From positions 1-61,890 of IMG/VR virus record IMGVR_UViG_3300043621_000039: DNA of 61,890 nt, one strand, 5' to 3'. Below the pieces are notes generated by a model, which saw only the letters and a list, made by a program, of their open reading frames with translations, was not told the origin of the DNA and did no database searches. Origin of the DNA: a virus (lineage: Duplodnaviria > Caudoviricetes). Position 1 is the stretch's first letter, and each line of letters starts with the position of its first letter. Below are positions 1 through 61,890 of the stretch, piece by piece. The position numbers and the translations under genes were made by a program.

Positions 1-127
1 AGTGGGAGGATCCTAATCCCGGTCTGCCCATGTGGGAGTGGATGGGGGTCGAGCAGCACGAGTACCGCGAGGCCAAGCTTGCGTATCGCCAGGGCGGCTG
101 GAAACGCTGGATGCCGTGCTATCCGGG
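1..127. repeat. Terminal overlap, copy 1 (identical to 61764-61890); circular-assembly overlap
   Basis: The first 127 nt (agtgggaggatcc...ctatccggg) recur exactly at the end, and one ORF reads through the junction in frame. Confidence 0.95.
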
Positions 128-524
128 TGCTTCCGAACTCACCCGGGCGATCCGATCGGCAGGCGCTCAGGTGTGGCTGTGCACCACCAGACCGTACCTC
201 CGGCTCGATAACGTGGACCCGGACACGCGGGAGTGGCTGCGGCGTAACGGGATCGTCTATGACGCTGTGCTGTTCGATCGGCTGGAGACCAAGGGATCCA
301 AGTACCAGGAGCTATACGCACAGGCCGGATCTCGCGTAGCGTGTGTGGTCGATGACCTTCCTGAGATGGTGGAGGCAGCGGCACGGATCTGGTACGCCGA
401 TCGAGTGATCCTCCGAGATCAGCCCTACAACAAGCACTTCCTCTGGCCGCGTCGGGCCAGCAATTTGACTGGTCTACGTGGACAGGTCCTCAACGATCTC
501 AAGATTTGGGAGCAGGAGCAGTGA
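1..524 (+). CDS. HAD-superfamily phosphatase, C-terminal part
   Basis: CTTR (motif II), K (motif III) and VVDDLP (motif IV). Confidence 0.8.
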   Translation, partial: WEDPNPGLPMWEWMGVEQHEYREAKLAYRQGGWKRWMPCYPGASELTRAIRSAGAQVWLCTTRPYLRLDNVDPDTREWLRRNGIVYDAVLFDRLETKGSKYQELYAQAGSRVACVVDDLPEMVEAAARIWYADRVILRDQPYNKHFLWPRRASNLTGLRGQVLNDLKIWEQEQ

Positions 525-526
525 CG

Positions 527-1066
527 ATGGAGTACACGGCAGAGCTAGGTGACGATACGCCGTTGGAGGTCGCGCTCTTCGGTCTGGCTCGCAGCCTACC
601 GGATTGGGTACCGGCGCTCTGGGGCGGCGACCGATTGATCCTGGATCTGGGACCGGGCACCAAATTCATCGCCGGTGTGACGCGTCTGGAGTGGCCGGAC
701 TGGGATGCCGATCGGGATCTTCTGTCGGCCTATCCGACGAACTCCGTGGGCGGCATCTTCTGCATCAACCTGTTGGAGCACCTGGCCGACCCCCGTCCGC
801 TGATTCTGGATATGGGACGGGTGCTGGCTCCCGGCTGCTCCGCCACGATCTTCGTTCCGCACGCTACCTCCAACATGTACCTGCAGGATCTCGACCACAA
901 GACGCCGTTCGTGTTGGATACCTGGAAGAACTTCCTGGATCCACACCCCTTCTATGAGAAGGGCCATGTGCCGGGGCACCGGCTCCGGATTGGCGCCAAC
1001 TTCGTGTTCGGCGTGAAGGATGAGAACGTTGGTATCGTCACCCAGCTCATCAAGGAGGACGCGTGA
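527..1066 (+). CDS. Class I SAM-dependent methyltransferase-like protein
   Basis: LILDLGPG motif I; NLLEHL...RVLAPG; AGGAG RBS before ATG 527. Confidence 0.7.
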   Translation: MEYTAELGDDTPLEVALFGLARSLPDWVPALWGGDRLILDLGPGTKFIAGVTRLEWPDWDADRDLLSAYPTNSVGGIFCINLLEHLADPRPLILDMGRVLAPGCSATIFVPHATSNMYLQDLDHKTPFVLDTWKNFLDPHPFYEKGHVPGHRLRIGANFVFGVKDENVGIVTQLIKEDA

Positions 1067-1749
1067 TGCGGCGGCTGATGATTCTCGGTGGTACGTCTGG
1101 GATCGGTCGGGAGTTCTTTGAGTACACCATGATAGAGAGCTTCCAGTTTGCTGAGGTCAACATCTACGGCCGGGAGGATTTCGACATCCGCGATGAGGCA
1201 GCGCTGCGCGAGGCAATCGCTGCGGCGACCCCTACGGATGTGGTCTATTCCGTTGGGATCAATGAGCTTGACTGGATCAAGGACTTGCACCAGCTGACCT
1301 TCCGCTCGCTGATGGAGGTCAATGTCTGGGGGTTCCTCTCTACGATCCAGCAGCTGCAGGCCGTGCGGACCGGTGTCCCGATGAACGTGGTGGCGGTGAC
1401 CTCTGACGCGGCCTGGCGACCGATGCGGACCTCTGCGGCCTACTGCGCTTCCAAGGCCGCGCTTGAGATGGCGGTCCGGGTCGCATCCCGCGAATTGGCC
1501 GGGATGGGATGGCGCGTGAATGCGGTAGCGCCCGGAAAGGTCGAGGGCACCCCCATGACGCGATACGTGGATCAGCGCGTGCCGGAGGTTCGCGGATGGT
1601 CTGTAGAGGCAGCGGAGACAAAGGAGCTAGGCTCGACTCCATTGGGACGAAAGATCACCAAGCGCGAGGTCGCTGAGGTGATCTTTGCGGTGCTGAACGG
1701 TCCGGCTGCACAGACCGGCGAGATCGTCGCCGTCAATGGTGGGAGGTAA
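1063..1749 (+). CDS. Short-chain dehydrogenase/reductase (FabG-like SDR)
   Basis: GGTSGIG Rossmann motif, YCASK catalytic YxxxK, RVNAVAPG, TGEIVAVNGG. Confidence 0.92.
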   Translation: MMRRLMILGGTSGIGREFFEYTMIESFQFAEVNIYGREDFDIRDEAALREAIAAATPTDVVYSVGINELDWIKDLHQLTFRSLMEVNVWGFLSTIQQLQAVRTGVPMNVVAVTSDAAWRPMRTSAAYCASKAALEMAVRVASRELAGMGWRVNAVAPGKVEGTPMTRYVDQRVPEVRGWSVEAAETKELGSTPLGRKITKREVAEVIFAVLNGPAAQTGEIVAVNGGR

Positions 1750-1753
1750 GCGG

Positions 1754-2173
1754 ATGAGAGCCGCGCAGCGTATCACGGTCCGGCTGGTCCAGGAGTTCAT
1801 CGAGCAATTCCTGGAGAAGAACAAGGACTACACCTCCAAGCCGATGCCAGGGTTCCCGGAAGGCTTCGAGAACGCAGACGTACTTGGGATCCAGGGCCAG
1901 TTCGCCGAGCTATGGCGGAAGATCTGGAAGCTCCGCAAGTCGCTGTGGGAGGGCGAGGAGTTGGTTGGGGAGCAGCCGCGTGAGGTTCTGATGGATCTCA
2001 TCGGGCACTGCTTCCTGGCCATCGACATGATCGACCGCGCGGTTGAAGAGAAGCGGTCCAACACACCGGTCAAGCTGAACGAGACCCCCATTTCCTGTGG
2101 TAGCAAGTGCGTCGGAGATAGCCACTCCTATGTTGGAAGCTGCCTGTATCGCCAGGAAGAACCTAGGCCATGA
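1754..2173 (+). CDS. Nucleotide-modification-associated domain 1 (DUF1599)-like, all-alpha NTP pyrophosphohydrolase-like protein
   Basis: FLEKNKDY ... GIQGQFAELWRKIWKL ... EVLMDLIGHCFL matches the KNxDY / KxxRL / DLxxY pattern. Confidence 0.6.
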   Translation: MRAAQRITVRLVQEFIEQFLEKNKDYTSKPMPGFPEGFENADVLGIQGQFAELWRKIWKLRKSLWEGEELVGEQPREVLMDLIGHCFLAIDMIDRAVEEKRSNTPVKLNETPISCGSKCVGDSHSYVGSCLYRQEEPRP

Positions 2174-2745
2174 TGCTGGCAGAGATCTATGACGCGTACC
2201 GGGAGGACTCCAAGTTTGACCACCTCCGGCGAGACGGGGTGCCGCTAGTCCCGGGTGAGGGCAGCGCCAATCCTAAGGTGCTGATCGTGGGTGAGGCACC
2301 CGGAGCGGTGGAGAACGTGCAAAAACGGCCCTTCGTTGGAGCTAGCGGTGTTGCACTACGGTCCCTGATCTCTGACGTAGCCGGACTGGAGCCGGAAGAC
2401 TACTTCATCACCAACACGGTGAAGTACTGGCCGGGACCTGGGAACCGGACGCCGGACTGGCAAGAGGTCGAGGCCTCCACTCCGTACCTCCGCGAGGAGT
2501 ACATTGCGCTTTGCTGCCCGCCGGTGATCCTCGCTGCGGGCAGCGTGGCGCTCTCCGTCTTCCGGCCGGAGGGCGAGACTCGCAGTATCCTGCAATGCGC
2601 CGGTAAGCCGATCTCTCTCAAGGGCAGTCGGACGCTTTGGCCGATGGTGCATCCTGCGTACGCGCTGCACCACAAGCCGTATCGTGACACGATGGAGGGG
2701 CACTGGGAGACCTTCGGTGCCTGGTTCAGGAAGGAGTTCTGGTGA
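2170..2745 (+). CDS. Uracil-DNA glycosylase family 4-like protein, lacking the Fe-S cysteines
   Basis: VGEAPG, PFVGASG, ITNTVK, HPAY motifs. Confidence 0.85.
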   Translation: MMLAEIYDAYREDSKFDHLRRDGVPLVPGEGSANPKVLIVGEAPGAVENVQKRPFVGASGVALRSLISDVAGLEPEDYFITNTVKYWPGPGNRTPDWQEVEASTPYLREEYIALCCPPVILAAGSVALSVFRPEGETRSILQCAGKPISLKGSRTLWPMVHPAYALHHKPYRDTMEGHWETFGAWFRKEFW

Positions 2746-3092
2746 GCGACTACGAATGGATTCCCGCTCCTGAAACCAGGCGTTTGGGACAGGGCCGACT
2801 TCGGCTCAGCCCTGAGGAGGTCAAGTGGATCCAGCTCAAGTGGGAAAAGATCCGCAAGTCCCAGCAGATCGCTGACGAAGCCAGTAACCGCTGGAACCGT
2901 CTGAACGGCGAGATCAACCGCTGGATGGATGATACCGGCATCATCGATATCGTGCAGCGGACTTCTACCAAGTCCAAATCCCTCCCGCTCAGGGATGCGC
3001 TGGAGACCGGTAAGTGGCATGCGGCGGAGTCCCAGCGTCACATCGATGACCTGAACCTCTTCCTGCGGCTGAAAGAGTTGGAGGTTCTGTGA
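2742..3092 (+). CDS. Hypothetical protein
   Basis: GTGA overlaps with both neighbours; AAGGAG RBS. Confidence 0.7.
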   Translation: MSDYEWIPAPETRRLGQGRLRLSPEEVKWIQLKWEKIRKSQQIADEASNRWNRLNGEINRWMDDTGIIDIVQRTSTKSKSLPLRDALETGKWHAAESQRHIDDLNLFLRLKELEVL

Positions 3093-3640
3093 TGTGGAAC
3101 GATCGGATGATCCTCGATGCGTTGAAGGGTGACCCGCCAATCGTCTACACGCCGGATCTGGTGGAGCAGCGCTACGGCCCCATCATGGAGCGCCAGGTCC
3201 AGCCGTGCTCTCTGGACGTCCGGATCGGTGAGGAGTTCATCCATCACCCGTCCGGCGAGCGGGTAGAGCTGGATGAGTTCTTCGCCTTCACGCTGCTGCC
3301 CGGTGAGTGCGTCCTGGCTAGCGTCCTGGAGCGGATGAACCTGCCGTCGCACGTCGCGGCGCGGATCGAGGGCAAGTCAACCTGGGCAAGGGAATTCCTC
3401 ACGGTCCACTCCGCCGGATTCATTGATGCGGGGTTCTGCGGCGACATCACGCTGGAGCTCAAGAACGATGGCCGGAAGGTCCTGGTTCTCAAGCCGGGTG
3501 ACGTCATCGCTCAGCTGTCGTTTCTGAACCTAGACGCACCGGCCGAGCGCCCGTACGGTAGTCCCGGGCTGGACTCCCACTATCAGGGTCAGGAGGGGGC
3601 AACGCCGTCATGGCGATCCGTATCAAGCGTTGGCGATTGA
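3089..3640 (+). CDS. dcd: dCTP deaminase
   Basis: VQPCSLDVRIG, RIEGKSTWAR, AGFIDAGFCGDITLEL, YQGQ. Confidence 0.93.
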   Translation: MMWNDRMILDALKGDPPIVYTPDLVEQRYGPIMERQVQPCSLDVRIGEEFIHHPSGERVELDEFFAFTLLPGECVLASVLERMNLPSHVAARIEGKSTWAREFLTVHSAGFIDAGFCGDITLELKNDGRKVLVLKPGDVIAQLSFLNLDAPAERPYGSPGLDSHYQGQEGATPSWRSVSSVGD

Positions 3641-3801
3641 TGAAGATGAACCACCATACCTGGGTTGAGGTTTCGCTGACACCGCAGGAGGGGAAGCGGC
3701 ACTACTGGACCCGTAAGGGAGCGCTCGACCAGCAACTGCGGCTGAACGCCAGTATGCTGGCCTGCAACCAGAAGTGGCGTTACTTCGTCCGGCTGCGATG
3801 A
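3640..3801 (+). CDS. Small hypothetical protein
   Basis: TGATG coupling to dcd. Confidence 0.45.
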   Translation: MKMNHHTWVEVSLTPQEGKRHYWTRKGALDQQLRLNASMLACNQKWRYFVRLR

Positions 3802-4055
3802 TCTGCCGGCTGTTCCAAAGATGTTGCGACTGCGGCGGATGGCTCTGTCTCGTCTGGATATTTGGCGATGAAGAGCGCGAGCACCGGAGGTTCTGCGGCA
3901 AATGAAATGCGAACACTGCGGCAAGGCCCTGGTTGAGGTCGATAACCCGATGCGTCGTGAGGTCCGCCATCGGCGCGGTGAAGAAGTCAGTTGCCCGGAG
4001 TGGAGGCGGGTGAACGCTATATCGGCAGATTCATCATCAGAGTAGTCTTCAGGTC

Positions 4056-4451
4056 ATGGCGACGAATGATGCTGAATACCAAAGACGTCACAAGAAGGTT
4101 CGCGGGCTGCGAGGTTTGGCCAATCAGCATAATTGTCAATGCGGCAAACGCGCCTGTGACTGGTCGCATATCCATGGGACTAATCCGGAGGAGGTCGAGA
4201 ACTATCAGCCGATGTGCCGCTCATGCCACCAGAAGTATGACTTGCCGGATGAGGTCAAGGCGCGCCAGTTAGCGGAGCGGCAAAGGGTTGAGTCGACTCC
4301 GGTATTCAAGGGCTGGAGTCCGGAGCGCAGAGAGGCTCAACGGCAGAGGATGCTAAAGAAGTGGTCCGATCCCGAAGCGAAAGCGCGGCAGTCAGAGCGA
4401 GCCTCGCGCGACAAGCCCTGGACGGGCAGATGGGGGGTGCCCGGTGATTGA
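4056..4451 (+). CDS. HNH endonuclease-like protein with NUMOD3-like C-terminus
   Basis: CQCGKRACDWSH...ENYQPMCRSCHQKYD; C-terminal SPERREAQ/SDPEAKARQS. Confidence 0.7.
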   Translation: MATNDAEYQRRHKKVRGLRGLANQHNCQCGKRACDWSHIHGTNPEEVENYQPMCRSCHQKYDLPDEVKARQLAERQRVESTPVFKGWSPERREAQRQRMLKKWSDPEAKARQSERASRDKPWTGRWGVPGD

Positions 4452-4458
4452 GAAGCAT

Positions 4459-5368
4459 ATGAAGTTTGTGAGCATCCATCACCACAATTAGCACGTTCTC
4501 GTATCTCGATGCGCTCGGTACGCCTGCCGAGCATGCGCAGATTGCTGCCGAATACGGCATGACGGCTCTCGCCGAGACAAACCATGGCAACACCTCCGGG
4601 CACGTACAGCACGAGAAGGCCTGTAACCGAGCGGGTATCAAGCCACTCTTCGGTCTGGAGGCCTACACTGCGACCGGCGAGCAGGAGGCGCGGAAGTTCC
4701 ACCAGACGATCCTGGCGATGAACCAGGACGGCCTGGCGAATCTCTATCGGATGGTGAGCGAATCCTGGAAGGCGTTCTACAAATGGCCAACGGTGACAGG
4801 GAAGAACTTCGCCCAGTACCAGGAAGGTCTCATTGCGACATCGGGCTGTGCAGATTCGCTACTCAGCTGCAGCTTACTTGGTGGGAAATCAATCCCACCG
4901 GAAGACGCCAGTTGGGAGCGTGCCCTGGATGTGGCAGGCCGCTTCAAGGACCTGATGGGGGACCGGTACTACCTGGAGTGCCAGATCTTCCCGGAGCTGC
5001 CCCGTGCCCTGGAGCTCAATGCCTCTTGGGAGAGGATGGGCCGGGAATTGGGTGTCCCGCTCGTTGCCACGTGCGATGTCCATACCCCTGAGCCTGGACT
5101 GCATAAGGTCCGCGCTACCCTACACGCAGCCGGGCGAGGCTCCGCAACGATCGCCCAACAAATGGAGGGCTGGGAGTATGAGGTCCCGGACTACATACCA
5201 CGCTCCGATGCGGAGGTTTATGAGCGGCTGTGTCGTGCCGGGCTATCGCCATCTGCGGCGGCAGAGGCGTGCCGGAACACGGCCGCCATTGCGGAGAGAT
5301 GCAACGTAGTCCTGCCCAAGGCTCCCCGTTTCGAGTACCCCGCAACCGCAGAGGAGATGAAGTGGTGA
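4459..5368 (+). CDS. dnaE: DnaE PHP domain as a separate gene; reading frame broken at 4486-4491
   Basis: MKFVSIHHH-N-stop, then STFSYLDALGTP in the +1 frame; downstream ETNHG, GLEAY, TSGC, YYLE, ATCDVH. Confidence 0.85.
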
Positions 5369-5571
5369 AGTATCTGGCATGGGCTCCAAGGGTCGAGGGC
5401 CGACCGTACAGCGAAAAGGTAGATGACGCGGTCCGGGAGTCGGCTGGATTCCTGCTGGATTCCAAGTATCCGTTGCCCGGATGGGTCGCCGGTAACCGCT
5501 TGGGCGGCCAGCTGACGATGAGCAGCGAGCGCTTTCCTGGATCCGTAGCGGTCTGGGTCTGGGAGGCCTGA
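5365..5571 (+). CDS. Small hypothetical protein between the dnaE halves
   Basis: GTGA overlap; GAGGAG upstream. Confidence 0.5.
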   Translation: MKYLAWAPRVEGRPYSEKVDDAVRESAGFLLDSKYPLPGWVAGNRLGGQLTMSSERFPGSVAVWVWEA

Positions 5572-5664
5572 ATGATCAAGGAAGAGAGACAACTGTTGGC
5601 GTATATGGCTTTCCTCTTCCTGTTGGCGCTGGGTTGCTTCATCCTAGCAGGGCTGATAGCATGA
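5572..5664 (+). CDS. 30-aa single-TM membrane protein between the dnaE halves
   Basis: MIKEERQLLAYMAFLFLLALGCFILAGLIA; GGAGG RBS; ATGA overlap with the next gene. Confidence 0.5.
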   Translation: MIKEERQLLAYMAFLFLLALGCFILAGLIA

Positions 5665-7955
5665 GCACGCCGATCGAGCCGGTTGAACTCCTCTGGGCGT
5701 GGCTGCGGGAGGGCTGGAAGTACCGAGTCAGCCAGGGGTGGGACCCGGCTCGCAACGGCGTAGAGAACTACGTGCAGCAGATCAACGCTGAGATGGATCT
5801 CATTGTTCCCAAGGGATTCGTCTCGTACTTCCTCATGGTGTCGGATGGGATCCGCTGGGCGAAGGATCACGGCATTGCGGTCGGTCCGGGTCGTGGTTCG
5901 TCCGCCGCGTCGGTCTGCTGCTGGCTACTTCGTATCACCGAGCCAGACCCACTCGACTTCCCGCTGACGGACTTCTCCCGCTTCATCGACCCCACCCGTG
6001 AGGACCTGCCTGACATCGACGTGGACTTTGAGGATGAGCGCCGGCACGAGGTCCGCGCTTACTTTGAGGCCAAGTACGGCAGGGATTACGTTGGCAACAT
6101 TGGCACCTTCACCAAGTACAAGGGGAAGAACTCCCTGAAGGACGTCCAGGTGGTGCACCGGGCGGAGCAGGGTCCGGCGTTCCGCTCTGACATTGAGCGG
6201 CTGAAGGGGATGCTGGTGGAGCGCTCGGGCGGTGACTCCCGCGCGGACGCGGCCCTGATGGATACTATCCAGATGTTCGAGGGTGCACAGGAGATCTTCG
6301 CCAAATACCCAGAAGAGATTGGGATTGCGGTCACGCTGGAGGGCAACTACCGCTCGATGTCGACGCACTCCGCCGGTGTCGTCGTCACAACGCAGCCGAT
6401 CGCTGAGATCACCGCGCAGTACACACGGGTCGTGAAGGGCCGCGAGATCACTGCGGTTGCGGTCGACAAGTATGATGCCGAGTACCTCAACCTGATGAAG
6501 ATGGATCTGCTTGGGCTGACTACTATGGGGATGCTGGCGAAGGCCCTGCGGTTCGCCGGGATGACGCTGGAGGAACTGTACCGGCTCCCGCTCGATGACC
6601 CGGCGACGATCGCTGCATTCCACGCCAATGACGTGATCGGCATCTTCCAGTTCGAAGGTCGTGCCACCCGGCTGGTGGGTCGAGATTTGCGGCCTGACAA
6701 CATATTCGAGCTGATCGACGTGAACGCGCTCTCCCGGCCTGGACCGCTCTTCTCCGGTACCACAGCCGAGTACATCAAGGTGAAGCACGGTGAGATGGAG
6801 CCTTCCCCGCTGCACCCGGTGATCGATAAGATTGCTGAGCAGACCAAGGGCCAGATCATCTACCAGGAGCAGATTCTCCATGCCCTCGCACAGTTTGGTG
6901 GTCTCCCGGTCCGGAAGGTGCACGACATCCGCCGGATCATCTCCAAAAAACTGGGCGAGGCTGCCTTCAACTCCTCCTTCGAAGCGTTCGCGGAAGGTGC
7001 CGCGTCGCTGCATGGTGCGTCGCGTGAGCTATCGCAGGAGGTCTGGGGCCGGGTCGTGACGTCCGCGTCCTATGCGTTCGTCTACTCGCACTCGCTGGCC
7101 TACACCATCATCGGGTACTGGTCGCAGTACATGAAAGTCAATCACCCCACCGCTTTCTACGCAGCACAGCTCTCCAAGATCAAGCAGGATAAGTGGCCCA
7201 AGCTGATCCGCGACGCGGAGGCGCACGGGGTGCGGGTCGAGGGCGTGGACCTCAAGCACTCCGGCGATACCTGGGCGCCCACGCCGGACGGCCGTGTGGT
7301 GGCAGGGTTCCTGCAGCTGGAGGGCGTAGGACCGGCGCTCTCCGTCACCATCATGGAGGACCGCGAAGCGCGCGGGCCGTTCCGGAACGCCCAGGACCTG
7401 TTGCGGGTCAAGGGAATCGGGGAGGCCAAGCTAGCCAAGATGATCCCGCAGATCGAGGGGGATGACCCGTTCGGGCTGTTGCGGGTCAAACTATCCCTGG
7501 ACTCCGTCCGCGAGGCAATCGCCAACCGGTCGATCCCGCTCCCGGTTCCGAACGCGGACAGCGACAAGATCCTGGACGCCAAGGCTGACAGCACGATCTA
7601 CTTCGTGGGGATGGTAAAGCTCAAGGAATACAAGGATGTCCTGGAGGATGAGCGCTCCCGGACCGGTGACGATATGGAGACGATCCGCGCTCGCGTCAAG
7701 CGTCCGGACCTGGCGACCTCCTGCGTGCTGCACTCCTATGACGACGGTGGGGAGGATGTGTACGTCCGTATCACCCGGTATGACTTCCCCAAGTACCGCA
7801 AGGCTCTGGAAGAGATCCGGGAGGACCTGGACGTGATCTGGGTGGAGGCGCGGAAGTCCTCCGGTGGGTTCGGAGCCTCCATCTACGTCAAGCGGCTGAT
7901 TGTAATCGATCCAGAGGATGACGATGAGGAGAACGAAGATGACGATGGTACCTAG
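5661..7955 (+). CDS. dnaE: DNA polymerase III alpha (DnaE) catalytic part
   Basis: VGPGRGSSAAS, PDIDVDF, HSAGVV, KMDLLGL, GIFQFE, YQEQI, YAFVYSHS. Confidence 0.96.
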   Translation: MSTPIEPVELLWAWLREGWKYRVSQGWDPARNGVENYVQQINAEMDLIVPKGFVSYFLMVSDGIRWAKDHGIAVGPGRGSSAASVCCWLLRITEPDPLDFPLTDFSRFIDPTREDLPDIDVDFEDERRHEVRAYFEAKYGRDYVGNIGTFTKYKGKNSLKDVQVVHRAEQGPAFRSDIERLKGMLVERSGGDSRADAALMDTIQMFEGAQEIFAKYPEEIGIAVTLEGNYRSMSTHSAGVVVTTQPIAEITAQYTRVVKGREITAVAVDKYDAEYLNLMKMDLLGLTTMGMLAKALRFAGMTLEELYRLPLDDPATIAAFHANDVIGIFQFEGRATRLVGRDLRPDNIFELIDVNALSRPGPLFSGTTAEYIKVKHGEMEPSPLHPVIDKIAEQTKGQIIYQEQILHALAQFGGLPVRKVHDIRRIISKKLGEAAFNSSFEAFAEGAASLHGASRELSQEVWGRVVTSASYAFVYSHSLAYTIIGYWSQYMKVNHPTAFYAAQLSKIKQDKWPKLIRDAEAHGVRVEGVDLKHSGDTWAPTPDGRVVAGFLQLEGVGPALSVTIMEDREARGPFRNAQDLLRVKGIGEAKLAKMIPQIEGDDPFGLLRVKLSLDSVREAIANRSIPLPVPNADSDKILDAKADSTIYFVGMVKLKEYKDVLEDERSRTGDDMETIRARVKRPDLATSCVLHSYDDGGEDVYVRITRYDFPKYRKALEEIREDLDVIWVEARKSSGGFGASIYVKRLIVIDPEDDDEENEDDDGT

Positions 7956-7956
7956 G

Positions 7957-8163
7957 ATGAGTGACGAGAACTGGGACCTGACACCGTTGCAGCACCTGGA
8001 TCGAGCCGATGAGTTGCTGGAGGTGATACCGGTCGCCGGTGACGTCATCGAGCACCATCTGCAGGTGATCTACCTCGCAGCTCGACACTCCACACTCGCG
8101 GTTGTGAAGTACGGCCGGAGCACTATCGGCAGTAGTTCTGGATCGGATAACCTCGACACCTAA
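7957..8163 (+). CDS. Hypothetical protein
   Basis: ORF filling the gap in the operon. Confidence 0.5.
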   Translation: MSDENWDLTPLQHLDRADELLEVIPVAGDVIEHHLQVIYLAARHSTLAVVKYGRSTIGSSSGSDNLDT

Positions 8164-8174
8164 GGAGGGACCAA

Positions 8175-8723
8175 ATGGCAAGATTTCCCGATCGTCGGCA
8201 TTGGGACGGTAGAACTGTTCACGTCACCACCAATACCTATGCCGACCGCCGGAGCGTGGAAGCCGGCATGACGCCGGAGACTGCAGGAGCGCTGGCAAAC
8301 CTGCTGCGTTCCCATACCGGTCTGGCGAACCTGCTGAGCCCGTTGCCGGATGAACTGCAGGAGCTGATGGTGGCGCTCGACTACGTCATGGTGGCCGACC
8401 CGTCATCGGTCGCCGCGCACCGGCGCATGGAGGCCTCAAAGGGCATGGATCCCGCTGAGTCCAATCCTCCGGCGCTTCCGCGACCGTTACGGGATACCGA
8501 CACCATCCGGACGATTCCGCACCGCTACGTGGAAGCTAGCCGGGCGGGGCACTGTGGTCACGAACTTGAGAATGGTTCGCTGTGCTCGGCTCGACCGCAG
8601 GATCACGAGGGGTACGAGGAACCGACCGACCCAGGGCTGCGGGCGCTGCGGAAGCGGCGGACGACGGAGGCCGGGCAACGGCTCGGCACCCGATACGGAC
8701 CAACAGGAGAGTTCTATGGGTAA
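8175..8723 (+). CDS. Hypothetical protein
   Basis: Strong RBS TAAGGAGG. Confidence 0.7.
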   Translation: MARFPDRRHWDGRTVHVTTNTYADRRSVEAGMTPETAGALANLLRSHTGLANLLSPLPDELQELMVALDYVMVADPSSVAAHRRMEASKGMDPAESNPPALPRPLRDTDTIRTIPHRYVEASRAGHCGHELENGSLCSARPQDHEGYEEPTDPGLRALRKRRTTEAGQRLGTRYGPTGEFYG

Positions 8724-8946
8724 TCCAGAGCGTGACTGGGGTCGGCCGTCCTGGCCGACCGGTGGTGGAGGCTCGGGCCGGAAGGGTCCGAAGATCACCT
8801 ACCACGGCGGAGCCAAACCGCCCAAGAAGGGCTCAGGCAGCTCCGGCAACAGCTTCATCGCGTTCGCCGCTCTGTTGGTGGGAACGCCAGCCCTGATAAT
8901 CCTCTTCATCATCGGGTATCTACTTCACGGGAACGGTGTGGTATGA
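8716..8946 (+). CDS. Small membrane protein, paralog 1
   Basis: GGAKPPKK, one TM helix, GYLLHGNGVV. Confidence 0.7.
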   Translation: MGNPERDWGRPSWPTGGGGSGRKGPKITYHGGAKPPKKGSGSSGNSFIAFAALLVGTPALIILFIIGYLLHGNGVV

Positions 8947-9173
8947 CGAATTCTAACCCTGGTGGTCGCGGCGGTCAGCGTCGCCGGATCCAGACCAACA
9001 AGCCGCAAGGCAAGACCTCGCACCGGACCGGCGGGGGCGCCAAGCCTCCCAAGAAGTCCAGCGGTGGCGGCAGCAAGTCGATGGTGGTGATCGCGGTGTC
9101 CCTGCTGGCGGTTCCGGCGACCGTCATCCTCTCGGTGGTCGGGTACCTGCTGCACGGCCACGGCGTGATCTGA
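8943..9173 (+). CDS. Small membrane protein, paralog 2
   Basis: GGAKPPKK, one TM helix, GYLLHGHGVI. Confidence 0.75.
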   Translation: MTNSNPGGRGGQRRRIQTNKPQGKTSHRTGGGAKPPKKSSGGGSKSMVVIAVSLLAVPATVILSVVGYLLHGHGVI

Positions 9174-9174
9174 G

Positions 9175-9363
9175 ATGGCGAAGAAGGCAAAGCCGCCACC
9201 TCACACCTGGGGAGGCAGACCGCCAGCCCCAGGAAGGCATCATGACTCCGGTAGCAGTAGCACCGGATCCCGAACCATGGCCTGGGTGGCAGTTGCCATC
9301 TTCGCTCCCGGACTGGTCGCATTCCTCGCCGCGTTGGGCTACGTCGTGAGGGGGCACCTGTGA
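9175..9363 (+). CDS. Small membrane protein, paralog 3
   Basis: AKPPP, one TM helix, GYVVRGHL. Confidence 0.65.
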   Translation: MAKKAKPPPHTWGGRPPAPGRHHDSGSSSTGSRTMAWVAVAIFAPGLVAFLAALGYVVRGHL

Positions 9364-9454
9364 CCTGGACGCTGTACTTCCAACTGATGGGCCTGATCCT
9401 GGTGTCCGGATTCATGATCGCATTCATCATCCAGGTCGCGAAGGGCGGGAAGCC

Positions 9455-9637
9455 ATGAAGCTTGGCAAGGTGACGACCCGGAAACTGTTGGAGGAGTTGC
9501 GATTGCGTGGCGACCTCGCCATGGTAGCCATGCCGACCACTCCACGCGGCGCGGACGGTGCGGTGCTGTCCGCACTCGCCGGAGCGACGCTGAAGAGCTG
9601 CTGCGACGAGACCTTGGAGGCTCGCCGTGGCGAGTAA
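9455..9637 (+). CDS. Hypothetical protein with a TTRxLLEELRLR motif
   Basis: Motif shared with 16146..16391. Confidence 0.6.
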   Translation: MKLGKVTTRKLLEELRLRGDLAMVAMPTTPRGADGAVLSALAGATLKSCCDETLEARRGE

Positions 9638-10760
9638 AGAGTGCCCCACCTGCTGGTCGCATGACCCCAAGCTCCACCCGGCAACTCAGGCGGAGGGCGA
9701 GGTTACCCACATCTGCCCGGACCCGTTCCATGGCAGTCGCGAACTCGTGCGAGCGGCTGACGCTGCCCAGTACGTCCGGGAGCCGATTCCGGAGGACCAG
9801 CGTGGCCAGATCCGGGTGCGGCTGCTGAACGCGACCCCGGACCCGCTCGGCTCGATCGCAGCGCTCTGCGAGCAGTACAAGGGCAATGTGATCCGGTCGC
9901 TCTCCGAGGTCACTGATGAGCAGCGCCGGGCCTGCCTCGATGACATGGCGTCCACAGTCCTCAATGGGCCGCTGGAGGCAGCCCAGTTCCACTTCCAGAT
10001 CGAGGGCGTGACCCGCTCGATCACGCACCAGATGGTGCGGTCGCGTGCCTCGTTCTTCGCCCAGGAGTCGCTGCGGTTCGCGGTGCCGGAGGGCGACTGG
10101 TTCAAAGAGGTCCCAATACCCGCGTCGATCCATGGTGCGCGGGCGATCATGGAGCGTTACGACGGTGCGCTGAGCGTCAACCAGCAGGAGCTTTCCCAGG
10201 TCCTGATGCTGGACGCTTGGGAGGACGCCATGATCAATGCGCAGACTGCCTATGAGCGACTCATCGAGTTGGGTATGCCGGCAGAGGAGGCGCGTGGCGT
10301 ACTCCCGCATGATATGCCGACCCGGATCCACTGGGTCTGCGATCTGCGGACGCTGCTCGCGGACGCCGGGAAGCGGACCTGCACGCAGGCGCAGTTCCCC
10401 TGGCGGATGATCTTCGCCGGTATCGCCAACACGCTCCGGAGCTACAACGGCAAGATGTATGACTCGCCGGACGGACGCGGTCCGGACAGTTGGCAGTTCC
10501 ACTTGCTGGCTGACAAGCTCCGGCCGGTCTGCTACCAGACCGGATCGTGCGGCTTCATGGCCCAGTTCGATCGGTCCTGCTCGATCCGGTCCCGCGTGGA
10601 TGCGTTCGCAGCCAACGGAATCCCCTCATCGAACTGGGGCACGACCGGGCAGTGGGACGTGGCCGGAGCAGAGCCGGGTACCGACCCGGGAGGCATCAAT
10701 CCGCTGCTGCCCATCAGCAACTCCGAATGGGCGCTGAACCCCGGGGCGGCACGGTCATGA
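9627..10760 (+). CDS. thyX: ThyX-like flavin-dependent thymidylate synthase homolog, divergent
   Basis: PLEAAQFHFQIEGVTRSITHQMVRSR, QESLRF, EEARGVLP, KRTC..AQ. Confidence 0.85.
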   Translation: MASKECPTCWSHDPKLHPATQAEGEVTHICPDPFHGSRELVRAADAAQYVREPIPEDQRGQIRVRLLNATPDPLGSIAALCEQYKGNVIRSLSEVTDEQRRACLDDMASTVLNGPLEAAQFHFQIEGVTRSITHQMVRSRASFFAQESLRFAVPEGDWFKEVPIPASIHGARAIMERYDGALSVNQQELSQVLMLDAWEDAMINAQTAYERLIELGMPAEEARGVLPHDMPTRIHWVCDLRTLLADAGKRTCTQAQFPWRMIFAGIANTLRSYNGKMYDSPDGRGPDSWQFHLLADKLRPVCYQTGSCGFMAQFDRSCSIRSRVDAFAANGIPSSNWGTTGQWDVAGAEPGTDPGGINPLLPISNSEWALNPGAARS

Positions 10761-10897
10761 GGCCTTCCGCTCTGATCGGTACGCTGCTCAGCGCAGCACT
10801 GGTCGTGGCCCTGCTGTGGGCGCTCGGTCCGGAGACCGTCGCGGCCCTGGCGCACGGCATGTTCAGCTGGGTCATCGACTTCATCAACGCACTGTAA
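10757..10897 (+). CDS. Small membrane protein
   Basis: ATGA overlap; hydrophobic helix. Confidence 0.55.
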   Translation: MRPSALIGTLLSAALVVALLWALGPETVAALAHGMFSWVIDFINAL

Positions 10898-10909
10898 GGG
10901 CTGGGGCAT

Positions 10910-11161
10910 ATGGGAAAGCATTGGACCATGGTTATCCAGATGAAGGAAGTCCACGAGTCGGAGCCGATCCGGGACGGCAACCACTACGCGGTGAAGGTCC
11001 CGCAGGGGATCGGCACTTCCGTAGTTGCTATGACCGAGCGCCGGGTGCTCGACCGGCTGGCGCTGACGGTCTCCGCTGAAACAGAGGCGGAGGCCTATGA
11101 CCGGGCCATCCGGCTGCTGGAAGTTAATCGTCCAGCGCCCGGTCCGAGCATCGCGGGTTAA
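10910..11161 (+). CDS. Hypothetical protein
   Basis: ORF in the operon. Confidence 0.55.
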   Translation: MGKHWTMVIQMKEVHESEPIRDGNHYAVKVPQGIGTSVVAMTERRVLDRLALTVSAETEAEAYDRAIRLLEVNRPAPGPSIAG

Positions 11162-11303
11162 CCCATGCGCGCTCGCTTCGAGCGCCGGGCAGCGCCCAGC
11201 CCCTCATTCAACCGTGGATGGAGGCTGGGCGTTGTTGTCGGTGCAGCAGTCCTGATTGTGGCCCTAACGGCCGTACTCCTAGCTTTGGTAGGGAAGGTGT
11301 GGG

Positions 11304-11519
11304 ATGTCTACTCCTGACGACGAGAAGAACCCTGAGGTTGAGGTGCGGTTCCCGACTGAGGAACCTCCCGCTTCGGAAGAGTGGGAAAATGTGACCTGGC
11401 ACTACTCCGACCGGCGAATCCCGTTCCCCTGGGGCCTGTTCATCTTCATGACGCTGCTAGTCGTGCTCTGCGCGCTCGGGATCGGCTGGGCCGGGCAGCG
11501 CCTAGGGTGGTGGCTGTGA
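11304..11519 (+). CDS. Small membrane protein
   Basis: C-terminal TM helix. Confidence 0.55.
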   Translation: MSTPDDEKNPEVEVRFPTEEPPASEEWENVTWHYSDRRIPFPWGLFIFMTLLVVLCALGIGWAGQRLGWWL

Positions 11520-12001
11520 TGTCGTTCGATCCAGACGCCATAGAGCAGTCCAAGCGGGACGCCCGGGAGTTCGGCGGGTTGCAGTTCCGCCACCTCAGCA
11601 AGGAGGAACTGGTTTGGAGGATGTGCTGCGCACGAGGCTGCGGGTATCCCGCTGCGATGCAGATGCCACAGCCCAGGATGAGTAACGATGACCTGCCGAC
11701 CTGGAGGACGCTGTGCAGCCGGCACTTCATCCAGGTGGTATTCCTGATGGACGCGTTCTTGGGCGACCCGTCCCCGGCCACCGAGGCAGCCCGATTCGCT
11801 GAAGCGCTTGGTATTGTTGGGGATGCGCTGCGGAACTGGAAGGAGGACGTGACCGCAGTCTTTAACCCTGCTTCGTCGCGCTGCTCTCGCTGTGGCGGTG
11901 GTTTCGTGGCCGAGACGCAGGGCATGTTCGTTGGTCGTCGGTACGTCCACACCTGTGGGGTAACCGCGCGCGATGCGCGGTCTGCGGGCGACCGTGAGTG
12001 A
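11519..12001 (+). CDS. Cys-rich hypothetical protein
   Basis: CCARGC, LCSRH, CSRCG, HTC. Confidence 0.55.
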   Translation: MSFDPDAIEQSKRDAREFGGLQFRHLSKEELVWRMCCARGCGYPAAMQMPQPRMSNDDLPTWRTLCSRHFIQVVFLMDAFLGDPSPATEAARFAEALGIVGDALRNWKEDVTAVFNPASSRCSRCGGGFVAETQGMFVGRRYVHTCGVTARDARSAGDRE

Positions 12002-12542
12002 GGCCTGGATGGATCCTGAAGCCGCGTTGGGGCTGTGGGGCGGAGAGGACGATGCCTCCTCGTACCAGGTCCTGTCTGTGGATCCGGGTGGCACCACCGG
12101 TTGGGCCGTCTTTTCGGTGCACCCAGACGCCATGGGACCAGACCCGGACATCCCGGTGCTGGGGAACGTCGAGTGGTGGACCGCCGGGGAGGTCACCGGG
12201 AACCAGGACGGTCAGTGTGACGAACTCATTGCCCTGATTGCCGAATGGCCGTCCGCCCGGCTCGTGACGGAGCGCTTCAAGCTCCGGCAGATGAACGCAG
12301 AGCTGTCACCGGTCGAGGTGAACGCTATCCTGCGTTGGGCGGTCCGACCGCGCTATTGGGTGGTGCAGAACCCAGATCTCGCAATGGGTACCGTGACCGA
12401 TGACCGGCAGAAGGCCTGGGGCTTCTGGCTTCCGGGGAAGGAGCATGCCCGAGACGCCATCAAGCACAACATCACCTACCTGAAGCGCGTCAAGGAGCGC
12501 GCCGTGCTCGCGGGAAGGGCGAGGTTCAATGGTAAAGCGTAA
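11994..12542 (+). CDS. RuvC-like Holliday junction resolvase
   Basis: VLSVDPGGTTGWA, LVTE, HARDA acidic triad. Confidence 0.8.
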   Translation: MSEAWMDPEAALGLWGGEDDASSYQVLSVDPGGTTGWAVFSVHPDAMGPDPDIPVLGNVEWWTAGEVTGNQDGQCDELIALIAEWPSARLVTERFKLRQMNAELSPVEVNAILRWAVRPRYWVVQNPDLAMGTVTDDRQKAWGFWLPGKEHARDAIKHNITYLKRVKERAVLAGRARFNGKA

Positions 12543-12720
12543 GCGGCGCAAGGGTTTCTGGTGCACGCAGCGGCTGCACGAGGCTCGGATGGTGGAGGGG
12601 CTAGGGCTCTGTTCGGCCTGCCTAGGTTGGATTGATGACCCCCGGCATACCTCGATCGGCCCGGTCGTGCGGGGCGTATCGTTCGTGCTACGCCTCCGTT
12701 AACGGATCGGATTTTTTATC

Positions 12721-12909
12721 ATGACTCAAACCATTACAGCGCCCGGGAAGCCGGGTAGACCGGCTATCGGTCCCAAGGCGCAGACCCATATTCCGCAGGA
12801 TGAGATGGACTTCCTGCTACAGGAAGCTAGGTCGTTGGAGGTCCCATATGCGGATGTGCTACGGGAGGTCATCGCCGCAGGCATCGCTGCGCGGCGGGGT
12901 GGAGCGTGA
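12721..12909 (+). CDS. Ribbon-helix-helix DNA-binding protein
   Basis: GRPAIG, a beta strand and two helices (YADVLREVI); coupled to the primase gene. Confidence 0.65.
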   Translation: MTQTITAPGKPGRPAIGPKAQTHIPQDEMDFLLQEARSLEVPYADVLREVIAAGIAARRGGA

Positions 12910-15374
12910 CGCGTCGGCACCTCCATTCGGTTCAGCCGTTGTCGGAGGTCCAGCCATACGCGTTCGCCGCTACGCACTACTTCAACGCCGGTTGGAGTCC
13001 TTTGCCGCTGCCACCCGGCGAGAAGTCATGGCCCCCAACGGGATACACCGGCGGTAAGGGTCGCTCGGCGGAGCCGGAAAAGGTGCAGCACTGGATCCGG
13101 ACCAAGCCCAACGGGAACATCGCGCTGCGGATGCCGCCGAACCTGCTGGGGATTGACGTCGATGCCTACTCAGGGAAGGATGGCGCCGCGACGCTCGCCG
13201 CTGCAGAGGCAGATTGGGGAGAGCTACCGCCGACCTGGCGATCAACCTCAAGGACGGATGGGGTTTCAGGCATTCGGCTGTTCCGGGTACCGGAGGGACT
13301 GCTGTGGCCAGGCAAGCTGCCGCATGGCGGAGGGATCGAGCTATGCCGCTGGGACCACCGCTATGTGATCGTCGCACCGTCGATCCACGACAAGACCGGA
13401 GACCAGTATCACTGGTTCAATCCGTTGGGGGAGCAGACTACCGGCGCTGCTGTCGAGAATGGCGAGTGGGAGTTTCCCGCGCTCGATGAGCTAGCAACGC
13501 TGCCGGAGGCATGGGTTGCCGGTCTCACCGCTGGTAAGAAGTGGATCGAGCGGGAAGAGGAGGACCTGGATCCGGGCGAGGTAGCCCAGTGGATCAAGGA
13601 CCGTCCAGATGGTGATATGTGCTCCAAGATGGAGCGCACGCTGGACGCCTGGATGGCGAAGATCTCGGCCGCCGGAGAGGACGGAGGCGCGCACGACGCT
13701 GCGCGGGACGGTGCCTGGTCTGTATTGCGTGATGCGGCGGCAGGGCACTCCGGTGTGCAGCACGCGCTCCGGAAGATCATGCTAGCGCACAAGGAGGCGC
13801 TCAGGCTCCGGCGTCCAGAGTCCTCCGGTTCCGAGTGGGCCTCGATGAAAGCGCGTGGGGTCCGGAAGGTTGCTGCGGAAGGTCCCACCGATGACGATGA
13901 CCCCTGTGAGATGGGGGAGGTCTCGCGTCCAGCCGCGCGTCGCAATCGCGGTTCGGATGGGATGGACTTCGAGCGGGACGATATCGGCAACGGGCAACGG
14001 TTCGCCCTGCAGTGGCGGGATGAGGTCCGCTGGGTGCCGGCCTACGCGTGTTGGTATATCTGGAGAGACCGGGTATGGGAGCCGGACACCACTGAAGAGA
14101 TCGTCCGGATGGCGACCAAGACGGTACGGGGGATGCTGGCTGAGGCCCAGTTCATCGAGGATCTCAAGGAGCGCGCCGCGTTCCGGAAGTTCGTCCGGTC
14201 CTCCTCCAACCGGGGGAAGCTGCTTGCCATGCTAGATATGGCGAAGGGCAACAAGGGGATCACGGTACCGGCGGAGACCTTCGATACCGATACCGGTCAG
14301 CTGGTGTGTCCTAACGGGACTGTAGAACTCCCACTCGAATTCTCCGGAGGCGCGGTGCGCCGGGTGCGTTCGGTCCAGGAGCACTACAACACGATCGAGA
14401 CTGGAACAGCGTACGTGGAGGGCGTGCGGTTCCCAGAGTGGGAGAAGTTCCTGGCCAAGTTCCAGCCGGATGAGGAGGTCCGTGCCTGGCTGCAGAAGCT
14501 GGCAGGGTACTCGCTGCTAGGGCGTAATCCGCGCCGACTTATGGTGGTATGCATGGGAGAAACCTCCACCGGTAAGACCACCTTCGCAGAGGCGGTCTCG
14601 GGCGCTCTGGGGGCGTATGCGGGTTCCGCCAACATGACGATCTTCCGCGACAACCAGGACGAGAGGCCACGTCCAGACCTGATCCGGGTGCTACCGAAGC
14701 GGTTCGTCTACGCGGAGGAGGCCTCGCGGAGCTGGCACCTGCACCCAGACCAGATCAAGCGGCTGACCGGCGGGGCGCCGGTGACCGCGCGGACCTTGCA
14801 GGCCAAGGTCTACGTGGATATGGTGCCGCGCTTCACGCCCTGGCTGCTGACGAACGCCGCGCCAACTATCGAGGGGGCTGACGCAGCGCTCTGGCGACGG
14901 ATGGTGGTGGTGCCGTTTGATGTCGAGATCCCCAAAACGGAGGAGGATGCGCGGTTCGCCGCGTCGCTCGCGACGGGGGAGGGTCGGCAGGCCGTCCTCG
15001 CGTGGCTCGTGGAGGGGTATCAGGCCTACCTTGCGGATCCGGACTCGGTGCAGGAGATCCCGATGCGGGCCGTGGCAGCTAACCGGCGGTTCCGCTCGGA
15101 GGTGTCGGACCTGGCGCAGTGCCTGGAGGACATGTGCGAATTCGGGGATGATGAGTACCGCGTGGAGCCGGCAAAGCTCTATCGCGCCTACAAGATGTGG
15201 TGCGATGAGAATGGGGTCGCCGGGAGGGATGTGCTGACGTCTACGAAGATGGGGAGGGAGTTGACGGGGCGTGGGCATCAGAAGAAAACTTGGAAGATCG
15301 ACGGGCGGCCGATCTGGTTCAGAACGGGGCTCCGATTGCGGCCTGATTGGGCCCGCGTTGTAGGCGCGGGGTAG
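12906..15374 (+). CDS. Bifunctional primase-polymerase fused to a D5-like SF3 helicase
   Basis: GIDVD, APSIH; D5_N (DIGNGQRF, NGTVEL); Walker A GETSTGKT; IKRLTGG; LWRRM. Confidence 0.92.
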   Translation: MTRRHLHSVQPLSEVQPYAFAATHYFNAGWSPLPLPPGEKSWPPTGYTGGKGRSAEPEKVQHWIRTKPNGNIALRMPPNLLGIDVDAYSGKDGAATLAAAEADWGELPPTWRSTSRTDGVSGIRLFRVPEGLLWPGKLPHGGGIELCRWDHRYVIVAPSIHDKTGDQYHWFNPLGEQTTGAAVENGEWEFPALDELATLPEAWVAGLTAGKKWIEREEEDLDPGEVAQWIKDRPDGDMCSKMERTLDAWMAKISAAGEDGGAHDAARDGAWSVLRDAAAGHSGVQHALRKIMLAHKEALRLRRPESSGSEWASMKARGVRKVAAEGPTDDDDPCEMGEVSRPAARRNRGSDGMDFERDDIGNGQRFALQWRDEVRWVPAYACWYIWRDRVWEPDTTEEIVRMATKTVRGMLAEAQFIEDLKERAAFRKFVRSSSNRGKLLAMLDMAKGNKGITVPAETFDTDTGQLVCPNGTVELPLEFSGGAVRRVRSVQEHYNTIETGTAYVEGVRFPEWEKFLAKFQPDEEVRAWLQKLAGYSLLGRNPRRLMVVCMGETSTGKTTFAEAVSGALGAYAGSANMTIFRDNQDERPRPDLIRVLPKRFVYAEEASRSWHLHPDQIKRLTGGAPVTARTLQAKVYVDMVPRFTPWLLTNAAPTIEGADAALWRRMVVVPFDVEIPKTEEDARFAASLATGEGRQAVLAWLVEGYQAYLADPDSVQEIPMRAVAANRRFRSEVSDLAQCLEDMCEFGDDEYRVEPAKLYRAYKMWCDENGVAGRDVLTSTKMGRELTGRGHQKKTWKIDGRPIWFRTGLRLRPDWARVVGAG

Positions 15375-15732
15375 TCGCTCCGCTAGGGGTGGGGGTAGTC
15401 GCTCCGCTACCCCCAACCCAGATACTCAACCCAGATACCCGAGTAAAGAATGTTTTTAGTACCGGTGAGTAACGGCAGAGTTGAAGATCGTTTAGGGGGC
15501 CGGTATCTGGGTTGGTAGCTGAGTTGAAGCTGAGTTTTCACTCAACCCAGATACCGGATGTATTACCTGGTAGAAGTGGGTATTTACAAGATCGGGTATC
15601 TGGGTATCTGGGTTTACGGGAAAGAAGATAGAGATTCGTAAAAAACAGGGGTTCTACCCCGGTACGTTTACGTAGGGGCTAAGTCTGACCGTCAACCCAG
15701 ATACCCAGATACCCCTACTTCGATAGGAATTG
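15368..15732. repeat. Iteron-like repeat array; origin-of-replication candidate
   Basis: Eight copies of ACCCAGATAC (5 forward, 3 reverse), an 18-nt direct repeat and AT-rich tracts immediately after the primase-helicase. Confidence 0.75.
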
Positions 15733-15749
15733 AGTAGAAGGGCTGTACA

Positions 15750-15983
15750 ATGCCAGGTGACAAGCGTGAGGTGGACAGTTGGTCCGAGTCGGAATTTGGA
15801 CTTGGTGATGGCTTTATCGATCCAATTTCGAGGGCTGAAAGGTCGATGCCGCCACACCAGGCATTGGCTGAGATTTACTCGCTGCCCCACAGTTTTGATG
15901 GGTCCAGTGAGGCCGGGATGGTGCCGCCTGAAGAGACGCCGGTGCCTCGGTTGTTGCCGGGTGAGAAGGAGAGCGACCGGTGA
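15750..15983 (+). CDS. Hypothetical protein
   Basis: ATG with a purine-rich leader. Confidence 0.4.
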   Translation: MPGDKREVDSWSESEFGLGDGFIDPISRAERSMPPHQALAEIYSLPHSFDGSSEAGMVPPEETPVPRLLPGEKESDR

Positions 15984-16145
15984 AGGTCAGACGCTGCGCT
16001 GAACTGGAACGGCACGAGCCACACGTTTGGAAGGATGGGTGGCGTGACTTGGATTGCCCCGGGCTGAAGCACAGGTCCACTGTTCGTGGGCGTCCGCGTT
16101 CAAGGCCAGTAGCCGCAGTCTCGCCGCTGGAGGAGGCTCGGCGCC

Positions 16146-16391
16146 ATGAGCAAGTCTGACAAGGTGCGGTCCTCACTGGGGTTCCGCAATGACCAAGCCA
16201 ATCTGGGGCTAGCGACGACGCGCGAACTGTTGGAGGAACTGCGTCTGCGCGCTGGGCACCACCCGAGCCTCTGTACTCAAAGCCAACTGGAGGTCCGGCG
16301 CACGATCGAGGAGGCGCTGGACCTGTACCTGCTGCCTGGCGTGCTGCCGGAGGACTTTCTGGAGTACAGGACCTGGACCCCAAATGGATGA
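16146..16391 (+). CDS. Hypothetical protein with a TTRELLEELRLR motif
   Basis: GGAGG RBS; motif shared with 9455..9637. Confidence 0.6.
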   Translation: MSKSDKVRSSLGFRNDQANLGLATTRELLEELRLRAGHHPSLCTQSQLEVRRTIEEALDLYLLPGVLPEDFLEYRTWTPNG

Positions 16392-16572
16392 GATCGAGGT
16401 GGATATGCAGGGCCAGACGGCCCTGCTTCACATCAAGACGCCGGACGGGCTGGAATGGGTGGCCGCAGCGGTTCTGAGTGAGCTGCACCCAGTCGACCAT
16501 GAGGCACCGACGCGACGGATCGAGCCGGAGGAGGAGTTGCGGTTGATGGAGTTCAAGGTGGTGGTCCCGTGA
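16384..16572 (+). CDS. Hypothetical protein
   Basis: Overlapping start. Confidence 0.55.
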   Translation: MDEIEVDMQGQTALLHIKTPDGLEWVAAAVLSELHPVDHEAPTRRIEPEEELRLMEFKVVVP

Positions 16573-16669
16573 GGTGGATACGGCTCCGATTGCTACGGCT
16601 CCGATTCTGCTGGAGGCACAAGACGTTCTGGACCTACGCTTGTAGGTCCTGCCAGAGATTGAGGTATCA

Positions 16670-17143
16670 GTGAAGTCATCCCACAAGTACTACCTGCTGG
16701 AGTTCAGGCACTGGAGCGCTTGGAAGTCGCTCGGGTGGAGGATCTGGCACCGGACCCATAACCGGTGGATGGACCTTCGCGCAGTCCTGGCGGGAGCGTG
16801 TAACGCCAGGACCTGGGATCCAGAGGCGCAGAGCTATTCCGGCGGGTACCCGCACTGGCGCTGTGGCAAGCGGCGCGGTCACGCGGATGGCACCGACGCG
16901 TATAGCGCGGGGCGGCGGCTGCACCGGTTCCACAACTCTGTGTGGGAGGGACCGGGCCATCAGGTGGAGTACGCGCCAATTCCGGTGCTGGGACTGGAGG
17001 AGCACTCGCGGACCATGGACCAGATCCTGCCGTTCCGCAAGCTCACCAGCTACCGGCACGGGATTGATACCATGAGGCGTGCCAGGCTGGTGCGACGGTC
17101 CTATGAACGGGCGTACGCGAAGCAGCGCGCCGAGCGGTCATGA
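16670..17143 (+). CDS. Hypothetical protein
   Basis: GAGG RBS; coding-like composition. Confidence 0.6.
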   Translation: MKSSHKYYLLEFRHWSAWKSLGWRIWHRTHNRWMDLRAVLAGACNARTWDPEAQSYSGGYPHWRCGKRRGHADGTDAYSAGRRLHRFHNSVWEGPGHQVEYAPIPVLGLEEHSRTMDQILPFRKLTSYRHGIDTMRRARLVRRSYERAYAKQRAERS

Positions 17144-17472
17144 CACCGCGCCGTGAGGCATTCCTGTGGGTTGCTATCGCAGCGGTGCTACTTCTCGCGT
17201 ACCTCTGCGGGGCGGTGGTCTGATGGCGTACGTACCGACTAAGCGCTGCGACAAGCTCAAGCGGCACGACCCGCACCCCTGGACCGAGGACAAGGGCAGC
17301 TTCAAGCGCGAGTGCCCGGGGCGTACCACGACCAAGCTGCCCTCGCGCAGCCGTCGAGGCCAACGAGGAGAGCCAAAGCAGGGAAGTTGAGCCCCGGTAC
17401 TAGCCGCAGTCCTCTGCGGTCGGGAGAATGGGTCTCGAAGGGGCAAACGCCAACCGAGAAGGAACCATAGCT

Positions 17473-17946
17473 TTGAGTAACGGACTTGAGGACCTGCTGG
17501 CCAAGCTTGAGAGAGTCGAGGTGCAGGTCCTGGATCTCAATGGCGGAAACGTCAAGTGCCCGCTCTGCGGTGAGCGCCACCTGGACCGACCGAAGGGTGC
17601 TGGCAAGGTCGACACCAGCCGGGACGTGTTCCGGACGCCGGAGGACGTGCTGTCGCTCGACTCCAGCACCACGCTCGACCTCGCGGTGGGTGCGGCCGCC
17701 GGAGCCTCCAACAACGTCACGAATGGGACGGATGCGAAGCGGGTCAGGCTGCTCCAGGAGCAGGCGCACCTCTGGCTGGCCATCAGCCAGGCGCTCGGCG
17801 AGCGTGAGTGGCAGCGGGACCGACCGAAGGTGCAAGCCGACAAGGACCGCTACGGCAAGTCGTCAGATACTGACCAGACGGAGCAGGTGGATCCGCCGAA
17901 CCAGACCGACGCCATTTTCAACGGCTCGATCCCCCGCGAGGGCTGA
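17473..17946 (+). CDS. Hypothetical protein with a CPLC zinc knuckle
   Basis: TTG after AAGGA; host-like codon usage. Confidence 0.65.
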   Translation: MSNGLEDLLAKLERVEVQVLDLNGGNVKCPLCGERHLDRPKGAGKVDTSRDVFRTPEDVLSLDSSTTLDLAVGAAAGASNNVTNGTDAKRVRLLQEQAHLWLAISQALGEREWQRDRPKVQADKDRYGKSSDTDQTEQVDPPNQTDAIFNGSIPREG

Positions 17947-17956
17947 CCGGCTAGCG

Positions 17957-17987
17957 GCAGTCTGAACGGCGGTTTAGACTGCTTTGT
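17957..17987 (+). terminator. Probable intrinsic terminator or 5' hairpin
   Basis: GCAGTCTGAAC-GGCG-GTTTAGACTGC followed by TTTGT. Confidence 0.5.
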
Positions 17988-18111
17988 GAAGGGGTTGGCA
18001 GCCCTCGATCTTCCTGCTGGTTCCCCCACACAGCTCGAAGAAAAGCCAACGGTCCTACCGCAAGGATCGTGGCGCGCTGCTGGTGGATCGAAGTTCTGGC
18101 GCTAGATGACT

Positions 18112-18224
18112 CGGATCAGGCCCCCTTGGGTGGTGAGCTCAAGGCACGGGACCAGACCTAGTACGCGTGGGACTTCGTGGAGGGCGTACGACCTCCTAGT
18201 GCGGTTCGATTCCGTACGATCCGC
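18112..18224 (+). ncRNA. Degenerate tRNA-like element with a long variable arm
   Basis: CGGATC/GATCCG acceptor; TGCGG-TTCGATT-CCGTA T arm; GGAGG/CCTCC variable arm; no canonical anticodon arm. Confidence 0.45.
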
Positions 18225-18360
18225 GAAGGATGGTGCTCAGCATCCTGGGAAGGGCTCTGGAGGTCGGACCCCCGCAACCGGAGTATCCTGGAAGACCAGC
18301 GCGCGATGGTCACTGAGAAGTTCGTCGTCCACGGTTTCGCGGCAGTGGCTTCGAGCGGGG

Positions 18361-18473
18361 AGCAAGGTAGCTCAGGTGCCTTACCGGGACCAGGAAGAGC
18401 AGCCCAGACCTCCGAGTCATGAGGATGGCGCGGAGTTAGGGGTCAGATGTGGGTTCGAATCCCACCCTTGCTG
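18361..18473 (+). ncRNA. tRNA-like element with an enlarged D loop and extended anticodon arm
   Basis: AGCAAGG/CCTTGCT acceptor; TAGCTCAG...GAGC D stem; GTGGG-TTCGAAT-CCCAC T arm. Confidence 0.7.
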
Positions 18474-18756
18474 CGAGGGCTCCGGCCCTTGAAAACCAGT
18501 TGGCATCTGGCGCTGAGGGTAACGACACAGCTCAGACCTTGCTGGTCACCGGACGGTAGGGTGGAAGCCAACCGTGGCGTATCGGAGAGACGATAGGAGG
18601 GGGACCTGCTTCTGATGTGAGGGCAGGTCCCCTAACCAAAGCGTCGGTAGCTTTGTGGTTGGTATCCGTACTGCGATCGCTGAAGGAACTCCGTTTACGG
18701 TGCATCCGACGAGAGCCATACGTAACCGCGCCAAACGAAACGAAGGGGCCAGGAAG

Positions 18757-18927
18757 ATGACGCAGGAACGCCGGACCGCATATGACCGTCTGGAGAGTCG
18801 GATGAATCACGTACCGCGCCACGGGGTGCGACTCCGGACCACTCCCGCGCGCTGGCTGCACTCGGCGCTCCGCTCTGCGGGCGACTTCCTGTGGGGCGCG
18901 TTCCAGCCCATCGCCAATGCAGTGTGA
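18757..18927 (+). CDS. Small hypothetical protein
   Basis: ATG after GAAGGGGCCAGGAAG. Confidence 0.45.
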   Translation: MTQERRTAYDRLESRMNHVPRHGVRLRTTPARWLHSALRSAGDFLWGAFQPIANAV

Positions 18928-19249
18928 GCAGGACCGTCCTGGAGGTCCGTGGTACCCCTGGTGGGCGTACCATGTGCAGACCAACCTCCTGGACGCGCGG
19001 GTAGTCCCCGTCTGCTCCCGGCTCGCGCACCACGTTGAGGTACTGACGTACCCGCACCGCGTCACAGGGAAGTGGGGCGCTTGCCGGATCCAGGACCGTG
19101 GGGAGTACTGATGCCGGCTCCATCGAAGTGGTGCCGGTGCGGACGCCGGACCGATAAGCGTCGCCGGATCTGTTGCAAGCCCTGCTGGAACGAGGAGGGT
19201 CGGCACAGCCGGGACTGCCTGGGACGTCCGCAGAAGTAGACTCCCGACC

Positions 19250-19438
19250 ATGGTAAGCGCACGAGGTGGCAAGTACGGGTTTGTGTATCGGTCCCGGCAC
19301 CGCGCGTACCGGGGCATGGCCGGTAAGGGCCTCAGCAAGACGGCTAGAGCCAAGATAGCCAATGCGGGGCGGACGCACGCTGCTCGGTCCCGTATGGCCA
19401 AGAAGGCAGCGCGTACCCGCAAGCGGCGCGGGAAGTAG
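19250..19438 (+). CDS. Very basic small protein, possibly nucleic-acid binding
   Basis: K/R-rich with no acidic residues; KTARAKIANAG. Confidence 0.6.
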   Translation: MVSARGGKYGFVYRSRHRAYRGMAGKGLSKTARAKIANAGRTHAARSRMAKKAARTRKRRGK

Positions 19439-19496
19439 TCTCAACCCATGGCGAAGGGCAGGCCGCTCAGTGCGGCCCACAAGGCAGGAGATAGCA

Positions 19497-19700
19497 GTGG
19501 AGCCGTTGGAACTGGTCTACGCGCGGGAGCTGGCGGAGGAAATCCGCAGCAACACCAAGCTCCGGCACCGACTCAACATGGATGAGGGCTCGGAGTCCGA
19601 ACTGGTGACGAACGAGGACGGGCTGGTGGGAATCAGCTTCACCGACCGGAACGGCATTCGGTTTGGTATGGAGATCATGCCGATTGGCGAGAAGGTCTGA
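19497..19700 (+). CDS. Hypothetical protein
   Basis: AGGAG RBS before GTG. Confidence 0.55.
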   Translation: MEPLELVYARELAEEIRSNTKLRHRLNMDEGSESELVTNEDGLVGISFTDRNGIRFGMEIMPIGEKV

Positions 19701-19739
19701 TCCTCGCGGCAGTGCGACCGGGGGCGGTAGCGTCGCGGC

Positions 19740-20249
19740 ATGACGCAACCTAACCCGGTACGTACGCTGGAATCCCACGCGGTGCATGATCAGACCGATG
19801 GCCCGCTCGCGGTCATGGTCGAGAACTGCGACCACTACATGATCTCCATCAAGACCAACTCGCGGTATATCGAGTATGTCGAGCAGTGCCGCGACTGCAG
19901 GTGGATCGATCCGGTCAGCCTGACCTGGTGGGCAGAGAACGCCATCAAGCTCAGCATCGGTGAGCGAGCGCAACGGATTGCGGTTGCTACGGAGACCGAG
20001 CCGTTTGCCTTCGCGCAGTCGCGCAGTGCCGCCACTGACGGCACGGAGGACCTGGACCTTGATGAGGTCCTGGGGCAGGCGCTGGGCGCAGCCTCGATGT
20101 GCTGGAACCCCAGGCCCCACACGCAGGAGTTTGATTCGACCCGTGCCAGGGCCATTTGGACGGCTTTGAAGGCAGAGGTTGAGCGGATGATGGGTCTGGC
20201 ACGACAGGAGGCTGTGGAGGAGTTGGAAACCACAAACCTCCCGCGTTAG
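19740..20249 (+). CDS. Hypothetical protein
   Basis: Long ORF; GQALGAASMCW segment. Confidence 0.65.
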   Translation: MTQPNPVRTLESHAVHDQTDGPLAVMVENCDHYMISIKTNSRYIEYVEQCRDCRWIDPVSLTWWAENAIKLSIGERAQRIAVATETEPFAFAQSRSAATDGTEDLDLDEVLGQALGAASMCWNPRPHTQEFDSTRARAIWTALKAEVERMMGLARQEAVEELETTNLPR

Positions 20250-20309
20250 CGGCAGCATTGCTGGGACGGTTACCATCAAGTCCACGTAACCGCTCTGAGG
20301 AGGAACGCA

Positions 20310-20819
20310 ATGCGATATGCAGGTCCTGATGACGGCCAATGGGTCTCCAGGCAACCCGATCCGCTGGGAGCGCCGGAGCCATATTGGCAAAAGCGCAAGC
20401 CCAAGCGCTGGCCCTGGGTCCTAGTCGGACTCGCAGTTCTGCTTCTGGTGGGGTGCACAGGGATGTGGGCCATCCTGAGTGGCGCAGGTCCCTCCAACAA
20501 CGGGATCGACGTTCCGGCCGCAACCTCTGCCGCCGGAGTGCCGAAGGCCGGTGCCGCCCCCAAGGGCAATGCCTTGCCTAATACTGTTGGCGAGGGAATG
20601 TGGCGCGTTGGTAAGGACATCCCAGCCGGGAAGTACCGCACCAACGGAGCGAGTGATCCGGACTTCCCGCTCTGCTACTGGCACGTCGCAGCCGATGACG
20701 GTGATGACCACATCAAGACGCAGGGCGTGAACGACAGCCCGAACCAGCCCGGTCTGGTGACCCTCAAGACCGGCCAGTATTTCAAGACCTCCGGCTGCAA
20801 GGACTGGGTGAAGCAATAG
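20310..20819 (+). CDS. Membrane-anchored exported protein/lipoprotein-like protein
   Basis: KRKPKR plus TM helix (LLVGC); GEGMWRVGKDIPAGKYRT...CYW...C domain; GAGGAGG RBS. Confidence 0.75.
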   Translation: MRYAGPDDGQWVSRQPDPLGAPEPYWQKRKPKRWPWVLVGLAVLLLVGCTGMWAILSGAGPSNNGIDVPAATSAAGVPKAGAAPKGNALPNTVGEGMWRVGKDIPAGKYRTNGASDPDFPLCYWHVAADDGDDHIKTQGVNDSPNQPGLVTLKTGQYFKTSGCKDWVKQ

Positions 20820-20875
20820 CGACCTGCGCGGTATAGTCTTGTGAGTAGTCTCGTTTTCCGTCTGGAGGCCAATAA

Positions 20876-21211
20876 ATGACTACAGCAAGACGAGACTTCG
20901 ATATCCCAGCCGGACAGACGTTAGAGTTCGTGGTGGATGTCGTGGGAGGTCCGGCGAATCTGACTGGATATGTTGGATCGATGATGATCAGAGAGCTGCG
21001 CTCGGATGCGGTTCCCGTAGCGACGATCCCTCCTGCGGCAATCACCGTCAATTCGGGTACCCGCCAGGTCAAGGTCACCATCCCCAGCAGCGAGACCGAG
21101 GATTACACTTTCCGTCGTGGGGTGTACGACTTGATCATCACCGGCGCTGGTGGGGACGAGTGGCGGCTGGTTGAAGGTCGGATTACCACCTCAATGGCAG
21201 TGACTAGGTAG
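20876..21211 (+). CDS. Putative virion accessory protein (BppU N-terminal-like Ig fold)
   Basis: DFDIPAGQTLEF...GVYDL...LVEGRI; candidate promoter TATAGT at 20832. Confidence 0.55.
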   Translation: MTTARRDFDIPAGQTLEFVVDVVGGPANLTGYVGSMMIRELRSDAVPVATIPPAAITVNSGTRQVKVTIPSSETEDYTFRRGVYDLIITGAGGDEWRLVEGRITTSMAVTR

Positions 21212-21220
21212 GGAGCTGAA

Positions 21221-21634
21221 GTGGCTGAAGTCGTCTACAACCGGGGCAAGTACCTCCTTGCCCGGCAGCACGTGCAGGCCATTGCGTGGCGGGCGACTCT
21301 CATTATCGGCACCACGACTGGTACGCTCGACCCGGACCTCAACACGGTCGCGGACCTAGACGCGGTATCCGGCGTGTCGATCCACACCGAGCGCCTCACC
21401 CCGGCCTCCGTGGTCTATACCGAGAACGATACCAACGACCGGCTGGAAATCGACTGCGCCAACCTGACGTTCGCAGCGGCTCCCGGCGTGACTGCGGTCG
21501 GCCTGGTGTTCTACCACGAGCAGGCCGCAGCGGACGCGACCCGCGAGCTGATATCCATGCATAACACAGGGTTCCCGGTGCCGGTCGACGGCGGCCTGGT
21601 GGTCACCGTCACCGACTTCCTGCGAAACAGCTAG
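21221..21634 (+). CDS. Putative virion protein
   Basis: VVYNRGK, ENDTNDR; position in the structural block. Confidence 0.55.
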   Translation: MAEVVYNRGKYLLARQHVQAIAWRATLIIGTTTGTLDPDLNTVADLDAVSGVSIHTERLTPASVVYTENDTNDRLEIDCANLTFAAAPGVTAVGLVFYHEQAAADATRELISMHNTGFPVPVDGGLVVTVTDFLRNS

Positions 21635-21643
21635 GGGCCAGAC

Positions 21644-22201
21644 ATGCCGAATCAGGGCTGGACTAGCCTGCTCGTCTCCCAGCAGGCTGATGGTGCTGCT
21701 GTTACAACGAACCTGGCTGACACGTCGATGCTGAACGCGCAGGCTAAATTCACGCTGCCTGCTGGATCCCTGACCTATATCGGCCAGGGCCTGCGGATCC
21801 GGGCTATGGGCCGTATCTCCAACATCATCACCACTCCGGGCACCCTGACGCTACGGGTCAAGTTCGGATCGGTCATTGTGGCTGCTAGCTCGGCTATGCA
21901 ACTCAACGCGGTGGCCAAGACCAACGTGACGTGGGTGCTGGACTGGGATTTGGTAGTCCGAGGCGCACCCGGCACCGCTTGTACCCTGATGCATTCCGGG
22001 GCGTGGCAGTCGGAGTCCGTGGTTGGCTCACCGGTCCCCGGAACCGGTGGATCGGGATCGTTCCTGATCCCTACGGTCACACCGGCTGTGGGAACCAGCT
22101 TCGATTCCACGGTTGCCAATGTGGTCGACCTGACCGCGAACTTCTCCCTGACCGGAAACAGCCTGACCTGCCACACATACAAGCTCGAATCGCTCAACTA
22201 G
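21644..22201 (+). CDS. Putative virion beta-sandwich protein
   Basis: T/S/G/A-rich, beta-rich composition. Confidence 0.55.
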   Translation: MPNQGWTSLLVSQQADGAAVTTNLADTSMLNAQAKFTLPAGSLTYIGQGLRIRAMGRISNIITTPGTLTLRVKFGSVIVAASSAMQLNAVAKTNVTWVLDWDLVVRGAPGTACTLMHSGAWQSESVVGSPVPGTGGSGSFLIPTVTPAVGTSFDSTVANVVDLTANFSLTGNSLTCHTYKLESLN

Positions 22202-22211
22202 GGGGCTCGGC

Positions 22212-22532
22212 ATGGGCGTTCCGCAGCCATCAGTCTCCCCGGTGATGCAGGAGTTCGGGGACTACGTTGGTAAGTACATCCGAATCACAGTAACTTTCGA
22301 TAACGCGACCCGGGTGCTGTCCGGCATCACCGTCTTTCGGGACGCTGGTTGCCAGTTCAACAAGATCCTGATCGGCCTGGGCGAGGATGGCGTGCCGGAT
22401 CACTCCTCGCGGACCTTCACCGTCCCCACCGGCACGACCGTCCTCAACCCGGCGCAGATGAATGCGGTGCGGGCCAACGGGATGAACACGATCGAGGAAT
22501 TCGAGTCGTTCCAGATCACTGCTGGGCGTTAG
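22212..22532 (+). CDS. Hypothetical protein
   Basis: ORF in the structural block. Confidence 0.55.
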   Translation: MGVPQPSVSPVMQEFGDYVGKYIRITVTFDNATRVLSGITVFRDAGCQFNKILIGLGEDGVPDHSSRTFTVPTGTTVLNPAQMNAVRANGMNTIEEFESFQITAGR

Positions 22533-22544
22533 GGGTCGGCCCCA

Positions 22545-24569
22545 GTGGGGAACCTGTTGCTGGACGCCAGCTCACCGGGGTCGGTCTGGAATGCGTCCGG
22601 CGATCCGTCCACGGGTTCGTTCACGCCGCCTGCCAAATCTCTTCTGGTAGTCTGGCTGCGGTATAACACCGGAACGGGTAACACGCCGACCGATCCGACT
22701 GTCACCGACAGCCTTGGGGTCCACCTCACCTATACGCTGGTAGCCCACAACCGCAACCCAGAGGTCTCGACCGCCGTCGATGGCGCGCTCGCCGTGTGGA
22801 CCGCTCCGGTACTGACTTCAGCAGCGATGACGGTGACGGCGCACGAGACTGACGCGGCGACCGGTGCGGCGATCCTGGTGCAGGTCTGGACCGATGACTC
22901 CGGCGCCATCCCGGGAACTGGCGCTGTGGTGGAGAACGCCTCCGCGTCCGCTATCACGTCTGTGGCGCAGGGGTTCACCGCCACAGCCACTGGATCCCGT
23001 GGTCTGATTGCGCTTTCTGACTTCAATGCGGCAGGCGTACCGGCTGCCGGCTCGGGCTGCACTGTGACCGGTGGCGACGCGGCGGACCAAGGCGCAACCC
23101 TCGCCTACTGCTGCGCGCTCCGGTCCACAGCGGATGGCGTGGCCGGTGCCACCACCACCATGAACCTCACCATCGCATCGACTACTGACGCGCGTTGGAT
23201 AGCCCTGGAGGTCACCCCGGCTCCGGCCCCGCTGCTGGGGAGCACAGTTGCGTCCTGGTGGCCCGGAGCAGGCCCCAACCCGGTCATGCGGTTCCGGCCG
23301 GACCCGTTCGACTCCACCTTGCCCTCCATCACCGAGGCAGCGGTCACGATCGACCCGGCTCTGGCGACCTGGGTGGCCGTGGCCGTGGTCCCGACGCCCC
23401 AGCCGGTCCTGCTCACCTTGACTCCGGCGAATGCGGTTACCTGGTCTGCGGTCCCGCTCACCCCCGTACCGCAACCGGTCGCGCTGACGCTGACGCCCGC
23501 AACCGCTACCTGGGCGGCCCAGCCGGTAGTGGCGACTCCAGTGGTAGCCCTGACTCCGGCCGCAGCGACCTGGACGGCCGTAGCGGTTTCTCCAGCCCCG
23601 CAGCCGGTGGCGTTGACGCTCACTCCGGCCGTGGCTACCTGGGCTGCGGTCGCGGTTACTCCCACGCCCGGCCAAACGGCACGCACTTTGACGCCTGCTA
23701 CAGCCACGTGGACGGCCGTAACCGTCGCACCGGTACCGGGCGTCACCGCTGTCACCTTGACACCCGCTACGTTGGCCTGGACGGCTGTTGCAGTCATCCC
23801 AACACCTGGGCCGACCGCGCGGACTATCACCCCGGCCACAGCTACGTGGGTTGCGGTGGTCGTGACGCCGGTCCCGCAGCCGGTTTCCCGCACGCTCACG
23901 CCCAGTACGGCGTCTTGGCAAGCGGTTCCGGTCTCCCCGGTACCCGGAAGCGTGGCAATTACTCTGACGCCCGCTCCGGCCTCCTGGACGGCAGTTCCGG
24001 TGGCGCCGGTCGTGCTAGGCGGGGTGAGCCTGGTACCTGCGACCCTGACCTGGTCTGCGGTACCGGTTACGCTTACCCCTGGGCAGGTCTCGCGGACCCT
24101 CACACCGGCAACAGCGACCTGGACCGCAGTACCGGTCTCGGCGCTGCCGACCGTGGCGCTCACTCCGGCGCTCGCTACCTGGTCAGCTCGACCGCTCGCG
24201 CTAGCTCCAGGATCTGTGGCCCTCACGTTGGTTCCGGCCACGCTATCCTGGACGGCACGACCGTTAGGCGTGCCAGTCGCGCTGCAGCTGACTCCTGCTG
24301 GTATGGTCTGGGTTGCGGTTCCGCTGGGAATCCCTGGCGCGGTAACCGAGCGGCTGCCAGCAGACGTCATCGCCTACCTGACGCAGCACTTCTCGGTGAC
24401 GCCTGAGTTGCTGTTGGCGTACCTGGGGGATGGGAGGCTGGTAGTGGATATTACCGGGGGCGGAATCCTGTACCTCAACATTCCCAACACGCCGACTGAT
24501 CCGGCTGCGGCCACGGTAACTTACCAGGACCCAGATTCGATCAGGACTGAGCTAACCGAGGAGGCGTGA
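22545..24569 (+). CDS. Repeat-rich fibre-like virion protein
   Basis: About 15 repeats of roughly 23 aa (consensus PxxVxxTLTPAxATWxAVxVxP). Confidence 0.7.
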   Translation: MGNLLLDASSPGSVWNASGDPSTGSFTPPAKSLLVVWLRYNTGTGNTPTDPTVTDSLGVHLTYTLVAHNRNPEVSTAVDGALAVWTAPVLTSAAMTVTAHETDAATGAAILVQVWTDDSGAIPGTGAVVENASASAITSVAQGFTATATGSRGLIALSDFNAAGVPAAGSGCTVTGGDAADQGATLAYCCALRSTADGVAGATTTMNLTIASTTDARWIALEVTPAPAPLLGSTVASWWPGAGPNPVMRFRPDPFDSTLPSITEAAVTIDPALATWVAVAVVPTPQPVLLTLTPANAVTWSAVPLTPVPQPVALTLTPATATWAAQPVVATPVVALTPAAATWTAVAVSPAPQPVALTLTPAVATWAAVAVTPTPGQTARTLTPATATWTAVTVAPVPGVTAVTLTPATLAWTAVAVIPTPGPTARTITPATATWVAVVVTPVPQPVSRTLTPSTASWQAVPVSPVPGSVAITLTPAPASWTAVPVAPVVLGGVSLVPATLTWSAVPVTLTPGQVSRTLTPATATWTAVPVSALPTVALTPALATWSARPLALAPGSVALTLVPATLSWTARPLGVPVALQLTPAGMVWVAVPLGIPGAVTERLPADVIAYLTQHFSVTPELLLAYLGDGRLVVDITGGGILYLNIPNTPTDPAAATVTYQDPDSIRTELTEEA

Positions 24570-24841
24570 TGGAATCTGAAAGCCTCAACACTGAGGGCCT
24601 GACTCAGGTCGGAGAGTTCGATACCCGCGTACTCCGCACCGCGAGTGTGGATGAGGACTACCACAACGCCATGGTGGCCGGAGCGGTCTGGGCGTTCAAT
24701 CTGATGGCGCAGTTCTGCAAGGCACAGCTGGAGATTTCCGGCCCGTACGATGACACCAGGCCGATTGAAATTATGATCAGCTGGACGGCGGATAAGATTC
24801 GGGAAGTCCAGTTCCCAGCTACGGAGGAACCAAATGCCTAA
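24566..24841 (+). CDS. Hypothetical protein
   Basis: GTGA overlap; GAGGAGG RBS. Confidence 0.6.
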   Translation: MMESESLNTEGLTQVGEFDTRVLRTASVDEDYHNAMVAGAVWAFNLMAQFCKAQLEISGPYDDTRPIEIMISWTADKIREVQFPATEEPNA

Positions 24842-25481
24842 CTTCCCGCAGGAGGTGCGTGACAAGCGAGCCCTCGAAGGCCCCAAGGTCCAGAGCGGCG
24901 GCAACACCAAGCCTGACGCGGCCTGGATTGAAGAGGTCCTGGCAGCTGGCGAGCTGCACCTGCCGGATGAGTCGACACGTCCCCCAGGGTTCCTGTATGA
25001 CATCCTGTATCAGTGGGAGGGGTACGCGGATGAAGTCAATATCGAATTCTTCGAGTCGTTCTGGCGTGGCAAGCCAACTGACAGGCGTTGCAACGGAACT
25101 GCCTACATCCGTGATATGCGCGGGTCTTACGTCGTGGACTGCGAGTGGGAGCGGCTCCGGCGACCCTGCCTAGCGCGTCCGGCGAGCGGCGCGGTGATCT
25201 GCCACGCACACGGCGCGAAGATCCCTGTGGTGAAGGCCGCAGCGCAGCGCGTGCTGGCCCAGGCCTCTGAGGTCGTGGCGCTCCGACTCGTTGGCCTGAC
25301 TGCGTATGCGGATGAGATGCAAAATCCGATCGACCACAAGGACCGGATATCCGCATCCAACTCTGTGCTGGACCGGGTGGGGATCAAGGGCGGTATCGAG
25401 GTCGAGGTCACCACGCCTGGTTTCAAGAAGGTCATGGAGACCATGTTCGGTGACGATAGTGCGGACCCTGATGGCGACTGA
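24834..25481 (+). CDS. Probable terminase small subunit
   Basis: C...C...CHAHGAKIP motif and helical C-terminus (LDRVG), just upstream of TerL. Confidence 0.55.
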   Translation: MPNFPQEVRDKRALEGPKVQSGGNTKPDAAWIEEVLAAGELHLPDESTRPPGFLYDILYQWEGYADEVNIEFFESFWRGKPTDRRCNGTAYIRDMRGSYVVDCEWERLRRPCLARPASGAVICHAHGAKIPVVKAAAQRVLAQASEVVALRLVGLTAYADEMQNPIDHKDRISASNSVLDRVGIKGGIEVEVTTPGFKKVMETMFGDDSADPDGD

Positions 25482-25731
25482 GGAGCAGCGCGAGTGGACC
25501 AGGAAGATGGACGCGCTGATCCAGGAGGGCCTGACGTTGCTGGGGCAGGACCCCAATTCCCAATTGGGGGATTGGTTGACTGTCATCAGCGCGCCGTACC
25601 TGAACGAGGAGGGCCATCTGACGTCTGGCTACTCGATAGCATTCAGCGGGAACCTGTTGGAACACAACGCTTTAGGGCTGCTCGCTAAGGGCGAGGGCCT
25701 GCTGATGCGGGATGAGGACGACGATGAGTAG
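25471..25731 (+). CDS. Hypothetical protein
   Basis: Overlaps both neighbours. Confidence 0.6.
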   Translation: MATEEQREWTRKMDALIQEGLTLLGQDPNSQLGDWLTVISAPYLNEEGHLTSGYSIAFSGNLLEHNALGLLAKGEGLLMRDEDDDE

Positions 25732-27232
25732 CCTGCTGCTCAACACTCCGGCCCCATCCCGCAAACTGCTGCGGAGTACCTGGGCGCAGACGTCCTGGAC
25801 TCCGCACGCGCTACAGCAGGAGATGCTGTTCACCAGGATCCGCAACCAGGTAGCCGCGTTCGGACGCCGAGCCGGCAAGAGCCAGGTTGGCGGAATGAAG
25901 CTGGTTCCGGAGTGGTTCCGTGCCATGATTGAGCTGGAGGAGTTGATCGCCAAGGGCCTGCGGCGTGAGTTCTGGATCGTTGGGCCGACCTACTCTGACG
26001 CGGAGAAGGAGTTCAGAGTCTGTTGGAACGCGTTGGAGCGCCTGGGAATCCCGCTCGACCATCCGGGGAGCTACAACAACCCCGAAGCGGGCCAGATGAG
26101 AATTCAGTCGCTTGGTGGTCGGTTCATCGTCCACGCGAAATCGGCCCAGTACCCACAGACGTTGGTTGGCGAGGGCCTATCTGGCGTTGTATTCTCCGAA
26201 GCGGCGAAGTTGAAGCCTTCAGTCTGGATCAAATACATTCGACCGACCCTGGCCGACTTCGGCGGATGGGCATTCTTCGGATCTACCCCTGAGGGCCGGA
26301 ACTGGTTCTATGACTTGTGGGAGCAGGGCCAGGACCCTAGCCGGACCGACTGGATGTCATGGCGCGCTCCGGCTTGGATCAACCCCTACGTCTACCCGGA
26401 CGGCGTGAACCCCATCCTGCTGGATGCAGCGAAGCGCGCTCGCCGCGCTGGCCGTCTGGAGGAGTGGATCTCACAGATCGAGCACTACGACAACGATCGG
26501 GAGCTACCGCCTAGCCCGCTTGGGATTGACCCTGAGATCTGGAGCCTGTTCCGCGATCAGTCGACTGAGATGTTCAACCAGGAGATTGAAGCGCTCTTCA
26601 ATGAGTTCGCCGGACGGGTCTTCAAGGACTTCGATGAAGAGATTCACGTTACAGAGCAGGAGTTCCGGCCGGACTGGGCTACCTACGCGGCGAGCGACTA
26701 CGGCTTCACCAACCCGTTCGTTTGGCTGCTGGTCCAGGTTGATCCGCACCGGGAGCGGATGCACATCCTGAACGAGTATTACGAGACCGGGAAGACCACC
26801 GGCGAGGCTGTGATGGAGATCAAGGGTCGTGGGCTGGCGCCGCGTACGCTACGGGAGTTCTTCCCTGACCCAGCCGAGCCGGACCGGACCCGTGAGGTGT
26901 CGAATCTGTTGCAGGTCAAGGCCGGTCGGAATACTGGGATCATGCTGGAGGATAGGCTTGAGTGGATCCGTCGGTTCCTCAAAGAGCATCCGGCTGGAGG
27001 CGGTCCACGACTGACGGTCCACAGGCGTTGCAAGGAAACCATCCGGGAGTTCGGCCAGTACAAGTATCCGGATGCGGTGAAGGCAATGGAGCGAGGCCAT
27101 GCAGCTCCGGAGCTACCGGAAAAGAAGGATGACCACACCCCAGAAGCGTTGGGGCGCTTGATGAGTGGACTATTCGGCAAGCCATTCCGCTCTGTAGCCA
27201 ACCCACAGGGCAAGATGAAGGTAAGGAAATGA
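25724..27232 (+). CDS. terL: Terminase large subunit
   Basis: GRRAGKS Walker A, VFSEAA Walker B, STPEGRNWFY, DYGFTNP, DDHTPEA. Confidence 0.93.
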   Translation: MSSLLLNTPAPSRKLLRSTWAQTSWTPHALQQEMLFTRIRNQVAAFGRRAGKSQVGGMKLVPEWFRAMIELEELIAKGLRREFWIVGPTYSDAEKEFRVCWNALERLGIPLDHPGSYNNPEAGQMRIQSLGGRFIVHAKSAQYPQTLVGEGLSGVVFSEAAKLKPSVWIKYIRPTLADFGGWAFFGSTPEGRNWFYDLWEQGQDPSRTDWMSWRAPAWINPYVYPDGVNPILLDAAKRARRAGRLEEWISQIEHYDNDRELPPSPLGIDPEIWSLFRDQSTEMFNQEIEALFNEFAGRVFKDFDEEIHVTEQEFRPDWATYAASDYGFTNPFVWLLVQVDPHRERMHILNEYYETGKTTGEAVMEIKGRGLAPRTLREFFPDPAEPDRTREVSNLLQVKAGRNTGIMLEDRLEWIRRFLKEHPAGGGPRLTVHRRCKETIREFGQYKYPDAVKAMERGHAAPELPEKKDDHTPEALGRLMSGLFGKPFRSVANPQGKMKVRK

Positions 27233-27233
27233 G

Positions 27234-28814
27234 ATGGCGCTGAGTCCGTATTCCACAGCCACAGCCCTTGGCCGCCCGGTTCCGTCCTACGTCACGGATC
27301 CAGAGGACATCGAGCGCGTACGCGCCTACGGGACCTATGAGGACATCTGGAATAACGTGCCAGAGGCCTTCGCGCTGCTGCTGCGCGCGGAGGATGATCC
27401 TTTGGCGCGCCGGTACGTTCCGGTGGTGCGCGAGATCCTGGAGGCCACGAACCGGTACCTGGCCCAGGATATGGAGACCACCTGGACACCAATCCCTGGG
27501 TTCCCGGCTCCGTCCGATCAGGACATGCTGGACTTCCGTGGCCGCCTCGATGGGTTCTGGGCGCGCGAAGAGATCGGCATCAAGTTCCTGTCCTCCAAGC
27601 GCTGGCTGCTGATCAAGGGCGACGGGCTGCTCCATATCACGGCTGATCCCTCCAAGCCGGATGGCTCGAAGGTCCGGCTGACGGAGATCGAGCCTGAGCA
27701 GTACTTCCCGATCTGGGATCCGGCGGACGGTGAGCGGATCGTTGGCTGCTACCTGGTTTCCGTGGTGCTGGATGATGAGGATGAAGAGATCGTCCAGCGT
27801 ATCGAGTACCGGAAGATCCGCAACGAGGTCGAGTCGCAGCAGTACGTGACGCCGGTCGGCAGCATTTTCTACCGGCTGGGGTTCTTCGAGCCAGATGCTT
27901 GGGATGCGCGGAACCTCGAAGAGAGCGAGCTGAAGCCAGTCGACGCGCCAGCCTGGGCGATTCCTGCCGAGCCTCCGGTACAGGACCCGTTGGTTGGGTT
28001 CCCGCTGGCCGCCAAGATCACGTCCCTGCCGGTCTACCGGATGCGGAACCGGCGGCGTGGCGGGAAGGCCGGGCGCTTTGGTACGTCTGAGATCCAGGGC
28101 CTGGAGACCGTGTTTGCCGGCATCATCCAGAATACCACGGATGAGGACCTGGCGGTGGCGCTCACCGGTCTGGGTGTCTACTACACCGATTCCGGAAAGT
28201 CCCGGGACAGTAATGGGGCGGAGATCGACTGGGAGATTGGCCCTGCATCCGTTGCAGAGCTGGAGAAAGACTCCAAGTTCGGTCGGGTGCCCGGCATCAC
28301 CTCCGTCCAGCCGATTCAGGAGCACATCGACTACCTGATGAAGACTGCGCGCGGAGCGAACGCGGCTCCAGAGATCGCATCCGGCCGGACCGAGAGCAGC
28401 GCGCAGATTTCCGGCGTAGCGCTGCGAATCCAGTTCATGCCGACGCTCGCCGCCAACATGGAGCGCGAGGAGGAAATGGCATCCGTCTGGACCCACCTGC
28501 TGTTCGACCTTCTCACAATGTGGTTCCCGGTCTACGAGGGCTGGGCTCCGCTCCCGCTACAGCCGGGCATGGTATTCGGTGACCCGCTACCGCCGGACCG
28601 TGTGGCCGTGGTGACGGAGGTGACAACCCTTGTGACGTCTGGGGTTGTGACCAAGGAATGGGCCGCTAGCTACCTCGCTGAGAAACTGGGGTATGACTTC
28701 CCAGCCAACATGGTGGCAGACGCGCAGGCGGAGCAGCAGGCAGCGCTGGATGCTGAGGGCGCACGGATAGCAGCTGCAGCCGGTCAGGTGCCGAGTGGCG
28801 ATCCCGCAGCCTGA
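27234..28814 (+). CDS. Portal protein
   Basis: 526 aa directly after TerL; KGDG, FGTSEI, SGVAL. Confidence 0.85.
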   Translation: MALSPYSTATALGRPVPSYVTDPEDIERVRAYGTYEDIWNNVPEAFALLLRAEDDPLARRYVPVVREILEATNRYLAQDMETTWTPIPGFPAPSDQDMLDFRGRLDGFWAREEIGIKFLSSKRWLLIKGDGLLHITADPSKPDGSKVRLTEIEPEQYFPIWDPADGERIVGCYLVSVVLDDEDEEIVQRIEYRKIRNEVESQQYVTPVGSIFYRLGFFEPDAWDARNLEESELKPVDAPAWAIPAEPPVQDPLVGFPLAAKITSLPVYRMRNRRRGGKAGRFGTSEIQGLETVFAGIIQNTTDEDLAVALTGLGVYYTDSGKSRDSNGAEIDWEIGPASVAELEKDSKFGRVPGITSVQPIQEHIDYLMKTARGANAAPEIASGRTESSAQISGVALRIQFMPTLAANMEREEEMASVWTHLLFDLLTMWFPVYEGWAPLPLQPGMVFGDPLPPDRVAVVTEVTTLVTSGVVTKEWAASYLAEKLGYDFPANMVADAQAEQQAALDAEGARIAAAAGQVPSGDPAA

Positions 28815-30498
28815 GCCGAAAGACTGGGCGCTCTCCAACGCGCAGATCCTGCGGATCACTGACCGCGAGGTCCTGGCGATGCTCCGTGCTGCCTATCGCA
28901 CGATCAGCGCGGAGCTGAATGATCTAATCGCCAAGGACTCACCGCTGATCTCCGCCGGAGTGCAGCGCGCGCAGATGGAGCAGACCCGCGCTCGGCTACT
29001 CGCTGAGCAGGCCAACGTATTCCGGAGGCTTGGCGACATAGTGAGCGCGCGGAGGCTCGATGCGGCCTCCCGTGCACAGCGGCTAAGCGCTGCGGCAGAC
29101 GCGGCCTTGCTCGCCCTCGTAGGGAAGGCTAAGGAGGCGCAGTTTCTCTATCAGAGCGCGCTCCAGGCCAGCCAGGCAGGGATCGATGCAGCGTTGGCGC
29201 GTATGCGGTTGAGCGCGCTTCCGCTCAGCCAGCGCATCTACAATTCCTCGGTCTGGATGAACGATCGGCTAGGGAAGCTCATCAACGAGACCTTGGTGTC
29301 CGGTCTGAACGCACGGGAGTTCGCCAAGAAGGCGCGGGACTGGTTCAACCCCAACACGCCGGGCGGAGTTCGGTACGCTGCAATGCGGTTGGCGCGAACG
29401 GAGATCAACAACTCCTTCCATGCCACCAGCGCGGAGAAGTATGCGACCACGCCGTGGATCACCAAGGTTGAGTGGAACCTTTCTGGTAGTCACCCCAAGC
29501 CGGACGAGTGCAACGTGCTGGCGGCGGCAAGTCCGTATGACAGCGACGAGACTCCAGCTCGACCGCACCCGCAGTGCATGTGCTACATCACCCCGGTATC
29601 CATCGATGAGGATGAGTTTGTGGAGAACTTTCTCGCCGGTGACTATGATGAATACCTGGATGGCGAGCTGGAGAAGAATGGTTGGAATGTAACAGATTCA
29701 GAGGGCACTACCCCGGCAGAGCGTCTTGGTCCAAAGCAGGTTCTCCGACCCAAGACAACTGGGTCTGACGCCACTGAATGGGTGGCTTCGCAGATGCGGG
29801 ACGGACACCGCAGAGATGGAATCAATAAGCAGACTGATTTCAACGATCCTGTTGACAACATCCTACGGGAGACTGGAAAGCACCAAGGATTCGATGCGCT
29901 GCCGTCCTACAGCGACCTGAATAAAGAGGTCGCAAAGGGCGGAGTGGAGCTACATCGAGGCGTTATTCCGTTTAGTGGACCTCCAGAGGTCAAAGCGGAA
30001 ACCATCATCGATCGGTTCCGTTCCGGGGCTTATGAGCCGGGAACTGGTATCTACGGCAACGGTTTCTACTTCTCAGTATCAAAGCGTGTAGCGGATTACT
30101 TCGCTGGACCCAAGAAGGCGCTTAAGGGTGGCATTTCATTCCGTGCAGTGCTGCGGAAAGACGCCAAGGTCATCGAGTACGGCCAACTCCAGAAGGATAT
30201 GAAGGAGTGGCGCAAGCTTGCGCTGGAGAACTCTCCGGACCTGGGGGATCTATTCGGCAAGCTGGACTTCCAGACCCCAGAGGGAATGATTCCGCCCTCC
30301 ATGATCGATACGTTTATGGACCCGGGCCGGTTCGCCGCGCTGATGGGCTATGACGCAATTCTCGTGACGGGGCAACAGGATGGCGCTCCATTCGTCAAGG
30401 GTGAGCCGAGCGCCAAGAACAGCGCGGGCGGAAAGTTCTCCGCGCATGACCAATATGTCATCCTGAACCGCTCTGCAATCTTCCTGGAGGCGTTGTGA
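28795..30498 (+). CDS. MuF-like minor head protein fused to an ADP-ribosyltransferase-like domain
   Basis: RLARTE, HPKPDEC, HPQCMC (MuF); C-terminal LHRG, GIYGNGFYFS, GYDAI, QYVIL. Confidence 0.8.
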   Translation: MAIPQPEPKDWALSNAQILRITDREVLAMLRAAYRTISAELNDLIAKDSPLISAGVQRAQMEQTRARLLAEQANVFRRLGDIVSARRLDAASRAQRLSAAADAALLALVGKAKEAQFLYQSALQASQAGIDAALARMRLSALPLSQRIYNSSVWMNDRLGKLINETLVSGLNAREFAKKARDWFNPNTPGGVRYAAMRLARTEINNSFHATSAEKYATTPWITKVEWNLSGSHPKPDECNVLAAASPYDSDETPARPHPQCMCYITPVSIDEDEFVENFLAGDYDEYLDGELEKNGWNVTDSEGTTPAERLGPKQVLRPKTTGSDATEWVASQMRDGHRRDGINKQTDFNDPVDNILRETGKHQGFDALPSYSDLNKEVAKGGVELHRGVIPFSGPPEVKAETIIDRFRSGAYEPGTGIYGNGFYFSVSKRVADYFAGPKKALKGGISFRAVLRKDAKVIEYGQLQKDMKEWRKLALENSPDLGDLFGKLDFQTPEGMIPPSMIDTFMDPGRFAALMGYDAILVTGQQDGAPFVKGEPSAKNSAGGKFSAHDQYVILNRSAIFLEAL

Positions 30499-30671
30499 AC
30501 GCGGACCTAAGCCGCGAGGTCGGTCGCATCATGGGCAAGGCAAATCCGGCTCCAGTTCCACAGCAGCGCGCTCGGATTATCAACGCGCTGGAGACTGCAG
30601 ATTCGATCTCGGATCTGCCTGTGGATATCCAGGAATTGTTGAAAGATATGAAGCTCTCCGTTGGCAGGTAG
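30495..30671 (+). CDS. 58-aa helical protein not in the ORF track; candidate immunity/partner protein
   Basis: GTGA overlap with the MuF stop; GGAGG RBS; MNADLSREVGRIMG...LLKDMKLSVGR. Confidence 0.6.
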   Translation: MNADLSREVGRIMGKANPAPVPQQRARIINALETADSISDLPVDIQELLKDMKLSVGR

Positions 30672-30723
30672 AGTTGCGGTTAGCGGGCAGCTACGAAGTC
30701 CGGTATGATGCGAGGAGAAAAGC

Positions 30724-31365
30724 ATGGCCACCCCCGAAGGTGATGGCGCCCAGAGCGGCGCGGATGGTACCCAGAGTGGTACCGGTACTGCCACCGGGAC
30801 CCAGACCGGCACCCAGAATTCCAACCCTGGAACAGGTACCCAGAGTGGTACTGGAGTGACGCTGACCGACCTGGATGTCGCACGCCAGGAGGCCCAGTCA
30901 TACCAGGAAAAGATGAAGGCTGCCGATAAGCGGGCGAGTGACTACGAAGCACAGCTGAAGCAGCTGCGTGACAAGGACCTCCCTGCGACTGAGAAGTTGC
31001 AGCGCGACTACGAGGCTGCCGTTCAGCAGGTGGAGACTTTCAGGGAAACCAACGGAAAGTTGGCGTTGGAGAACGCATTCCTGTCTGACAACACCTACGA
31101 GTGGCAGAACCCCAAGCGCGCCCTGCAGCTGATCGACCGGAGCGGCGTGGAGATCGGGGATGACGGAGCGGTGAAGGGCCTCAAGGAGGCTCTGAAGGCG
31201 CTGGCGACTTCCGACCCCTACCTGCTGAAGGCCAAGACCGAGGACCCACCTCCGCCCGGCGGAACGGTTCCGGGCAACAACGGCAGTACTGGTGGCGCGA
31301 CCCCGGACCACAAGAGTCTGGTGGGGCGTTTCCCGGCACTCTCTACACGGGTCCGGCGTAGCTAG
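30724..31365 (+). CDS. Capsid scaffolding protein
   Basis: G/T/Q-rich N-terminus, coiled coil, PYLL; upstream of the capsid genes. Confidence 0.8.
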   Translation: MATPEGDGAQSGADGTQSGTGTATGTQTGTQNSNPGTGTQSGTGVTLTDLDVARQEAQSYQEKMKAADKRASDYEAQLKQLRDKDLPATEKLQRDYEAAVQQVETFRETNGKLALENAFLSDNTYEWQNPKRALQLIDRSGVEIGDDGAVKGLKEALKALATSDPYLLKAKTEDPPPPGGTVPGNNGSTGGATPDHKSLVGRFPALSTRVRRS

Positions 31366-31400
31366 ATCCGCAACTACAACACCTTCGGAAGGAGGACCTG

Positions 31401-31793
31401 GTGAGTCGTTTCGACAAGGTGGACCCCTTTGATGGCAGCTTCCGCGCGAAGCTCTTTGCTGCGATTGCGGCCGTTGATGTGGGCAAGATCCGTGCGGTGT
31501 CGCTGAACGCTTCCGGGCGTGTCGTGATCGGTGGTGCGGGCCTGGTTGATATCCGTGGCTTGATCGTCCCCACGGAAGCCATGCCCGCCGGAGCCGCTAT
31601 CGACGTCATGACTGACGGCGAGATCGGTGACGCCACGGAGACCGCCGGTACTGCGTTCATCGCGGGCACGCTGGTCTACTGCCACATCGACGGAACGGTG
31701 GATGACACCGCCGCGTCCGGCAAACCGGTGGGGTTCACGGTTGAACTCAACCGTCTCATCGTCCGCTGCTCGTCCGCGCTGACCGCGACCTGA
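31401..31793 (+). CDS. Probable capsid decoration protein
   Basis: Small A/G/V-rich gene between scaffold and major capsid genes; strong codon bias. Confidence 0.6.
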   Translation: MSRFDKVDPFDGSFRAKLFAAIAAVDVGKIRAVSLNASGRVVIGGAGLVDIRGLIVPTEAMPAGAAIDVMTDGEIGDATETAGTAFIAGTLVYCHIDGTVDDTAASGKPVGFTVELNRLIVRCSSALTAT

Positions 31794-31810
31794 GAGGAGG
31801 GTAACCAGCC

Positions 31811-32965
31811 ATGGCAAAGGGTTATTCAGCCAAAGCCGATATCCTCACCCGTACCCGTGACGGGCAGGATCTCAATGCGGTCTGGGACGCCTACCAGGCG
31901 GCCCTGGACAGCTTCAACGACGCGCGGCAGCCGCTCATCGACCTCCTTTCCAGCCCGGTCAACGGGATCGTGGATGAGGCCGGAGCGCCCGGCAGCGAGC
32001 GCTTCGAGCTGGCGACGGAATTCGGCATCCCGCAGTCGATCCGGCCCGCGCCGGTCGTCACTTCCCGGGCGTACCCGTTCGATTGGTACGACCTTCGGCA
32101 GGGCTACACCTGGCGGTTCCTCACCAAGGCAACCACCCGGCAGCTCGATGCGGTGATGCAGCAGGCGCTGGAGGCGGAGAACGCCCTGGTGTTCGAGCAG
32201 GTCACCAAGTCGCTCTTCAACAACGTCAACCGAACCGCCACGCTGGACGGTATCGCCACGCCGTTCACGGTCGTGTCGCTCTATAACGCGGACTCCAGCT
32301 ACATCCCGCCGTACAAGGGCCTCACGTTCGCCGGTTCGCACAACCACTACCTCTCGTCCGGCGCGAACGCCGGGCAGGTGGCTTTCGACCCGCAGGACTT
32401 CCTGGACCTGGCGCTGACCATCGAGCACCACGGCTTCAACCGCTCGCAGGGTTACAACATCATCTTCCTGATGAACCCTGCGGACGCCACCGCTTCGGTC
32501 GTGCGGTACGTCCGCAACCAGGCGTTCGTCTCCGGCGGTGCGTCCACGGTGGTCTCCCTGTACGACTTCATCCCCACCACTGCCTCCAACCTCTCGCTGC
32601 TCCTGCCGCCCGGCTACACCCTCGTGGGTGGCCTGGCTCCGCAGCAGTTCGCGGGCCTGGAGGTCGTCGGTACCTGGGGTCCGTACATGTTCATCCAGGA
32701 CTACCAGATTCCGGCGGGTTACGTGGTGGCTGCGGCCACTGCCGGCCAGTCGTCGCAGCTCAACATCGTGGGTATCCGCGAGGACGAGCAGCCTGGGCTG
32801 CAGGGCCTGATCCTCAAGCCCGGCAACCAGCAGGCGTACCCGCTGATCGACTCCTTCTTCATCCGGGGTCTGGGTGCTGGCGTCCGCCAGCGCGGTGCGG
32901 CCGCAATCATGAAGCTCGACAACACCGGTGGCGCCTACACGGTGCCCGCCTCGATGGTCTGGTAA
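31811..32965 (+). CDS. Major capsid protein
   Basis: Size, position, very high GC3 codon bias, GAGGAGG RBS. Confidence 0.85.
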   Translation: MAKGYSAKADILTRTRDGQDLNAVWDAYQAALDSFNDARQPLIDLLSSPVNGIVDEAGAPGSERFELATEFGIPQSIRPAPVVTSRAYPFDWYDLRQGYTWRFLTKATTRQLDAVMQQALEAENALVFEQVTKSLFNNVNRTATLDGIATPFTVVSLYNADSSYIPPYKGLTFAGSHNHYLSSGANAGQVAFDPQDFLDLALTIEHHGFNRSQGYNIIFLMNPADATASVVRYVRNQAFVSGGASTVVSLYDFIPTTASNLSLLLPPGYTLVGGLAPQQFAGLEVVGTWGPYMFIQDYQIPAGYVVAAATAGQSSQLNIVGIREDEQPGLQGLILKPGNQQAYPLIDSFFIRGLGAGVRQRGAAAIMKLDNTGGAYTVPASMVW

Positions 32966-32974
32966 GGAGGCGTC

Positions 32975-33412
32975 ATGAGTATGAAGGTGGACTACAGCAC
33001 GCCCCTCACCGAAGAGGAGCGGGCATACCTGGAGGCGCGCGGCGCAACCGGGGAGATCGAGCGAGCGGACGCCATCAATGGCGTCACCAATCCTCCGCCG
33101 TATGGCGAGGGCGACGGCACCGGCCTCAAGATGCAGCCGCTGTTGACCTCTGAGGCTGCGGCTGGGGAGAAGGAGCGCCTGATGGCGCGGCTGGCCCAGA
33201 TCGAGGCCGATGAGGCCAAGGCTGACACGGTTGACGACGAGACGCTGCCTCCGTACGAGGAGTGGAACTTCAGCGCTCTCAAGGCTGAGATCGACGCTCG
33301 GAACGAGGGCCGCGACGTCAAGATGCCCAAGACTGGATCGGCAGCCGACCTGGCCGCCCGGCTCCGACAGGACGACGAGCAGGAGCAGGACCCGGCCACC
33401 CAGCAGGTCTGA
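32975..33412 (+). CDS. Hypothetical protein with a C-terminal SAP/HeH-like motif
   Basis: YEEWNFSALKAEI...TGSAADLAARLR. Confidence 0.6.
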   Translation: MSMKVDYSTPLTEEERAYLEARGATGEIERADAINGVTNPPPYGEGDGTGLKMQPLLTSEAAAGEKERLMARLAQIEADEAKADTVDDETLPPYEEWNFSALKAEIDARNEGRDVKMPKTGSAADLAARLRQDDEQEQDPATQQV

Positions 33413-33422
33413 TTCCAACGGA

Positions 33423-33457
33423 GAGGCCGGGGCACATCACGAGGGTGCTCCGGCCTC
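33423..33457 (+). terminator. Stem-loop after the capsid operon
   Basis: GAGGCCGGGGCAC/GTGCTCCGGCCTC. Confidence 0.55.
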
Positions 33458-33483
33458 GCCCCTAAGCGCAGGAGGGCGGACCC

Positions 33484-33804
33484 GTGGCTACGGCGGAAGA
33501 GATTGCGGCCTTCCGGCTGCTGATCGATGAGGGCGATGATGTTGAGCCTTACAGCGATCTCAGTCTCAACATGCGGATCGATGCGGCGCTCTCGTCACAA
33601 GCGCTCGCGGCAGAGATTTGGATGGAGAAGGCTGCCAGCTACGCGTCGCTGGTGAACGTCTCGGAGTCTGGATCCTCGCGCTCGATGAGCGACCTCCACA
33701 AGAACGCACTCGCCATGGCGAAGGGCTTTGGTGCGGTGGATCCGACCGGCCCTGAAGCCGCAGGGGTCCGTGGCGTCCGTATGAAGAAGTTGACGCGCAG
33801 ATGA
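33484..33804 (+). CDS. Head-to-tail adaptor
   Basis: RLLID, W.EKAA, VSESGSSR; synteny. Confidence 0.7.
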   Translation: MATAEEIAAFRLLIDEGDDVEPYSDLSLNMRIDAALSSQALAAEIWMEKAASYASLVNVSESGSSRSMSDLHKNALAMAKGFGAVDPTGPEAAGVRGVRMKKLTRR

Positions 33805-34166
33805 TTGCGACTGCAGAGCTGAAGGCCCAGCGTCGAATAACCGCTGCCTTCATCGCGGCGGATGCGCAGACGATCGTGCTGCTCCGGCGGAGCCGAACCC
33901 CAGACGGAGCCGGGGGAATCGAGACAGGGCCGCAGGTCGAGCAGGCGCCACAGACCTTTCGGCTGCTACCGCAGGAGGATGGCGCCACCGCGCGCACTAA
34001 CGCGGATGGTGAGAGCGCTACGCCGGAGTACATGCTGCAGGGATACTGGGACGCCAACATGCAGCGTTTCGATGAGTTCGTGATCGGGGACCGGCGGTAT
34101 CAAATCGTCTACATCGATGATCGCCAGTATGAGATCAAGGGGGAGGCAACCTACTGTGGGGAGTAG
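33801..34166 (+). CDS. Head-to-tail stopper
   Basis: DGAGG motif; synteny. Confidence 0.65.
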   Translation: MIATAELKAQRRITAAFIAADAQTIVLLRRSRTPDGAGGIETGPQVEQAPQTFRLLPQEDGATARTNADGESATPEYMLQGYWDANMQRFDEFVIGDRRYQIVYIDDRQYEIKGEATYCGE

Positions 34167-34518
34167 CAGCTTCACCTTCGATACCTCCAAGTTCAAGGAC
34201 TTGAAGGCCATGGACCGGCGGCTGAACCGTGCGATCTTCGGAGTGGCGAAGTACTGGGATGGCCGGGTCGAGGCCCATATGAAGCACAAGGCTCCCTGGA
34301 CCGACCGGACCACCAACGCCCGCAACGGTCTGTTCGCCAAGGCCTACCAGAAGGCCAAGGGCCTTTACGCCATCATCCTGGCGCACTCGGTGACCTACGG
34401 GATCTATCTGGAACTGGGAACCCGGTACATGCGGGCTCGCCCGATCATCATCCCCACCATGCGGATCTACGCACCGAAAGTGATGCGGACGCTGACGAAG
34501 ATCCTGGATCGGCTATGA
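34156..34518 (+). CDS. HK97 gp10-like neck protein
   Basis: APWTDRT, YGIYLELGT..M..RP. Confidence 0.75.
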   Translation: MGSSSFTFDTSKFKDLKAMDRRLNRAIFGVAKYWDGRVEAHMKHKAPWTDRTTNARNGLFAKAYQKAKGLYAIILAHSVTYGIYLELGTRYMRARPIIIPTMRIYAPKVMRTLTKILDRL

Positions 34519-34928
34519 GAGCCACGGTGCGGGACCTCATTGTGGCGAGCGCGCCGTTGACAGCCATCATTCCATCGTACAGGTGGTATCAAGCCGGAGC
34601 GGTCATCGATATCCCTAACAAGCCGTTCGCAATCCTCCGTTGGCTTGCGCCGGTATCCGGGAACGCCTCCGGCAGCTTCGCGCACCAGCTCCGCGTTGAC
34701 ATCCATGACGTTCGGGGCAGCTATAAGCGGATCGACGGACTCTTGGGTGGTCCGTACCGGACTGGCGGGATCTACCCAATCCTCAACGGGATTATGGGCG
34801 TGACTGGAGCTGATGGGTATGTGGCGCAGGCCGATTACCTGGGAGACTCCGGTGACCAGGAGGACCTGGACTACAAGTCCAACTACAAATTCAGCAGCTG
34901 GCAGATCCTTGGGAGGGTCACCTCATGA
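34515..34928 (+). CDS. Tail terminator
   Basis: Synteny; Y..ID pattern. Confidence 0.6.
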   Translation: MRATVRDLIVASAPLTAIIPSYRWYQAGAVIDIPNKPFAILRWLAPVSGNASGSFAHQLRVDIHDVRGSYKRIDGLLGGPYRTGGIYPILNGIMGVTGADGYVAQADYLGDSGDQEDLDYKSNYKFSSWQILGRVTS

Positions 34929-35215
34929 CACCGACGGACCGGGCAGCCCACGCGGCTACCGCAGACTACATCGAGTACCTGGGCGAAGCGCCGCACGGCA
35001 CCGCGTTCCTCAGCTCCCACACCATCCCGAAGGGGGACGCGCTGTGGAAGCGAAACAAGGTCGAGGACGCCAAGGATGCGGTGTGGGAGCGCGACCCGCA
35101 GGGACCGGGCATCGGCCAGAAGGGCAATCGGATGCTGCTGTCGGTCGAGGACCTGACGCCTGCAATGGTGTCGGTCCTGGAGAAGACGCCCGGCTTCAAG
35201 CGGGTCAGCGAGTAG
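34925..35215 (+). CDS. Hypothetical protein
   Basis: ATGA overlap. Confidence 0.65.
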   Translation: MTPTDRAAHAATADYIEYLGEAPHGTAFLSSHTIPKGDALWKRNKVEDAKDAVWERDPQGPGIGQKGNRMLLSVEDLTPAMVSVLEKTPGFKRVSE

Positions 35216-35394
35216 AACTCCGCTGCCCAGAGGGGATCAAGTTCGGTGAGATCCTCGGTGGGGAGTTGGAGTTCAAGTGCCGCAGCGCTCGCTGTGGCGC
35301 CGAACCGGGAGTGTTGGTGCTACACAGATTCACCGCAACCGGCACGTTCATCGGGACCAAGCGGTACCGAGTGATTGAAAGCAGGAAGGAGTAG
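35212..35394 (+). CDS. Zinc-ribbon-like coding segment without a local canonical start
   Basis: VELRCPEGIKFG...FKCRSARCG...HRF; begins at GTA overlapping the upstream TAG. Confidence 0.45.
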   Translation, partial: VELRCPEGIKFGEILGGELEFKCRSARCGAEPGVLVLHRFTATGTFIGTKRYRVIESRKE

Positions 35395-35396
35395 TC

Positions 35397-35939
35397 ATGG
35401 CGCTAGCAATCCACCGCTTGCCCTACGGTTTGCGGGACATCAAGGTGGCCACGCTTGACAATGCGGGCGTGAAGGGGACGCTGGTCGACCTCCCGGCCGC
35501 ACAGACGCTGGAGTTCACCGAGGAAACCTCCTCGCAGGTACTGCGGGGCGACGACGCGGTCATCGCACAGCGAGTCACCATCGACGCGGTCAACTGGACG
35601 CTGGATGCCGGCGGCATCAGCTTCGAGGCCTACGTGGTCATTGCCGGTGGCGTCGTCAGCTCGACCGGTACCACGCCGTCCGTGGTGAAGAAGTGGCGCC
35701 GGATGGGAACCGACGCATACCCTGACTTCTTCCTGGAGGGCCAGTCCATGTCGGAGTCGGCTGGAGACCACCACATGGTCTTCCACCGCTCCAAGGCGAC
35801 GCAGATCGCAGGGACCATGCAGGACCAGGAGTTCTGGGTCTCGCACGCGGAGGGCAACGCCATCGCAACGCTCACCGCAGCGAACGTCGGCGCGGTCTGG
35901 GACATGGTTGCCAACGAGACGGTCGCAGCGATCGTCTAG
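35397..35939 (+). CDS. Major tail protein
   Basis: PYGLRDIK, LRGDD; AAGGAG RBS; precedes the chaperones and tape measure gene. Confidence 0.85.
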   Translation: MALAIHRLPYGLRDIKVATLDNAGVKGTLVDLPAAQTLEFTEETSSQVLRGDDAVIAQRVTIDAVNWTLDAGGISFEAYVVIAGGVVSSTGTTPSVVKKWRRMGTDAYPDFFLEGQSMSESAGDHHMVFHRSKATQIAGTMQDQEFWVSHAEGNAIATLTAANVGAVWDMVANETVAAIV

Positions 35940-36043
35940 CCTTCGAGCTACCGGGCGTGCCTTTCGTAGCGGGGCACGTCCGGTTCGGAGCTTTTACTCT
36001 AACGACTCTAACTGCTACTCTTAAACGCCAATAGGAGCACAGG

Positions 36044-36685
36044 ATGCCAGGCGAAAACGACGAGAAGCGCATGGGCGATTACACCCTTGCTGAGCTCAAC
36101 CAGATGACCACCGGCGAGTACGCGAACGCCAGTGCCCATGGCTTTCACAAGCCGGTGAAGTCGCCGGGTGCCGCCCTCGTGGTGGAGCTTCCCGAGCAGA
36201 TCACCCTCCCCAGCGCAGTCCCGCAGCCCGTGAGTACGCCGGAGCCGGACCCCAATGCCTGGGCAAATGCCAAGAGCCGCCAGGGCAAGGACTTCACCTG
36301 CCCGTCCGGTCAGACCTGCCGACTTAAGCCTCTCGATCCTGAGAGGTTGCTACAGGCCGGAATCCTGGATAAGGTCACCAGGCTCGAAGGTCTCGCGGAT
36401 GTGCTGATTCAGGCGGCAGAGGGCCAGCCGCCTACTATGGCCAAGATTCCGTCCCGCGAGGAGCTGTGGATGCTTCTCAAAACCATCAACGAACTCATCC
36501 CGTTGGCGGTTGAGCAGCCGACCGTCTGGGCGATCCCTGACATCGATGACCCGGTTGTTGAGAACCGGATCCGTCAGGCGGACCGGATCTATGTCGATGA
36601 CATCGACTTGGATGACCGGGTGGCCATCCTGGAGGAGGCGCTGAAGGGGCTGCGCCTCCTGGACCGATTTCGTAACCCCGGATAG
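36044..36685 (+). CDS. Tail assembly chaperone (G)
   Basis: Between major tail and tape measure genes; CPSGQ. Confidence 0.75.
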   Translation: MPGENDEKRMGDYTLAELNQMTTGEYANASAHGFHKPVKSPGAALVVELPEQITLPSAVPQPVSTPEPDPNAWANAKSRQGKDFTCPSGQTCRLKPLDPERLLQAGILDKVTRLEGLADVLIQAAEGQPPTMAKIPSREELWMLLKTINELIPLAVEQPTVWAIPDIDDPVVENRIRQADRIYVDDIDLDDRVAILEEALKGLRLLDRFRNPG

Positions 36686-36917
36686 TCTGCTGCGGGCCTG
36701 GACCATGTCACAGTCGATGAATCGACCCTATTCGCAACTTGTTGGTATGTCTGGACTTGAGGCGTACGCGCTCGATGCGGCGGTGACGCGGTGGGGGATG
36801 GCTTTTGACGCTGCTATCAAGAACGCCGGTGCGGACGCAAAGACCCGCGCGGAGGCGGAGCGCAAGGTACAGACTGTGATCCGTAAATGGATCCCCAGCA
36901 CGCGCGAGTACCGATAG
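36669..36917 (+). CDS. Tail assembly chaperone C-terminal extension (GT), predicted +1 frameshift
   Basis: +1 frame open across TTT-CGT; LLRAWTMSQ...AYALDAAV. Confidence 0.6.
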   Translation, partial: FVTPDSLLRAWTMSQSMNRPYSQLVGMSGLEAYALDAAVTRWGMAFDAAIKNAGADAKTRAEAERKVQTVIRKWIPSTREYR

Positions 36918-36932
36918 CAGAAGGGAGCTGAG

Positions 36933-39758
36933 ATGGCATTTGACCTGGGGACAGCCAAGGGTGAAATCGTTCTGGACTATGATGGCGATAGGGCCGTCGC
37001 CAGGGCCGAGCATGACATCAACAAGCTCGAAAGGAAGTCCAAGGATGCCGACAAGTCCATAGGGCGACTGGGAAAGACGCTCTCTGTACTCGGAAGTGGA
37101 CTGAAGCTTGCCGGCCTGGTGACTAGTCTGGCTGCTGCTGCAACACAAGCTGCCGCGCTCGGTATTCAGCTGCTTGGCACCATTCCATCCCTGGTTTCAA
37201 TGCTGTCGCTTTCCGCTGCGTTGCCGGGAGCTTTCGCCGGTGCGGTAGCGGCTATCGGCGTACTCAAGGCAGCTCTTTCCGGCGTGGGAGAGGCGCTCAA
37301 GGCAGCCTTTGATACGGAGAATCCAGAGAAATTCAACAAGGCGCTGGAAAAGCTCAGCCCGAATGCGCAGAAGTTCGCCAAGGCCGTGAAGGATGCAGTG
37401 CCCGGCCTCAAGGGTGTCCAGCAGGGCATCCAGGATGCATTCTTCAGCAACAAGCTCCAGGAGCTACTCCCGAGATTGGTGAGTGGACTCAACAGCATTC
37501 GGCCTAGTCTGAATGGGCTCGCGGCTGATTTTGGTGCGCTGACGAAGCAGGTTGCCGGATTCATTCTGGACTCTGACTTGAGCTGGGAGTTCATCGATAA
37601 TGCGGTTGTCAGCCTCCGGACCCAGCTGGCGAAGGTCGCGCCCAGTATCACGCCGATCCTTGTGGGCCTGCGGAGCGTTGGCGAGGTAGGCCTGCCGCTT
37701 TTGGATCGGATGGGGACTGCTGTTGCGACTTTGGCCGGTAAGTTTGGCGCCTGGCTGAATCAGATTGCGGCCGATGGTCGATTGCAGCAATGGATCGATA
37801 CCGCTCTGGTGACGTTCCAGCAGCTTGGCGGAATCATCAAGAATGTCTTCTCCATTCTGAATTCTGTAATCCAGGCTGCGCAAGCGACTGGTGGTGGACT
37901 CCTTGGGACGCTACAGGAGATCACCGGGCAATTCGCTGCCTTCCTGAAGAGCGCAGAGGGAGCCTCCGCCATTCGGTCGCTCTTCAGTGGAATCTTGGAG
38001 GTTGCCAGGGCTCTGGCACCTTCCGTCATGATCCTGGTGAAGGCGCTCGCCGGAGCGCTGGGACCAGCTTTCTCCCGGATTGGTAAAGAGCTAGGCCCGC
38101 TGCTGTTGCAGGTGGTCAAGGCACTAGCTCCAGCCTTTGCGCCTTTGGCGAGTGCGATTGCTGACCTGTTGATTGCAATTGCCCCGCTCATTCCGCCGAT
38201 CGCTGAGCTGGTTGCGATCATTGCTACCGGCCTAGCCGGTGCGATCTCGGCACTGGCTAAGGCGCTGGGTCCGACCATTAAGCTGCTTGCCGGCGGATTT
38301 ATGAAGGCCTTGCAGAAGCTTATGCCTTTGGTGCAGGAGTCGCTGACTAAGGCCCTGCCGATTGCTGCTGAGGCCGGTCTCAAACTGGCAGAGGCCCTGG
38401 CTCCGTTGATTCCGGCAATTGTGGAATTCGCTACGGCGCTTGCTGATACATTGATGCCGGTCATGCCGGAACTGCTCGACGCGGTGGTGCAGCTGATTCC
38501 CCCGTTGGTGGAGTTGGCTACGCTATTCGCTGAGCAATTCGCCGGAGCCCTGCGCGCCATCATCCCATTCCTGCCGAAGATCATCGGCTTCATCGTCGGG
38601 ATGCAGGGCGCCATCATGGGAGTCCTGAAGTTCATCATCCAATTCGTGACGTTCATGGTGAAGTTTGGTGAGGTGCTGCGGAATCTTCCTAGCCTGATCG
38701 CCGGAGCCGCATCCGCGCTGGGTGGAATCCTGGTTGGGGCATTCAGCAAGCTTTGGAGTGGCATCAAGGCATTCGGCAGCCAGCTGGCAGGATTCTTCTC
38801 GGCGCTCCCTGGGCAGATCATGAGCTTCCTTTCCAGCCTCCCGGAAAGGCTGGGGAATTTCTTCCGCAAGGCTTTGATGGGGGTAGCGACGATTGTTGGC
38901 ACGACACTCGGGCTGATTGTTGGAATTGTGGTGAAGCTGCCGCCCAAGATCATCGCCGCGTTGATCCAGCTGGGTCCAAAGCTCTGGGCCTGGGCGACTT
39001 CTGCCTGGGAGGGCGTGAAGAAGCGCTTCAGCGATGGGCTAGCGCGGGCTGAGGCTATCGCTAAGTCGCTGCCGGGGCGGATCACCCGCGCTATCTCGGC
39101 GCTAGGAAGCATGATCGCAAATCTGGCACGAGCGGCCTGGAATGCGCTAGTCTCCGCCTTCAACTCCGGCCGTGCGCGGGCTGAGTCGAGCGCTCGTGCA
39201 TTGCCAGGTCGGATCCGGTCGGCGCTCGGGAACATCGGGGGCATCCTGATCTCTTCCGGGCGCAATCTGATCAATGGCTTGATCCAGGGTATTGGCTTCG
39301 GAATCAGCCGTGTGCTGGGAATGGTTCGGGATCTGGCGAACCGGGTACGGGACGCATTCAACAACGCATTGTCGATTTTCTCACCGTCCAAGGTGATGTT
39401 TGAGTCCGGCGTCAACGTCGATGAGGGCGTCATCGAGGGCATGAAGTCCAAGCTTCGTGACGTTGGAAATATGGCCAAGAGGCTCGCCGCTTCCGTTATC
39501 AATCCAACCGTCGCGCTACCAGCGGGCGCAGCCGGAGCCCTCAGCGTCGGTGTGGCGGCAGCACCTCGCCCGGCACCGTCCACAGGCGCACCGGGTCAGG
39601 GCCGGAAGTTCGGTCCATACAACCTCGTGGTCGACGGCGGCGTGATCGCCTCCATCGTGATCGATACGATCACCGGGAACCCAACGGTAGTCTCCAAAGC
39701 AGCGGATGAGGGAACCAGGGCCGACTCCTGGGCTGGATCGGGAAGGAGAGGCCGATAA
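36933..39758 (+). CDS. Tape measure protein
   Basis: 941 aa, A/L/G-rich amphipathic repeats, SPSKV. Confidence 0.92.
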   Translation: MAFDLGTAKGEIVLDYDGDRAVARAEHDINKLERKSKDADKSIGRLGKTLSVLGSGLKLAGLVTSLAAAATQAAALGIQLLGTIPSLVSMLSLSAALPGAFAGAVAAIGVLKAALSGVGEALKAAFDTENPEKFNKALEKLSPNAQKFAKAVKDAVPGLKGVQQGIQDAFFSNKLQELLPRLVSGLNSIRPSLNGLAADFGALTKQVAGFILDSDLSWEFIDNAVVSLRTQLAKVAPSITPILVGLRSVGEVGLPLLDRMGTAVATLAGKFGAWLNQIAADGRLQQWIDTALVTFQQLGGIIKNVFSILNSVIQAAQATGGGLLGTLQEITGQFAAFLKSAEGASAIRSLFSGILEVARALAPSVMILVKALAGALGPAFSRIGKELGPLLLQVVKALAPAFAPLASAIADLLIAIAPLIPPIAELVAIIATGLAGAISALAKALGPTIKLLAGGFMKALQKLMPLVQESLTKALPIAAEAGLKLAEALAPLIPAIVEFATALADTLMPVMPELLDAVVQLIPPLVELATLFAEQFAGALRAIIPFLPKIIGFIVGMQGAIMGVLKFIIQFVTFMVKFGEVLRNLPSLIAGAASALGGILVGAFSKLWSGIKAFGSQLAGFFSALPGQIMSFLSSLPERLGNFFRKALMGVATIVGTTLGLIVGIVVKLPPKIIAALIQLGPKLWAWATSAWEGVKKRFSDGLARAEAIAKSLPGRITRAISALGSMIANLARAAWNALVSAFNSGRARAESSARALPGRIRSALGNIGGILISSGRNLINGLIQGIGFGISRVLGMVRDLANRVRDAFNNALSIFSPSKVMFESGVNVDEGVIEGMKSKLRDVGNMAKRLAASVINPTVALPAGAAGALSVGVAAAPRPAPSTGAPGQGRKFGPYNLVVDGGVIASIVIDTITGNPTVVSKAADEGTRADSWAGSGRRGR

Positions 39759-40687
39759 TGGCTCGCAGTGAGCGGCAGGTACCAAACGTCTACTTCGGAC
39801 GTCCGGGCAAGCTGGTGACGCTCCCGTGGCCGCGCGGAGACCTGGACCGGACCTATGACCGACAGACGTTCGACTTCATCACCGGCTCAGGGTACCACCA
39901 GGTCTCGTCGCTGAGCGCGGGATCTCGCACCTACACGATCCAATGGAACGCTCTGCATCTGGATAGCTTCATCAAGTTGGGGCAGTACCGGATCGGTGCG
40001 AACGGTCCCGGTCCCTGGGTGCTGATCGATCCGTCTGCGCCGAATCTGTTGCCTACCAACATTGGTGCAGCGTCCGGCCTGTTCGCCAACAATACCCAGA
40101 TGGTGGTTGGTGCGGTAACGAACGGCGTGCCAGGATCCAATAGCCTTCCGGCCTTCATCCACCGGACGGAGGGCTACCGCTCGATGAAGTGGGCGTTCAC
40201 TACCGGACCGATTGATACCAACCCAATCTTCGAGATGACTCCCATGTATCGCAGCTGGTTCGGCCAGCCCGTGGTGCCCGGATTGTCATACTCGTTCTCG
40301 TCCTGGTTGACGGTTGATGGGGTCGTGGAGACCAACGCAACCGTCGCCATCAAGATGATCTGGACTGATGCGGCCGGAGCGACGCTGTCGACCTCCTCCG
40401 GCGGAGACACCTCCATCACGACCTGGACCAAGCTCACCGTCACCGCTACGGCACCAGCCGGTGCGGTCTATGCCAAGCCGGTCTATGTCGCGCTTGGATC
40501 GTCGTTGGCCGTCAACGGAATCATCTACATCGATGAGCCGCTGTGGGAGCAGGATAGCGTCGTAAACGTCTGGGCGCCATCCACAGGGATCCGCCCGGTC
40601 GAGATCGTGGAGCTGAAGGAGGTTGTGCCGTTTGAGGCGCGCTTCAGGACCGCAGTCTCAATGACGCTACGGGAGTTGGCACGATGA
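39758..40687 (+). CDS. Distal tail-like minor tail protein with a carbohydrate-binding-like insert
   Basis: Follows the tape measure gene; NLLP...TWTKLTVTATAPAGA. Confidence 0.7.
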   Translation: MARSERQVPNVYFGRPGKLVTLPWPRGDLDRTYDRQTFDFITGSGYHQVSSLSAGSRTYTIQWNALHLDSFIKLGQYRIGANGPGPWVLIDPSAPNLLPTNIGAASGLFANNTQMVVGAVTNGVPGSNSLPAFIHRTEGYRSMKWAFTTGPIDTNPIFEMTPMYRSWFGQPVVPGLSYSFSSWLTVDGVVETNATVAIKMIWTDAAGATLSTSSGGDTSITTWTKLTVTATAPAGAVYAKPVYVALGSSLAVNGIIYIDEPLWEQDSVVNVWAPSTGIRPVEIVELKEVVPFEARFRTAVSMTLRELAR

Positions 40688-43600
40688 CAGATCTTGATGA
40701 CGCACTAAATACCAGCACTCCCATGTTCCACCCGGTCACGATCAACGCTGACTGGATGGAGCTGCCGCCCGGCGTGTCGGTCGGCGGAGTTGATTCGCTT
40801 CGTGACTTGGGGCAACAGGTTGGACCGTCTGGATATCAGGTCTCGCAGTCCTTTGACGACGGTCTACCGGATCCGGTCACCATGACGATGTCTGCCGACG
40901 CGTCCGGCTCGATGGGAACTGACCTGATCGGACGTCCGGCCAACATTGCAACTACCTTGCCGGCGTTCCGGTCCACGACGTCTGGATTTGGTACGGCTAC
41001 GGCGATCCCGGTCACCATGCCCAGCGACCTGATCTCTTCAGACTACGCGATTGTTGCCATCACCGTCAATGGCACAGAGCCGGTGTTTGAGGGCACCTAC
41101 GGCGAGGGTGACCCGGCGCGGAGTTGGCAGCTGCTAGCCACGGTTGCGGATTCCACCTACATAACATACGTGTTTGGCAGGGCGCACTTCCTGACGACGC
41201 TGGCGCCGACCTTCAAAATGCTGACCTCCAACCCATTCACCTGGGCAGTGGTGGGAATCGGCTCCGGCCTAACCGGCGGACCGTCAAACGTCTGGATGCG
41301 ACCAGGAACGGTGACGACGAAGGTCGAGACCGTCACAGGGACCTCCCACACTGGGCCGCTCGCCACGTTGCCGTCGCGCGGGTACCTCCTGGGCGTATTC
41401 GCTACTGCGGCAGCCTCAGGGCCATGGACACCGGCTGGAACAGGTGTGGAGCTAGTAGAGAACGTTGCTGGAACCGCAGCGCTACAGCTGGTGCGTTCAC
41501 CGTGGACTGATACGGATGGGGGCAGCTACCAGATCTCATCGACCACGACCGGCTCGACCGGTGTTGGGATGATGGTAACAATCCCGCTGATCCTGAAGGA
41601 TCGGCAGGCTATGGATGCCATGGCATTCTTCAGCCCCTTCAACGATGCCTCGCCGGTGAAGGACTTCGAGCACGACACAGCGCCGGTCGAGACGACGGTG
41701 AACGTGGTCTCACCGGTCGGCGTGATCGGGACGTCCGTCTTCAAGGGCCAGATGTCAGATCTGACGCTCAATGGTCGGATTGCCTCGATGCAGGCTGTCA
41801 GCAAGACCAGGATTGAACTCGACAAGGCCTCCACGCTGCCGACCGTGTTCGGTCGGCGGGAGAACTGCAGCACGGATTGGTTGGCTAGCTGGCTTCTGGC
41901 GCAGGGCGGCCAGTATATCGGCGTGGCCCCATCCCCGCAGACCCGTTGGTGGGCTCCGGCGCACGGCTCGCTACACGCCCACATGGATGGGCCGAACGGA
42001 TACGCCACCTCGATCTCTTACTACGCGGACCGGACGCCCAAGGGACCGTGGTCCAATTACCCGGCCATCACGGATGGACCGTTCCTGAAGGCCATGTTCG
42101 GGCAGGAGACGGACCCCCGAACTGACTACAACTTTTGGGGCGCTGACAAGAAGCAGTGGGCCACCGAAGTCCCTGGCATGGTCGGAGAGTTCAACGACAT
42201 CCTGAGCTTGAAGAACTCCGTGGGGCGGTTGACGTTTTGGCTTCGCGGAGACGCGAATGATGTGTTGCCAGACTCCTGGTCCGGGACCGGTCTGACCGAT
42301 GACCGCCTGGTGAACGTGACGATCACCTCCAATGACGGACACGGGCACAACAACTTCATGAGCTTCCGGGTCGACTCGTCCCGTAGGCCGCAGTCCTTCC
42401 TGGAGAATGGATTCATCCTAACCGGCGGTGACATGCCGACCGATGGTCTGTGGCACTTCTTTGGATTCGCTTGGGATTACGCGAACGGTCTGACGAAGAC
42501 CAGGCGTGACAACGTAACCTGGACCACCACTGGTTACGTCCCGCTGCCGTTGGCGTCAAGTGAGGCAGACGTAATGGGCTTGGGCGGTAGCGTGACGCTG
42601 TCGATCCAGGCCCGGCTTCCAATTGCTGAGATTCAGCTGGAGTCCGGACCGAACATGTACTCGGAGCTGTTCACGCGGTTCTATCCAACGCCTACCGCGC
42701 CGAGCCGGAACGTCACCTATCGCCCCACCAACCAGCGAATCGAAGCGGTGGCAGAGGTTACTCCGCAGCAGGGCTGGGCTGCGCTGCACGAACTGGCGAA
42801 GTCGACATTGTCAAGCCTGCGAGTGAATGAGGCTGACAATGTTGAAATGGTTCCGCTGGACTACTTTGGCGAGACCGCACAGATGACGGTCGAGGCCTAT
42901 AACGTCATCAGCACTGATGTGAATGCCAGCGAACTAGGCGTTACCACAGACGCCTCCAAGACGCGAAACTTTGTCACTGTGGAATTCCCAGAGACAAGAG
43001 TCGATACCAACCGAGCGCCGATTATCTCCATTAGCTCATCGATCGAGATCCCGCGTGGCATCACCTTCATGACGTTCGCGCTCGACAATCAGGTGGCGGA
43101 GGTACACGGTGCTATCGATCCGTATGGATCGACTTCCTGGTTGGTAAACAAGCTGACCTCTGCACAGATCGCAGCGCCTGCAACGATTCCCAATGACAAC
43201 ATCATGACGGTGAACGCGGCTAATGATGGCACCGGAACCGTTTACATTGGCTCCGGATTCACCGCCTATGTCGTGGGATGGACGAACTCCACAGTCAAGA
43301 TCCGGTTCACCAACAACACCGGAGTCATCAAGTACCTAGCGAACAATGGCGATCAGGTACCATTCCTGCGGATCCTGGGATATGTGATCCGGACCTCAGA
43401 GGCGTACGAATCGGTGCGGGATGCGGGCTCGGTGGCGAAGCGCCGGGAGCGCGCGTTGACCTCGCAGATCCGTTGGGTGCAGCGACGCGAGGAGGCGAGC
43501 GTGCTGGCATCAAACATGGTGACGGTGCTCTCCCGGCCACGTCCGCAGCTCAAGGTGCAGGTGATGGGGGATCCACGCCGCAAGCCGGGTCAGCTGATAC

Positions 43601-43767
43601 GTCTGGCGGATACTGAAGGTACGGCGGCAGATGGCACCTGGCGGATCCTCGCGGTTGATCATATCGGCAATGGTCCCATGTACGTCCAAGATCTCAGTCT
43701 GGTTCACGTAGGCGACGTTGGCGTCTGGGATGAATCGAACTGGGATGACGCGGTTTGGGGAGTGTAG
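40684..43767 (+). CDS. Large minor tail / hub protein
   Basis: 1027 aa; DGLWHF LamG-like segment; GDPRRKPG; WDESNWD end. Confidence 0.75.
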   Translation: MTDLDDALNTSTPMFHPVTINADWMELPPGVSVGGVDSLRDLGQQVGPSGYQVSQSFDDGLPDPVTMTMSADASGSMGTDLIGRPANIATTLPAFRSTTSGFGTATAIPVTMPSDLISSDYAIVAITVNGTEPVFEGTYGEGDPARSWQLLATVADSTYITYVFGRAHFLTTLAPTFKMLTSNPFTWAVVGIGSGLTGGPSNVWMRPGTVTTKVETVTGTSHTGPLATLPSRGYLLGVFATAAASGPWTPAGTGVELVENVAGTAALQLVRSPWTDTDGGSYQISSTTTGSTGVGMMVTIPLILKDRQAMDAMAFFSPFNDASPVKDFEHDTAPVETTVNVVSPVGVIGTSVFKGQMSDLTLNGRIASMQAVSKTRIELDKASTLPTVFGRRENCSTDWLASWLLAQGGQYIGVAPSPQTRWWAPAHGSLHAHMDGPNGYATSISYYADRTPKGPWSNYPAITDGPFLKAMFGQETDPRTDYNFWGADKKQWATEVPGMVGEFNDILSLKNSVGRLTFWLRGDANDVLPDSWSGTGLTDDRLVNVTITSNDGHGHNNFMSFRVDSSRRPQSFLENGFILTGGDMPTDGLWHFFGFAWDYANGLTKTRRDNVTWTTTGYVPLPLASSEADVMGLGGSVTLSIQARLPIAEIQLESGPNMYSELFTRFYPTPTAPSRNVTYRPTNQRIEAVAEVTPQQGWAALHELAKSTLSSLRVNEADNVEMVPLDYFGETAQMTVEAYNVISTDVNASELGVTTDASKTRNFVTVEFPETRVDTNRAPIISISSSIEIPRGITFMTFALDNQVAEVHGAIDPYGSTSWLVNKLTSAQIAAPATIPNDNIMTVNAANDGTGTVYIGSGFTAYVVGWTNSTVKIRFTNNTGVIKYLANNGDQVPFLRILGYVIRTSEAYESVRDAGSVAKRRERALTSQIRWVQRREEASVLASNMVTVLSRPRPQLKVQVMGDPRRKPGQLIRLADTEGTAADGTWRILAVDHIGNGPMYVQDLSLVHVGDVGVWDESNWDDAVWGV

Positions 43768-43770
43768 GGA

Positions 43771-44337
43771 ATGACTTATACAATTGGTCTTCCGATTCAG
43801 GGCCAGCCGATTTCATCCGGCAACTATGGCATCAAGGTCCGAGATGCCATCAATGATCTGGACACCCGGGTCGCCCTGATCGAGGCCGCACAGTCTCTGC
43901 CGCTATCGGTACGCAATACCGGAAACACCAACACAGTAACGGGTACGGCTAATACCTGGACTAACCTGCCGACCAACCCCTGGCCCACCACACAGATGAC
44001 GAACCCATCTGCGGACTTCGATCTTTACTGCTTGGTGAACTTTGGTTGTTGGCTGACGAATACGACTGGATCTCTTCGGATGGGCGTGCTGCTAACGGGC
44101 GGTATTTCGGCCGGTCCAGATCCGGGTGTAAACTCCGTTGCAGGCTGGGGTATGATGCCGCTAGAGAGCACGGCCGGGTTGCAGTCGCAGCATGCCGGTG
44201 CGTTCTCGATCGTCATTCCTGCCGGAGCGGCAGCGGTAACCTTTACAGCACAGTCACAGCGCTCGGTAGCCTCCGGTACCCAGAGCGTCAACTATCCCAC
44301 CATCGAGGTCACACCGATTCGCTTCCAGCCCAGCTAA
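43771..44337 (+). CDS. Minor tail protein
   Basis: GQPISS...VRDAINDL N-terminus; beta-rich C-terminus. Confidence 0.65.
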   Translation: MTYTIGLPIQGQPISSGNYGIKVRDAINDLDTRVALIEAAQSLPLSVRNTGNTNTVTGTANTWTNLPTNPWPTTQMTNPSADFDLYCLVNFGCWLTNTTGSLRMGVLLTGGISAGPDPGVNSVAGWGMMPLESTAGLQSQHAGAFSIVIPAGAAAVTFTAQSQRSVASGTQSVNYPTIEVTPIRFQPS

Positions 44338-44479
44338 GGAGGAGCGTTGACGACAGTTCAGGTGCCGCCCGAGCCGCCAGAGGCACCGGAAGGGCCGGTG
44401 CCCACGGAGGGACCGGACAGCACTGAGGGGGATGGGCCGGACGGCATCCCACCCGCCTATCCCCAGGAGGAGCAACCAG

Positions 44480-45328
44480 ATGGCGCAGAGTAAGGAATTC
44501 CCACAGTACAAGTGGGTGCAGGCCAAGTCCTACACCAAGAACCGTGTCTCCGCTGCCTACCCGGATGTGATCTTCATCCACACCACGGAGGGCAGCGAGG
44601 GGCTGGTCAGTGCCGAGAATGGTGCGGCGTATGACGCGCGCCGTTCGGACGGGACCTCAACGCACTTCTTTGTGGACCAGAACTCCACGATCCAGTGTGT
44701 GCTGACGACGGATGAGGCGCACGCCGCGCGCCGGACCGGCAACGACAAGGGGATCCAGATCGAGGTCTGCGGCAAGGCCGCGCAGTCCAAGACGCAGTGG
44801 GCGGATCCGGCCAGCCGTGGCGCCGTCAACCAGGCTGCTGATGTCGGGGTGGCGATCCGGAAGAAGTACGGCAAGTCCAGGTTCCCGTTGCGGAACCTGA
44901 CTCCGGCGGAGCTGCGAGCCGGCAAGAATGGGTTCGCAGAGCACTACGATGCCACCAAGGCCTTCCCTTCGGACGGCGGAGACCACACCGATCCAGGCCC
45001 GAACTTCCCGTGGGGCCTACTCTTCGACCTCATCGAGCAGAAGGAGCGTGCCGTGACGGCACCCAAGCCGCTCAAGCAGCACAAGGTACTCGCCCTCGAT
45101 GGGCTTTCGCTGCCGGAGCTCAAGTACGGCATGAAGGACAGCGACTACAAGGGTTATTGGAACATTTCCAAGATGCAGGACCTCCTGGGCGTGCCGGTGG
45201 ACGGCGACTACGGCGCCCAGACTGCTGCGGCGGTCAAGGCCAAGGTCAAGAAGGGCGACGGCAAGACCGTGGACCTGGATGACTGGATGGTCATCTACGG
45301 CCTGTCGACTGTGGATCCGCCTAAGTAG
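44480..45328 (+). CDS. Endolysin, N-acetylmuramoyl-L-alanine amidase with a C-terminal cell-wall-binding region
   Basis: IHTTEG, STHF, AHA, IQIEVC, EH, HTDPG; VDGDYGAQT. Confidence 0.9.
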   Translation: MAQSKEFPQYKWVQAKSYTKNRVSAAYPDVIFIHTTEGSEGLVSAENGAAYDARRSDGTSTHFFVDQNSTIQCVLTTDEAHAARRTGNDKGIQIEVCGKAAQSKTQWADPASRGAVNQAADVGVAIRKKYGKSRFPLRNLTPAELRAGKNGFAEHYDATKAFPSDGGDHTDPGPNFPWGLLFDLIEQKERAVTAPKPLKQHKVLALDGLSLPELKYGMKDSDYKGYWNISKMQDLLGVPVDGDYGAQTAAAVKAKVKKGDGKTVDLDDWMVIYGLSTVDPPK

Positions 45329-45393
45329 TCCGGAACCTCCAAGGCCCCAGACCCCGGCCAAAGCTTCCGAATGAGAGATATGGCGGAATATGA

Positions 45394-45663
45394 GTGAGCG
45401 ACCGAGAGACTCAACGCCTCAAGACCTGGGTATTTATCCGTCACAACCTATCCTGGCTATTCGGATGGGGCCTGGTGGCATACGAGGCCATGCAACCGGG
45501 GGAACCGCGCGAAGCAATACTTATCCTAGCAGGATCGGTGATCCTGTATCCGTTGGGGGAGGTGGCAGGATCGTCAGCGATCGCAGCGGTAACCGCACGC
45601 CGATCTGGTGGCGACGAGTCGTCTACGCCGTCACAGGAGCCAGCGCCCTCGCAGCAGTCGTAA
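45394..45663 (+). CDS. Membrane protein of the lysis cassette
   Basis: Two hydrophobic segments. Confidence 0.5.
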   Translation: MSDRETQRLKTWVFIRHNLSWLFGWGLVAYEAMQPGEPREAILILAGSVILYPLGEVAGSSAIAAVTARRSGGDESSTPSQEPAPSQQS

Positions 45664-45746
45664 TTGCGATTGCGAAGGGCGGATTGGGGTAAGACGTACC
45701 TGCCCAAGTAGGGCTGGCTACGATAGCCCGCAAGGAGGGCAAGGAA

Positions 45747-46112
45747 ATGAGCTGGAAGACGCACGGTAAGACCATCATGGAATTGTTGGGAGCGCTGGTG
45801 ATGGCGGGAGTCGTCGCGTACCAGTATGTTGCGGATCAGGGCGTGACCCTGAGCGAGTGGGTCATGGTACTGATCGCGGTCGCCGGTGTTCTGAACGTCT
45901 GGGCAGCTTCCAACATCCCCGGCTTCGACAAGGCCAAGTTGCTGGTCTCAGGGATCTTCGTGGTCCTCAACCTGCTGGTGGGAATGCTGACAGACTCCCA
46001 TCTCACCGGCGATGAGGTCATGCTGCTGGTGATCCAATTCCTGTCTACGCTTGGAGTTGCGGGCGCTCCGGCGGTCGTGCACCAGGAGCTTCGAGGCACG
46101 GTAACCCGCTAG
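45747..46112 (+). CDS. Holin-like protein
   Basis: About four TM helices, downstream of the endolysin. Confidence 0.7.
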   Translation: MSWKTHGKTIMELLGALVMAGVVAYQYVADQGVTLSEWVMVLIAVAGVLNVWAASNIPGFDKAKLLVSGIFVVLNLLVGMLTDSHLTGDEVMLLVIQFLSTLGVAGAPAVVHQELRGTVTR

Positions 46113-46389
46113 TAGCGGCAACCAGGAGATCGACGGTACCGTTGATCTCATCGGCGCGGAGGATACTTCAGGGACACAGGTTGGTCCCTTCGGACCTGGG
46201 GCCTCCTCCGCTAGCCCGTGAGTTTGCCGGGCTGAACGGCCGGATGGCTAGGGGAGACCTCTCATCTTCCCTGACGGATAGCCATCCGGCCGTTTGCGTT
46301 TTCTCGGGATGTAGGACATATTTTGGAGTTGTCCCGAGATCCGGGATTTTGGCCAAAGAATTTTTCAGACCCCTGTGTACTACAAAATC

Positions 46390-46423
46390 CCTGGTAAACG
46401 CCAATTCCTACGAACCTGGTTCC
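46390..46423. promoter_or_regulatory. 34-bp repeat, copy 1 (contains CAATTCCTACGAA)
   Basis: 31/34 identical to 49150-49183. Confidence 0.7.
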
Positions 46424-46462
46424 GGTGTATTGGGGCTTGCCCCGCGTAGGGGATGGTTCCGG

Positions 46463-46513
46463 TGGCGTAGTCTGATGACGTGCCCCGGACCGATGGGGCG
46501 AACCGAAGGGACC
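46463..46513 (+). promoter_or_regulatory. Early promoter/leader unit: GGCG-TAGTCT, hairpin, CCGAAGGGACC
   Basis: The same architecture recurs before several right-arm genes. Confidence 0.7.
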
Positions 46514-46517
46514 GAAA

Positions 46518-47369
46518 ATGACCACTCGCAAGCGCGTCGCCCACACCGCCAGCTTCCTGCAGACCTTCCACACCGGTCAGACCACCGCCGCTCGGCGCGA
46601 GGCAGCTGGCGCGGAGGGCTCCGAGCCGTTCGCCGCTCCGGCTGACGCTGAGGCGGTGGCTTTCGTCATGGCAATCGACCCTGGAAAGACTACGGGCGTC
46701 ACCTTCGCGCAGCCGACCCGGCCTGGGTTCTACTTCGCGGAGTACCGGGGAGTCAAGGTGCTGCACGGCAACGGGATGCTGACTGAGCCGCAGGCCAAGT
46801 ACGTCGTGGGAATCGCGCTCGACCGTGAGGGCGTCACCGATGAAATGCTGGAGAGCTTGAAGGTCCGGCTGGAGCAGGGCTTCGCGAAGTACGCAGCGAG
46901 CCAGTTCATCACTCGCTATAAGGACCTGCCCCGCAAGGCTGCTCCGGCCACCACCTCTGCCCCGGAGAAGGTCACCGAGGACGGGATCTATGTGGACCGG
47001 GAGACCGGACGCATCTTCAAGGTCCAGCGCAATAAGGCTCAGGGTACCGGGACCCGTCTCTACGCCAAGCAGCTTTCGATTGAGTTCACCCGGAATGGCG
47101 AGCGGGAAGAGCGCGAGGATGGACTGCTGGACATGGACTTCAACGGAGTCCCCCAGCACGTCAACGGTAAGCCCCAGGTTCAGATGCACTGGGAGTACGT
47201 CTCCGGCCTGGTCTACCGGATCAAGCCCGAGTGGCGGCTGCGGCCGGAGCAGGCCAAGGAGTGGGGCGTGCTCTACGGGTCCTGCGTCCGGTGCCACCGG
47301 GACCTCACCAAGGAGGAGTCGATCGGCCGGATGATGGGCGATACCTGCGCCAGCAGGCAGGGCTTCTGA
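46518..47369 (+). CDS. DUF6011-like zinc-finger protein
   Basis: C-terminal CVRCHRDLTKEESIGRMMGDTC. Confidence 0.7.
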   Translation: MTTRKRVAHTASFLQTFHTGQTTAARREAAGAEGSEPFAAPADAEAVAFVMAIDPGKTTGVTFAQPTRPGFYFAEYRGVKVLHGNGMLTEPQAKYVVGIALDREGVTDEMLESLKVRLEQGFAKYAASQFITRYKDLPRKAAPATTSAPEKVTEDGIYVDRETGRIFKVQRNKAQGTGTRLYAKQLSIEFTRNGEREEREDGLLDMDFNGVPQHVNGKPQVQMHWEYVSGLVYRIKPEWRLRPEQAKEWGVLYGSCVRCHRDLTKEESIGRMMGDTCASRQGF

Positions 47370-47472
47370 TGGAGATTGCGGCGCTGGGCAGATCTTCCGC
47401 CCGGCTTCCCAATGGAGTAGCGTCATCAGTGAACGGGTCGAGAGAGCGCCCCGCCAACCGAAGGGACCAGTC

Positions 47473-48624
47473 ATGACGGACCACCTGGGATTCACCAAGG
47501 ACGACGGCACTGAGGTCACCGCCGAGCAGCAGCGGACGATGGCCGAGAAAATCGGAAAGCTGGTGGCGATGAGCGAGGATGAGTCGCTCCCGGCTGCGGC
47601 CCGCGCCAGCTACGCCGAGAAGGCAGAGCACCTGATGCGGGAGTACCGGGTCAACGAGGAACGGGTCATCAGCACCGCAGGATCCTCCATCTTCCCGGCT
47701 GCCTTCGAGATCGTGCTGATCTACGGGAACGGTCGCTGGTACCAGAGTGAGTTCCAGGATAGCTATACCCGGATCTGGCGCGAGGTCGCCAACCACGCCG
47801 GTCTCAAGTCGCACGTCCAGTACCAGTACGACGACGAGCAGGACACGCGGTCCGTGGTGGCGGTTGGGTTTGGGTATGAGATGGACATCCGGCTGGCCCA
47901 GTTCCTCTGGACCTCCGCTCACCTCACCTTCGCGACGCGGATCGACGCCAAGGTGGACCCCAACCTCTCGGACCAGTTGAACTGCTACTTCATGCGGGGG
48001 AGCGGCATGGAGCGGAACGATATCGCCAACGCGCTCTGGAGTTCGGCGTATACCGATGGCGCGGCGCACGGCAAGGTGCAGAAGCTTTACCTGGCGGAGT
48101 GCGTGGCGCGCGGCGAGACTCCCTCCGTTGGGGGCAAGGGCTTTCAGGCCAAGCGCTACCGCAAGGCGTATGCGGAAGGCTTCGGTGACCAGTTCGGATG
48201 GCGCCTGCGGGACGCTCGCAGCGCGGTAGATGCCAAGTCTGGCGGTCTGGTTCTGGCCGGACGCGAAGAGCGCGTGGCGGAGGCCTATTACGAGGCGTAC
48301 CCCAAGCGCCGTCCGATGAACGAGGAGCAGATGGCTGCGCAGCAGGCGGAGTCGGATGCTTACTGGGCCGCCAGGGATGAGGAGGAGCGGAAGTGCCGGG
48401 AGTCCGGCAAGTGCTCCAAGACCAAGAATGGCTGTCGCACGCATCGGGCGGTCGAGGTCACGGTGGCGCAGCGCGCTCGGTGGGACCGGGAGTGCAAGGC
48501 ACCGGAGCGTACGGCCGGACGACGCGCAGGAGCTGCGGCTGCGAGCGCCGTGGAGTTCCGGCGTACCGCAGGAGAGCGCGCGCAGCACGCAGAGGCTGCG
48601 CCGAGCCGGGTGCAGATCGGCTGA
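47473..48624 (+). CDS. DUF2786-like protein
   Basis: EKIGKLVAMSE...AEKAEHLMREY. Confidence 0.7.
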   Translation: MTDHLGFTKDDGTEVTAEQQRTMAEKIGKLVAMSEDESLPAAARASYAEKAEHLMREYRVNEERVISTAGSSIFPAAFEIVLIYGNGRWYQSEFQDSYTRIWREVANHAGLKSHVQYQYDDEQDTRSVVAVGFGYEMDIRLAQFLWTSAHLTFATRIDAKVDPNLSDQLNCYFMRGSGMERNDIANALWSSAYTDGAAHGKVQKLYLAECVARGETPSVGGKGFQAKRYRKAYAEGFGDQFGWRLRDARSAVDAKSGGLVLAGREERVAEAYYEAYPKRRPMNEEQMAAQQAESDAYWAARDEEERKCRESGKCSKTKNGCRTHRAVEVTVAQRARWDRECKAPERTAGRRAGAAAASAVEFRRTAGERAQHAEAAPSRVQIG

Positions 48625-48711
48625 ACGAGAGCGGGGGTGGACCCGGACGGACCGAGATTCCCCCGGGCCCACCCCGCACCACATCTAACCCGTCTAGCTC
48701 CAAGGAGAGCC

Positions 48712-49098
48712 ATGGAAGAGCGCATCACCAAGGGCGACGTAGAGACTGCCGCACAGCGGCTTAACGTGGCGGCAGAGGCGCTGGGGCTCCAGCGTCGATT
48801 CAGGGTCTACTTCGGATCGGCCGGGAACGGGATCCCGCACCGGCTGGAAGAGACGCACCCCGAACTCTCGCACCCCATCTCAACGCCGATCGGCGGCAGC
48901 TACCGTGACGCGGAGCGGTACCTGCGAGCGATGCTGCACGCTCTGGAGTCTGCGAAGCATGATCGCGACTACCGGCGCGAGGCCACGCTGGGCGCACCGG
49001 TGAATTCGTTGCTGCCGATCCTCCCGACTGCGGAGGGGGTGCGGAACGTCTCAGCGGCGGAAGCGGTTGCGATGATCCGGCCTCATCCTTTTGGATGA
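48712..49098 (+). CDS. Hypothetical protein
   Basis: AAGGAG RBS. Confidence 0.65.
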   Translation: MEERITKGDVETAAQRLNVAAEALGLQRRFRVYFGSAGNGIPHRLEETHPELSHPISTPIGGSYRDAERYLRAMLHALESAKHDRDYRREATLGAPVNSLLPILPTAEGVRNVSAAEAVAMIRPHPFG

Positions 49099-49149
49099 TC
49101 TTTCGCTCCGGTGTCCATAAATTTAATTTCAGGATGCCGGAGCGTTTGG

Positions 49150-49183
49150 CCTGGTAGACGCCAATCCATACGAACCTGGTTCC
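49150..49183. promoter_or_regulatory. 34-bp repeat, copy 2, partly overlapping an inverted repeat CAATCCATAC...GTATGGATTG
   Basis: Direct comparison with 46390-46423. Confidence 0.7.
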
Positions 49184-49290
49184 AGGTATGGATTGAAAGA
49201 TCTTGGATTTTGATGGGGAAAACTCGCCAAGTTGGAGTAGATTCATTGGCGAAGGGCCGAGAGAGCGGCCCACCGCCGAAGGGACCAGCC

Positions 49291-50022
49291 ATGATCGACC
49301 TCACCGCTACCGACCTAACCACCAAGACCGCTGTTGAGCTTCGCTCGATCGGATCGCAGGCCGGAGTCAAGGGTGCCGCGAAGGCCCGCAAGTCCGATCT
49401 GCTGGCAGCGCTTCTTCCGATCCAGGACGAGCAGCGCGCCGCGAAGCAGCCCAAGATCGAGGTCGCCAAGCGCTCCAACCTGTGCGGCGTCTGCGGCAAG
49501 CGCCGGATCGGCACGACCGGCCAGGACCCCAAGAGCGCCAAGCTAGCGGACCTCTGCGGGCTGTGCTTCGATGAGGGCGGCTGGGAGAACTCCCACAGCG
49601 ACTCCAACCATGACGGCATCCTGTCCACGCCTGAGGCGGACCGGACGCCGGAGCAGCTGGCGGAGATCGACGGTTGCTGGATCTGCTTCCCGCAGCTGAA
49701 CCTGGCGCAGGCGGAGCCCACCGGCCGCAGTCGGGCCGGAATGGTCATCCTGGCGAAGGGCGACGAGACCCACAAGTCGCAGACCTTCAAGGCGCACGCG
49801 GAGGCGGCTGGCTGGAAGGTCTCGATCCTGGGCTCCGTCGTCAGCGATGAGGATGGCGAAGAGATCGAGCGCTACGTCGCCACCGCGAAGCGGGGCAAGG
49901 ACCGGATGACGATGGCGTGGGACGGCCGAGCGTATGACTACGCGGGCAGCTCCGCTTTCCTGAACGGCAAGTCCCGCAAGGTCCGGAACCTCAAGGAGGC
50001 CACGCGGCTCTTGGTGGCCTAG
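49291..50022 (+). CDS. Hypothetical protein with a Rho N-terminal-like motif and CxxC pairs
   Basis: KTAVELRSIG...RKSDLL; CGVC, CGLC, CWIC. Confidence 0.7.
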   Translation: MIDLTATDLTTKTAVELRSIGSQAGVKGAAKARKSDLLAALLPIQDEQRAAKQPKIEVAKRSNLCGVCGKRRIGTTGQDPKSAKLADLCGLCFDEGGWENSHSDSNHDGILSTPEADRTPEQLAEIDGCWICFPQLNLAQAEPTGRSRAGMVILAKGDETHKSQTFKAHAEAAGWKVSILGSVVSDEDGEEIERYVATAKRGKDRMTMAWDGRAYDYAGSSAFLNGKSRKVRNLKEATRLLVA

Positions 50023-50030
50023 TACGGAAC

Positions 50031-50056
50031 GAGGGAGCCGGGCAACCGGCTCCCTC
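50031..50056 (+). terminator. Perfect GCAA-tetraloop hairpin
   Basis: GAGGGAGCCGG-GCAA-CCGGCTCCCTC. Confidence 0.65.
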
Positions 50057-50100
50057 GCACTGGGGTATACTGCCGGTAAGACCAATCGAAGGGACCAGCC

Positions 50101-50400
50101 ATGAACTTCCAGACCTCCCACACCAAGTCCAACGCCGTACTCATCGCCCAGGCAATCTCAGGGAATCTGGAGGATGAGTTCGGCTCCGTCTACCTCACCG
50201 AGAACGAGGATGACGACTCACACCTCAAGGCGGTTGGCGCCGAGCTATCGCACGGTACGGCCGGAACGGAGAGCTTCGAGGTTCTGGCGTCGGACGGTCA
50301 GGTATACCGCGTCTGCGTAGTGCCGATCCCCACCGAGCGTTCCTCGGAGTTCACTGAGAAGGCCCAGGCAGAACTCTTCCGGCCGGTGCCGGCATGCTGA
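50101..50400 (+). CDS. Hypothetical protein
   Basis: Leader motif precedes the ATG. Confidence 0.7.
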   Translation: MNFQTSHTKSNAVLIAQAISGNLEDEFGSVYLTENEDDDSHLKAVGAELSHGTAGTESFEVLASDGQVYRVCVVPIPTERSSEFTEKAQAELFRPVPAC

Positions 50401-50566
50401 AGCCGGTCGAGCAGATGACGGTCGCGGAGCTGGATGAAGAGATCGCATACCGCGAGCGCGCCGGGAAGACTGCTGGGCTACGGTACCGGCGACTCAGGGT
50501 CGCACGAGGCGTCAAGTAAAACCCCACCTATTTAGTTCGTAGGAATTGACCGAAGGGACCAAGATC

Positions 50567-51370
50567 GTGACCACCAACGTACCCAAGGGCGCGAACCGCG
50601 CGAGCGCCGCAGCCCGGACCCGCAAGCATGCCCAGCGCACCCTGCTGCCGCCCAAGCCGGGCGTAGTCGCGGAGGCTCGGGAAGCCATCGCAGAGGCGGC
50701 TGCTAGCGCCCCTAGCTCCAACGCAGAGGCTCTGGATGACCGGAGCGTGGGGAAGGCCAGGGCCTTCGCTGCGAAGGCCGGAGAATTGGGTTGGAGCGTG
50801 CTGAAGGAGGTCCGGGGCGGAGCCGCAGAGGTTACCGTGACGCGCGGCTCCGAGACGGTCGTGCAGGCGTGGAGGGGTGGGGTCTGGCAGTATGACGCGT
50901 CGATCTATGCCTACGGTGACCGGACCACCAAGCCTCGCAATGCGTCCGGCGCGATCAAGCTGCTGGGTCGCTCTGAGGTGGCCGCGAGCGCGGAGGCCTC
51001 CAAGGTCCAGACCAACCGGCACTTCCGCAAGGCGGAGCCCAAGGATATCCAGCAGACCCTGGAGAAGGCTCAGCGAGCGCTCCCGTTCGATCCTGAACTG
51101 GCGACCGATGAGGAGATCAGCGGGATCCTTGCGGGGCAGGCGCTGGTGTGGTATAACCGGATCGGCCGCAGCAATGACTCGGCGATCGTGGGCCGCTCCG
51201 GTGTCCGCATCACGTACCTGCCGGATGGCCAGCGGGTCGCCAACTTCTGCTGCCCGGTGACGGGGTTCCGCTCTTGCCTGGTGACGGCGATCCTCAAGGT
51301 AGGTCGTGGCCGGTCTCTTGTCACCAAGGGCAGCCCCACCGAAGGCTCGGCGCTGGTGGAGGTCTCCTGA
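50567..51370 (+). CDS. Hypothetical protein
   Basis: Leader motif precedes the GTG. Confidence 0.7.
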   Translation: MTTNVPKGANRASAAARTRKHAQRTLLPPKPGVVAEAREAIAEAAASAPSSNAEALDDRSVGKARAFAAKAGELGWSVLKEVRGGAAEVTVTRGSETVVQAWRGGVWQYDASIYAYGDRTTKPRNASGAIKLLGRSEVAASAEASKVQTNRHFRKAEPKDIQQTLEKAQRALPFDPELATDEEISGILAGQALVWYNRIGRSNDSAIVGRSGVRITYLPDGQRVANFCCPVTGFRSCLVTAILKVGRGRSLVTKGSPTEGSALVEVS

Positions 51371-51618
51371 TGCTCAGCCACGACCTCGCGCAAGCGCTGC
51401 TCGCCAGGCGCAACAACGATATCCAGTTCGTCGTGGAGGTGGCTGAGGAGGGCCACGATGACGGAGACTTCCACACCACCGAGATGAATGATGACCGGGA
51501 ACGGGTCCGTTCTGGCGGAACGGACCTGGACGTCATCGGCTATGACGCGGAGAACGATTTCATCATCATCAAGCTAGGCACCATTTTCCTGGGGGATCCA
51601 GACGCTCCCGCCAAGTAG
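51370..51618 (+). CDS. Acidic hypothetical protein
   Basis: TGATG coupling. Confidence 0.6.
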   Translation: MLSHDLAQALLARRNNDIQFVVEVAEEGHDDGDFHTTEMNDDRERVRSGGTDLDVIGYDAENDFIIIKLGTIFLGDPDAPAK

Positions 51619-51628
51619 AATTCCCTCC

Positions 51629-52084
51629 ATGAGCGGTGAGACCCAAGCCCAGGAGTCCGGCTGGACCATTGACACGTTGAAGGCGCTCGTGGATGAACGC
51701 GAGCGCCATCAGCGTGAGTTGTCGGCGGAACGCGACCGGCGGTATGCTGAGGTGGCTGAGGAGCGCGAAAAGGCGCTCAAGATCAAGGAGGAGGCGGACA
51801 AGGCCGCTCTTACCCTGCAACGGATTGACCAGACCTATAAGGATGAGCAGGGCAACAAGCTGCGCGAGCAGATCAACTCCGAGCGCAACACCTATGTCAC
51901 CGGGGACCAGCTAGCGGCTGCGGTCCGAGAGATGACTGGGAAGATCCAGCCTCTCACAGACTTCGTCTCTGGACAGAATAGCGTCAAGGCGAGTAACCAG
52001 GACGGACGATCCACAATCGTGATATTGATCTCTATTGCGGTTGCAGTGATTAGTCTGGTGGCCCTTATCCTGAGCCAGAGTTAA
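51629..52084 (+). CDS. Coiled-coil protein with a C-terminal TM anchor
   Basis: E/R/K-rich helix and hydrophobic tail. Confidence 0.65.
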   Translation: MSGETQAQESGWTIDTLKALVDERERHQRELSAERDRRYAEVAEEREKALKIKEEADKAALTLQRIDQTYKDEQGNKLREQINSERNTYVTGDQLAAAVREMTGKIQPLTDFVSGQNSVKASNQDGRSTIVILISIAVAVISLVALILSQS

Positions 52085-52185
52085 AATAGTTGGGGATTCA
52101 AGTAGCCATTCCGGCAACTAATGGCGTAGACTGGTGTCCAGAGGGGAAAGCGTGAGAGACTCTCCCCCAACCGAAGGGACCAGAA

Positions 52186-52629
52186 ATGACCCCCACCGCT
52201 CGCAAGGCCCGGAACGGCCGGATTGCCGCCCTCACCGTTTTCGGTGCTGGTTCGCTGGCTTCGCTGGCCGCCAACCTGATGGCCTCCAACCACACCCCGG
52301 TCGGAATGGTCGTTGGCGCTTTCCCGGCGCTGATGCTGCTGGGCTCGCTTTACCTGCTGGAGAACTCCACGACCCACCCCCGCTGGGTCCGCTGGGCGAT
52401 TGCGCCGGTGATCCTGATCGCCGCGTGGATGAGCTACTGGCACGTGGTCGAGGTCGTGCTGAGCGCGGGCGAGGGTGCCCTCACCGCCCACCTCTTCCCG
52501 TTCATCATCGACCTCCCGATGGCCATCGCATCGGCCGCGCTCCGACCGGCTCCGGTGAAGCGTCCGGCACGTCGTCGTCCGGCTGCGAAGCGGGCCAGTG
52601 CTCCGGCCAAGCTCAAGATCGCCAACTGA
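52186..52629 (+). CDS. DUF2637-like multi-pass membrane protein
   Basis: SLAAN, AAWMSYWH, FPFIID. Confidence 0.65.
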   Translation: MTPTARKARNGRIAALTVFGAGSLASLAANLMASNHTPVGMVVGAFPALMLLGSLYLLENSTTHPRWVRWAIAPVILIAAWMSYWHVVEVVLSAGEGALTAHLFPFIIDLPMAIASAALRPAPVKRPARRRPAAKRASAPAKLKIAN

Positions 52630-52641
52630 GAGATCGACCGG

Positions 52642-52669
52642 TGGGACCTCCCAGCCAGGGGAGGTCCCA
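52642..52669 (+). terminator. Stem-loop
   Basis: TGGGACCTCCC/GGGAGGTCCCA. Confidence 0.6.
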
Positions 52670-52723
52670 TTAGCGTATAGTCACCATTGGCCGAGAGAGC
52701 GGCCCCAACCGAAGGGACTGGAA

Positions 52724-52915
52724 ATGAGCCCGGACCGAAAGCGTCGGCACCGCATCCGGCGCGGATATATGAACCAGCCCGCTGAAGGCCACTACGCGGA
52801 CTGCGTTCCGTGCGGTCACACCGGAGGTCTCTTCAAGACCCGGGACCAGGCTACGTCCCAATACGAGGAGCACAAGCGGACCGGTAAGTCGCTGCGGGAC
52901 GGGGAGTGGAAATGA
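52724..52915 (+). CDS. Small zinc-finger-like protein
   Basis: CVPC...H; leader motif upstream. Confidence 0.55.
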   Translation: MSPDRKRRHRIRRGYMNQPAEGHYADCVPCGHTGGLFKTRDQATSQYEEHKRTGKSLRDGEWK

Positions 52916-54861
52916 CGGTCCGGGTGGAGCGCGGAGGGAACCGCATCCTGCTTGCTAGCGAGGGGCCCACACCAGGCCTCTCCTCCTCCATTCCTGGCGC
53001 GTACTTCCGGAAGGATAAGCTTTGGAGCCTTCCGTTGGATCTCAGCACCTGCTTCCTGCTCCGCGAGCGGTTCGGATCCCGACTGGTGATCGGTCCGCTT
53101 CTGACCTCGTGGGCCAAGGCCGAGAAGGCTAAGCGCGCCAGCCTTGAGTCCACGGCCGGGGCTGCCGATGCGGATCTGCGGGTACTCCCTCAGGTGGCTC
53201 CCCGCCTCCACGCAGCCATGGGTACGCGGACCTATCAGCGCGCCGCAGCACGGTTCATCGCTGACGCGCTCGGGCGTGACGGCCGGAGGCGTGCCCTGGT
53301 GGCGGACACGGTCGGCCTGGGCAAGACCGCTGAGGCCATGGCTGGGATCCTGGAGTCCGGCGTCCCAGGTCCGTACCTGGTGGTCTGCCCGATGGGCGCG
53401 GTGGAGCTGACCTGGCGACCGGAGATCACCCGCTGGCTTGGCCCGGACGCGGAGGTCATCACGCTCCCGGTCGGGAAGGCCAAACGGGATGAAGTGCTCC
53501 GCGAGCTGAGTGTGCAGGAACCGGCTTCGCTCCAACGTACGTGGGTTATCGTGCATCCGGCCATCGTCCGTACCCAGACGTGGTGGATCTGCGCTCTCTG
53601 TGGCGATCAGACCAAGTACACGGTTCGGCCTACGGCTGAGTTGGACTGCGGCCACGAGAAGGATCGTGGAACCAAGGTCAAGCACGAGCACTCGTTCCCC
53701 CATCTTTTCGGGATGGAGTGGGGCGCACTCGTCGCGGATGAGTCGGACCAGATCCTGATCCGCAAGACCGGTACGCCGAACCTGCAGCGACGCGGTATGG
53801 AGATGCTGCGAGATCTGGTGCGGCTTGATGGGATCCGGCTGGCGATGAGCGGTACGCCGTTCCGCTCCAAGCCGCATCAGATCTGGAGCACGCTCAACTG
53901 GCTCGATCCGGTCGAGTGGGGCGGCAAGTGGCGCTTCATCCAGAAGTACTGGAACACCGGAGGCTACTCCGGTTATGAGATCATCAAGGATGGCTTCATT
54001 GAGGAGCGCGAGCCGATGATGCTTGATGAGCTGCGGTCTGTGATGATCCGGCGGACCCGTGAAGAGGTCCGGGCAGACCTGCCTGAAAAGCTCTATCCCT
54101 CCAATGTCGATCCGGAGACCTCCGGTCTGACCGCAGGTATCTACCTGCCGATGAACGCCAAGCAGCGCAAGGCCTATGACTCCATCGTCAAGGATGGCGA
54201 GGCAACCATCGACGGCGGAACCCTTAGCCCGCTTGGGGTCCTGGCTGAGATGACCCGAATGAAGCAGTTTGCCAGTGCCGAAGGTATCCTGGTGAACGGG
54301 GAGTTCCAGCCGATCGCTGCCGGCAACAAGTATGACTGGATCCTGGAGTTCTTGGAGCAGCTGGGGTTCCCGGATCGCCCGGCAACTAAGCTGGTGATTG
54401 CTAGCCAGTTCACCAAGCTACTTAACGTTTTCCGTGACGGGGTTGGTAAGGCGTTCAACCACTATATCCAGCAGGGATCAATCACCGGCGAGCAGACCGG
54501 GTTGGCCCGTAAGAAGTTGGTTGACAGGTTTGAAGATGTGGACTCCGATCTCTCGTTGCTGTGGATCAACACCAAGGCCGGAGGCTCCGCCATCACGCTG
54601 GACGCTGCCGACTCGATGGTGGTGATCGATGAGACCTATGTGGATGACGAGCAGCAGCAGCTTGAGGGGCGGATCGATAACCGCAACCCAGAGCGGAAGA
54701 TCGTTCCCAGGTCCTACTACTACCTGCGGTCCAGCGACTCGATCGAAGAGCTGATTGCAGTCCAGAACGCACAAGCGAAGGCTCGCGGGCAGCGGATGCT
54801 AGACGGAGCCTCCATCGCCAAGCTGGCCCGCGAAGGAAAGTTGCAGAAGGGCAAGCGATGA
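52912..54861 (+). CDS. SNF2-family helicase
   Basis: ADTVGLGKT, VADESD, SGTP, MIRRTR, AGGSAITL, QLEGRIDNR. Confidence 0.9.
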   Translation: MTVRVERGGNRILLASEGPTPGLSSSIPGAYFRKDKLWSLPLDLSTCFLLRERFGSRLVIGPLLTSWAKAEKAKRASLESTAGAADADLRVLPQVAPRLHAAMGTRTYQRAAARFIADALGRDGRRRALVADTVGLGKTAEAMAGILESGVPGPYLVVCPMGAVELTWRPEITRWLGPDAEVITLPVGKAKRDEVLRELSVQEPASLQRTWVIVHPAIVRTQTWWICALCGDQTKYTVRPTAELDCGHEKDRGTKVKHEHSFPHLFGMEWGALVADESDQILIRKTGTPNLQRRGMEMLRDLVRLDGIRLAMSGTPFRSKPHQIWSTLNWLDPVEWGGKWRFIQKYWNTGGYSGYEIIKDGFIEEREPMMLDELRSVMIRRTREEVRADLPEKLYPSNVDPETSGLTAGIYLPMNAKQRKAYDSIVKDGEATIDGGTLSPLGVLAEMTRMKQFASAEGILVNGEFQPIAAGNKYDWILEFLEQLGFPDRPATKLVIASQFTKLLNVFRDGVGKAFNHYIQQGSITGEQTGLARKKLVDRFEDVDSDLSLLWINTKAGGSAITLDAADSMVVIDETYVDDEQQQLEGRIDNRNPERKIVPRSYYYLRSSDSIEELIAVQNAQAKARGQRMLDGASIAKLAREGKLQKGKR

Positions 54862-55093
54862 TTGTGTTGGTACTTCTGGGGATCACGGCCTGGTTCAGCT
54901 TCGAGATTGGTCGACGTTGGGAGGTCGGTGAACGCGAGGAGCAGTTGGAAAGGCTGGAGGAGCAGAAGGAGCGGCGTGGCCGTCGTGGCACAGTCCGATT
55001 GAGGCCATTGCGTATCAGAAGGTGACAGCGGCAGTTCTCTGGCGCGTAGTAAGGTAACCGAGTACCCAATCCAGGCGAGTGAGGGAAGACGCA

Positions 55094-55642
55094 ATGACTG
55101 CACCGGCTGAGGAATACGAAGAGATGGACTACACGTACGTGCTCGGTAAGGAGGCGACTCCGCTGCAGGCACGGATGGCGGATTGGCTGCGCTCGGAGGA
55201 GGTCGGTTACGACCCCAACGCCGCGAAGTCCAAGCTGGACGCCTTCAACGAGGGCGTGCGGCTCGCCGTGGCGCACCGGATGAACTACCAGTCGTCCACG
55301 CACAACCGCGAGGCCACCGAGATCGAGCGGACCGAGCGTGCGGCGGAGCGCGCGAAGCAGGCCGCCGAGCGGGAGCAGGCCAAGGCCCAGCGCGAAGCTG
55401 CGAAGCAGAACGCCGCCAATGCCAAGGCCGCTGCGGCTGCCACGGCTCCGGTCGAGGAGGCTGCCCCGGCGGCACCGGCTGCCAAGCCCGTCAAGCGTGG
55501 CCGTGCGGCAGCCAAGCCCGCTCCGGCTCCGGCGGCTGCGGCTCCGGCTCCGGCCCCTGCGGGGCGCCCGGCAGCGCGGCGCGCTCCGGCTCGGCGTGCG
55601 GCTCCGGCGGCTGCTGCGACCGCTGGCGAGGCACCGTTCTGA
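55094..55642 (+). CDS. Hypothetical protein with an A/P/R/K-rich histone-like tail
   Basis: Low-complexity PAARRAPA repeats; ends in APF. Confidence 0.7.
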   Translation: MTAPAEEYEEMDYTYVLGKEATPLQARMADWLRSEEVGYDPNAAKSKLDAFNEGVRLAVAHRMNYQSSTHNREATEIERTERAAERAKQAAEREQAKAQREAAKQNAANAKAAAAATAPVEEAAPAAPAAKPVKRGRAAAKPAPAPAAAAPAPAPAGRPAARRAPARRAAPAAAATAGEAPF

Positions 55643-55678
55643 TCTGACCCCTGGTCGCCGGGAACGGCGGCCAGGTTC

Positions 55679-55779
55679 GGGGAGGTAGCTCAACGGAGAG
55701 AGCACCGACCGGCGGTGTGGGAGCTGGCGCCCTAGACCGCATGGGTTGGAGGGTTGGGGTTCGAATCCCCACCTCCCCA
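55679..55779 (+). ncRNA. tRNA-like element with an extended anticodon arm
   Basis: GGGGAGG/CCTCCCC acceptor; TA-GCTC-AACGGAGA-GAGC D arm; TGGGG-TTCGAAT-CCCCA T arm; ~46-nt anticodon arm. Confidence 0.8.
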
Positions 55780-55810
55780 CTTCGTAGGAATTGCTCCGAA
55801 GGGACCGAAT

Positions 55811-56059
55811 ATGCACCGCCACGCCGAACCGCTACCACTCCTCACCGCCCTACCGCATATCGGGCCGTTGGAGGAGTTCTACATCACCCTGCCCGAACTC
55901 CCGGCGCACGAGGTGGTGTTGCAGCACGTTAGCTCCAACGCTCCCCAGCGAACCGACCCGCGTTGGGCCCGAGCGGTGGCCATACTCGGCGGACTGCTCC
56001 TGATTGGAGCAGGGGTGTTCCTCGCGGCGATCGGCGCGTGGATGGAGTTCAGGCTATGA
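55811..56059 (+). CDS. Small membrane protein
   Basis: Leader motif; C-terminal TM helix. Confidence 0.6.
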   Translation: MHRHAEPLPLLTALPHIGPLEEFYITLPELPAHEVVLQHVSSNAPQRTDPRWARAVAILGGLLLIGAGVFLAAIGAWMEFRL

Positions 56060-56144
56060 GCGCGGTGCTGAACTTCCTGGGAATCGTCTTGTTGGGGATC
56101 TCCCTGACTGTGGGCGTCATCGCCATCATCCGTGCGGTGCTGAA

Positions 56145-57272
56145 ATGAGCCTGCCGATCCTGCGGACCTCCGAGCGGAAGGCCTTCAAGCGCTGCCAGCG
56201 ACGCTGGTGGTGGGGCTACAGGGAGGGCTACGTTCCGGTTGGTACGGAGTCGACTCCGCTGTGGTTCGGTACCGGCATCCACATCGCACTGGCTGAGTGG
56301 TACCTGCCGGGCGTAGCGCGGGGACCGCATCCGGCAGAGACCTTTGAGGCCTTCGCCAAGGACACCATGCGATCTGTGAAGATGGCGAGCGCCACTGAAG
56401 AGCGCGTTGCGGAGTACGCGGACGGTGCGGAGCTTGGCGTCAAGTTGATGGATCTCTACGTCAAGGAGTACGGCAAGGACTCCTCCTGGCACTTCATCCA
56501 GGCCGAGAAAACGTTCAGCATCGCAGTCCCCTGGCCGGATAACACTCGGCAGACCGCCTATGTGGTGGACGAGCAGTCCGGCACCATGGTGGAGTACAAA
56601 GGGACCTATGACGGCGTCTATCGGGACCTAGTGGACGGCCGCATCAAGCTGCTGGAAACCAAGAGCGCCAAGGCGATTCAGACTGGGCACCTGGCGATCG
56701 ATGACCAGGCCGGCAGCTACTGGGCCGTGGCTACTGCATCGCTCCGCAGCGAAGGCCTCATCAAGCCGGATGAGTCGATCGCAGAGATCAACTACAACTT
56801 CGTTCGCAAGGCGCTACCGGATGAGCGACCGAAGGATCCGCAGGGCTACGCTACCAACAAGCCTGTCAAGCTGGATTATGGTACCGTGCTTGGATTTGAG
56901 CCAGGCCCGGCGCTGAACAAGATGACCATACCCAAGCTAGAAGAGTTGGCCCGCTCGCGGGGACTCGTGGTGCTAGGCGAACGATCGAAGGTCCAACCGC
57001 CTCCGATCTTCGAGCGCTTCCCGGTGCATCGGACCTCTGCGGAGCGTGTCACGCAGCTCCGGCGGATCCAGTCGGAAGCGGTCCAGATGCAGCTGATCCG
57101 TGACGGGGTCATCGAGATGACCAAGAGCCCAACCCGGGACTGCAATTGGGATTGCGGTTACTACGGGGTCTGTGAGTTGGAGGAGAGACAGGGCGACTGG
57201 AAGGAGTTGGCCCGGGTATCGATGCGGCGTCAGGACCCTTACGCCGATCACCGCAAGTCAGCTGAGGAGTAA
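56145..57272 (+). CDS. RecB/Cas4-like PD-(D/E)XK exonuclease
   Basis: SERKAFKRC, GTGIH, GTYD, LLETKS, Q...Y, CNWDCGYYGVC. Confidence 0.85.
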   Translation: MSLPILRTSERKAFKRCQRRWWWGYREGYVPVGTESTPLWFGTGIHIALAEWYLPGVARGPHPAETFEAFAKDTMRSVKMASATEERVAEYADGAELGVKLMDLYVKEYGKDSSWHFIQAEKTFSIAVPWPDNTRQTAYVVDEQSGTMVEYKGTYDGVYRDLVDGRIKLLETKSAKAIQTGHLAIDDQAGSYWAVATASLRSEGLIKPDESIAEINYNFVRKALPDERPKDPQGYATNKPVKLDYGTVLGFEPGPALNKMTIPKLEELARSRGLVVLGERSKVQPPPIFERFPVHRTSAERVTQLRRIQSEAVQMQLIRDGVIEMTKSPTRDCNWDCGYYGVCELEERQGDWKELARVSMRRQDPYADHRKSAEE

Positions 57273-57275
57273 GCC

Positions 57276-57443
57276 ATGGAGCCGGAAGTCAAGACATACG
57301 AGGGATATTGCGTCAAGTGCAAGGAGAAGCGGGAGTTTGAGGGCGTGGTGAACGTCGCCAAGTCCGGCAGCCTTATGGCCAAGGGTCCGTGCCCGGAGTG
57401 CGGGACGACGGTCTGCCGCATCATGCCGCGTCCTAAGGCATAG
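57276..57443 (+). CDS. DUF5679-like zinc-ribbon protein (not in the ORF track)
   Basis: YCVKCKEKRE...MAKGPCPECGTTVCRI; GAGGAG RBS. Confidence 0.75.
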   Translation: MEPEVKTYEGYCVKCKEKREFEGVVNVAKSGSLMAKGPCPECGTTVCRIMPRPKA

Positions 57444-57510
57444 CGGCAGTCACCGTCCGGAGTAGAGTCCGATCTACGCAGGAATCATCAATGCCCCCAA
57501 GGAGGGTCTG

Positions 57511-57909
57511 ATGGAAGCGCAGAATGTAATCGCCACAAACGAGCGACGCAAGCCCAAGGTCGGGAAGCACGTCCGGAAGCAGGTAACCCATGAGCGGCAC
57601 TCGGAGCGGCTGGGACGTGCGCGCTCCGGAGCGGCGACCGGCACCACGCCGCACTTCAAGATGTGGATGGCCGACCTGAACCTCAAGCGAGCGCTGGAGA
57701 GCACCAAGCTCAGCCAGGTCGCCAAGAAGCACACGGTCCCAGCCCTCGCCCTGAGCTACACGCTGCTCCACGAGGGCGGCATCAAGAACGTCTACCGGTT
57801 GACGCAGGCTGACGCGCGGGACCTTCTGCGGATCTCGGGCATCGGCCCCAAGCGGCTCGAAGCGGTCAAGGCCGACCTCGCCAGCCGTCATGTTTCGGTT
57901 CGCTGGTAA
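57511..57909 (+). CDS. RNA polymerase alpha-CTD-like helix-hairpin-helix protein
   Basis: LLHEGGIKNVYRL...DLLRISGIGPKRLEAVKADL. Confidence 0.65.
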   Translation: MEAQNVIATNERRKPKVGKHVRKQVTHERHSERLGRARSGAATGTTPHFKMWMADLNLKRALESTKLSQVAKKHTVPALALSYTLLHEGGIKNVYRLTQADARDLLRISGIGPKRLEAVKADLASRHVSVRW

Positions 57910-58793
57910 TGGCGACCGAGCGCGACGGTCTGACCACCGCTGATTTCGCAGCCGGTCTCTTCGATCTGACCGGCGCCACCGAGTACAAGAACATCATGAT
58001 CTACGGTGGGCCGGGAACCGGAAAGACTGTGCTCGCTGGGTCTGCACCGGGACGCATCCTGTTCCTCGCCGGGGAGCCAGGGTATATCTCCGCAGCGCGG
58101 CTCGGCGCGAACGGCACCGCTCGGCTAATCCCTGACAGCGCTACGGCGGTAGCGGCAGCTGCCTGGCTGGAGGACGGTAACGCCTCCCAATTTGACTTCC
58201 TGGTGATTGACGGTCTCGGGACGATTCAGAACAAGGCGTTGCTGAGCTACGCGGCAGAGGCCTGGGATGCCAACCCGGCCAAGCGGGTCCACAGAAACCT
58301 GCCTGACAAGCCGGACTACTTCAACGCCCAGAACTTCATCAAGAGCTGGGTGGCGCGGCTGATCGACCTCCCGATTCACACGATCTTCACCGCACACGCC
58401 ATGTTCCCAGAAGACAAGGAAACTGGCGATCAGCTGGTGTACCCTGCGATCCAGGGTAAGGGCTATGAGGTCTCCAGCTACGTCTGTGGAATGATGCATG
58501 CTGTTGGCTACATATCGCCTCGCATCAAGCAGACCGATGAGGGACCGGTCCAGGTTCGGCGGATCCTCTGGGAGAGCACCAAGGATCCCAAGACTGATAC
58601 CACCTACTTCGCCAAGGACCAGTTCAACGCCTTGGGGAGGTCGACGGACGTCCAGATGGGCGAGCTGATGCTGCCGGAGATCTTGCAGGTCATCGACTCC
58701 GGCCACCAGAACGAGACTCCGGCAGGGATCATCATCCCGCCGGTCGCAACGCCCGCGAGGCGGGCAGGCCGACGCGCACCAGCGCGTAGGTAG
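57909..58793 (+). CDS. Sak4/AAA_24-like ATPase
   Basis: YGGPGTGKT, LVIDG, IFTAH, FAKD. Confidence 0.8.
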   Translation: MATERDGLTTADFAAGLFDLTGATEYKNIMIYGGPGTGKTVLAGSAPGRILFLAGEPGYISAARLGANGTARLIPDSATAVAAAAWLEDGNASQFDFLVIDGLGTIQNKALLSYAAEAWDANPAKRVHRNLPDKPDYFNAQNFIKSWVARLIDLPIHTIFTAHAMFPEDKETGDQLVYPAIQGKGYEVSSYVCGMMHAVGYISPRIKQTDEGPVQVRRILWESTKDPKTDTTYFAKDQFNALGRSTDVQMGELMLPEILQVIDSGHQNETPAGIIIPPVATPARRAGRRAPARR

Positions 58794-58843
58794 GCAATCT
58801 CGGCTAGCGCTGCGGCGCTTGGGATTGACACAGAGGAGAAATA

Positions 58844-59389
58844 ATGCCGAAGGCCAAATGGGGCGCCGGGGATGCTCCCCTGACCGCTGACGCCATTGAT
58901 GGCGCGGAACGGCAGGAAACCCAGAAGAGGTACAGCGGTCCCATGCCGCGCGCTGGGACGTACCGGTTCGTCATCAAGTCCCTGAAGCAGGGCGTCAGCA
59001 ACACCGGCAACGACAAGGTTATGGTGACTGCCATCCTGGACGGTACCTGGATGGAGAACCACAAGGAGTATGACGGCTGCCCGATCTGGGATCACCTGCC
59101 GATCATGGACAGCACCAAGGAGCGGGTCGCCAACTTCCTGGACGCCATCGGCGCCACCGGTGATGACCTGATGAACAAGGCCTTGGTGGACGAGCTGGGC
59201 TATATCACCAAGCTCGGCGCGGTGGGCGATCCTGCCGGCATCATTGTCTACATCAACGTGGAGCGCTCCAAGCCCACGAAGGAGTACCCGGACGTGTCGT
59301 TGAAGGTCGGCTTCAACGGCTACATCCCGGTGGACGATGATGAGAGCGGTGCCGCTGCGACGGCGGACGGCGACGAACCTCCATTCTAG
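58844..59389 (+). CDS. Probable ssDNA-binding protein (DUF669-like)
   Basis: P.AGTY, SNTGN; acidic tail DGDEPPF; follows the Sak4-like gene. Confidence 0.7.
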   Translation: MPKAKWGAGDAPLTADAIDGAERQETQKRYSGPMPRAGTYRFVIKSLKQGVSNTGNDKVMVTAILDGTWMENHKEYDGCPIWDHLPIMDSTKERVANFLDAIGATGDDLMNKALVDELGYITKLGAVGDPAGIIVYINVERSKPTKEYPDVSLKVGFNGYIPVDDDESGAAATADGDEPPF

Positions 59390-59407
59390 GCAGCGCGCAG
59401 TAAGCGG

Positions 59408-59441
59408 GAGGGGCCGGACCGGGGAAGCGGTCCGGCCCTTC
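59408..59441 (+). terminator. Stem-loop/terminator
   Basis: GAGGGGCCGGACCG/CGGTCCGGCCCTTC. Confidence 0.6.
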
Positions 59442-59507
59442 TCTAGTTCCGGTAGCGGCAGTGTAGATCCCAGGCGTAGTCTGAGGTTTGGTATAGGAGG
59501 GACCACC

Positions 59508-59735
59508 ATGACACCTCAGATCCGAGTGCCGGATGTATCCGTCATGAAGGACGAGACGCTGATGCTGCATCTGGAGCTACGGCACGCTGACGAACTCCGG
59601 ATGGAGTTCAGGCCGGAGCCGGACCGCGATGAACGGCGGCTACACGCGAGCACCGAATGGCGGACGTTTCACGATGCGGTGCACCGGCTCCATGGCGAGG
59701 AATACGACCACGTTCACAATCCAGCGGAGAAGTGA
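59508..59735 (+). CDS. His-rich hypothetical protein
   Basis: AGGAGG RBS; TAGTCT -10 at 59477. Confidence 0.65.
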   Translation: MTPQIRVPDVSVMKDETLMLHLELRHADELRMEFRPEPDRDERRLHASTEWRTFHDAVHRLHGEEYDHVHNPAEK

Positions 59736-60262
59736 TGGAGACCATACGCCCCAACCTAACCTTCGAGGATCACACCGAAGAGATATATCTGGTGAACGGA
59801 ACCGGCGAGGCCTACTCCACCAGACAGCAAGCGGAGCAGCAAGGTGGTCTCGAAGGGATCGATGCGGTTACGCTGCATCGTCCGTCGCTGCGGCCGGTTT
59901 ACGGCGGACCGACGCTGATCGAAGCGCTCTGGGCTGAGATGGATGCCATCATGGAGCGTCTGATGACCGGCCAGGCCGCAGACGACGAGTGCGGTCAGCT
60001 GGGGTACCACGGGGTGCCTCTCCCCTATGACAACTGCAACGATCCCTGTCAGCACGATGACAACGGAGACAAGTACCGCGCACAGGAGCTGGCGTGGGTG
60101 CTAGCCATAGTTACCAACGCATACGACCCATCAGTGGACCGTATCCGCAAGGAAGCCATGGAGCGCTGGAAGGCAGCCGAGCGCGAGGCAGCCCTCCAGG
60201 AGGAGGCGCTGAATCCAGACCAAGATGATATGTTTTCGAGACCGGAGGGTGCGGACCAGTGA
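59735..60262 (+). CDS. Hypothetical protein
   Basis: TGATG coupling. Confidence 0.65.
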   Translation: METIRPNLTFEDHTEEIYLVNGTGEAYSTRQQAEQQGGLEGIDAVTLHRPSLRPVYGGPTLIEALWAEMDAIMERLMTGQAADDECGQLGYHGVPLPYDNCNDPCQHDDNGDKYRAQELAWVLAIVTNAYDPSVDRIRKEAMERWKAAEREAALQEEALNPDQDDMFSRPEGADQ

Positions 60263-61104
60263 AGTTCAAGCGGGAAAAGCTCAAGCGAGCGGCGGTGCTC
60301 GGGTGTGGGCCGGCAGGTCTGTTCGCCACACATGCCTTGGTGGAGAAGGGCTGGCAGGTCACGGTCTACTCGAAGCGTCGGAAGAGCCACATGTTCGGCG
60401 CGCAGTACCTGCACCGGGCGATCCCCGGACTCACCAAGTCAGATCCGGTCGAGGTCGAGTACGCGCTGCTGGGCGGCACGCCGGAGGAGTACCGAGAGAA
60501 GATCTACGGACCCAACCAGGTCACGACTTCGGTGCAGATACTGAATAACAACCACCAGGCCTGGGATATCCGCGAGGCCTACGATGAGGCCTGGGAACGC
60601 TACTCGCATTTGGTGATCGAGGCTGACGTCACGTCAAAGTGGCTGGGCATCCACAGCTGGGAGGAGAGAGCTGAGCCTCTCACGCCGGTCGGTCTGGCGT
60701 CTCACCAGTATGACGTGGTGATCAGCTCGATCCCGATGGACCAGCTCTGCTACCAGCAGCATGAGTTCCACAGCACTTCGATCTGGGCGATTGGGGACGC
60801 GCCAGAGCGCGGGACCTATGCGCCGTATCGCGCGCCGGAGAACACGATCCAGTGCAGTGCCTCGCCGGACGTAGGATGGTACCGAGCCTCCAACGTATTC
60901 AGTCACGTGACGGTCGAGTGGCCCGGAAGAACCAAGCCCCCACTGCCGGGTATCGCCCAGGTCACCAAGCCTATTGCCAACAACTGCAACTGTTTCGACT
61001 GGGGCAGCGGCTTCCCATCCAAGTTCATCCGGGTCGGTCGGTACGGCCAATGGATCAAGGGCGTGCTGTCGCATCACGCGTACGAAACGGCGGCCTGGCT
61101 ATGA
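60259..61104 (+). CDS. FAD/NAD(P)-binding oxidoreductase (Glf/amine-oxidase-like fold)
   Basis: AAVLGCGPAG, GAQYLH, VISSIP, VGRYGQW. Confidence 0.8.
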   Translation: MKFKREKLKRAAVLGCGPAGLFATHALVEKGWQVTVYSKRRKSHMFGAQYLHRAIPGLTKSDPVEVEYALLGGTPEEYREKIYGPNQVTTSVQILNNNHQAWDIREAYDEAWERYSHLVIEADVTSKWLGIHSWEERAEPLTPVGLASHQYDVVISSIPMDQLCYQQHEFHSTSIWAIGDAPERGTYAPYRAPENTIQCSASPDVGWYRASNVFSHVTVEWPGRTKPPLPGIAQVTKPIANNCNCFDWGSGFPSKFIRVGRYGQWIKGVLSHHAYETAAWL

Positions 61105-61283
61105 TGAAGATCATCGCTGCGATCCTGTTGCTACTCCTGGGGATCGTCTCACAGTTCGGTGCGATCGTCAGCTGGTTCAAGGGCCATGACCACTCAGCGA
61201 TCGGCTGGATGCTGCTGGGATCGATCTCTCTGGGGTACGGCCTCATGCTCGCCCAGTCCGCATCCAAGTCGCTCCGCCGATGA
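61101..61283 (+). CDS. Small two-TM membrane protein
   Basis: ATGA overlaps; hydrophobic. Confidence 0.55.
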   Translation: MMKIIAAILLLLLGIVSQFGAIVSWFKGHDHSAIGWMLLGSISLGYGLMLAQSASKSLRR

Positions 61284-61468
61284 AGTGGAGATACAGCGTT
61301 ACCTGGATTGACGGAAGGCAGGAGGTCTGGGTTTCCAGCAGGCATTCCCGACCGACTGCTGAAGGTCTGACCATATACCTCAACGAGCACGGTCATGACA
61401 GACGCTTCGATGAGATCCATATCCCGCTTGATTCGGTACGGACCGTGTTCACCGAGGAGGTCCGATGA
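61280..61468 (+). CDS. Small beta-rich protein
   Basis: IHIPLDSV. Confidence 0.55.
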   Translation: MKWRYSVTWIDGRQEVWVSSRHSRPTAEGLTIYLNEHGHDRRFDEIHIPLDSVRTVFTEEVR

Positions 61469-61656
61469 GGAGGGTGCATTTGGTCGTTTGGTTTCTCGGG
61501 CAGGACCGACCCAGCTACTTCACCGTGCCGGTTGGGGAGAGCTGGAGATTCGATACGCAGCACCGCGAACTCATCATCGGGAAGGGCATGGGACGGATCC
61601 ATGTCCCGTTGGATAACGTCAGTCACTACAGTCCGGAGGAATACCATGCGGAGTAA
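61465..61656 (+). CDS. Small beta-rich protein, possible paralog of the previous gene
   Basis: IHVPLDNV. Confidence 0.55.
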   Translation: MRRVHLVVWFLGQDRPSYFTVPVGESWRFDTQHRELIIGKGMGRIHVPLDNVSHYSPEEYHAE

Positions 61657-61890
61657 CGGGAGCGGCGTTCCTGTGGTGTCGCTTGACATCGATGGGACGC
61701 TGGGCGACTACCACGGCAACTTCCTGGAGTTCGCTCGGCGCTACTTCGCACACTCTCCACGGGAGTGGGAGGATCCTAATCCCGGTCTGCCCATGTGGGA
61801 GTGGATGGGGGTCGAGCAGCACGAGTACCGCGAGGCCAAGCTTGCGTATCGCCAGGGCGGCTGGAAACGCTGGATGCCGTGCTATCCGGG
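61646..61890 (+). CDS. HAD-superfamily phosphatase/5'-nucleotidase-like protein, N-terminal part (continues across the junction to 524; ~213 aa)
   Basis: ATG at 61646 after GGAGG; MRSNGSGVPVVSLDIDGTLGDY carries HAD motif I (DxDGT); in frame with ORF 30..524 through the overlap. Confidence 0.85.
   Translation, partial: MRSNGSGVPVVSLDIDGTLGDYHGNFLEFARRYFAHSPREWEDPNPGLPMWEWMGVEQHEYREAKLAYRQGGWKRWMPCYP
61764..61890. repeat. Terminal overlap, copy 2
   Basis: Exact match to 1-127. Confidence 0.95.

Follow-up and report, generated by a model that had tools for sequence, protein, structure and literature searches.

The PHP gene and its neighbors

The DNA analyzed here, referred to as the window, is a stretch of 61,890 nt from a virus of the Caudoviricetes (IMG/VR record IMGVR_UViG_3300043621_000039). 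It encodes a DnaE polymerase core and, in a separate gene, a PHP domain whose reading frame is broken near its start. The relevant features are as follows.

4056..4451, plus strand: putative free-standing HNH-family endonuclease ORF of 131 amino acids and a stop, 7 nt before the leader ATG
4459..4491, plus strand: leader mini-ORF, the first 10 PHP codons (MKFVSIHHHN) and a TAG; holds the HxH metal ligands and resembles the N-termini of intact relatives
4487..4489, plus strand: ATT in the frame of the PHP body, overlapping the TAG by one base; from the sequence, a candidate re-initiation codon
4488..4491, plus strand: the four added nucleotides, read as TTAG when relatives are compared in alignments A1 and A2 (alternatively AATT, 4486-4489)
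4490..5368, plus strand: PHP-domain body, 292 codons and a stop in the +1 frame, identified by Pfam PHP, dN/dS and motif residues
4559..4561, plus strand: ATG, the first canonical start of the body frame
4580..4582, plus strand: AAC (Asn) replacing the Asp of T-D-H-G, which is Asp in all nine aligned relatives
5230..5571, plus strand: small conserved ORF located between the genes for PHP and polymerase, with the C-terminus ...FPGSxxVWxWE; counterparts in L004, L005, L006, L007 and L011
5634..7955, plus strand: DnaE polymerase core, encoded apart from PHP (Pfam DNA_pol3_alpha 2e-59, finger 1.9e-33, HHH)

The frame that opens at ATG 4459 encodes MKFVSIHHHN and is stopped after ten codons by the TAG at 4489-4491. 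In the +1 frame, STFSYLDALG... begins at AGC 4490 and stays open until the stop at 5366-5368. The original prediction held that four extra bases break the frame within the first PHP metal-binding motif, and both the sequence and its relatives bear this out. Frame 0 does stop at AAT-TAG with the remainder in +1, and the ORF called from 4559 does miss the first motif, as had been claimed. A product starting at this ATG would be 23 residues shorter still, with the motif-I Asp among those missing.

The placement of the four bases is ambiguous, as they can be written as AATT (4486-4489), ATTA, TTAG (4488-4491) or TAGC. AATT, the form first proposed, is valid as one placement. TTAG inside an AAC codon is the most economical description because the closest intact relatives, the three loci L004-L006, encode His-His-His-Asn-Thr-Phe-Ser and use AAC for the Asn. 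By the same comparison the ancestral motif is HHHNTFS and not HHHSTFS, which the original prediction had restored by removing AATT. The ten-codon leader is not a chance ORF, since its residues match those at the protein starts of relatives (VKFVSIHHHN in L004-L006). Another source considered for the extra bases, duplication by fill-in at a staggered cut, is not supported, the site having no 4-nt tandem duplication.

The body matches Pfam PHP (PF02811) with an E value of 1.3e-28 and 100.9 bits (cut-off 26.4) over profile positions 6-162 of 164. Just the first five profile positions are missing from it, HxH included. PHP domains bind metal through a characteristic list of ligand residues, and in the window these are divided between two ORFs. 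The HxH pair is on the leader, and the motif I Asp and the later His, Glu, His, Cys, Asp and His are on the body; the full set is complete only with both ORFs together. The view that the remaining PHP motifs are intact holds, since the conserved Asp, His, Glu and Cys motif residues are present in the body. The dN/dS of the body against relatives is 0.065-0.104 (0.081 between the window and L013). The window PHP has six private changes at otherwise invariant columns, the Asp to Asn change at 4580..4582 among them. These 6 changes in 301 PHP columns, versus 4 in 574 polymerase columns, do not differ significantly; the corresponding PHP and polymerase counts are 3 and 3 in L013 and 3 and 17 in L007. 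In the window only, the private PHP changes hint at relaxed constraint. The same split of PHP and polymerase is found in gp56 and gp59 of the Arthrobacter phage Wollypog.

The four bases in independent assemblies

The window comes from a metagenome assembly and was compared with other data through contigs only, which gives an assembly or sequencing artifact some room. Run X1 is the probable source run, and its Logan assembly is an independent assembly of what is probably the same sample. It yields a single 61,793-nt contig at a depth of 17.6, and over 3500-8500 this contig has 0 differing letters and 0 gaps. A check of coverage at the site had been proposed, and when run on assembled contigs it finds the four bases in the X1 re-assembly. 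Run X2, from a different study, has a mean depth of 3.96 in bin 4335-4501 and no indel row; none of its listed pieces is shown spanning 4486-4491, and its support for the four bases is suggestive. Run X3 has two 151-nt contigs only (3931-4081 and 4101-4251), which fall short of the site.

A 4-nt insertion that is not part of a repeat is not the usual type of sequencing error. The identical insertion occurs in L013, an unrelated assembly, and equivalent insertions occur in the finished genomes of cultured phages. An assembly error, one of the explanations offered by the original prediction, is rejected on these grounds; any artifact is extremely improbable, and the insertion is real.

The putative upstream HNH endonuclease gene

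The account in the original prediction lacked the putative HNH endonuclease gene directly upstream of the break, which travels with the insertion. The ORF at 4056-4451 matches phrog_4160 (function unknown) with an E value of 1.2e-14 and, weakly, the HNH families phrog_1571 (7.9e-4) and phrog_333 (5e-3). It has no Pfam match. A search of IMG/VR with the single protein found no relative, whereas a later profile search did. Among 7-12 homologs, Cys pairs and His residues are invariant, with the pattern C-x-C ... H ... C-x-x-C-H in 7. The AF2 model has a pLDDT of 85 and a beta-beta-alpha core, and HNH domains are its top fold matches, although weak ones (Foldseek E 0.23; VIA Z 4.9, 4.8 and 4.8). 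When the HNH profile was run against PDB sequences, the only matches were zinc-ribbon-like chance ones. By its motif and its weak PHROG and fold matches, the ORF appears to be related to HNH homing endonucleases. It is 60% identical to the ORF of L013 and 50% identical to Leopard gp81, both of which are in the same position.

Recurrence of the insertion in related phages

The PHP start is uninterrupted at 84 of 88 distinct related uncultured loci, in a survey that kept 80 of 255 matches and whose search patterns do not pick up alleles with a break in motif II. The four bases are absent from eight aligned relatives (L004-L006, L008, L011, L014 and L015 in alignment A2; L009 in A1). A megablast search of 4300-8000 against GenBank phages gave no match, and scanning IMG/VR for exact matches to the site, in the form that has the four bases or the form that lacks them, gave nothing. 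L013 has the same 4 nt in the same place, although its PHP is 81% and its HNH 60% identical to that of the window.

The insertion is recurrent. Eleven insertion types of 2-9 nt are found in 17 genomes, nine of which are cultured Mycobacterium or Gordonia phages. They are confined to three spots, all in DNA for PHP metal-binding motifs I and II.

After HxH+1: the window and L013, 4 nt; Leopard, 5 nt; L110, 2 nt; L109, 6 nt
After S-x-F/Y: Aikoy, 5 nt; Wojtek and DoobyDoo, 4 nt; Ranch, Patos, NorManre, Xenia2 and Erutan, 9 nt; L090, 7 nt
Between DHG and N: L007, 4 nt; L123, 4 or 7 nt; L143, 6 nt

An in-frame TAG or TGA comes first in 8 of the 11 types. The insertion is also tied to HNH genes, one of which lies directly upstream in 15 of the 17 genomes; the exceptions are DoobyDoo, with a 3' HNH remnant only, and L090, with no HNH. 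These HNH genes belong to two families, phrog_4160 and HNH_3/phrog_826. In the first PHP survey, no intact-start locus had a phrog_4160 ORF upstream. The link does have exceptions, L166 and L161, which have an HNH gene upstream and yet an uninterrupted PHP.

Closely related cultured phages differ at this slot. Onyinye, Leopard and Aikoy are 99% identical around it; Onyinye has no HNH gene and an intact start, and Leopard and Aikoy have two different HNH genes and two different insertions. Most of the approximately 30 Lambo-like Gordonia phages have no HNH gene, and Lambo, the one such sequence inspected, has an intact start. Six have one: Wojtek, Ranch, Patos, NorManre, Erutan and Xenia2. Sporadic presence at a fixed slot among near-identical genomes is expected of a free-standing HNH homing endonuclease, and this is the distribution found.

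The pattern extends to a second gene family. In L162, L163, L181 and L186, C5 DNA-methylase genes have 5-nt, stop-first insertions in motif I, with HNH homologs upstream (methylase identity by Pfam for L162, L181 and L186). Searches of the open-access PMC and bioRxiv literature found no account of micro-insertions linked to HNH genes in the PHP genes of DnaE.

In GenBank, the annotated DnaE start of Leopard, Wojtek, DoobyDoo and Xenia2 is downstream of the break, and the HNH ORF of Wojtek is unannotated. These starts past the break and the missed HNH ORF of Wojtek amount to a systematic annotation error.

A proposed mobile cassette bounded by the insertion

The insertion is sharply bounded. 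Four comparisons of the leader (10-14 codons) with the nearest intact phage give differences at 8/30, 14/42, 6/39 and 8/42 nt, comprising 27 synonymous codons and 1 amino-acid change. The 300 nt after the insertion are 100, 99.3, 98 and 96.7% identical in the same comparisons. In these near-identical phage pairs, divergence is limited to the stretch of codons that runs from the HNH gene to the insertion. The boundary is a result for cultured phages only, because the window has no close intact relative.

Slightly favored overall is the reading, drawn from sequence comparison, that the insertion is the self-immunity scar of a mobile HNH cassette in a soil phage, with the PHP body re-initiated at ATT 4487. 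The cassette would consist of the HNH gene (4056-4451) and its own synonymously re-coded first ten PHP codons (4459-4488), with the four bases as its right-hand end. The conserved motif-I DNA would be the recognition or cleavage site of the nuclease. Judged by the position of the insertion, the broken site would protect the carrier genome against its own nuclease. Genomes whose site is intact would be cut, and their repair from the carrier would copy the cassette into them. Cleavage, immunity and homing are what we infer from this arrangement, together with the restart of translation and the state of proofreading discussed below. The cost would be a PHP frame cut into a 10-codon leader ending in TAG and a 292-codon body. 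The body would be made by termination-reinitiation at ATT 4487 or else from ATG 4559, and the HxH ligands would then be absent in cis.

A frameshift mutation of the ordinary spontaneous kind, independent of the neighboring ORF and leaving a decaying pseudogene, would fit the finding that nearly all of the uncultured loci surveyed are intact. The original prediction took intact relatives, together with the lack of a trans-frame peptide, to mean a simple mutation. Most relatives are indeed intact, yet the change is not a simple mutation, given the match in L013 and the HNH linkage. A spontaneous event would have to arise identically in the diverged L013, and it would account neither for the gathering of 11 types at three motif-coding spots nor for the upstream HNH genes and leading stop codons. 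The window PHP does have a few unusual substitutions, as a decaying gene might; however, no further frameshift or stop was found in any of the bodies. Spontaneous mutation is therefore very unlikely. Between Xenia2 and Ranch, which have the insertion in common, dN/dS is 0.078 for PHP (dS 1.08) and 0.071 for the polymerase part. These values suggest that selection on PHP has not been relaxed, and they would also fit repeated recent invasion of intact genes.

Translation at the break

The original prediction proposed a stop-stimulated +1 frameshift that tunes proofreading. In a programmed event at AAU-UAG-C, a slow UAG would allow a one-base shift, giving full-length PHP with one extra Ser and perhaps setting the amount of the proofreading subunit. 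An in-frame UAG followed by C does stand exactly at the break, the heptamer is the same in L013, and a one-base step gives the product MKFVSIHHHNSTFSYLD... The 3n+1 types are those of L007, L123, Wojtek, L090 and the window. In frameshifting of the prfB type, an in-frame stop followed by C is combined with a slippery P-site codon and an upstream Shine-Dalgarno stimulator. The window site shares the stop and the C but has neither the slippery codon nor a Shine-Dalgarno-like element upstream, and the offset varies among cassettes. Re-pairing in the P site fails, through mismatches at middle or outer positions, for AAU to AUU (window and L013), GGU to GUU (L007) and CAA to AAU (L090), and ARAGORN finds 0 tRNA genes in the window. 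The extra residue would also fall within the catalytic motif. Leopard, Aikoy, L110, L109, L143 and the Ranch type have 2, 5, 6 or 9 nt at the same spots, and a single shared +1 signal is ruled out because the insertions are 2, 4, 5, 6, 7 and 9 nt long. A frameshift is thus not supported and is quite unlikely. Genome-wide recoding was rejected as well, since the pattern of T-TAG followed by a long +1 ORF fits position 4489 on the plus strand only, plus one unrelated place on the minus strand. Translational bypassing was also rejected; neither the window site nor that of Leopard has matching codons in a register that could be used.

Restart at the break is a candidate for some of the insertions. 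A start-like codon lies at the stop in the body frame in 6 of the 10 interrupting types (ATT twice, TTG, GTG and ATG twice). The ATT-over-stop layout is common to the window, L013, Wojtek and DoobyDoo, and canonical restart codons are found in the Ranch type (GTG), Aikoy (TTG) and L007/L123 (ATG). In the Ranch type, Aikoy and L007, the downstream piece would have one or two added N-terminal residues after the new start codon. The Ranch-type phages have a 9-nt TAG-GTG-GCC insertion within a fused 1102-aa DnaE, and here restart must work because the polymerase can be made only from that GTG. Restart is not general, because nothing like a start codon lies near the break in the remaining 4 of the 10 types (Leopard, L110, L090 and L143). 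Translation starts poorly at ATT, and ATT 4487 has no Shine-Dalgarno sequence ahead of it.

The fate of proofreading

The same cassette origin could also have left PHP simply knocked out. Neither leader nor body would then be useful, the phage would replicate without PHP proofreading, as a mutator or in reliance on host functions, and the allele would be kept by homing drive. The four types without a restart codon at the break fit this, as do the methylase counterparts L162 and L181, which also have none. The insertions of L188 and L109 are in frame, as if the frame had healed later. The insertion is compatible with phage viability, since Leopard is a viable cultured phage, and in the window the polymerase is unaffected, PHP being a separate gene. 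The six private changes in the window PHP, including Asp to Asn in T-D-H-G, point the same way. On the other side, the leaders keep their amino acids through 27 synonymous changes with 1 replacement, PHP dN/dS is as low as that of the polymerase in lineages that share the insertion, and all remaining ligand residues are retained. The phages with a fused DnaE must restart past the stop, and a Pfam scan of the 57 window ORFs found no separate DnaQ-like exonuclease. A plain knockout is thus rather doubtful, and a natural mutator allele, also raised by the original prediction, is possible.

In the favored cassette reading, a further and tentative idea is that the leader peptide (10-14 residues; MKFVSIHHHN here) is made separately and fits into the PHP barrel as its first beta-strand. 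It would supply two His ligands in trans to form a two-piece metallo-exonuclease; we consider this unlikely, though worth stating. A leader that works in trans would explain why its amino acids are conserved despite saturating synonymous change and why selection on PHP is as strong as on the polymerase. If true, the leader would be the smallest known gene-in-pieces fragment, created by the 4-nt scar of a homing endonuclease.

Relation to known systems

In T4 gene 60, a 50-nt insert disrupts the MobA site, and the coding gap starts with a stop codon (Bonocora et al. 2011, as cited in Atkins et al. 2016, PMC5009743; Manning & Atkins, bioRxiv 10.1101/2022.08.31.505936). As T4 is portrayed in these accounts, both systems have a free-standing HNH gene just upstream of a short insertion in highly conserved coding DNA near the 5' end of the next gene, the insertion opens with an in-frame stop codon, and a polymorphic region flanks the site. 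In both, the endonuclease may decay or be replaced by one of another family while the insertion stays, as in DoobyDoo and L090 and in the two HNH families found here. An endonuclease and adjoining insertion inherited as a unit, as in T4, are seen in the 15 of 17 genomes with an upstream HNH gene, with the divergence boundary exactly at the insertion. The insertions here are 2-9 nt long, in contrast to 50 nt in T4, and bypassing is unavailable, as no take-off codon is matched by a landing codon. Here the whole target gene lies downstream of the HNH gene, whereas the HNH gene of T4 splits its target. The targets are the DnaE PHP domain and C5 methylases of actinobacteriophages, known here from their sequences.

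Genes left in pieces by homing endonucleases include the nrdA of Aeromonas phage Aeh1, with MobE, and T4 gp39/gp60, as outlined by Manning & Atkins (bioRxiv 10.1101/2022.08.31.505936). There, as in the window, a conserved enzyme gene is present as two ORFs that jointly cover the intact protein. A standard gene-in-pieces case, a DnaE split between PHP and polymerase with HNH genes at the junction, is found in Wollypog, L089, L053, L111, L112 and L125. Unlike the Aeh1 and T4 examples as outlined, the upstream piece here is 10-42 residues long (42 in the L007 leader) and the endonuclease is not between the pieces. Association of a 10-residue leader with the body would be unusual.

Work by Arsenault et al. 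(2025, PMC11855218) describes the ShiLan element, an HNH endonuclease encoded out of frame within actinophage DNA methylase genes. From that description, both are HNH homing elements of actinobacteriophages aimed at conserved genes, methylases included. The HNH ORF of ShiLan lies inside the host ORF and leaves the host frame open, whereas the HNH gene here lies outside and a tiny, usually stop-bearing insertion breaks the frame.

If the cassette reading is right, homing endonucleases can guard their own genomes by insertions of a few bases in catalytic-motif DNA, at the price of an enzyme gene cut into a tiny leader and a body. The cassette would be a minimal relative of that of T4 gene 60/mobA, in at least two target families (DnaE PHP and C5 methylase). 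The nine cultured phages that carry the insertion, all of hosts that are non-pathogenic, make this directly testable, as near-identical intact partners exist (Onyinye for Leopard and Aikoy, Lambo for Ranch and Wojtek). The finding bears on whether the PHP domains of phage DnaE truly proofread and whether they are dispensable. It also bears on the reach of termination-reinitiation at non-canonical codons in rescuing broken genes, and on selfish elements driving mutator alleles through phage populations.

A four-base insertion splits the PHP gene

The window, a complete IMG/VR virus record of 61,890 bp, carries direct terminal repeats and comes from a soil metagenome assembly. As the original prediction had stated, four extra bases break the frame of its PHP gene: a short leader ends at TAG, and PHP resumes in the +1 frame. 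The features of the locus are as follows.

4056-4451: upstream ORF of 131 codons, ending 7 nt before the leader ATG; C-x-C ... H ... C-x-x-C-H pattern
4459-4491, + strand: leader, ATG at 4459, stop TAG at 4489-4491; the frame reads MKFVSIHHHN
4490-5368, +1 frame: PHP body, open to 5368; reads STFSYLDALG...
5230-5571: small conserved ORF between the PHP and polymerase genes; C-terminal ...FPGSxxVWxWE motif
5634-7955: separate polymerase core

The PHP body matches the Pfam PHP domain (E 1.3e-28) from profile position 6 and thus lacks only the first five profile positions. DnaE is already in pieces here, with the PHP gene ending at 5368 and the polymerase core encoded separately. Arthrobacter phage Wollypog is split in the same way, and Nocardia phage P3.1 encodes PHP and polymerase as one fused 1067-aa protein. 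Equivalents of the 5230-5571 ORF are found in the uncultured relatives L004, L005, L006, L007, and L011, and some relatives have two of them at the junction or, in L013, a NUMOD-type endonuclease. HNH genes also occupy this junction, of the window's family in L089, L053, L111, L112, and L125 and of another family in Wollypog (gp58; L001), which suggests that the PHP/polymerase split was itself made by an endonuclease. The replication and nucleotide module of the window (2170-2742, 3089-3637, 12906-15371, 52906-54858, and 56004-57269) includes a UDG-family protein, a dCTP deaminase-like protein, a primase-polymerase/D5 helicase, an SNF2 helicase, and a PD-(D/E)XK nuclease. A separate DnaQ-type exonuclease was not found by Pfam among the 57 window ORFs.

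The possibility of an assembly error, also raised in the original prediction, is rejected. The independent Logan assembly of sequencing run X1 consists of one 61,793-nt contig (depth 17.6) with zero differing letters and zero gaps over 3500-8500, which rules out an assembler artefact; X1 is the probable source sample, so the agreement is between two assemblers and not between two samples. In run X2, from another study, the phage is present at ≥99% identity in 16 of 23 pieces. There, the bin with the insertion site has a mean depth of about 4 and no indel, and no listed piece bridges 4486-4491, so this support is suggestive only. A signal too slight to interpret comes from the freshwater metagenome X3: two 151-nt contigs identical to the window fall within 3931-4251, over a small ORF upstream and the 5' half of the HNH gene, and almost nothing else of 3500-8500 is covered in that run.

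Phages in GenBank are only distant relatives (all <60% protein identity; 792 records), and uncultured relatives reach 62-85%. The four bases are absent in eight of the latter (L004, L005, L006, L008, L011, L014, and L015 in alignment A2; L009 in alignment A1), which read H-H/x-H, then N, G, C, S, or T, then T-F-S. Because the closest three, L004-L006, carry AAC here, TTAG within that codon is the preferred way to write the insertion. The identical four bases recur in the same place in L013 (PHP 81% identical). In L007, a 4-nt insertion with these letters lies about 120 nt downstream, within the D-H-G-N motif. In the wider IMG/VR set, 79 of 80 loci (the best 80 of 255 matches) have uninterrupted PHP N-termini. 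The sole exception, L090 (IMGVR_UViG_3300037258_000038), has a stop-first 7-nt insertion at about 1990-2000 that puts an in-frame TAG just ahead of the motif-I Asp; an HNH gene is absent within 2 kb upstream, and L090 may be a case of a lost endonuclease. Counting the initial uncultured relatives and the 80-locus set with duplicates taken once, the PHP start is uninterrupted in 84 of 88 loci, a survey biased toward the best matches and blind to alleles broken in motif II.

A putative HNH-family gene accompanies most insertions

The ORF at 4056-4451 belongs to phrog_4160 (function unknown; E 1.2e-14), matches HNH PHROGs weakly, and has zero Pfam matches and zero PDB sequence matches. Its AF2 model (pLDDT 85) has a beta-beta-alpha core, and the best structural matches are HNH domains (Cas5-HNH and phage GVE2 HNH) at weak scores (Foldseek E 0.23; VIA Z 4.8-4.9). 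We call it a putative HNH-family gene by motif and context, the fold evidence being weak. Homologous ORFs lie upstream of PHP in L013 (60% identity) and L007. A profile of these three ORFs matches upstream of PHP only in those three loci, and it also finds homologues at the PHP/polymerase junction of L089 and L053. A search with the HNH-family profile returned 80 IMG/VR loci, 10 of which adjoin a PHP gene.

HNH-family genes adjoining PHP in IMG/VR loci
L134: upstream; same contig as L007
L110: upstream; 2 nt after HHHS, frameshift, stop not nearby
L109: upstream; 6 nt in frame, giving H-H-L-H-H
L123: upstream; 4 or 7 nt at D-H-G, ATG in body frame
L143: upstream; 6 nt in frame, with TGA, at D-H-G
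L166, L161: upstream; PHP uninterrupted
L111, L112, L125: downstream of PHP

Two contigs carry two copies of the family in different places: IMGVR_UViG_3300043313_000495 (L134 and L147) and IMGVR_UViG_3300047160_001195 (L111 and L129).

The arrangement is also found in cultured phages. By tblastn, the window ORF matches gp81 of Mycobacterium phage Leopard (50% identity), directly upstream of the Leopard PHP gene, which reads MEYVSLHHHS and then TAG, with the PHP frame picking up again past a 5-nt insertion. Onyinye and Aikoy are 99% identical to Leopard. Onyinye lacks the HNH gene, and its MEYVSLHHHSTFSYGDGY start is intact. In Aikoy, the slot of Leopard's HNH gene is filled by a different one (Pfam HNH_3, phrog_826), and a TGA-first 5-nt insertion lies four codons further on, with a body-frame TTG overlapping the TGA. 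Among Gordonia phages, a TGA-first 4-nt insertion in Wojtek follows an upstream phrog_4160/NUMOD3 ORF that is unannotated; in DoobyDoo the Wojtek-type insertion persists, and the HNH ORF is reduced to its 3' tail. Five others (Xenia2, Ranch, Patos, NorManre, and Erutan) combine an HNH gene like Aikoy's with a 9-nt insertion that stays in frame, TAG-GTG-GCC. Lambo lacks HNH and has an intact start. In total, 11 insertion types occur in 17 genomes, with HNH directly upstream in 15; HNH without an insertion is seen at two loci.

The deposited DnaE starts downstream of the break, leaving leader and metal motif unannotated, in Leopard gp82 (ON108643; at a GTG lying 47 nt past the TAG), Wojtek gp72 (OL455890), DoobyDoo gp78 (PQ362665), and Xenia2 gp80 (PP725409). 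The Wojtek HNH-like ORF (OL455890; locus L099, 3408-3866) has no GenBank feature.

The differing unit ends at the insertion

From the HNH gene to the insertion, leader codons are much more diverged from those of the nearest intact phage than the flanking sequence is, with 27 synonymous codon changes and 1 replacement over four cultured comparisons.

Leader divergence from the nearest intact phage (leader nt differing; synonymous codons; amino-acid changes; identity of next 300 nt)
Leopard vs Onyinye: 8/30; 7; 0; 100%
Aikoy vs Onyinye: 14/42; 10; 0; 99.3%
Ranch vs Lambo: 6/39; 4; 0; 98%
Wojtek vs Lambo: 8/42; 6; 1; 96.7%

The differing unit is therefore the HNH gene, the re-coded leader, and the insertion, ending exactly at the insertion. 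Xenia2 and Ranch have the 9-nt insertion in common, with HNH genes 76-89% identical; identity is 97% in a 100-nt segment of HNH end, leader, and insertion and 73% immediately after. The window and L013 have derived leader codons in common up to just past the insertion. In the PHP body, the nearest relatives are L004 and L007 for the window and L005 and L006 for L013. This shared leader with discordant body kinship points to a patchy, homing-like distribution.

Fate of the PHP protein

One reading in the original prediction was a stop-stimulated +1 frameshift tuning proofreading. This is unlikely, because insertions of 2, 4, 5, 6, 7, and 9 nt are beyond any single +1 shift mechanism and P-site tRNA re-pairing is possible at no site; in the window, neither tRNA genes nor a second site of this kind were found. 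An in-frame TAG or TGA comes first in 8 of 11 insertion types, and 6 of 10 interrupting types have a body-frame start-like codon on or beside the stop: GTG in the Ranch type, TTG in Aikoy, ATG in L007 and L123, and ATT in the window/L013 and Wojtek types. Such a codon is absent in Leopard, L110, L090, and L143. Ranch-type DnaE is one fused 1102-aa ORF, so its polymerase can be made only from the GTG, and restart after the leader must work in those viable phages. In the window, the body would be restarted at ATT 4487, overlapping the TAG. ATT is a poor start codon, and this step is the weakest link both for that reason and because four cases lack any such codon.

Restarted or not, the PHP body would have no HxH ligands in cis. 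They may come in trans from the leader peptide, as favored by the conserved leader sequence and by unrelaxed PHP: dN/dS is 0.04-0.11 in every pair (dS saturated), and Xenia2 vs Ranch gives 0.078 for the PHP part (dS 1.08) and 0.071 for the polymerase part, with the remaining PHP motif residues retained in both. Alternatively, proofreading may be lost, as favored by the cases with no restart codon, the viability of Leopard, and the private changes of the window at invariant columns, which number 6 in 301 in PHP (the T-D-H-G Asp-to-Asn and five others) vs 4 in 574 in the polymerase. This Asn, at 4580-4582, replaces an Asp invariant in nine aligned relatives.

A second target and related systems

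HNH-family homologues also lie upstream of C5 cytosine methylase genes. In L162/L163, L181, and L186, 5-nt insertions, TAG or TGA first, directly follow the Ile codon in the F-x-G-I-G-G motif and leave leaders of 13-25 codons. Pfam matches the methylase from profile position 10 in L162, L181, and L186 (those scanned) and from position 2 in the intact L184. TTG overlies the TGA of L186, and the insertion of L188 at this spot is 6 nt long and in frame. L177 has an HNH homologue upstream of a C5 DNA-methylase gene with a frameshift nearby. The stop-first insertions in methylases indicate that the insertion habit is not peculiar to PHP.

The closest known system is the T4 mobA/gene 60 cassette (PMC5009743; bioRxiv 10.1101/2022.08.31.505936). 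In it, an HNH endonuclease accompanies a stop-first insertion in conserved coding DNA that protects against the cassette's own nuclease, and the endonuclease is sometimes lost or swapped. Unlike in T4, the insertions here are only a few bases, bypassing is impossible for them, and the marked gene does not contain the endonuclease. Division of genes into functional pieces by homing endonucleases is known (bioRxiv 10.1101/2022.08.31.505936), though a piece as small as 10 residues is not known from it. The hidden HNH of ShiLan type in actinophage methylases (PMC11855218) has a different layout. A prior description of HNH-linked micro-insertions in DnaE PHP genes was not found in the open-access literature. 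The best reading of these sequences is that a mobile HNH cassette would carry a micro-insertion giving putative self-immunity, and that this micro-insertion splits the PHP gene.
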